A DNA stretch of 28,790 nt from a virus (Duplodnaviria > Caudoviricetes): positions 1 to 28,790 of the IMG/VR virus record IMGVR_UViG_3300020043_000553. One strand, given 5' to 3'. Below are positions 1-28,790 of the stretch, piece by piece. The notes beneath the pieces are model-generated. The model did no database searches, was not told the origin of the DNA, and saw nothing but the letters and a program-made list of their open reading frames with translations. Every line of letters starts with the position of its first letter. The first letter of the stretch is position 1. The position numbers and the translations under genes are program-made.

Positions 1-1789
1 GTGTTGGAATTATTCGCTGAGTACCTTGAATGTCAGGAAAGTTAATTGCCGCTGTGCTTCCCACAACTACACGCCCAGTTGCATCAACCACGAATGGTGT
101 TGAATCAGGATTTGCGCTGTCCTCAACCAGTATTGCATTACCCGTTCCGAGCTGAGTGACACGCAGCGCTGCATTGGTGTTGTCGGTCACCTCAACAACT
201 GCGTTGTAACTGAACTTGGTTTGGCCTGTGCTGCTGATGCGAACACGTTCAGTTGGGGCGCTCGCGCCGTCAGCCGTTGTGCTAAACGACAATCGACCGG
301 GCATATCGTTTGTGCCGGGAGTACCGTCTACTTCGGCTACGATAGACGCAGCAGCAATGAAGTTTGTGCCATCGTCACCATTAAAGCCAATGCCGCCCAA
401 TGAGTCGCCAGAAGAAACAATTGCTTGCGTTCCTACGGTGGCGCTTCTTGACCTCGACAAAGAGATTCCAGCGCCGTTTGTGATGGAAGTGCTCCAACTC
501 GTAAAGAGCGCACCTGCCGGGCTTGTGCTGTTGCCTTGATACCCCCACGCCGTCCTGTTTGATCCAGCGTAATCGTCGGCTGTAAGGATTGCAGCAGTGT
601 AGCCTTGAATGACCCGACCACTTGCGTCAATCACAAACGGGGTTGAATCGGGATTTGTGCTGTCTTCAACCAACAGCGCATTGCCTGTGCCTGTTTGTGT
701 GATTCGCAGAGCGGAGTTGGTGTTGTCTGTTACAGAGATTATTGCGTTGTAGCTGAAAGTGGTTTGACCAGTGCTACTAATACGAACACGCTCAGTTGGA
801 GTGCTTGCACCATCCGCAGTGGTGCTGAAAACTAACCGACCGGGCATATCGCTTGTGCCCGGAGTCCCATCTACAACGGCATCAATACTAGCCGCACGCA
901 CAAAAGCGCTTCCATCATCAAAGAAAAATCGGATGCTACTTGATGCGCTTGAAGAAACAAGTGCAGATGTGCCAACCGTACCGGACTGCGACCTTGCAAT
1001 ATTAACCGCATTAGGTTGCGTAGAACTCCAGCCAGCAAACAAGGGTCCAGCCCCAGAAATAGCGGCTGAACTTTGCACTTGAAAAACTTGCCCAGTTAAA
1101 CCGTTTGGCGCTGATACAGTAGACCCAACAATAGTATTTCCACCTGAATCAATTACAAACGGTGTTGAATCAGGGTTGGTGCTATCTTCAACCAACAAGG
1201 CATTACCTGTACCAAGCTGAGTAATGCGAAGAGCAGCGTTAACGTTGTCAGTTCCGGTAATCACCGTGCCAGCATTAAAGGTCACTGCTGTGTTTTGCAA
1301 CGCAACTTGAAACCAAGACATGGCAGTTGTGCCCAGCGTGTCAGTTGACTTGAATGTGGTCGCAAACTGCTCACCACCATTCGTCGATCCAGAGACAACA
1401 GAGATGATTCGGCTGGCAATCTCAGTAGAGCTGTTGGCATCAATTGAACGAGTCCACGCTCCCACTGCGGCAACATACACGCCGTTGTTTTGACTCAAGG
1501 TTTGGTCTTTGACCAGCACGCGCTGACCAGCAGTTACCGTAATGCCATCAATTGTCAGCAGGCCCGACAGGGATGCCAAGTTGGTTGTGGTGGCAACAGT
1601 TACCGCAGAAACCGAAATGGAGCTGCCAGAAGAAAGAATCTGAACAGCGCCCCCACTGTCCTTGTAGTACAAGATGCCGTCGCTGGTGTTGATCGCCAAC
1701 TCACCGTTTGCAAGATCGCCAGCCAACGGAACACTGCCGGGGGTTGTACTGTAGTAAATCTGAATGGGGGTAAAGCCTGACTGTGCCAT
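1..1789 (-). CDS. Tail fibre / receptor-binding protein, partial (runs off left edge, >=596 aa, absent from ORF track)
   Basis: Manually translated open frame from ATG at 1789 (AAGGA RBS upstream): MAQSGFTPIQIYYSTTPGSVPLAGDLANGELAINTSDGILYYK..., then LTIDGITVTAGQRVLVKDQT...NGVY...WTR, both typical tail-fibre segments. Ser/Thr/Gly-rich, with ~174-181 aa tandem repeats and no stop before position 1. Confidence 0.85.
   Translation of the reverse strand, partial: MAQSGFTPIQIYYSTTPGSVPLAGDLANGELAINTSDGILYYKDSGGAVQILSSGSSISVSAVTVATTTNLASLSGLLTIDGITVTAGQRVLVKDQTLSQNNGVYVAAVGAWTRSIDANSSTEIASRIISVVSGSTNGGEQFATTFKSTDTLGTTAMSWFQVALQNTAVTFNAGTVITGTDNVNAALRITQLGTGNALLVEDSTNPDSTPFVIDSGGNTIVGSTVSAPNGLTGQVFQVQSSAAISGAGPLFAGWSSTQPNAVNIARSQSGTVGTSALVSSSASSSIRFFFDDGSAFVRAASIDAVVDGTPGTSDMPGRLVFSTTADGASTPTERVRISSTGQTTFSYNAIISVTDNTNSALRITQTGTGNALLVEDSTNPDSTPFVIDASGRVIQGYTAAILTADDYAGSNRTAWGYQGNSTSPAGALFTSWSTSITNGAGISLSRSRSATVGTQAIVSSGDSLGGIGFNGDDGTNFIAAASIVAEVDGTPGTNDMPGRLSFSTTADGASAPTERVRISSTGQTKFSYNAVVEVTDNTNAALRVTQLGTGNAILVEDSANPDSTPFVVDATGRVVVGSTAAINFPDIQGTQRIIPT
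84..1249 (-). repeat. Tandem intragenic repeats in tail fibre (2 full units plus start of a third)
   Basis: Motif DN[VT]N[AS]ALR[IV]TQ[LT]GTGNA[LI]LVEDS[TA]NPDSTPFV[IV]D starts at 1249, 727 and 184 (periods 522 and 543 nt). Motif VDGTPGT[SN]DMPGRLxFSTTADGASxPTERVRISSTGQTxFSYNA occurs twice. Confidence 0.9.
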
Positions 1790-1804
1790 TTTCTGTCCTT
1801 AAAT

Positions 1805-2080
1805 TTATGGGGTAATGACCTTGCCACCATACGCTGGAGACTGGTCCTCAACACCGTCCAACGCCAGATCTGGCCTCGGAAATCTTATGGTGATTTTCTC
1901 CGTTTTTCGAGCAGGAAGTCGGTAAGGATCAAAATCATCTGCGCAGCCTTGCCCACAGACAAGGAGGCCGGGAAAGTTGGGGTCGTTGCGAGACTCGGCG
2001 TGTGGGCGCTTCATTTTGCACCTGTCACACACAAAGATCGCTATGTCTGACATCCCCGTGGTGTCAAGGAACTTTGGCAT
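1805..2080 (-). CDS. Small Cys-rich (putative Zn-binding) virion-module protein, 91 aa
   Basis: Likely start MPKFLD at 2080 with GAGGTG RBS, just after the upstream stop. Contains CDRC...C...C. Confidence 0.7.
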   Translation of the reverse strand: MPKFLDTTGMSDIAIFVCDRCKMKRPHAESRNDPNFPGLLVCGQGCADDFDPYRLPARKTEKITIRFPRPDLALDGVEDQSPAYGGKVITP

Positions 2081-2084
2081 GATG

Positions 2085-3155
2085 TCACCTCGTATAAACG
2101 CTGATGTTCGGGGCGTAGTAGATAGGCGACTTATCTCGCTCTTCTTGCTCGGCAAGGTTGAAGGCTTTTTCGGCCTGAGCTTCCAAGTACAAGATCCGCT
2201 GCATGTCCACGCCGGGTAGCTCTAAGGCCATTTGGTGCGCCAGCATCGCTTGGATGGCATATTGCCACCGCTGAGGAATCTCAAGCTCATTTGTGAGCGC
2301 ACCAACATCCATAATCTGACGGGAGTACCAGACAGTCATCTGCACAAAAGGGTCCGACGGGACAGGCCACAGGTAAATGGATGCCTGCGGGATGGTTCGG
2401 TCAAACCAATACTGAAACGGCTGGTTTGCCGTGAAATTCTTGTTCGGCAGGTTGGTGTAGTCGTCCCGGTTCAACCGAGCCATGGTGATTTCCGTGGCGT
2501 TGTTGCCAAAATACAGCTCTCGCACACTCAAAGTGTTGCCGCCAGTCTCGCGCATACGGTAATACTGGGTGTTTGCGCCTGTCTCGATGTCGTACCAGAG
2601 CCATTCGCCGTCCACCCAAGCGGTCACGCCGGGGGCGTAGAGCGATGTCCACGTCACACCATCATCAGACACCTCAAAGACCACGTTAAACGAGCCTGTG
2701 ACCCCCGGCATGATGCCAATTGAGCCAACATAGACCGTGTTGTCAGTGCCGTAATCGACCGCAATGTTGCCGTTTGGGGCGCTCTGGGTGCATTTGGTAT
2801 CAATGTCGCTGTCAAAGGCGTTTGCAGCCACCCCCGAGGATGCTGTGTAGCCCCCGGTAGAGTTGGGCGTAGGGCGGTTCATGCGGCGATACAGGGCCTG
2901 CAAGACGTCGTTGCCACCCACGGGCAGGTCATAGACCGCTTTGTCAGGCTGAACGCCGTAAATCTTCTTGCTGATGCACCAATACTGAATCCCCATGTTG
3001 ATGAGGTTGGACAGCAGGTAATAAAGCGACTCTCGCGCCGAGATCTGCTGCTCAGAAGTCAGCTCCTCGGCAAGCTTCCCAGCCCGACGAGCGCCGTGAT
3101 CAATGTATGTTTGGACATTGATGACCGTTGTTCCGACTGTTCCTGAGTACGCCAT
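2085..3155 (-). CDS. Putative head-tail adaptor / tail tubular protein with an inserted beta-sandwich domain
   Basis: 356 aa located between head and tail genes. N- and C-terminal parts (ARESLYYLL...W, IYLWPVP, EIPQRW...LA) resemble podovirus adaptor proteins. Central ANAFDSD...IAVDYG...EVSDDGVTWT...YYRMR is discoidin/F5-8-like. Confidence 0.55.
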   Translation of the reverse strand: MAYSGTVGTTVINVQTYIDHGARRAGKLAEELTSEQQISARESLYYLLSNLINMGIQYWCISKKIYGVQPDKAVYDLPVGGNDVLQALYRRMNRPTPNSTGGYTASSGVAANAFDSDIDTKCTQSAPNGNIAVDYGTDNTVYVGSIGIMPGVTGSFNVVFEVSDDGVTWTSLYAPGVTAWVDGEWLWYDIETGANTQYYRMRETGGNTLSVRELYFGNNATEITMARLNRDDYTNLPNKNFTANQPFQYWFDRTIPQASIYLWPVPSDPFVQMTVWYSRQIMDVGALTNELEIPQRWQYAIQAMLAHQMALELPGVDMQRILYLEAQAEKAFNLAEQEERDKSPIYYAPNISVYTR

Positions 3156-3167
3156 TGTTTTTCCTTG

Positions 3168-3683
3168 TCAGCATTTCCACCGTTGCAGGGATGCCTTTGC
3201 TCTTGGCGCATCCCCCTTGGCATGATCAACCACGCCCTGCATTCTTGCGCAGAAAGAGTCCTTGCGACTGCCGCCTTGGGGCTGGGGGGCCTTCAGGTTT
3301 GATCCAGTCTCCCGGTTGTACTTCTCACGGCCCTTTTCGGTCAAGCCAGCACCACGAGAGACCGGGAGTTTTTCACCGCGACCGACAGCAAGGCTTGGAC
3401 CGCCTTCCTTCTTGCTTACTGTTTTGGCTGACTCTCGGAAGGCTTTAGCCGTTGGCGCACCTTCGCTGCCAACTCGCCGCATTTTTTCCCCAGAGCCTTC
3501 AGCGATTCGCTCACGCTTTGCATGAATGTTTTCATAAAGACCACCTCCTTTGAATTTTTTACCCTCGTCAGCCTTGGCAAACTCTTTGCCGACTTTTTGA
3601 GAAATGCCAACCTTTTTGGAGAACGCAGGGTTATGTGCGACCGCCTGCATCAAACGATGCTGGGAAGGTGATTTGCTTGGCAT
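3168..3683 (-). CDS. Basic 171-aa phage protein built from three small modules joined by GG linkers
   Basis: ORF track. Lys/Arg-rich. The C-terminal module GLTEKGREKYNRETGSNLKAPQ...RKDSFCARM...WKC resembles DUF6321-type phage proteins (from memory). Confidence 0.75.
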   Translation of the reverse strand: MPSKSPSQHRLMQAVAHNPAFSKKVGISQKVGKEFAKADEGKKFKGGGLYENIHAKRERIAEGSGEKMRRVGSEGAPTAKAFRESAKTVSKKEGGPSLAVGRGEKLPVSRGAGLTEKGREKYNRETGSNLKAPQPQGGSRKDSFCARMQGVVDHAKGDAPRAKASLQRWKC

Positions 3684-4462
3684 TACGGACCCTCTTTGAT
3701 CAGAACCAAAATGAACATGGACGAACAGGCATTGTTGTTGGAGCTTCCAATTGCCGTTGCCTCAAGCGTGGTTTTTTCTGGGACAGCCAGAGGATACTCA
3801 AATGTGTAGTCGGCAACACCGTTGTTGATGCTGGTGACTGCGGCGGTGCGCCGGATGTTGTCTGTGCCTCTGGTCAGCAATCTGCCCTGAACCTGATTGG
3901 AGCCGCCTGCCTGACCAGCAGAGAACAATCCCTGAGAAACATAAGCTTTGTAGCCAGCAGGAACAGTGAAGCTGCCTGTGATTGTCGTGTTGTAGTCGAA
4001 CTTGATGACATCGTATGTGGTTGCAGGAAAACCCGCAGTCACTGTTCCTGTGCCGATGTAAATGTCACCAGCCGCGCCATTTCCAGAACCCGCTGTCAAC
4101 ACATAAGCGTAGTTCACGCGAAGCAGTGATGCGGTCATTGTCACGGGCGTTTGACCGTTCAGGGTCACGGTTTCACTGACCTCGTTGTAGTTGGCATCTA
4201 AGCCCTCCACAACAACCGTCCGAGCACCAGTTCCTGCGCTTGTATCGTCTGCGCTTGTGGAGCTGACAGTCATCTGAAGCGCAGCCGCTGGAAACGCGAT
4301 CAGGCTCGGCAAAGGCCAGACGGAAACCTGACTTGTGTCCACATCAGGATTGAAGCCAAAGACCGTCACATTTCGGTGACCTTGAATCTGGTTGCGAGAA
4401 ACCTGAAGCTCAAAAGGCTCAAAGGCTCCTTGGCGCGTGATGGAGGACAAAGTGGTTGCCAT
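3683..4462 (-). CDS. Putative virion structural protein, 259 aa
   Basis: Thr/Ser/Gly-rich beta-type sequence (VSSTSADDTSAGTGARTVVVEGLDANY) inside the structural operon. Its stop overlaps the next start. Confidence 0.7.
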   Translation of the reverse strand: MATTLSSITRQGAFEPFELQVSRNQIQGHRNVTVFGFNPDVDTSQVSVWPLPSLIAFPAAALQMTVSSTSADDTSAGTGARTVVVEGLDANYNEVSETVTLNGQTPVTMTASLLRVNYAYVLTAGSGNGAAGDIYIGTGTVTAGFPATTYDVIKFDYNTTITGSFTVPAGYKAYVSQGLFSAGQAGGSNQVQGRLLTRGTDNIRRTAAVTSINNGVADYTFEYPLAVPEKTTLEATAIGSSNNNACSSMFILVLIKEGP

Positions 4463-4465
4463 GGC

Positions 4466-4750
4466 TTAACCGTAGAAAATTGTCACTGCCGCACTTGTCG
4501 GCAGCGTCACATGAATATTGGTGTTAAACCGGATGCCGTTGCCGGGAATGATGTTGGCAAACGGGTTGTTTGTGTTGGCCGGAATGTTGAACTTCAAAAG
4601 AACAGTTCCACCTGATCCACCATCACGAAATACGATTTCACCAGCAGTGCCGCCAGACAAAGCCTGATAACCAGCAAGGTTCGTTGCGCCTGCATAAATT
4701 GTCCCTGTCGCATCAGCGTGCGCAGAGAACACATTCGTCAATGTTGACAT
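4466..4750 (-). CDS. Small putative virion protein, 94 aa
   Basis: ORF with GGAG RBS, beta-rich composition, structural-operon context. Confidence 0.7.
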   Translation of the reverse strand: MSTLTNVFSAHADATGTIYAGATNLAGYQALSGGTAGEIVFRDGGSGGTVLLKFNIPANTNNPFANIIPGNGIRFNTNIHVTLPTSAAVTIFYG

Positions 4751-4771
4751 CTAAATCTCCAGATAAAAGCA

Positions 4772-4785
4772 GGGGCCGAAGCCCC
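4772..4785 (-). terminator. GGGGC-TTCG-GCCCC hairpin (weak terminator or mRNA stabiliser)
   Basis: 5-bp GC stem with C(UUCG)G tetraloop just after the 358-aa gene, followed on the minus strand by TGCTTTTAT. Confidence 0.55.
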
Positions 4786-4794
4786 CACCTTGTT

Positions 4795-5871
4795 TTAGCA
4801 GACTGCACCGCCACGCTTTTTGCCGGGAGTCACCGTCACCGATTTCTCAGTTTTAGTGATGGACTTTGGTTCTTTGTCAGAACTTTGACCCATCCCGATC
4901 ATGCGCTTTGCGCCTTCAAGAAGCCGCCTTGGAGCGCCAAGAATCATTTCCCGCATTTCTTCGTTCTCAGCACGCTCTGCATTCTTTTCAGCTTGCATAC
5001 GTGCGTTTTCACGAGAAATAACTGGGTCGTAATCACTTGAACCGCCGCCAGACATCTTCCGAACTGTGCCGCCTTTTTTGAATGCGCCAGAAAGTTTGGA
5101 AATACTCACAGGTTTTGATGGGGGTTTATTCCCCTGTGGCATTTTTCGAGGGCCTCCGTCGTTTTGGACAGAGCCGCCCTCAGCAAACTTTTTTGCAGCA
5201 CCGCCCTTCTTGAAACCGCCAGCATTGCCTTTGGTAACACCGCCAGTAGTCGTGCCAGTCACGCCGGGTTTGGCGGTAACAACGTCAGAGGTTTTTACGC
5301 CGCCGCCCATTGCGTACTTGCCAATCTTGCCGCCTTTTTTGAAGCCGCCAGCATTGCCAAGCTTTACGCCACCAGTCACGTCAGAAGAGGTGTCAGGACG
5401 AGCCGAAGTCACGGTCGAGGTCTGAACGCCGCCACCGAAGGCGTAGTTCTGGACCTTGCCGCCCTTTTTGAAGCCACCAGCATTGCCCATCACCACGCCG
5501 CCTGTAGCCAAGCCTTTGTGGGCTTTGCTGGCGGGTTTTGACGCATGAGACTTGATCTCGGACTTAACGCCCTTAATCGCATTCATTTCGGCTTTGTGTT
5601 CAGCTTTAGACTCGCCGCCTTCTTTCATGATGGCAGGCTTGCCCATCATGGCTTTCTTGCGTTTCGCCATAGATGGTTTCTTGGGGGCAGAAGCCATATC
5701 CATGCCGCCACGAGGAGCGCCCAAAGATCCGGGCATAGTGGAATAAACTGGGATTTGATCCCCAGTCATGCCGCCGCCCATGGCCTTCTTAACAGCGCCA
5801 CCTGTTTTCAGCTTGAGTTCAACTGAAGGCTCAGTGGTCTCCATCTTCACCATTGGTTTGAATTGACCCAT
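4795..5871 (-). CDS. Lys/Gly-rich low-complexity protein with 13 xxGG motifs (candidate internal head protein), 358 aa
   Basis: ORF track with AAGGAGG RBS. GNAGGFKKGG occurs three times at a 129-nt period (5470, 5341, 5212). Confidence 0.8.
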   Translation of the reverse strand: MGQFKPMVKMETTEPSVELKLKTGGAVKKAMGGGMTGDQIPVYSTMPGSLGAPRGGMDMASAPKKPSMAKRKKAMMGKPAIMKEGGESKAEHKAEMNAIKGVKSEIKSHASKPASKAHKGLATGGVVMGNAGGFKKGGKVQNYAFGGGVQTSTVTSARPDTSSDVTGGVKLGNAGGFKKGGKIGKYAMGGGVKTSDVVTAKPGVTGTTTGGVTKGNAGGFKKGGAAKKFAEGGSVQNDGGPRKMPQGNKPPSKPVSISKLSGAFKKGGTVRKMSGGGSSDYDPVISRENARMQAEKNAERAENEEMREMILGAPRRLLEGAKRMIGMGQSSDKEPKSITKTEKSVTVTPGKKRGGAVC

Positions 5872-5882
5872 GATGTGCCTCC

Positions 5883-6332
5883 TTAGACTTTCTGAGCATA
5901 CACAACGGTCAAGCGAATAACCGCCTGAGTTGTGCTGATCGTGCCGTTGGGATCTGCCGTGATAACCACAGATTGACTGGTTCCGACGTTGGACATGGCT
6001 GTCAACTGTGCTGCCGTAAAGGACAACGCAGCGCGACCGCCTGCAAATACGTCAGTGGCCGACAGATACTGGGTTCCAGCAGCAGCCGTTCCAATCGTGA
6101 CTGGGATTGTCGTAGCGGTTCCACCGCCCACAACTTCGTTCGTAACCACATCAACAAAAAAGTCAATGATTTGAGAAGAGGCTGGGATGGTGATGGTTGC
6201 GCTTGTCGCAGTTCCTGCGGCAGCGGTGGTCACGGTGGTGGTCTGGCTCACAACGACGAAGCCGCCGTCAGTGGTGTCAGTCAACGTGCCCGAACCTGTG
6301 CGCAGGGTAGAACCAATGTAGGTTTGTGCCAT
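5883..6332 (-). CDS. Putative capsid decoration / minor structural protein, 149 aa
   Basis: Thr/Ala-rich beta protein directly after the major capsid gene, AGGAG RBS. Confidence 0.65.
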   Translation of the reverse strand: MAQTYIGSTLRTGSGTLTDTTDGGFVVVSQTTTVTTAAAGTATSATITIPASSQIIDFFVDVVTNEVVGGGTATTIPVTIGTAAAGTQYLSATDVFAGGRAALSFTAAQLTAMSNVGTSQSVVITADPNGTISTTQAVIRLTVVYAQKV

Positions 6333-6350
6333 TGTTTTTTCTCCTATAGA

Positions 6351-6374
6351 GAATGAGGGCCGAAGCCCCCATTC
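6351..6374 (-). terminator. Hairpin after major capsid gene
   Basis: Minus strand GAATGGGGGC-TTCG-GCCCTCATTC, a 10-bp stem (one G-U) with a UUCG loop and a weak U-tract. Confidence 0.55.
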
Positions 6375-6380
6375 GGATGA

Positions 6381-7295
6381 TTAAACGCCGGGTGTACCGT
6401 ACATTGCACGGGGATCAGTGAAGCCAACGTCGTAACGCTCTGTCGCCTTGTAGCGCATAGAGTCAGTCTCGAAGTCGCCTTCCATGGTCTTCTCCAGCTT
6501 GCGGCGCATCATGAGCTTCATGCCTTCAGGAGCGTCGGTCTGCACCCACCATGCGGTAGGAGAAGTCAGACGGCTGATGATTGCAGCGCCCTCGTCCAGC
6601 AAACCAATCGACTTGATTGGGTTGATGTCGTTGTTGGCGTTGCCTGCACGCAGCACAGACTTCAGCAGAACTTCGGCTTGCAATTCGTTGCCGGGGGCCA
6701 CCACCAATTGGCGGGGAACCAGACGAATCTTTTTGCCGTTGTTGTCCACAGCTTGGCGAATTTGAATCAGCATCTGCTCAAGCGATGTCTGAGACAAGTT
6801 GGCGGCAGTGGTCAGCAAGTTGCTGAAAGTACCGTTCACGATGGGGTGAGAAGCGGAGTTCAGTTGAACGCCGTCACCACCGGGGTAGGAGCTGTTGAAA
6901 GCACGGTTCAACACGTTAGCCGACAGAGTTTCTTTGGTTTCAATCAAAGACTGTGCCAAGTGACGTGCATAAACCTGACCGATACGGATGTGGTCGCCGT
7001 CTTCCACCAACACTTTGGTCAACGCAAAGGCCAAGCCATACACGTTGTACACGTAGCGTTTCAGGAACAGGACACCACCTTGTTGGTACGTCACAGGAGA
7101 GCCGTCAGGCAACTGTGGAGCCGCACCGAAACCGTACAGGACGGGTTCTTCGTGGTAGTTACGGGGGATGCCTGTTTCCTCGCGGAAAACTCGTGACCAT
7201 TCGTCTTGGCGAAGGTCGTAGACACCATCAAAGCATTCGTTCAGAATGGGTTCGACAATACTGCGAAAGTCGGTACTGCGCATTGGAGCGGCCAT
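6381..7295 (-). CDS. Major capsid protein (HK97 fold, Mu gpT-like family)
   Basis: 304 aa with motifs GDGVQLNSASHP, LSQTSLEQMLIQI, PRQLVVAP and EGDFETDSMRYKATERY...DPR. Strong AGGAGG RBS, lies downstream of the scaffold gene. Confidence 0.88.
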   Translation of the reverse strand: MAAPMRSTDFRSIVEPILNECFDGVYDLRQDEWSRVFREETGIPRNYHEEPVLYGFGAAPQLPDGSPVTYQQGGVLFLKRYVYNVYGLAFALTKVLVEDGDHIRIGQVYARHLAQSLIETKETLSANVLNRAFNSSYPGGDGVQLNSASHPIVNGTFSNLLTTAANLSQTSLEQMLIQIRQAVDNNGKKIRLVPRQLVVAPGNELQAEVLLKSVLRAGNANNDINPIKSIGLLDEGAAIISRLTSPTAWWVQTDAPEGMKLMMRRKLEKTMEGDFETDSMRYKATERYDVGFTDPRAMYGTPGV

Positions 7296-7309
7296 GGTTC
7301 ACTCCCTCC

Positions 7310-7909
7310 TTAATAAGCAACAATTGTTGCGACGTTCTGATGATTGGAAATCGTCACGCGCACAATTACATAAGAATCTCCCCAAGCATTGTCGGGGTAC
7401 GGAGCAATGTCTACGACACGCATCTGGGCCACAGCAGTGGTGGTTCCAGTTGACACGCCAAGAGTTGCTTGAGACAGACCAGTGGTGGTCGAGCCAGCCG
7501 TTGCGTTGCTAAAGTCATACTGAGCATTCAGCGCAGTTTGAGCAATAGTTGCATCGGACTGAATTTCATAAACGATGTTTGGATCGTTATAGAAATAGGC
7601 CACAACAGAGCCAGTCTGGAAGCTTTCGCTTGCAGGCCAGTAGTTAGAGACGCGACGACGACCAGTAGAGTCAGTCCACTCAACACCAGCAAAAGCACCG
7701 ACAAAAGCATCGCCTGCGGCGGCTACGTTGAGCCAGCCAGAAGCGTTGTATTTGACAGGTTGACCTTTGAGAATGGTGGTTCCGTAACCAACGTTATTGA
7801 TGCCGCTCGTAGAGACAGCTTGAATGCCATTGGCAAGCGCCTGAGCACGATCCAAACCAGAAGGATGGAATGCGGGACGCAAGCCGAATGGAGCGTTTGT
7901 AGAAGACAT
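7310..7909 (-). CDS. Putative capsid cement/decoration protein, 199 aa
   Basis: N-terminal NAPFGLRP and GAFAGVEWTD...DPNIVYEIQ motifs of the conserved gene that precedes the MCP in this phage type. GGAG RBS. Confidence 0.65.
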   Translation of the reverse strand: MSSTNAPFGLRPAFHPSGLDRAQALANGIQAVSTSGINNVGYGTTILKGQPVKYNASGWLNVAAAGDAFVGAFAGVEWTDSTGRRRVSNYWPASESFQTGSVVAYFYNDPNIVYEIQSDATIAQTALNAQYDFSNATAGSTTTGLSQATLGVSTGTTTAVAQMRVVDIAPYPDNAWGDSYVIVRVTISNHQNVATIVAY

Positions 7910-7933
7910 AGTCTTACTCCTATTTCGGTGTCC

Positions 7934-8476
7934 TTAGCCTTGGAAAATTGGCATAGGGACAGATTGGTCAAAATTGCCAAAACCTTCGCCTTCAACCTGA
8001 CCTAATGACTTGCCGGAGCTATCGCGTCTACCCTGAAGTTGCTCCACTTGAACTCGAACCTTGTCGGCCTCATTCATTGGCTCTTCATGGTGCATGTGCA
8101 ACATAATGTCTTGGTAAACATCCATTGGAAGTTTGCACAAGATCATTTCATTACATGCGATAAATCCAGCATACTCACCTGCTTTTACACGGTAATTTTC
8201 GTAACCGGGATGCTCGTCCGTTTTCACAGGCACATACCCTTGACGAAACCGCTTTTCAATGGTGTCGTATGTATTAGTTGTTGATAACCAGCAAAGATGC
8301 CACCCCGGTACTTCGGGTGCTCTTGGCAGTGCGCTTTGGTTCCATTCATCGGTAAACATCTTGCGACGCTCGTTAGACGAAATGAATTTTTCCTGCGGCG
8401 GTTCACGGCCTGCATCCTGTGAAGAACGGGCTTCTCTACCACCAGCAGAAAGAGATTTTTTGAGACGTGATTCCAT
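7934..8476 (-). CDS. Conserved head-module protein, 180 aa
   Basis: ORF between scaffold and capsid genes, with PGWHLCWLS...GYVPV...EMILCKLP. Confidence 0.7.
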   Translation of the reverse strand: MESRLKKSLSAGGREARSSQDAGREPPQEKFISSNERRKMFTDEWNQSALPRAPEVPGWHLCWLSTTNTYDTIEKRFRQGYVPVKTDEHPGYENYRVKAGEYAGFIACNEMILCKLPMDVYQDIMLHMHHEEPMNEADKVRVQVEQLQGRRDSSGKSLGQVEGEGFGNFDQSVPMPIFQG

Positions 8477-8479
8477 GGC

Positions 8480-9454
8480 TTAACCTTTAAAGTTTTGTTG
8501 ACGTGCTTCAATTGCGTAACGTTTGATCATCTTGCTGCGCTTTTCTGGGTCATCCCAAAAACCCGCTTCCTTCATCGCAGACACTTGCTCCCGTGTCAGG
8601 GTGAAGGTGTTGCGGTTTGAGCCGCCAGATGAAAACTCACGTCCTGAGTCGCCCACAATGTTCCTTCTCGGTTTACCAGAGCTATCACTTCTCTCGGTAT
8701 CTTGATTGTAACGATGCGGCAGGTAATTGCGCAAGCGTTTGTCAAGCTCTGTGAAGTACCCCGGATCAGAGGGGTCAAATCCTTCGTTTGTCAAAGCCTC
8801 GTCCAGCTTTTTGGCAATCTGGCTGTCCACATCGCCTAAGTCGGCGTTGAACCAAGAATTGCGCTCCATCCAAGTGTTGACGTTCCGCGCAACTCGTGGA
8901 TCTGGAGGGATTCCACCCTCGTTCTGGGGGCGAACCGCCTGCTTTTTGAAGCCTTGGAGCTGCTCAATCTTGCGGCGGGTCTCGTACCACATGTCCTGAG
9001 CTTTGGTCAAAGCCTGACCATCCCGCGCAGTAGTCGCCTCGGCCAGCTTCATCTTGGCGTACTGAAGGCGCAACTCTTGGTCTTCAATTGCCTTGTCAAG
9101 CTGGGCCAGATCGGAAGCGTGGTGCTTCTTCTCCACGACCATGAGTCGCTCCATCAACTCTTGGTTCTTGCGCTCCAGCATTTGAAGTTTTACTTCCTTC
9201 TCGGCGCTGGACCGCTTGGCAAGCTCTCGCTTGGCACGACGCTTTTCACGACGTGCTCTTTGGTATTCAGTTTCATCAGGAGGGGCTACCTCGTCGCCGC
9301 TTGCGTCAACCTCGCCGCCTTCGGCATGGGTGTCGTCATCGTCGTCATGCTCGTCGCCCTGAATGTGACCGGGCAACTCAATGACAGCGGAGCCGTCCTG
9401 ACTTTCGTTGACGACAATCTTCTCGTCGTCTTTGTTTTTTGTATCTGTGCTCAT
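8480..9454 (-). CDS. Putative capsid scaffolding protein, 324 aa
   Basis: Acidic N-terminus, long coiled coil, NSWF motif, C-terminal LTREQVSAMK. Lies between portal and MCP. Confidence 0.7.
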   Translation of the reverse strand: MSTDTKNKDDEKIVVNESQDGSAVIELPGHIQGDEHDDDDDTHAEGGEVDASGDEVAPPDETEYQRARREKRRAKRELAKRSSAEKEVKLQMLERKNQELMERLMVVEKKHHASDLAQLDKAIEDQELRLQYAKMKLAEATTARDGQALTKAQDMWYETRRKIEQLQGFKKQAVRPQNEGGIPPDPRVARNVNTWMERNSWFNADLGDVDSQIAKKLDEALTNEGFDPSDPGYFTELDKRLRNYLPHRYNQDTERSDSSGKPRRNIVGDSGREFSSGGSNRNTFTLTREQVSAMKEAGFWDDPEKRSKMIKRYAIEARQQNFKG

Positions 9455-9885
9455 AGATAGGCCTTCATTGCTAGGGGATCACCAACAACCTTTGCAATGG
9501 CTTCATGGTCATTCAAGATCATGAACAATGCAGGGTCTTCCAAATCATCCTCACCGGGGACTTTTACTTCCCAACGGTCACCGCCCCACTTGGGGACTCG
9601 GATGTAGTCACCAGCAACGCACCATGAGCCTTCAGGCCAGCTCACCATGGTGTCGCGGTGTTTGAAAGCGAGGGGTCCAACTTCAATGACTTTCGCCACC
9701 ATGTTGTTCCACTTCTCGGTTTCCTTGGTCTCTTCGATCAAGATAATCCCGGCACTTGTTGCCTTCTTTTTGGTTCGGCGCAGTTGCACCAAAATTCGTC
9801 CACCAAGAGGTTTCGCACCGGGTTCTACGCTCGGGAATGCCCAAGCCAACTCAGCTTCGCCAGAAGCTTCCAATGTGTTACTCAT
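9451..9885 (-). CDS. groES: GroES-like co-chaperonin
   Basis: PLGGRILVQ...TSAGIIL...AKVIEVGP...GDY...ILNDHEAIAKV matches the Cpn10 signature. Confidence 0.85.
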   Translation of the reverse strand: MSNTLEASGEAELAWAFPSVEPGAKPLGGRILVQLRRTKKKATSAGIILIEETKETEKWNNMVAKVIEVGPLAFKHRDTMVSWPEGSWCVAGDYIRVPKWGGDRWEVKVPGEDDLEDPALFMILNDHEAIAKVVGDPLAMKAYL

Positions 9886-10063
9886 CGTCTCTCTCTTCCT
9901 TTAGCATTGTGTTTAATATTTCGTAGGCTTCTGCCAAGCCTGCGTGATGTCCCACCATGCGCATGTACACGTCCCATGAAGCAGCGTTTCCAGCCGCTAA
10001 GGATGAAGCTATTTCAGCTTGACGAGTCTTGATTGCGCCGATGAAATCAGAAAGGGTTTTCAT
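9878..10063 (-). CDS. Hypothetical protein, 61 aa
   Basis: Overlap-coupled to both neighbours, helical (Y.RMVG...GL). Confidence 0.7.
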   Translation of the reverse strand: MKTLSDFIGAIKTRQAEIASSLAAGNAASWDVYMRMVGHHAGLAEAYEILNTMLKEERDDE

Positions 10064-10206
10064 TTTTGTTTTGTCGGCAAGCTTCCTTTCTTAGATTGCT
10101 GGGGGTTGCCCTTGGGTTGCAGGGAAGTGCCATCGAGCTTCTCGCCCATGGCAATGCGCTTGTGCATCGGAATGCCCATGCTGTCTTGCGGTTTACTGGT
10201 AGCCAT
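10060..10206 (-). CDS. Small basic protein, 48 aa (not in ORF track)
   Basis: MATSKPQDSMGIPMHKRIAMGEKLDGTSLQPKGNPQQSKKGSLPTKQK. AGGAG upstream, start overlaps the portal end, ATGA overlap with the next gene. Confidence 0.6.
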   Translation of the reverse strand: MATSKPQDSMGIPMHKRIAMGEKLDGTSLQPKGNPQQSKKGSLPTKQK

Positions 10207-12745
10207 TCATGTCTCCTTGAGGCTGGTTGGTGATTGCGGGTATCAGCCGCTCTTGCATAGCCCGTTGTACCTCTCGGTTCATCCGGGCCAATTCGATGCG
10301 TTCCTTGGTCTCGTTGTCGCCAATGGCGATGGCAAGCTTGAGCTGGTTCTCTTCGTTCGCCATAGCCATCTCGTCTTGGTGCTGCTGGCCCTTGAGAGCC
10401 ATCTCCTGCTGGTCCCGTGCGGCTCGGCGCTGGGTCTCGGCCATGCTGGTCTCTTGGAGCACTTTGGCCTCTGGAGGTAGTTGGGGCTGCGGGGCAAACT
10501 GCTGGGCGGATTGGATCATCTGGGTGATCACAGGCATGATTCCGGAGAACACCTTTTCGCTGTCCATGGAAACGTGCTGAGAGGCCAAGGCATACAGCTT
10601 GTCGATGCTGGCCGTGAAGCGGCTGTCCTCGTACTGCTGGACCGCCTTGTTGTTTTCCTTGTTCACATAGCCGTTCATGCGTTGCAGATACCACAGCGTC
10701 AAGTGCTGCTTGATGTGCTCCAGCAGGGTAGGCACGAACTGAGGGGCCATCAGCGGGTTGGAACCGAAGATTGGGTCCTTGCCGAAGTCCAAGTGGGCTT
10801 GCAGGTGCGCCAAGTGGTCTTGGGTGATGAAAGCAAAGGCAGGCTGACCCAAAGCCATCGCCACGTTCTCGTCGGCTGGGCTGCGCTGGTCGGTTGGAGG
10901 GGTGTTGACCAGCAGTTCGTTGATCCCCGCCACCTTGATCTGCTTCAAAAACCGCTCAATCACAGCTTTCTGGTTGAATTGCTGCGGGTTCTTCTCCATG
11001 ATCTGCATGACGGCCTGAATCTGGGCCATACGCTGGGTCTCGGAGAAGATGTGCGGGTCAGAGACAGGCACAACGTCCGTGTTTTTGGCGAAATCCTCTT
11101 TTTTGATCTCCAAATCGGCTATCAACTCGCCTTTGCGCTGGTCATCCAAGTACCAACGGTTCAAACGGGACAGGATCTTGAGCACTCGGGCTTGGCTGGA
11201 GTGCAAACGGGCATGGATAGAGCTGAAAACAGCCGCTCCCTGCTCAATTAGGGCCTGCGTCGTGCCAACAGGGGTGTTGGAGTTGACGTCAGCGATCTTT
11301 TCCTCAGCCGTGGTGACCACGCCCTTGGCTGCCTTCTCCAAATAGCCCATTAACTGGAACAAAACCGGACTTGGCGGGTTGAACGGCATGGGCATGGCGA
11401 TCTTCTTGATGTCATCGACACCGGGAGCGCCCTCAATCTCGGCAATTTGCGTGACTTCCACCTGCTGCGACTGCCCAGAGATCTTGGCTCCTTTGAGCTT
11501 GAGCATCGTTGCCGTGTTGTTGATGTGTGCAGAGTCCAGCAAGGCCCGTAAAGCCCCGGTAAGAGCCGCTGAAAGGCCACCAATCAGGTGCGGCAGGCCA
11601 ACAGCGTAGGCTCCGCGCCATGGAATGAACTTGAATTCGACAATCCAGTCCAGCTTGGTCATGGTCTCGTCGCCTTCTTCCCAGTTCCGGTACAGGCCAA
11701 TGACTTCGTTGTCCAACTCGTCAATCATCAGGATGTAAGGAGCCATCTCACCATCGGTGTAAGGGTCGTCGTCTAGTTCCAGCCATGTGTAAATGTGGAA
11801 AACGGTGCGCAAACCGTCCTCGTTGTCCTCAAACTTCTTGCCTTCAATCTTGTTGGATGCCTTTTGAGAAGCAGTCTGCTCGGGTTCTATCGTGGCACGG
11901 ATGATGTCAACGTCCCTATACAGACCACTGGCGATGCGACGCTTGAACTCAAATGAAGTTATCTCGTGAACCTCAGTCACGCGCTGGGCGGTGTAGAAGT
12001 TTGCAGCCGAAAACGGCACATAAACCCGGTCAATCGGCAGGAATTCGCAGCATGGACGGGCTTTTTGCTCGTCGTACCAGAGCTTGATGTACTGGGAGCC
12101 GCCCAGTGGGAGCTGGGTCAGCATCTGTTCCTGCTCGTCGCGGAACTCTTCAATCTGCTCGGTGAGCTGCCAGTTCATGTAGTCGCGCTTGCGCTCGGCA
12201 ACGCTGACTTTTTCCTCGGTCATCTCGCCCAAAATCTTGGTGCGGGTAGGACCGTCTGGCGGGAACATCTCTTTAATGGCTCGGGAGGCAAAGTCCACGC
12301 AGGCTTCGGCCATAACGGGGTGGACAACCTTGGACGCGCCGTTGAAGTTAGCGCCGCCGGGAGCATCATTGCCCATACCAGTGCGGCGAATACCCTCTTC
12401 GTACTGTTTGTCGCGCTGCTCACGGGCTGACTTGTCCTTGAGGACCAGCTCAACGTACCGCATGGCGGTCATGTCCAGAATCATCAGGTCGGAAGACTCG
12501 GCCAAGTTGGCATAGAAGTCCTCGTTTTCTTCAGGGCCACCAAAGCCCTCCAGATTGACGACAGCGGAACCGTCAGGCAATTCCTCAATCTCAGCGCCTT
12601 CGGTCATCAAGTCGATGTCCACGGAGCCGTCAGGGTTCTCGGTCATGCCTTGCTGCTGAGGGGGCTGACCTTGCTGGGCTTGCGGATCAGGCATACCCTC
12701 AATAAATCTTCCGCTGTTCTGATCTATGGGCATTTGTGTTGCCAT
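10193..12745 (-). CDS. Portal protein (~850 aa)
   Basis: Large head-module gene with VHPVMAEACVDF, LPLGGSQYIK, KFIPW, TPVGTTQALIEQG and PVSDP motifs and a Gln-rich coiled C-terminus. Probable ATG at 12745 with AGGA RBS. Confidence 0.85.
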   Translation of the reverse strand: MATQMPIDQNSGRFIEGMPDPQAQQGQPPQQQGMTENPDGSVDIDLMTEGAEIEELPDGSAVVNLEGFGGPEENEDFYANLAESSDLMILDMTAMRYVELVLKDKSAREQRDKQYEEGIRRTGMGNDAPGGANFNGASKVVHPVMAEACVDFASRAIKEMFPPDGPTRTKILGEMTEEKVSVAERKRDYMNWQLTEQIEEFRDEQEQMLTQLPLGGSQYIKLWYDEQKARPCCEFLPIDRVYVPFSAANFYTAQRVTEVHEITSFEFKRRIASGLYRDVDIIRATIEPEQTASQKASNKIEGKKFEDNEDGLRTVFHIYTWLELDDDPYTDGEMAPYILMIDELDNEVIGLYRNWEEGDETMTKLDWIVEFKFIPWRGAYAVGLPHLIGGLSAALTGALRALLDSAHINNTATMLKLKGAKISGQSQQVEVTQIAEIEGAPGVDDIKKIAMPMPFNPPSPVLFQLMGYLEKAAKGVVTTAEEKIADVNSNTPVGTTQALIEQGAAVFSSIHARLHSSQARVLKILSRLNRWYLDDQRKGELIADLEIKKEDFAKNTDVVPVSDPHIFSETQRMAQIQAVMQIMEKNPQQFNQKAVIERFLKQIKVAGINELLVNTPPTDQRSPADENVAMALGQPAFAFITQDHLAHLQAHLDFGKDPIFGSNPLMAPQFVPTLLEHIKQHLTLWYLQRMNGYVNKENNKAVQQYEDSRFTASIDKLYALASQHVSMDSEKVFSGIMPVITQMIQSAQQFAPQPQLPPEAKVLQETSMAETQRRAARDQQEMALKGQQHQDEMAMANEENQLKLAIAIGDNETKERIELARMNREVQRAMQERLIPAITNQPQGDMNGYQ

Positions 12746-12763
12746 GGTCACATCCTTTGATTC

Positions 12764-12793
12764 ATTCTATTTGATTGCTCTACATCAGCTCAA
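12764..12793 (-). promoter_or_regulatory. Putative sigma70-type promoter for portal/head operon
   Basis: Minus strand TTGAGC-N18-TAGAAT upstream of the portal RBS. Confidence 0.4.
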
Positions 12794-12832
12794 GACGCAC
12801 TGCATCTGGGTTTGGCTGAAATGTATCGGATT

Positions 12833-12891
12833 TTGAACATCTTATTCACTATTCTTTTTTATTAGCGTACAATCTTGAACTTCTTGTTCTA
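12833..12891 (+). promoter_or_regulatory. Promoter of plus-strand small gene, flanked by two 17-bp palindrome variants
   Basis: TTCACT(12845-12850)-N17-TACAAT(12868-12873). TTGAA-N7-TTCAC at 12833-12849 and TTGAA-N7-TTCTA at 12875-12891. Confidence 0.6.
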
Positions 12892-12903
12892 AGGAGAAAG
12901 AAG

Positions 12904-13113
12904 ATGGATAAGTACGATCAGGCAATTGAGTTTTTAAAGGGTGTGGAACCCGGTAGCTACTTTGATGAATGCGCAGAGTTGATGGAAGAGCTTGTGGCTC
13001 AAGTTGAGCTGGGTAAGCCCAAGCCTGCGCAGTTCTCGAAAGAAGAGCAAGAGTGGCTAAAGCAGTCGAGCGCTGGCGCTCGGTACTACGCAAAGGCTCG
13101 AGGTCTGCTGTAA
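12904..13113 (+). CDS. Small acidic protein, 69 aa, the only supported plus-strand gene
   Basis: AAGGAG RBS at 12891-12896, own promoter, helical protein-like sequence. Its stop abuts the stop of the 1772-aa gene. Confidence 0.7.
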   Translation: MDKYDQAIEFLKGVEPGSYFDECAELMEELVAQVELGKPKPAQFSKEEQEWLKQSSAGARYYAKARGLL

Positions 13114-16100
13114 TCATTGCTCTTCTGCCGCCATTGCATTGATGTTGTAGCCAAGTGCAGCAAGTGCAGCGGCTGGTGTCATGCCCTTGCGAATCATTGC
13201 GACCGCTTTGGGCCAGTCGGCCTCGCTGAAGAATCGGCGTGATTCTTGGATGTCCTTGCGCGTGCCGCCCATCTTGGCGTCGCGCAAGGCCTTTTCACGA
13301 ATCTGATTCCTAATCCATTCGGATTCGCTTAGGTTTTCCAACACCGACTGCGGCAATTCGGATGCGTGCCTGAGTAGGTCTGCCGTTGCTTCGCCACTGA
13401 ACGGCGCGGTGGGCAACGGGCCTTCAGGGCTGCGTTTGCCGATGCCGGGCTGGTAACCCATGGTGCTCAGGCTTCGCTCCTGCTTTGCGCCCGGGAACAC
13501 GTTCTCAATGGCCGGGCCAGCACGCTTCATAAGATCTTTGATGCCAGCAGAACTGGTCTCTGCGTTGTACGGGAACACCAGCGCACCACGGTTGGTTGAC
13601 GTGACGCCATACCCGCTGGCTGCGTCTTCCAAGCCTTGCAGCTTGTTGACATTCGCCTTGGTAGGTGGGCCAAAGGGCAGTTTTTCGCGCAGTTCTTTTG
13701 CTTCCTTCTTTGCCGCACCGCTGGCTTCACTCAAAGCGCTGTTGATCTCCCCGAGCTGTTTTGCGGTTGGCAGAACGCCTGCGGTTGGGTCGGCCAATGG
13801 ATCTGAGCTGAGTCCTCGGGTGTCCAACAGCATAGAGTTCTTGCCCTGAACGGCGTTCATAGTGTTGGGCAGGTTGTAAGCGCCAGCCTCTTGCGCATCC
13901 ATGAATGGGCGGAAGTGCTCGATGAAGTCCATGGTGGCGCGGGAGTCTGGAGCCATCAAGCCGCCACCGCCCGTAGGAAAGTCCATCAGGGGTCGGGCAA
14001 TCGTCATGGGGTTGTTCTCGACGCCGCCAAGGCTGTTTACATACAGGCCCTCGGCCTCACGCGATGGGAGCTGACGATACCCGGCTGCTCCGTACAAGAT
14101 GTCGCGGTTGCCTGCACCCACCTCGGGGAACTCGTTGAGTGCCGCTTCGGGTGATGGCAGATCCCATCGCCCGGTCTGGCCGTATGCCAGCTTCTCTTCG
14201 GGCGTCATATCCAAAGCTTGTGGCACATGGTTAAGACCAGCGCCGGGGATCGCCTCATGTGTGGCCGACGCTGTGTGCTTGTACATGTAGTCCCGGGCGG
14301 TGTTGTTGGCATCTACCAAAGATTGTTTGATACCCTCCAGCTCATCGCCAGCATAGCGCCCCCCGCCTTTGCCACGGCCATATTGGTCCTGCGCTTTACC
14401 GTAGACCCACGGCACTTCCTGAATTTGCGGACCAGCCCAGTCGGTGCGTCCGCCAGTTCCTGCCGCATTGGCGCGGTCTACTTGCAGCGCGGTCTCGGCG
14501 TCCATGAAAGGGTGCATGGTGTCAGACACGCCAGCCTTCCACGGGTTACCCTCTGGGTCGGTGTAGCCCATGCCTTGTGCGCGACGGAAGTCATTCACGC
14601 CAAACAAGCCAGCGTTGGGAACTCGAGGGTCGTTCTTCTCGGCATACTCGCCAATCTTGAATCCCATACTGGCCGGGCGGTTCTCAGCCACAGCCTCATC
14701 CAAATTTTCCATGCCAGCGCCACGGTAGGCCATCTTTGGGTCGCCAGCGACGCGACTGTTCAGGTGCTTGAGTGCAAAGGTCAGCTCTGACTCTGGGCTT
14801 ACGCCAGCGGAGTAAACGCCATGTTGCTCAAGCGTTCGGGGCAACTGGTAAGGCTCAACGCTTTCGGCAATACCCTGTTTGGCGCGGTCGTACCATGTGC
14901 CAAGGCGCTGAGGGTCTGCAAGACGAACGGCGTCAACCGAGTCTATGAAATCTTGATCAATTTCGCTGCGCATGGTGTTGAGACCTCGCTTGCCCTTCAC
15001 TGTGCGAGGTGCTCCGATAAACCCTTTGCCAGCAGGCTTGAGGTGCTTGCCTGCGCGTGCGGCTCTGAGCACCGCCTCGTCGCCCTGCTCTTCAGCCATC
15101 TTGCGATAGACGTCAGGCGGCACGGCCACGCGCTTACCCGTTGACTTGGTTGGCTTGGCCGACTCCTCGGGACTCCTGCCTGCGCTTTCCTTGGCGGCTT
15201 TTTCGACCTTCTTCTGGCGCTCGGCCTCCTGCTGTTGCTTCTGGCCGAATTTATCAATCACGGCCTGCTCTTCAGGGGTGCGAACAATAATTGGGTCAAC
15301 GCCTTTGGGAGCAAACGCATCTTTCAAAGCTTTGATGGCCTTTGCCCCTGCGCCAATAGCCCTCTTGGAGGGGGAGCCTCCACTCTGCATCCGTACTGCG
15401 CCACCCCTTGCCAACTCAAGCATCATGACGTCGGGATTGTTGGAGAAGTGGACGGAGCCACCTTTGGCTTTGTTCAAGTCTGGATCGTTCATGTCATAAG
15501 TTCCACGGTTGCCAATATCGCTTTTAACGGCATTGGGGTTGTAGGACACCACCTCGGACAGTTCGCCGTCACGGTACTGCATCAGGCCATCATAGCCTGC
15601 GGCCTGCGCACGTTGCTGCACCTGCTTGCCGATGTAGCCCTTCTGCTCATAGGCACGCTCGACCATCTTGCTGGCGCTGTTTTCGTCCATGCCCAGCTTG
15701 ACCAGCGCCTCAATCATTGGGTCGCCCTTGCCTTCAAGGATCAGCGGGTTGCGCAGCCGAGCGGTGACGGGCAGCATATTGCCGCCTTCTTGGCCTTTGC
15801 GCAGGGTCCCGCTTGCTCGGTCGGCCATGAACTGGTCAGCCATCCGTTTGGCGTAGGGGTCGCTTGCCATTACGGCAAGGGCCTCGTCGTTGGGGATGCC
15901 GCTGTAGCCGCTTGCGTGGGCCGAGTTGGGGGTCAGGTATACACCCGAGCCAAGTGCGCCATCCTTGCTAGGCTTGATGCGACGGATGGCCTCTTGGCCC
16001 TTGCCGCCCTCGGTGGCCGTCGTGCCGTGGTACAGGCGCATTGGTGTCTTGCTGCCCTCAAGGAACTTGGCCTTGTTGGCCTCGCGCTCGGCAGCAGGCA

Positions 16101-18432
16101 ATACGTCCTGCGTGCCCTTGATGGCTTGGGATGCCGCCTTGATCCCTCTCTTGACCAGCCCACCGCCAGCCAACTCCAGAGCCATGACGTCAGGGTTGTC
16201 GGAGAAATGGACACGGCCACCACGGGCCATGCCTTCTTCGGGTGGTATGTCCAGCCTGCCTCTGCCTTCTTTGAAGCCTTCAACCCAATTCCTTAAAGCC
16301 TCATCCTCTGGAACGCCTGCGTCAATATGGCGCTGCCTTGCAGTTTCCCAGTCGGTATCCATAACACCCATGCGGCCATACTTCTTAGAAGCCTCAGTAA
16401 GCTCTGGCTCGGTGAAGTATTTACCACTGACATTTACCAGCCCAGTGTTCTGCAAATCACCCACGTCAGACCACTTGCCGCTCTTCACAAAGTCCTGCAC
16501 ATATGGCAGGTAGTCTTCCTTCGGTGCGGCGTTGCCCTTACCTTTGATCTGAGTTATTACCTGCGGTAGGGAGGACGCATTTTGTTTCAGCCAATCGCGC
16601 ATCAAATCTTCGCGGATTTCCTGAAACTTTTGATCTCCGTAATAAGACATGCTTTCGTCTGGATTCCATATTTTTGCATCATCAACGGCGCGTATTTTGT
16701 CATATGCAACATCAGTAAGTTCGTCTCGAATGTCTTCCGGCAAATCGTAAAATCTTTGTGGTTTCTGCCGCCCGACCTCAACCGTTGTGTGCGGCTGACC
16801 TTTTGAATCAACCAGCGAGTACACCTTAGCTTTTCCGCTCTTGATGGCCTCCCAGCCGCCATGGCCGTAACCAAGGGAGCCAGCGCCACCAGACCCCTCA
16901 ACCCAGTCAGGGTGGCCCTTGGGTGGCTCGTAGCCACGCACTGAATGACCCATAGCCTCGGACTCGGAAGCAAACGAACCGGGCTTGTTCAACTCAACCC
17001 AGCGGTAGCCCTCGGGGTAATCTTTGTAAACAGGCAAGCCTTCACGGGCTGTTGCCTTAGCCTCAGCCATCTTCTTTGCAAGCTCTTGGTCGTACTCGTA
17101 AGTTCGGCGCACTGCCTGCTCCATGCTGACTTTGCTCAGTTGCTCGGGTCGGATGCGGCCAGAGGTGACGTCTTCTCGCAACACGTCCATGATGTGGTCG
17201 AAGCCAAGGTCACCAGAGAATGGTGAGTACACCGAGGTGTTCGGGTCAACCTTCGCAATCCACGGGTTCTCTTTGTTCATCTTCAAAAAGGATTCCGTCA
17301 TTGGCGAATGGAGCGCCAAGAATTCGGAATTGGCTTGCAGAAAGTCGGTATCACCAACCATGGCGGCTTTCTGGTCAAACGGCAAGCCCTTAACAAGGTT
17401 GGTTGCATCGTTCTCGCTCAAGCCTTTTGAGACAATGTGTTCAAAGACTTTGCTGTCCAGCGCATCTCGCGCACTTGTCATCCGTTCTTTGGCCGCTTCC
17501 AACCTTGCGGCCTGCTCGGGTGCGGCTTGAATATCGCCAGCATTGTAGGGCGCTATGGACTCGTCCGATGCACGCTCCCAAGCCTTAGCCAACGGCGACT
17601 GGCCCAGCCCTTCCTCGGGGAAACCAGCCGCCTTACGCTGGTCCATCAGAGTCCTGTCAGGATATATGCCCTCGTAGTCCGCAAGATTTTGCTTGTGGGT
17701 GATGCCCTCCTCCGCCAGACGACGGACTGGATCTTCAGGCGTTCCCATCTCTTTCTTGATGTAGTTGCCAAGGTTGCGGTCAGCCCAATTGTTCAGGGCG
17801 TCACTTGTTGCCAATCTGCCGGAAGCCGTAAGTTGCTCAACTTGCTCAGGAGTGTAATTGCCAAGATTCTCTGATGAAACCAAACGCCTCAAAGGTTTCA
17901 AATCTCGCTCAACGCTACCCGCAAGCCAGTTGCCGCCCTTCACCTTGATGACGCCAGCCTCGGGGTTCAGGGTGCGTGGAGCAGACAGGTTACGGGCAGC
18001 GGTCTTGAGCGCACTGGGCAGCGCCTTGGCTCCACGGATGACGGAGCCGACGTTTGCAGAGCCACCAGCAATCGTGCCGATGTCAGAGGCGAACCGTCCA
18101 GCCGGGGTGTCAGTGCCGAACGGCAGGCGCTTGAGGATGTCTGCCGAGCCGTAGGGAACTTTGTACAGCTCATTGTCAGTCACCGCCGAGTACACGTCGC
18201 CCGGAAGGTTCAGGAAGTCGGCAGGCATCCCAAAGAAGCCAGCGGCCACACCACGGGACAGATCAACAGGGAAGCTCTTTGCCGCCTCACGGTCTTGCCT
18301 GTCCTCACGGCGCTTGCCAATCATGGGGTAAATACCGAAGGCAGCGCCACCAGTGGGTGACTTTTTGGAATTCTGGAGGTCGTTCTTGACTTGTTCAAGC
18401 GTCAAGGGCTTGTTAGCGCGAGGGTTGGGCAT
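13114..18432 (-). CDS. Large polyvalent protein (PcfJ-like + ADP-ribosyltransferase + HhH-glycosylase-like domains), probably virion-packaged
   Basis: 1772 aa. PcfJ-like ESEAMGHSVRGY...VYSLVD..G.PHTTVEV...ITQIKGKGN (~16490-17060). ART LYHGT...GSGVYLT...A.GY...NP...GYDG...EVVSY.P..VKS..GN.GTYD (~15480-16050). WY...S.GVSP...K...ND...W...QIQEVPW (~14400-14900). Confidence 0.8.
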   Translation of the reverse strand: MPNPRANKPLTLEQVKNDLQNSKKSPTGGAAFGIYPMIGKRREDRQDREAAKSFPVDLSRGVAAGFFGMPADFLNLPGDVYSAVTDNELYKVPYGSADILKRLPFGTDTPAGRFASDIGTIAGGSANVGSVIRGAKALPSALKTAARNLSAPRTLNPEAGVIKVKGGNWLAGSVERDLKPLRRLVSSENLGNYTPEQVEQLTASGRLATSDALNNWADRNLGNYIKKEMGTPEDPVRRLAEEGITHKQNLADYEGIYPDRTLMDQRKAAGFPEEGLGQSPLAKAWERASDESIAPYNAGDIQAAPEQAARLEAAKERMTSARDALDSKVFEHIVSKGLSENDATNLVKGLPFDQKAAMVGDTDFLQANSEFLALHSPMTESFLKMNKENPWIAKVDPNTSVYSPFSGDLGFDHIMDVLREDVTSGRIRPEQLSKVSMEQAVRRTYEYDQELAKKMAEAKATAREGLPVYKDYPEGYRWVELNKPGSFASESEAMGHSVRGYEPPKGHPDWVEGSGGAGSLGYGHGGWEAIKSGKAKVYSLVDSKGQPHTTVEVGRQKPQRFYDLPEDIRDELTDVAYDKIRAVDDAKIWNPDESMSYYGDQKFQEIREDLMRDWLKQNASSLPQVITQIKGKGNAAPKEDYLPYVQDFVKSGKWSDVGDLQNTGLVNVSGKYFTEPELTEASKKYGRMGVMDTDWETARQRHIDAGVPEDEALRNWVEGFKEGRGRLDIPPEEGMARGGRVHFSDNPDVMALELAGGGLVKRGIKAASQAIKGTQDVLPAAEREANKAKFLEGSKTPMRLYHGTTATEGGKGQEAIRRIKPSKDGALGSGVYLTPNSAHASGYSGIPNDEALAVMASDPYAKRMADQFMADRASGTLRKGQEGGNMLPVTARLRNPLILEGKGDPMIEALVKLGMDENSASKMVERAYEQKGYIGKQVQQRAQAAGYDGLMQYRDGELSEVVSYNPNAVKSDIGNRGTYDMNDPDLNKAKGGSVHFSNNPDVMMLELARGGAVRMQSGGSPSKRAIGAGAKAIKALKDAFAPKGVDPIIVRTPEEQAVIDKFGQKQQQEAERQKKVEKAAKESAGRSPEESAKPTKSTGKRVAVPPDVYRKMAEEQGDEAVLRAARAGKHLKPAGKGFIGAPRTVKGKRGLNTMRSEIDQDFIDSVDAVRLADPQRLGTWYDRAKQGIAESVEPYQLPRTLEQHGVYSAGVSPESELTFALKHLNSRVAGDPKMAYRGAGMENLDEAVAENRPASMGFKIGEYAEKNDPRVPNAGLFGVNDFRRAQGMGYTDPEGNPWKAGVSDTMHPFMDAETALQVDRANAAGTGGRTDWAGPQIQEVPWVYGKAQDQYGRGKGGGRYAGDELEGIKQSLVDANNTARDYMYKHTASATHEAIPGAGLNHVPQALDMTPEEKLAYGQTGRWDLPSPEAALNEFPEVGAGNRDILYGAAGYRQLPSREAEGLYVNSLGGVENNPMTIARPLMDFPTGGGGLMAPDSRATMDFIEHFRPFMDAQEAGAYNLPNTMNAVQGKNSMLLDTRGLSSDPLADPTAGVLPTAKQLGEINSALSEASGAAKKEAKELREKLPFGPPTKANVNKLQGLEDAASGYGVTSTNRGALVFPYNAETSSAGIKDLMKRAGPAIENVFPGAKQERSLSTMGYQPGIGKRSPEGPLPTAPFSGEATADLLRHASELPQSVLENLSESEWIRNQIREKALRDAKMGGTRKDIQESRRFFSEADWPKAVAMIRKGMTPAAALAALGYNINAMAAEEQ
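15395..16227 (-). repeat. ~73-bp imperfect direct repeats flanking the ART domain
   Basis: Copies start at 15395 and 16154 (759 nt apart). Both encode A[RK]GG[RS]VHFS[DN]NPDVM[AM]LELA[GR]GG[LA]V. Confidence 0.85.
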
Positions 18433-18489
18433 TTCGACCTCGGAAGTAAATTTGCTGAATCATACCTTTCCTTGCGCCCGTCGCATAGA

Positions 18490-18567
18490 GGCTACTCGCT
18501 GCGTCCGTATATCCTCGCTGTCAGTTGTTGCCCGAGTCAGCATTCCAGTTCGGCATCCGCTTTCACC
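18490..18567 (-). ncRNA. Candidate structured RNA with loop-E-type internal loop
   Basis: Intergenic minus strand GGT-GAAA-GC-GGA-TGC-CG ... CG-GAC-GCA-GC-GAGTA-GCC, with apical GCTG/CAGC and TCGG/CTGA helices. Confidence 0.4.
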
Positions 18568-18580
18568 AGAAACAATGCTA

Positions 18581-19999
18581 TCACACGGCATACGGGTTCT
18601 CAACCTTCTTGCTGTACTCAAGGTAGTCGTCGTCGTCATAGTCATCTCGGGGCGGCGGGTCAATGTTCAGCCAGCCAGCATCCCGCAGGAAGCGCAGGGC
18701 TTGGGTGCAGGCATCCACAAAGTCGTCGTGGGTGGACTCGGGGAAGGAGCAGATCTGGCTCACAAAACCCTCAGCCCAGTCCCGGACGTAGCCCTTGTTC
18801 ACCGTGGACTCGGGTATCCACACCCGTCCAGCCATGATGATGTTGGACACGATAGACAGGCGCTGGACCTTGTCAGCCCTGCCGGGGTTGTACGCCCTGA
18901 CCGGCAGGTGGGCACGCTGTAAGTCTTGTATAAGGGAAATCCCTGATGACTTGTCTTCCACCAGAATCAGGTCAACGCGCTTCTTCTCCTTGCCGTCACC
19001 GAACACGGCATCGTACTCTTCGATCACCTTGGGGCGAAGGTCGGGGTACTGGAGCCTGTCTTGCCAGCAGTCGATCACGAGCACCGACATGGGTCCGTCC
19101 GTGGGCTTGAACACCCCGAAGGTGATGCAGGCCGTCGGGTCGTTGACCGTCTTGTCCGTGTAGGCGCAGTCGTAGCTCTGGACGATGTACTCGAACTTGG
19201 GCAGCTCTTTCTTTGGGGGCCAGAGCTTGAACCAGTCGCGCTTGATCATGCCGCCCTCTTCAGGGTCAATGATCTCGGCATAGATCTCCTGCCTGCCCAG
19301 CTTTGTACCCTCGTACTGGAGGATCTGCTTTTGAAAGCTTGGCGCAAGGTTGTTGAGGTTTGAGTAGGTCGAGGCGGTGGTCAGCGCCACGTCATCCCCC
19401 TCCCGTCCAACCAGCTCGACGATCAAGTCCTTGGGCTTGGGGGTGGTGGTGCAAAGGATGCGGGTCTTCTTGCCCAGCCGCACGCCGAACATGATCTGGT
19501 CCCACGCCTCTTGCAGATACTCCCATGCGGCCAACTCGTCGCACCATGCCCCGTGGAACTGTGGACCCCGGAACCGCTCAGGCTCGGATGCGGGTATACC
19601 CTTAATCAGGGAGCCGTTGATCAGGCGTAGCTCGTGGGCGGTCTTGTTGTAGTCGGCCACCAGAATGGGCGGGATGACAGCCAGTAGGCCTGAGTCACCC
19701 TCAAAGCAGGTTGCCCTTACGTCGGCTGAGGTGGGGGCGGCAACGAGCCATCGAGTGCCGGGTTGCTCCCATGCCCACCATCCGATCTGCTCGGCGGCTG
19801 TACGGGTCTTTCCGGCCCCGCGACCAGCCAGCAAGAGCCAGACCGTCCACCAGTCGCCTGCTGGGAGGATCTGGTGCTTGTGCGCGGCTGTGAGCCACTT
19901 TGCCCTCCAGTCGAAGGCGGCTCGGAACTCAGGAGGCAGCAGGGCATAGTTTCGCCTGACCTCATCATCCTGTAAGACATCTGTAAGCTCAACTGACAT
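18581..19999 (-). CDS. terL: Terminase large subunit
   Basis: Walker A AGRGAGKT, Walker B AWCDE, coupling motif TTTP, RNase H-like nuclease motifs QSYD, VEDK and HDDFVDA. Confidence 0.95.
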   Translation of the reverse strand: MSVELTDVLQDDEVRRNYALLPPEFRAAFDWRAKWLTAAHKHQILPAGDWWTVWLLLAGRGAGKTRTAAEQIGWWAWEQPGTRWLVAAPTSADVRATCFEGDSGLLAVIPPILVADYNKTAHELRLINGSLIKGIPASEPERFRGPQFHGAWCDELAAWEYLQEAWDQIMFGVRLGKKTRILCTTTPKPKDLIVELVGREGDDVALTTASTYSNLNNLAPSFQKQILQYEGTKLGRQEIYAEIIDPEEGGMIKRDWFKLWPPKKELPKFEYIVQSYDCAYTDKTVNDPTACITFGVFKPTDGPMSVLVIDCWQDRLQYPDLRPKVIEEYDAVFGDGKEKKRVDLILVEDKSSGISLIQDLQRAHLPVRAYNPGRADKVQRLSIVSNIIMAGRVWIPESTVNKGYVRDWAEGFVSQICSFPESTHDDFVDACTQALRFLRDAGWLNIDPPPRDDYDDDDYLEYSKKVENPYAV

Positions 20000-20666
20000 T
20001 GGACTCTGCTTGGCGCTTGAGTTCCACCGCCTTCAGGATGGTGTCGAATATGCCCAGATCGACTTTAGTCTCCAGCGGGTTCTCGGGGTCGCCAGCCACC
20101 TGCATCCGGTCGCCGTACTTCTTGGGGTTGAACTTCGCCAGCAGCTTCAGGCGGGTCTCGATCTGGAGCTTCCTGTGCCCGAGCATGTCCTCCTCGACCA
20201 CGGTCATGGAGTCCTCGTCATCGTCCGATCCGCTATTGAAGGTCTTCTTGGTCCCCAGCTTGGGAGTGTCGGCAATGATCAGGCATTCCTCGGCCATGGC
20301 GTCATATCCAATTTCACGCGCCCGTGCGATGGCTGAAGAAAGACCGACGCCCTTCTCTCCCAAAGCATCGTCAGCGTACATCCAGTTGTAGACGGTTCGC
20401 CATATCGGCATCCCCTCCATCCTGCATATCTCCCTTAGGGGTACTCCGTCACTCAGTAGCTCACAGATCTTTGTGGCTACGTCTGGGTTGTAGGTGGAGG
20501 GTCGTCCTGTTTTCTTCTTCTCTTCTTTTGCGGAGAGGTGTTCGGGTTTACCCTTAGTAGCCTGTTCCTGAAGGATTTGAGCGATAGAAGGCATCGGGGG
20601 TGTGTCTACCCCTTTTTTTGCGGATTCGGGGGCTTGTGCGCCCGATTTGGTCTGTTTGCGTGGCAT
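19989..20666 (-). CDS. terS: Terminase small subunit (Sf6 gp1-like)
   Basis: GRPSTY...ICELL..G..LREICR...TVYNW HTH, ARARE, IIAD and KLQIETRLKLLAKFNPKKYGD. Overlaps the terL start. Confidence 0.88.
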   Translation of the reverse strand: MPRKQTKSGAQAPESAKKGVDTPPMPSIAQILQEQATKGKPEHLSAKEEKKKTGRPSTYNPDVATKICELLSDGVPLREICRMEGMPIWRTVYNWMYADDALGEKGVGLSSAIARAREIGYDAMAEECLIIADTPKLGTKKTFNSGSDDDEDSMTVVEEDMLGHRKLQIETRLKLLAKFNPKKYGDRMQVAGDPENPLETKVDLGIFDTILKAVELKRQAESNVS

Positions 20667-20696
20667 CCCGTACTTTCAGAGACTGTTGATGCCCGA

Positions 20697-20726
20697 AGTT
20701 TACCCTGTTGTTCAAGTTCAGGGCAA
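20697..20726 (-). promoter_or_regulatory. Possible promoter for terS
   Basis: Minus strand TTGCCC-N18-TAAACT immediately after the tRNA CCA end. Confidence 0.3.
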
Positions 20727-20729
20727 ATC

Positions 20730-20808
20730 TGGTAGCGGGAGCAGGATTCGCACCTGCGATCTCCAGCGTATGAAACTGGCAAGGACGGCTTGGCTCCTCT
20801 ATCCCGCA
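20730..20808 (-). tRNA. Atypical tRNA with CAT anticodon (initiator-Met-like)
   Basis: Full cloverleaf of 79 nt: acceptor TGCGGGA/TCCCGCT + ACCA, D stem GAGG/CCTT, anticodon arm CCAGT-TTCATAC-GCTGG, T arm GCAGG-TGCGAAT-CCTGC. Confidence 0.8.
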
Positions 20809-20815
20809 ATATGGT

Positions 20816-20894
20816 TGATGGTGGCTCACATGAAGCAGTGTGGCTCAACAAACCGAAAGGTTCACAACGGCGCTAACCCGTTGGACCACCATCA
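20816..20894 (-). ncRNA. Candidate multibranch structured RNA (element B)
   Basis: Perfect 9-bp closing stem TGATGGTGG/CCACCATCA enclosing CAACGG-GTTAGCG-CCGTTG, AACC-TTTC-GGTT and CACA-CTGCTTCA-TGTG. Strand inferred from context. Confidence 0.55.
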
Positions 20895-20980
20895 CGGCTG
20901 AGGACTGGCGGGGATCGAACCCACTGCTTTTGAGCATGAACGGCGAATCTCGCGCCGACCTTCCTCAATCCCCATGCGTG
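20893..20980 (-). ncRNA. Candidate tRNA-like RNA lacking a D arm (element A)
   Basis: GGGGATTG/CAGTCCTC closing stem, CGGCG-N7-CGCCG arm, TGCT-CAAA-AGCA arm and GTGGG-TTCGATC-CCCGC T arm. Outer CACG/CGTG stem beyond a CA/GC internal loop. Confidence 0.55.
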
Positions 20981-20983
20981 ACG

Positions 20984-21003
20984 GCCCCCGGCTCACCGGG
21001 GAC
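20984..21003 (-). other. GC-rich hairpin at 5' edge of ncRNA cluster
   Basis: GTCCCCGG-TGAG-CCGGGGGC right after the stop of the 102-aa gene, with no U-tract. Confidence 0.5.
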
Positions 21004-21009
21004 TGTCTG

Positions 21010-21318
21010 TCAGAAATTGTAGTCGTAGTAGCGAACAGGCTCGTTGGTCAGGTTGAACCTGCGGCCATGCTTGTCCTTCCAGCCCTGCTTGCCCAAACGG
21101 ATACGGACCACTGGGTTCTCGGGGTTGCTCTTGATGTTCCACTTCTGCTCTTGCTGATTAGAGCAGCGGCCTGCAAAGCCGCCAACGTGCCAGTTGGGAA
21201 CCCAGCTTGGGTCCTTCTCGGAGTCCATCTCGCGGATTTCGATGGTCTGGTTACTGATGCGCTTGACGACCTCGTAGGGGTTGACGTCAGAGTAGCCGTA
21301 GTGGTTTGCGAAGTTCAT
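21010..21318 (-). CDS. Hypothetical phage protein, 102 aa
   Basis: ATGA-coupled ORF with YSDVNPYEVV...YYDYNF. Confidence 0.75.
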   Translation of the reverse strand: MNFANHYGYSDVNPYEVVKRISNQTIEIREMDSEKDPSWVPNWHVGGFAGRCSNQQEQKWNIKSNPENPVVRIRLGKQGWKDKHGRRFNLTNEPVRYYDYNF

Positions 21319-21521
21319 GCTGTCACCTTTGAGAGTTTGAGTTGGCGCTCACGCAGCGCGTCAATTTCAGCCCACAACTTGACGTAATAAGGGTCGTCGG
21401 TGGGCATGTCTTTGCGCAGGGCCAGCGTGTCATGGCAGTCGAACAGGGCGCGACGGCATGTGTAGAAGTCGTAGCCCTTGACCTTGTTGGTGAAAACCTC
21501 GTGCCATTGACCGTAGTTCAT
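21315..21521 (-). CDS. Hypothetical protein, 68 aa
   Basis: ATGA overlaps at both ends. Confidence 0.7.
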   Translation of the reverse strand: MNYGQWHEVFTNKVKGYDFYTCRRALFDCHDTLALRKDMPTDDPYYVKLWAEIDALRERQLKLSKVTA

Positions 21522-21646
21522 TCTGCTGCCTCGCTGTCTTCTGTTGCTTCTTCTGCGGCCACTTGGGCCTCGTACTCTGCTTGGGCCTTGGCGACTAAAC
21601 GCTGGATGTCCAGCGCGACCAATCGATTGAATTCTGCTTGTGTCAT
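21518..21646 (-). CDS. Small acidic helical protein, 42 aa (not in ORF track)
   Basis: MTQAEFNRLVALDIQRLVAKAQAEYEAQVAAEEATEDSEAAE. GAGGAG RBS, ATGA overlap with the next gene. Confidence 0.65.
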   Translation of the reverse strand: MTQAEFNRLVALDIQRLVAKAQAEYEAQVAAEEATEDSEAAE

Positions 21647-21656
21647 GGTGCGCTCC

Positions 21657-21905
21657 TCAGTTGAAGTATTCAGCAATCTCAGACTCGATGCGGGACTCTT
21701 CCCGGCTGGTCAGCTTCTTCGCCAACCAAGGGGCTGGACGGCCACGGCGGTCGCACACCTCCCAGCAGCAGTCGGTGTAGCCGTAGTAGTCCATGTCGCT
21801 GGCTGCGTTGTAGCTGTACGAGCCATCAGTGCCGCTGTACTCGGTCACGCCAATGATGCAGGGGATGCCTGCAACGCGAGTCTCAATTTCTGCTATGTAG
21901 TTCAT
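21657..21905 (-). CDS. Hypothetical protein, 82 aa
   Basis: Start reassigned to MNYIAEIETRVAGIPC, directly after leader copy 1. Confidence 0.75.
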   Translation of the reverse strand: MNYIAEIETRVAGIPCIIGVTEYSGTDGSYSYNAASDMDYYGYTDCCWEVCDRRGRPAPWLAKKLTSREESRIESEIAEYFN

Positions 21906-21910
21906 GGTGT

Positions 21911-21975
21911 GTCTTTCAGTTACCCAGCTCGTTTTGCTGTAAATGTATTTGAACAGAAAATTCAAGAGTGTGCAA
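21911..21975 (-). promoter_or_regulatory. Repeated leader copy 1 (promoter-like + 17-bp palindrome + hairpin)
   Basis: Minus strand TTGCACACTC-TTGAATTTTCTGTTCAA-ATACATTTA-CAGC-AAAACGA-GCTG-GGTAACTGAAAG. Palindrome at 21949-21965. Confidence 0.75.
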
Positions 21976-21983
21976 GTAGTTGA

Positions 21984-22553
21984 TCAAATTATTTTTGGGC
22001 GCTGGATCACAGTCTGCTTGACGCCATCACGCACGCCGTGCTCTTTGACCGTAGCCGTTACATTGACGGTGTGGCCCTTGCCGGGGATGGCGTTGGAGCT
22101 GCCCTTGTAGATGATCACGTTCTGGTCTGCGTCTTCGCAGATGTTGATGTAGGTCGTACCGTACATGCCATGCAGCACAACAACGTGGACCACGGTCAGC
22201 TCAAGGGTGACCTTCTGGCCCACAGCGCCGATATGGGCACGCTTGGCGTCCAGAGCGGCCTTCTCGCTGGCCCACTCAGCCTTCTTGGCTGCACGGGCGT
22301 CAATGCCCTTGAGGATGGCCTCGCACTGCTTTGGAGTGAGCTTGCCGTAGGTATCCAAGGCTTGGGCCATGGAACCCATGAAGCCTTCTTTGTAGGACTC
22401 GTTGCCATTGTTGTCGTAGTCTCGGCCAGCGTCGGCGGCGTCGAGGATCTCGTGGGCGCGAGGAGTGTTGGCAAGCCAAGTCTTGCGTGCGTTCATGAGG
22501 ATGTTGCGCTTGCGGCCTGCTTCCCATGCTGCTTTGTGTTCGATGTTTGCCAT
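21984..22553 (-). CDS. Hypothetical protein with C-terminal OB-fold-like domain, 189 aa
   Basis: HIGAVGQKVTLELTV...G.YGTTYI...D...NVIIYK...ATVKEH....G.KQTVIQRPK beta-barrel pattern. Confidence 0.7.
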   Translation of the reverse strand: MANIEHKAAWEAGRKRNILMNARKTWLANTPRAHEILDAADAGRDYDNNGNESYKEGFMGSMAQALDTYGKLTPKQCEAILKGIDARAAKKAEWASEKAALDAKRAHIGAVGQKVTLELTVVHVVVLHGMYGTTYINICEDADQNVIIYKGSSNAIPGKGHTVNVTATVKEHGVRDGVKQTVIQRPKII

Positions 22554-22557
22554 GTCT

Positions 22558-22654
22558 GTCTTTCAGTTACCCGGCTCAGATGCCGTATGCGTATTTGAAC
22601 AGAAAATTCAACTGTGTGCAATACCCACACAATTTACTTGGCTTTTCTGTTCAA
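22558..22654 (-). promoter_or_regulatory. Repeated leader copy 2 plus an extra upstream palindrome variant
   Basis: Palindrome at 22595-22611, hairpin CGGC-ATCTGA-GCCG, and a second inverted site ttggcttttctgttcaa at 22638-22654. Confidence 0.75.
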
Positions 22655-22821
22655 TCGCACTGCTTCTCCTTCTCCCTTATTGATGGGATGCTGGGTCCTT
22701 GCTCTACCCGCTCACCCCGGAGGTATTGGAGCATCTCTAGGGTTGTCAGGCGGGGGTGGCGCTCGATCTGGGTCAGGACGTAGGCGTAGCCGTCGTTGAA
22801 GCCCTTGATGTACTCGCTCAT
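22651..22821 (-). CDS. Hypothetical protein, ~56 aa
   Basis: MSEYIKGFNDGY... An alternative GTG start at 22836 overlaps the upstream stop. Confidence 0.55.
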   Translation of the reverse strand: MSEYIKGFNDGYAYVLTQIERHPRLTTLEMLQYLRGERVEQGPSIPSIREKEKQCD

Positions 22822-22832
22822 AACTGTCTCGC

Positions 22833-22958
22833 TCACTGCTTTTCTTTCAAAAATGCCCAGATCAGTCCTTCGCACCGTGTGCATCGGTACACGTAGAGGT
22901 CGGGTGGTAGGTACTCAATGCCGAAGTTGCTCGGCTCCCAACGGTGTTTGCAGGTCAT
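22833..22958 (-). CDS. Small putative Zn-ribbon protein, 41 aa (not in ORF track)
   Basis: MTCKHRWEPSNFGIEYLPPDLYVYRCTRCEGLIWAFLKEKQ, with CxH...CxxC. ATGA overlap and AGGAG RBS. Confidence 0.6.
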   Translation of the reverse strand: MTCKHRWEPSNFGIEYLPPDLYVYRCTRCEGLIWAFLKEKQ

Positions 22959-23416
22959 GTGTTCTTCTCCTTGAGTTTGGCTTCGATGGCTTCGGCAAAT
23001 TCATCAAGCTCTTGCCCCATTGCAAATTCGTCGTAAAGATGCTTCCAGTCTGCGTCCGTCAGCCCAACCCATGTGCGCTGTGCTGGTGGGGATGTGTAGA
23101 GGGCAATCGGCTTGTATGTGCTTGAGGGTTTCTTCCACCTGAAATACTTGTGGCCCACTGCGTTCTCACACAGGTAGGCAACAGGCTCTTGCTGTGCTGG
23201 CTGCTCTGCCAATGCTTTTTGCAGGGCAATGATTTCATCAGCAAACCGATCAAAATCTTGCCGCTTTACTTGGTATCGCTCCATTGCCTCCATCTCTGAG
23301 GGCCATGAGTTGCGTTCGTCAGCACGGATAAGCTCGGCAAAGCGTTCAAGTCCTCGCGCATATACCGGCCCACCTACCAACCCAGCCTCCCGCGCCATTT
23401 CAATTACGGTCTTCAT
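22955..23416 (-). CDS. Mosaic hypothetical protein, 153 aa
   Basis: Modules MAREAG...LERFAELIRADER, AQQEPVA and WVGLTD...IEAKLKEKNT. Confidence 0.75.
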   Translation of the reverse strand: MKTVIEMAREAGLVGGPVYARGLERFAELIRADERNSWPSEMEAMERYQVKRQDFDRFADEIIALQKALAEQPAQQEPVAYLCENAVGHKYFRWKKPSSTYKPIALYTSPPAQRTWVGLTDADWKHLYDEFAMGQELDEFAEAIEAKLKEKNT

Positions 23417-24123
23417 GTGTTCTCCTTGATTGCATAGTCGTGAAATATCGCCCCCTTGCTTGCGTCACCCACCTTGCAGGACTTGACCCAGACATTCTTT
23501 CCCGTCTTGAGCCTTCTCAGGTGGCCTCTGCGCTCATGCAGGCGGGGGGATGCGTGCGTGCCACCTTTGGACTCTTGGCGGGGTTTGGATGGCTCAATCC
23601 ACACCGTTGTCCAGTCGTAAGTCGGTAGCTTGCCTTGCTGCATTTTTCGGCGGTTGGTAAAGGTGTCGCGCATTGTTGGGATGTGCGCCTCAATGCGTCT
23701 ATCCATTGCGCCGTACCAAGCGCCAATTTGAGCCAGCATGATTTCCGCAAGCTCCTTGTCTATCGGCTCATCATCACTGACTGCGCCGTAACGGATGTTG
23801 TCATCCTCGATGAAGTAGAACATCGCAGGGATGGGGCGTAGCCTTGTGCCGCTTGGCCCCTTCCACATTGACACCGTAATGCCCTCGTTTGGATCAGTCC
23901 CAGCCACCAGCATAAGAACCTCATAGCTCGGGTGGCTGCGAGTTTTCCCCTTCCAAGTGACAAAGCATTTGTCAAATGGTGGGCGATGCGTCATCACAGG
24001 CTCAAGGTTGGCGTGTTGATGCTCCGAAAACGCCCCAGTTAGGTCAAACCATTTGATGTCCACAATGTCCACGCCAGCATCAGCCATCAGCTTCATAGAG
24101 TCACGAACAAGTTGAGTAGTCAT
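23413..24123 (-). CDS. Hypothetical protein with C-terminal HASPRxHxRRGH motif, 236 aa
   Basis: GGTHASPRLHERRGHLRRL..G..VWV....VG....G.I..DY. ATGA-coupled. Confidence 0.8.
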   Translation of the reverse strand: MTTQLVRDSMKLMADAGVDIVDIKWFDLTGAFSEHQHANLEPVMTHRPPFDKCFVTWKGKTRSHPSYEVLMLVAGTDPNEGITVSMWKGPSGTRLRPIPAMFYFIEDDNIRYGAVSDDEPIDKELAEIMLAQIGAWYGAMDRRIEAHIPTMRDTFTNRRKMQQGKLPTYDWTTVWIEPSKPRQESKGGTHASPRLHERRGHLRRLKTGKNVWVKSCKVGDASKGAIFHDYAIKENT

Positions 24124-24650
24124 GTGTTCTTGCTCCGTAATTTGGCTTCGACTTCACGGACAAGCATCAACTCGTTCTTCCCAACGCCTTGATAAATATC
24201 GTCAATCTCCTCATCCGTCAGCCCAACCCAAGGGCGCTGTGCTGCGGGATAAACAAGATGACCGCCGTTTGCGTAGTGCTTTGCCACAGGCTCCTGCTGT
24301 GCTGACTCATAGTCCAGACCCAACTCACGGGCGTTCTCTGCCTTCTTGTCGAGGGCTTGCTCCACTGCACGGCCAGCGTCATAGCCGTAGTTCCACCCCA
24401 TCTCAACGAGATCGAGTTGGGCTTCGCTGTAATGCTCGGTGCGGGGGACGCCATGCTCCAGCACGTTGCCGCGCTTCCACTGCGCAAAGCTGCGGTAGAT
24501 GTCGATCCTTGGCTCCTGCTCTGGCTGTGCCAAGGCTTCTTTGATGGCGGTGATGGCTACTTTGGCTCGGTCTGATTGCCATTGACTGTTGTTGCTCCAT
24601 TCAATCTCGCCAAACGCCTCCAGCGCCAGCTTCATTGCTTTGCGGCTCAT
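24120..24650 (-). CDS. Mosaic hypothetical protein, ~176 aa
   Basis: Start reassigned to MSRKAMKLAL (ATGA overlap). Shares AQQEPVA and WVGLTD...EAKL..KNT with the 153-aa gene. Confidence 0.75.
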   Translation of the reverse strand: MSRKAMKLALEAFGEIEWSNNSQWQSDRAKVAITAIKEALAQPEQEPRIDIYRSFAQWKRGNVLEHGVPRTEHYSEAQLDLVEMGWNYGYDAGRAVEQALDKKAENARELGLDYESAQQEPVAKHYANGGHLVYPAAQRPWVGLTDEEIDDIYQGVGKNELMLVREVEAKLRSKNT

Positions 24651-24976
24651 ACCCCACCCCCCTTCTTCTTGCACGGCCAACGGCTCTCCAACGTAGCCTG
24701 AACGTAAAGGTCAGCAGACAAATGCCGCTCAGACGGCACGCGCTCCAAAGTCTGCTTGACCATATCTGCCATCTGCCCCAACGTTACCGTATTCGGCGGG
24801 ATGCAAATCGACACACCAGACAGCGCATCATGAACGCCAGCAATGTAGCCATTGGCAATTGTCGGGTTGGATGTCAGGCGGGTAAGCAAGTCCTGACCCG
24901 TGTACATGGTGGAGCTGGGCTGCGCTTGTGCGCTGCCAAAAAGCAGCGCCAAAAGGATTAGCGCCGCTTTTTTCAT
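24647..24976 (-). CDS. Rap1a-like (T6SS amidase-immunity family) exported protein
   Basis: Signal peptide MKKAALILLALLFGSAQA, followed by TGQDL...GYIAGVHD...ICIP..VTLGQ...V...L...P..RH..A...V...L...WPC. Confidence 0.75.
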   Translation of the reverse strand: MKKAALILLALLFGSAQAQPSSTMYTGQDLLTRLTSNPTIANGYIAGVHDALSGVSICIPPNTVTLGQMADMVKQTLERVPSERHLSADLYVQATLESRWPCKKKGGGV

Positions 24977-25254
24977 GCTGTGTACTCAATGGCTTGCAGA
25001 TTGGAAATCCGCTCATTGATCTCTGTGACCGTCTTCTGGTAGTCAGCCATGACCTTCTGCTTGTACCTCTCCAGAGCTGCAATCTTCTGCGCTCGGGGAT
25101 CGTAGTCGTCTGGCACTTCGATCTCAATCTCCTGCTCACCAACATAGGTGCGGGACTCGTTGTCTTCCAGCTTGCAAGAGTAGACGGTGTAGTCACCCTC
25201 GTTTTGCCATGAGAACTGGTTGTAAAAAATGTGGACGGTGGTCTTGACTTTCAT
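24973..25254 (-). CDS. Hypothetical protein, 93 aa
   Basis: AGGAG RBS, C-terminal coiled coil. Confidence 0.75.
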   Translation of the reverse strand: MKVKTTVHIFYNQFSWQNEGDYTVYSCKLEDNESRTYVGEQEIEIEVPDDYDPRAQKIAALERYKQKVMADYQKTVTEINERISNLQAIEYTA

Positions 25255-25289
25255 GGTGCTCTCCTGTGGTGGCCGTAGCCTCCGTTAAA

Positions 25290-25514
25290 TTAAATTGCTT
25301 TTGCCACCCAAACAGTGGTTTGTCCATTTGCCCAAAATTGGTCTGGGTGTTGCTCCCAAGAGCCTCCTACGTCATCTTTCGGAGGCTTGTGACCCGCAGC
25401 CACATAAATGTCGCCGATGGCATAAATAGGTCTGGTGGTTCTGGTTGGTTGGTAGCGGTAGCTACCAAGCTCTGCTATGTCAAGCCCAAAGGTTGCTGCA
25501 ATGATGTGTTTCAC
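25290..25514 (-). CDS. Hypothetical protein, 74 aa
   Basis: GTG start with AAGGAG RBS. Confidence 0.65.
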   Translation of the reverse strand: MKHIIAATFGLDIAELGSYRYQPTRTTRPIYAIGDIYVAAGHKPPKDDVGGSWEQHPDQFWANGQTTVWVAKAI

Positions 25515-25529
25515 AATGACTCCTTGAAT

Positions 25530-25543
25530 GGGGCCGAAGCCCC
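25530..25543 (-). other. GGGGC-TTCG-GCCCC hairpin
   Basis: Identical to the hairpin at 4772-4785. Intergenic, no U-tract. Confidence 0.55.
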
Positions 25544-25549
25544 GTGGGT

Positions 25550-25846
25550 TTAACGTGTGGTGGTCTTGACGCTGAACACAGCAGTCACTTTGGTGTGACG
25601 CGCAATCTGCTCAGGTGTTGCGCCCAACTCGGCCAAGAGAGCCTTGTTGTCAACGGTGTTGCGGTTGGATGCCACCACAGTGGCCTTGAAGAGGTTTCCC
25701 TCGAACACGTTGGTTGCGCCAGCCAATGTGGCTGCGTCCTTGATGGTGTCTTTGATAGCGTTGGCCTTTACTTCCAACTCTGCGATTTGGGCCAGCAAGA
25801 AACCCAGTTGGTCAACTTGGGTCAGGGCGATGTCGTTTGCGTTCAT
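25550..25846 (-). CDS. Hypothetical protein, 98 aa
   Basis: Start reassigned to MNANDIAL after leader copy 3 (AAGGA RBS). Contains VDQLG.L.AQIAEL. Confidence 0.75.
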   Translation of the reverse strand: MNANDIALTQVDQLGFLLAQIAELEVKANAIKDTIKDAATLAGATNVFEGNLFKATVVASNRNTVDNKALLAELGATPEQIARHTKVTAVFSVKTTTR

Positions 25847-25856
25847 GATCAGGTTC

Positions 25857-25919
25857 CTTTCAGTTACACAGCTCGTTTTGCTGTAGGTGTATTTGAACAC
25901 AAAATTCAAGGTTCACAAC
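25857..25919 (-). promoter_or_regulatory. Repeated leader copy 3
   Basis: Palindrome ttgaacacaaaattcaa at 25893-25909, hairpin ACAGC-AAAACGA-GCTGT, then GTAACTGAAAG. Confidence 0.75.
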
Positions 25920-25948
25920 ACCTTTTTGAAAATAATTGCAAAAAAACT

Positions 25949-26212
25949 CTAGGTGCTTTCCCTAATACGTTGGATTGTGACGTTCAGAGCCGCCAGCTCG
26001 TTCATCTTCTTGATTGCCCACATCCTGCGCTGGCCGTGCAGCCCTAGCAGGGGGCCACGGTGACAGTCTGAGCACAGAGCCACGCAGGTGTACTGGAGAC
26101 CCTGCTCGATATGGTGGGCCTCGCTCGGGCCGGGGGCGTCACAGACCGAGCACGGCAAGGACTTGACCGTGGCAAGATGCAAGCGTTCTTTGGCGTTGAG
26201 TTTGTTGTTCAT
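25949..26212 (-). CDS. HNH-like Zn-binding nuclease (DUF968/Ref-like)
   Basis: LPCSVC....EAHHI....VALCSDCHRG...GLHG. Confidence 0.7.
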   Translation of the reverse strand: MNNKLNAKERLHLATVKSLPCSVCDAPGPSEAHHIEQGLQYTCVALCSDCHRGPLLGLHGQRRMWAIKKMNELAALNVTIQRIREST

Positions 26213-26544
26213 ACAGTGGACTTGACCTCAAGACGGGTGTTGGCCTGCTCCGTCCTCCAGATGTCCGTTTTCATTCGCGCAGCCTCTAGCATCCATTTGA
26301 GTGTTTCCTCGGCCTCTATGGCCGCTGCAAGCCCCTTGAGGAGGGCTTGGTACTCAGGGTTGGCATAAGCTTCCCGCTCTTGCGCATTGGCCGCTTCTAT
26401 GCCGTTTGAGAGGGCATCCTTCATGAGCAAAGCCTTCTTGCTCTTGCGGAACTCCTCAAGGTAGATCCGTTCGGCTTTTGCCTTGGCATAACCGGGCGCG
26501 TTTTTAATGATGTACTCAACGGCTTTGTAGGGTACGTCAGTCAT
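26209..26544 (-). CDS. Conserved coiled-coil phage protein, 111 aa
   Basis: YAKAKAER.YLEEFRKSKKA...QEREAYA.PEY...WRTEQAN. ATGA-coupled. Confidence 0.75.
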   Translation of the reverse strand: MTDVPYKAVEYIIKNAPGYAKAKAERIYLEEFRKSKKALLMKDALSNGIEAANAQEREAYANPEYQALLKGLAAAIEAEETLKWMLEAARMKTDIWRTEQANTRLEVKSTV

Positions 26545-26720
26545 TTTGGAACCGCCTTGCTGTACACGGTGAACTTGCGGGACTTCTGCATCTGGGTGTT
26601 GCGCGTAGCAGCAACCGATGCCTTGAACTCCTTATCCGATGTCACCTCACTTGGTTTTTTCTGCCAATTGAAGGCGTTGTTGGTGCTCTTGACGATATTT
26701 GTTCCGGGCCAGTAGTTCAT
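26541..26720 (-). CDS. Small basic protein, 59 aa (not in ORF track)
   Basis: MNYWPGTNIVKSTNNAFNW...VPK. ATGA overlaps at both ends exactly fill the gap. Confidence 0.7.
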   Translation of the reverse strand: MNYWPGTNIVKSTNNAFNWQKKPSEVTSDKEFKASVAATRNTQMQKSRKFTVYSKAVPK

Positions 26721-27181
26721 GCTTTCATCCTTCTCATCTTTTGTTGCTTTAACTCTTTGTAGACAAGGTCAACGGCTCTTTCCATGTCTTTTATGGTGAT
26801 CACTTCCATCTGTGCGTCGTGCAGATCCATTACAAGATTCAGGTGGCTCATCTCATGAGCCTTCAAGACGAAGCGCCCCGTCTGCAACCCACGCTGTCCA
26901 ACGTCGTGCAGCGCGTCCAAGCCCTGCTGGACAACTTCGCCGTACTCTTCACCAAAACCTAGCCTGAACAAAGCCTCGACGACGTTGACCATGTTGACCA
27001 GCTCGTCCATCTCAGAACGCCCAGCACGGCCCTTTGTGAGGGCTTCCATGGCCCCGTGGTTTTTGATCTTCAGGTCGATCAGGTAGCTGTCGTGCTCCTT
27101 GACGGGCTTCAAGCTCTCCAGCACATAAGCTACAGGGTTGATCAGCTTCCCCTTTGGGCGGTACTTACTGCGCTTTTTCAT
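26717..27181 (-). CDS. Hypothetical protein, 154 aa
   Basis: Start reassigned to MKKRSKYRPK (ATGA overlap with the RusA stop, GGAGG RBS). Confidence 0.75.
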   Translation of the reverse strand: MKKRSKYRPKGKLINPVAYVLESLKPVKEHDSYLIDLKIKNHGAMEALTKGRAGRSEMDELVNMVNVVEALFRLGFGEEYGEVVQQGLDALHDVGQRGLQTGRFVLKAHEMSHLNLVMDLHDAQMEVITIKDMERAVDLVYKELKQQKMRRMKA

Positions 27182-27528
27182 GACACCTCCACAATCATTT
27201 TTCCGGGCTTTGACCCGTACTCGCGGAAGATGATCACAGGCTGGAACTGACGGTCGTTCACGCCCAGTGCATCGGCCATGCCGTCCAGCCCTGCTTTTGC
27301 GGCTGCAAGGCAGTTGTCGGTGTCTCTGAGGCGCTTGTCGGGCATCACAAAGGTCACCGTCAGCTTGAGGTTCTGTTCGGTAGGTGTCCAGCCCTTGAGT
27401 TGGCCTTTGGTCAGCCATGCGCTGTTGTCACGGTACAGCGTCTTGGCCTTGTGAGTCACAGTCCAGTGCGTGCCTTTGGACCTGTTGGGGAACAGGCAGG
27501 CCGGGGGGAAGTCCAGTTCGATCTTCAT
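27178..27528 (-). CDS. rusA: RusA-like Holliday junction resolvase
   Basis: LTVTF..PDKRLRDTDN.....K..LDGMADALGVND, the RusA catalytic DxDN...K...D pattern. Confidence 0.8.
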   Translation of the reverse strand: MKIELDFPPACLFPNRSKGTHWTVTHKAKTLYRDNSAWLTKGQLKGWTPTEQNLKLTVTFVMPDKRLRDTDNCLAAAKAGLDGMADALGVNDRQFQPVIIFREYGSKPGKMIVEVS

Positions 27529-28421
27529 GTAGCCTCCAGCGCGTAAACCTTATGGACCTTGCCGTGGTTGCCGTGATTGACGATAGTAGAGTTGACCCAA
27601 ATGTTGCCACTTAAAAGGCGGCGAATATGACCCCTTCTGAGGTGCTCTCTTGGGGATCTGTGACTGCCACCTTGATCTGCTGATTTTTCTCCAGATCGAC
27701 TGTTCACGACCAAGACGTGGTACAGGTCATAAGGCAAAGCTCCTTTCTTACGCTGTGCCAACTTGTTGTTCTTGACTGGAAGTTGCTCGGCGCTGACGTT
27801 CCTGCAACTGAGCGCCTCCATGAGGTTTAAAACGCAGTTGACCTCATCAAGCATGTCAAAGTAAGCGTGATCCTTCCAAGCCTCACCAAAAGTCTTTTCG
27901 GCGTGACCACCCATGTCGTAGTGATCAACAAGAAACTGCGAGATCACTGGAGTGTTGATGCCTTCTGGAGCCTCAAATTTTGCACCTTCAGCCAAATTTG
28001 CTGGAATGATTTCCGAGATATAAGGCTGCACAGTCCAGACATCATTGCCATAAGGATCTTTAAACGAAACGATGGATGCAATGGCTATGGTCTGATCATA
28101 CTGCTCTGCAAAGACAATTCTTTTATTTGCTGGTCTCGTGGCTCTTTCTCCAAAAACTTCTGTAGGCATACCTCCGGGTGATTTGCACTCATATTCAATG
28201 ACAATTCTTTCATAGGGCAAACGGTGCTCTTGAGAAAGTCCGGCCAATTTGGTATCGAACAACTTGCCATCAGTAGGCATAACAAACTTAACCGCTTCTT
28301 GGGCGCTTTTCAGCAAAGAAGTTGCATCTGAAATGTATTCTTTCGGAAATAACTCCGGATACTTCTTGAAGTGGCTGGCTACACCAACGACGGCCTGCCT
28401 TAAAAAGTCATGTGGTTGCAT
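27525..28421 (-). CDS. Hypothetical protein with C-terminal HRSPRxHxRRGH motif, 298 aa
   Basis: GGSHRSPREHLRRGHIRRL..G.IWV....V. Visibly more AT-rich than its neighbours. Confidence 0.8.
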   Translation of the reverse strand: MQPHDFLRQAVVGVASHFKKYPELFPKEYISDATSLLKSAQEAVKFVMPTDGKLFDTKLAGLSQEHRLPYERIVIEYECKSPGGMPTEVFGERATRPANKRIVFAEQYDQTIAIASIVSFKDPYGNDVWTVQPYISEIIPANLAEGAKFEAPEGINTPVISQFLVDHYDMGGHAEKTFGEAWKDHAYFDMLDEVNCVLNLMEALSCRNVSAEQLPVKNNKLAQRKKGALPYDLYHVLVVNSRSGEKSADQGGSHRSPREHLRRGHIRRLLSGNIWVNSTIVNHGNHGKVHKVYALEAT

Positions 28422-28431
28422 AGCTTCCTCA

Positions 28432-28707
28432 TTACCGCAGACGGTTCATGATGGCGATAGCAGCGTTCATAAGGGCCGTGGACAGCTCTCCCTCATCCTC
28501 CTGCTCCGCAAGGCGCTTGCACACCTCTGCGCAGGCTTGGCGCTCCATGTAGATGGCCTGCTTGGTGGTCTCAATTGCCACTTGCATGATCTCAGCCTTG
28601 CCCAGCGCCAGCGCCTCATCAAATTCAGCTTGGGTGAACATGGTGACGTGACCACCACCAGACAGAATTTGTCGAGCCAGTTGGCTCATCTCTTTTTTCT
28701 CAGACAT
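28432..28707 (-). CDS. Hypothetical protein, 91 aa
   Basis: AAGGAG RBS, ERQACAEVC motif common in phage early proteins. Confidence 0.7.
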   Translation of the reverse strand: MSEKKEMSQLARQILSGGGHVTMFTQAEFDEALALGKAEIMQVAIETTKQAIYMERQACAEVCKRLAEQEDEGELSTALMNAAIAIMNRLR

Positions 28708-28790
28708 TTGCTTTCTCCTTCTTTGCTAAGTCAAGTTCTTCTTGTACGCTGTCCAGACTGTTCTGCGTGCAGACAGTGAACAAGGTTTGG
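28700..28790 (-). CDS. 3' end of a gene entering from the right edge (partial)
   Basis: Open frame ...QTLFTVCTQNSLDSVQEELDLAKKEKANV* overlapping the next start. Confidence 0.4.
   Translation of the reverse strand, partial: QTLFTVCTQNSLDSVQEELDLAKKEKANV

Follow-up and report, generated by a model that had tools for sequence, protein, structure and literature searches.

Element A, a tRNA-sized RNA element lying 5′ of the terminase genes of a tailed phage, is best explained as one cassette of a swappable RNA array, in which a predicted cut by host RNase III would release an 82-nt tRNA-like RNA, a likely decoy for tRNA-binding or tRNA-cutting proteins of the host. We give this reading a probability of about 0.55, and the decoy role and its target are its least certain part. 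The comparative analysis showed that the stem enclosing element A, here called the socket, is conserved with a varying interior, that the cargo inside it is itself conserved and also found in other closing stems, and that the cassettes of relatives differ or are absent.

Genomic setting of the RNA cluster

The window, that is, the whole stretch of DNA analysed, covers 28.8 kb of a tailed-phage genome, and its genes are on the minus strand; all features below lie on that strand and carry window coordinates. The last small gene before the RNA cluster, phrog_19789 (21010..21318), is common to syntenic relatives and is followed by an 8-bp GC-rich hairpin (20984..21003; z -3.2), which has no U tract, is kept in syntenic relatives and stands immediately 5′ of the socket. 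The socket 5′ arm (20966..20985) consists of a lower stem strand (20985-20977), the loop bases CA (20976-20975) and an inner stem strand (20974-20966), and the 3′ arm (20888..20907) of the inner strand (20907-20899), the loop bases GC and the lower strand (20896-20888); between them lies the cargo of element A (20908..20965), a conserved family. The final bases of the 3′ arm also open the closing stem of element B, the second cassette (20812..20894, 83 nt; z -2.4), whose 10-bp closing stem begins at a predicted cut and ends in ACCA. Next come a tRNA-Met(CAT) with an encoded CCA and an unusual D arm (20730..20808), related to phi92-type phage tRNA-Met and the one tRNA that ARAGORN calls in the window, and a 9-bp hairpin (20699..20727), kept in syntenic relatives, that forms the downstream border of the cluster. 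Beyond it lie the terminase small subunit (19989..20666), the large subunit (18581-19999), and the portal and capsid genes. The map thus bears out an all-structured RNA cluster 5′ of terS, as described in an earlier note made from the sequence alone.

The array and the packaging-gene leader may share one transcript. A promoter scan of 20500-22700 found no promoter, and no terminator was found on the minus strand near the array. Eight sequencing runs share the window's words, at 4-12% of words, the four compared being contigs; a 102-nt contig covering element A belongs to a run that is probably DNA, and element A is covered by none of the runs labelled as RNA. The socket junction was found in five GTDB contigs, namely three short Burkholderiales MAG contigs, one Flavobacterium MAG contig and one chance match, a Phaeobacter genome match without the left arm of the socket having been counted as chance; from the three of five, all short MAG contigs, the phage host is likely Burkholderiales. 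Further observations in the window concern the tRNA-Met(CAT), which has a 1-72 mismatch and is exchanged for other tRNAs in relatives (a tRNA-Met stands beside 42 of 404 array loci), a 1772-aa ORF without a PHROG match between terminase and portal (13114-18432), and a GroES-like gene between the portal and capsid genes (9451-9885).

Element A carries a conserved tRNA-like cargo

The 75-nt core fold of the earlier note, with an unpaired D region, a 5-bp arm, a 4-bp arm, a T arm and no CCA, was reproduced on the minus strand at 20973-20899. The closing stem leads into the unpaired AGGAAGGU (20965-20958), a linker with GGU, followed by arm 1 (20957-20941; 5 bp with the 7-nt loop CGAGAUU), then UUCA, the 4-bp arm 2 (20936-20925) and a 5-bp T arm (20924-20908) with the loop UUCGAUC. 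The acceptor-like stem, the CA/GC internal loop into which the ends run and the further stem were also present as the note had them, but the closing stem measures 9 bp rather than 8, as U20974-A20899 pairs too; the outer stem likewise has 9 bp (20985-20977 with 20896-20888). The plus strand folds differently and more weakly.

The folding energy of element A is within chance (z -1.42 for 88 nt, with 18 of 200 shuffles equally good), and it was comparative sequence evidence, not folding energy, that confirmed the structure. Two scans and a fuzzy search collected 34 matches to the cargo family, 25 of them distinct. Among the 22 distinct homologues that were aligned, 93.3% of cells were paired and 15 of 26 pairs had changed on both sides; the T arm and arm 1 were 100% paired, and arm 2 showed two-sided change in three of its four pairs. 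Slid controls were 37-51% paired, and none of 500 column shuffles reached the observed pairing, a test inflated by kinship among the homologues, most of which were collected by patterns fixing part of the interior. A separate scan that placed no demand on the GGU linker, on the T loop or on most of the arm 1 loop gave 26 stretches that reduced to 19 distinct cores; GGU, the CGA(G/A)AUU loop and UUCGA were all kept in 18 of them, and the remaining core was a chance match. These results lend comparative support to the proposal of a novel tRNA-like RNA without a D arm, and show its T arm to be conserved. The stem beneath the T arm is 7 bp in 5/22 homologues, 9 bp in 9/22 and of other lengths in 8/22. 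Moreover, five cargo variants (L210, L220, L222, L224 and L226) sit in other closing stems, outside sockets and in unrelated contexts, and these unsocketed copies are located between genes.

Of the checks suggested in the earlier note, ARAGORN and an Rfam search gave no tRNA, tmRNA, YrlA or tRNA-Sec call on element A. ARAGORN at default settings did not call element A. Rfam returned nothing at gathering score on the window, where up to E 10 the sole overlap with element A was an unrelated family at E 1.2, and across the window and 72 related loci it returned no family for the socket or element A, only tRNAs and, at a distance from sockets, a handful of unrelated phage motifs; blastn of element A against 50,697 phage records gave three short chance matches. 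A covariance model of the cargo found only weak matches of 25-37 bits in 151 Burkholderiales genomes, four of the six inspected being tRNA-Trp, and one true member in 100 further loci. It is plausible that the cargo descended from a tRNA 3′ half. The invariant GGU may pair with the T loop, like the D-loop G18-G19 of tRNA, and taken together the two point to a tRNA elbow that has no anticodon arm, and so to a decoy for proteins recognising the shape of tRNA. Since the first loop has neither U33 nor purine 37, element A would make poor bait for an anticodon nuclease. A separate tRNA-like gene missed by ARAGORN was noted on the minus strand of L501 (1501-1598), in a 12-tRNA cluster of a bacterial genome contig.

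The socket is a standard stem with many interiors

The phage search proposed in the earlier note, with comparison of interiors, was decisive: its pattern matched in about 260 IMG/VR stretches, and 137 pattern matches held 109 different interiors of 27-69 nt. The socket 3′ junction alone was found in about 730 IMG/VR stretches. In total, 512 socket units in 404 loci, counts in which loci overlap between scans and a few doubtful units let in by the socket finder are retained, carried 324 distinct interiors, which form 164 clusters, along with 238 different downstream modules. Interiors and downstream modules together form 248 blastn clusters, of which 147 are singletons (Chao1 ~480) and seven occur in both slots. 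The arrays follow a common grammar, in which socket, interior and socket are succeeded by a second closing stem starting with the last bases of the socket, and often by another socket or a tRNA. The ends that the earlier note had likened to tmRNA, together with the outer stem, turned out to be no part of the mimic but a generic socket, which encloses 324 distinct interiors and fits an RNase III site. A T arm was present in 26/324 interiors (7/164 clusters) and in 18/238 downstream modules; as 298/324 interiors are without one, the system as a whole cannot have tRNA mimicry as its role. The mean folding z of the interiors was only -0.76.

Across 260 sockets the stem is maintained through GC/AU/GU swaps. 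With the near-invariant U-G (229/260) left out, G-U pairs (67) far outnumbered A-C (10), which argues that the folded strand is the transcribed strand. Among 13 distinct syntenic segments reaching from the phrog_19789-type gene to terS, the window, L057, L059, L060, L062 and L214 differ in their cassette sets within the same borders, and L079, L004, L005 and L081 hold no cassettes at this site; arrays are also absent here in the closest relatives by TerL. One TerL cluster lay within 10 kb of the array in 45 of 81 loci, on the same strand in 45/45 and downstream in 41. No shared partner gene besides terminase was found across the 81 loci, and no defence or partner gene tracked with the array in the loci and contigs examined. 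Long contigs carry one or two sockets (24 of 28 with a match). Cassettes would most simply be swapped by recombination between the short shared arms, no reverse transcriptase and few integrases having been found in 28 contigs. In a GenBank phage record, L490 (MW202484.1, 41595-41730), a full socket comes right after an unannotated tRNA.

A full-text literature search, mainly of openly accessible papers, found no account of this cassette system. A motif search in part of the supplements of PMC10690425 found nothing there, and the socket or its cargos may still be among the 10,006 candidates of that work. The processing stem is of a known kind; the interchangeable repertoire and the tRNA-like cargo appear undescribed.

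The socket fits an RNase III site in one predicted register

Sockets were scored with the matrix of 85 in vivo E. coli RNase III sites in Table S4 of PMC6212723 (strict threshold -25.5), our implementation giving -22.7 for a site listed there at -23.92. The window socket scored -23.0 at cuts 20976/20894, and 13 other registers scored -31 to -44, on an E. coli matrix applied to a phage whose host is likely Burkholderiales; only 3 of 20000 pair-order permutations reached -23.0. The same register scored best in 321/348 sockets, again on the E. coli matrix and in sockets that are interrelated and were collected by their arms. The threshold of -25.5 was passed by 248/347 sockets, versus 41/347 when the best of 14 registers was taken on the opposite strand. 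The socket was the top RNase III site on the window minus strand (cut pairs 26-129 nt apart), where three others also exceeded -25.5. A hairpin at 22600-22650, which overlaps a terminator-like site, scored -24.3 on this matrix.

The geometry of the socket, 9 bp, a 2x2 loop and 9 bp, corresponds to about two helical turns around the predicted cut, and the loop and inner stem occupy exactly 11 inner positions. The optimal distal box, as placed in PMC1540722, falls at the U-G and U-A of the socket, U-G being found at position J in 229/260 sockets and U-A at K in 243/260. Of the two pairs between the cuts, one was kept in 260/260 sockets and the other in 259/260, a constancy to which the search anchors contribute. 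The loop pairs C-C and A-G are rare in the matrix; for this reason, and because the matrix is that of E. coli and the sockets are related and were collected by arms, the predicted cutting could be single-sided or absent. After the predicted cut, 3′ tails read GCCG in 269/340 and GUCG in 61/340 sockets, and a next stem of at least 8 bp begins at the predicted cut in 192/243 modules, the bases after this stem being ACCU 73, ACUU 35, ACUA 18 and ACCA 14 times, the last as in the window. The socket scores as a site for RNase III of the E. coli type in a single register, at which cutting is predicted.

By this register, which follows the dicF cuts described below, the putative cuts fall between 20977 and 20976 in the 5′ arm and between 20895 and 20894 in the 3′ arm. 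A double cut would free element A as an 82-nt RNA (20895..20976) in which a 9-bp stem stacks on the T arm and four 3′ nucleotides, GCCG, form a tail. The second cut would place the 5′ end of element B right where its own closing stem starts, and the strand set free would then close element B.

An enteric version of the socket in lambda and a look-alike stem at dicF

The commonest downstream module accounts for 42/562 sequences, explains the top-ranked of 308 matching cultured-phage records and follows both the window-type and the enteric socket. Following it led to this second socket version, in 469 phage records and 1438/5426 E. coli genomes, many of these matches covering the junction or module only. 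Lambda carries the enteric socket at J02459 44787-44862, directly 3′ of tR′, where the short late RNA terminates; with other interiors it is also present in HK629, IME10, IME11, Magnus and a P1-like phage. The lambda late-leader hairpin resembles the window socket in its geometry, in a shared strand that closes the next module, in its variable interiors and in the commonest next module, whereas its middle pairs differ, its loop is 1x1 rather than 2x2 and its hosts are enteric. Seven of 13 inner pair types are identical between the two, including the innermost four. We infer common descent of the window-type and lambda sockets from the shared inner pairs, junction and next module, and convergence on RNase III rules could explain part of the likeness. 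RNase III processing of lambda late RNA was reportedly described by Daniels et al. in 1988. Cuts in this RNA, reported to lie at +209/+270, would presumably coincide with the predicted register. According to PMC7547250, no function is known for lambda 6S RNA.

The stem 5′ of dicF in the Qin prophage shares with the window socket the lower stem, two G-C/C-G pairs, the mismatch, an inner stem reaching to 11 positions and U-G at J; 7/13 of its inner pair types are identical to the window's, and a module starting with GUUG follows. It differs in its interior and by one bulged base in the lower stem, an exact enteric arm was not found in Qin, and cutting has been shown there but is predicted in the window. 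The rnc-dependent 5′ ends given in PMC6212723 are at NC_000913.3 1649182 and 1649251. Mapped on K-12, the dicF ends lie to either side of the two pairs that separate the mismatch from the lower stem, as in the predicted window register. Cutting at the Qin stem frees, on its 3′ side, the precursor of DicF, a functional sRNA of the Hfq type, unlike the tRNA-like cargo of element A.

Element B and the downstream modules

The cargo of element B belongs to a family of 55 distinct homologues, found in both slots, with two hairpins separated by a freely variable middle. The hairpin loops covary as a kissing pair, the loop-loop pair being A-U in 49/55, G-C in 6/55 and a mismatch in none.

The commonest downstream module occurs in proteobacterial phages both uncultured and cultured; its ends, which bear complementary loops, do not vary, whereas an insert of its own does (L059, L062, L487, L488, L491, L492 and L494-L497; L499 1155-1285). 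A look-alike of this module lies between dicF and dicB and is flanked by published RNase III cuts on both sides. The downstream modules of L124, L138, L175, L195 and L060 fold almost completely as tRNAs and carry 14-42 additional bases within or close to the anticodon arm. Just 5′ of the enteric socket in L492 (1723-1881), L495 (693-895) and L496 (704-905) there is a tmRNA-like segment with a short tag-like frame and weak Rfam matches below the gathering score.

Comparison with known tRNA-like RNAs

Element A resembles tRNA (RF00005) in a 5-bp T arm with a UUCGA loop stacked on the closing stem, in a GGU like that of the D loop and in a short, class II-like arm. A canonical cloverleaf was rejected: the T arm with UUCGA is present, but there is no D stem, no anticodon loop (U33, purine 37) and no CCA. 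Compared with tRNA, and with tRNA-Sec and allo-tRNA (PMC5389517), element A lacks a D stem, an anticodon-type loop and CCA, varies in stem length and has a T stem of 5 bp versus 4 or 3. The 8+5 geometry recalling tRNA-Sec did not survive the alignment, in which the 5-bp T stem joins a stem of 7-10 bp or more, with no fixed 8/5, 8/4 or 9/3 branch and no Rfam match.

The tRNA-like domain of tmRNA shares with element A a stemless D region, a G-rich 5′ end and a T arm adjoining the closing stem; element A differs in lacking a conserved G3-U70, CCA, a tag frame and pseudoknots, and in having ends that belong to the socket. The absence of a tag ORF, as the earlier note had it, was upheld, and identity with tmRNA was rejected, there being no CCA, tag frame or Rfam match and permuted tmRNA scoring over the cut-off in 0/28 contigs. 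The suggestion of a Y-RNA-like scaffold was likewise abandoned, as YrlA had no Rfam match and TROVE (Ro60) was found in 0/28 socket- or cargo-bearing phage contigs. Minimal tRNA-like RNAs cut from longer transcripts include mascRNA/menRNA and the T4 species 1/2 RNAs. Stems of 7 bp, which with the T stem would give a mascRNA-like 12-bp acceptor and T minihelix (7+5), occur in 5/22 homologues; the window copy, at 9+5 pairs, exceeds the 12-bp top half of tRNA. Element A also differs from these RNAs in that its predicted releasing enzyme is RNase III and its module is interchangeable with more than 100 unrelated ones.

Alternative explanations

The cargo might instead be a second processing signal, a tRNA-like top half that guides RNase P and 3′ trimming for the leader, as in mascRNA/MALAT1, with no role after release. 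The 7-bp stem of 5/22 homologues, a length class absent by a simple signature in the 324 other sockets (29 unclassified), would suit such a guide, as would the invariant T loop, the unsocketed copies between genes and the tRNA folds of some downstream modules. However, the socket already gives a strong predicted cut, 9/22 copies are 9+5, and arm 1 and its loop are almost invariant, beyond what an RNase P guide needs, and we consider this reading rather unlikely. It is clearly unlikely that only the RNase III stems matter, for packaging-operon mRNA processing or tRNA release, and that the interiors are tolerated passengers: their extreme diversity (147/248 clusters singletons), their mean z of -0.76 and the absence of arrays in some close relatives would be expected of passengers, yet element A and other cargos are conserved across unrelated phages with compensatory changes, the loop pair of element B included, the cargo persists outside sockets, and the Qin stem frees the DicF precursor.

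We think it very unlikely that element A is a stand-alone mimic of one special RNA, whether the tmRNA domain (as SmpB/AlaRS bait), tRNA-Sec or a Y RNA. Its stemless D region with GG, its ends like those of Burkholderiales tmRNA and the G-U third pair of the 9-bp stem in the window recall such RNAs, but that G-U is found in only 24/260 sockets, and the variable stem length and the searches for CCA, tag frame, Rfam families, permuted tmRNA and TROVE reported above argue against it. The inverted-repeat brackets and the clear turnover of cassettes at one site could also reflect hairpins of single-stranded DNA that serve in the site-specific exchange of cassettes, by an attC-like or reverse-transcriptase-driven route, with the RNA secondary. 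An integron or reverse-transcriptase array was rejected on finding tyrosine integrase (PF00589) in 3/28 and reverse transcriptase (PF00078) in 0/28 contigs, and the terminase coding strand (45/45), the one-register RNase III fit and the RNA tertiary motifs in the interiors further make this highly improbable. Least probable of all is a decaying remnant of an ordinary tRNA: the 3′ half is like that of class I tRNAs, the weak covariance matches were mostly tRNA-Trp (4/6 inspected), and ARAGORN forces a cloverleaf on 4/24 homologue loci, but the forced cloverleaf has a broken anticodon stem and an 8-nt loop and conflicts with the covarying arms, and the conservation is too tight for decay, which covariation largely refutes.

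Implications

The reading of element A as a released decoy cassette may extend further. It is possible, and we put it forward tentatively as the less probable claim, that proteobacterial tailed phages up to lambda share a plug-and-play RNA system, in which RNase III sockets release several hundred folded RNAs, each acting on its own host protein or defence as a decoy or sponge, and reshuffled like accessory genes; the cargos would then comprise tRNA elbows, kissing-loop and pseudoknot folds, with element A as the tRNA-elbow module. The odd tRNA look-alike thereby becomes one member of a large uncatalogued phage RNA repertoire, whose RNAs have predictable ends, so that each can be made and assayed. 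The socket also gives a testable reading for the long-unexplained late-leader hairpin of lambda. If the cargos are indeed counter-defence decoys, the arrays would be an RNA counterpart to the hypervariable anti-defence protein islands of phages.
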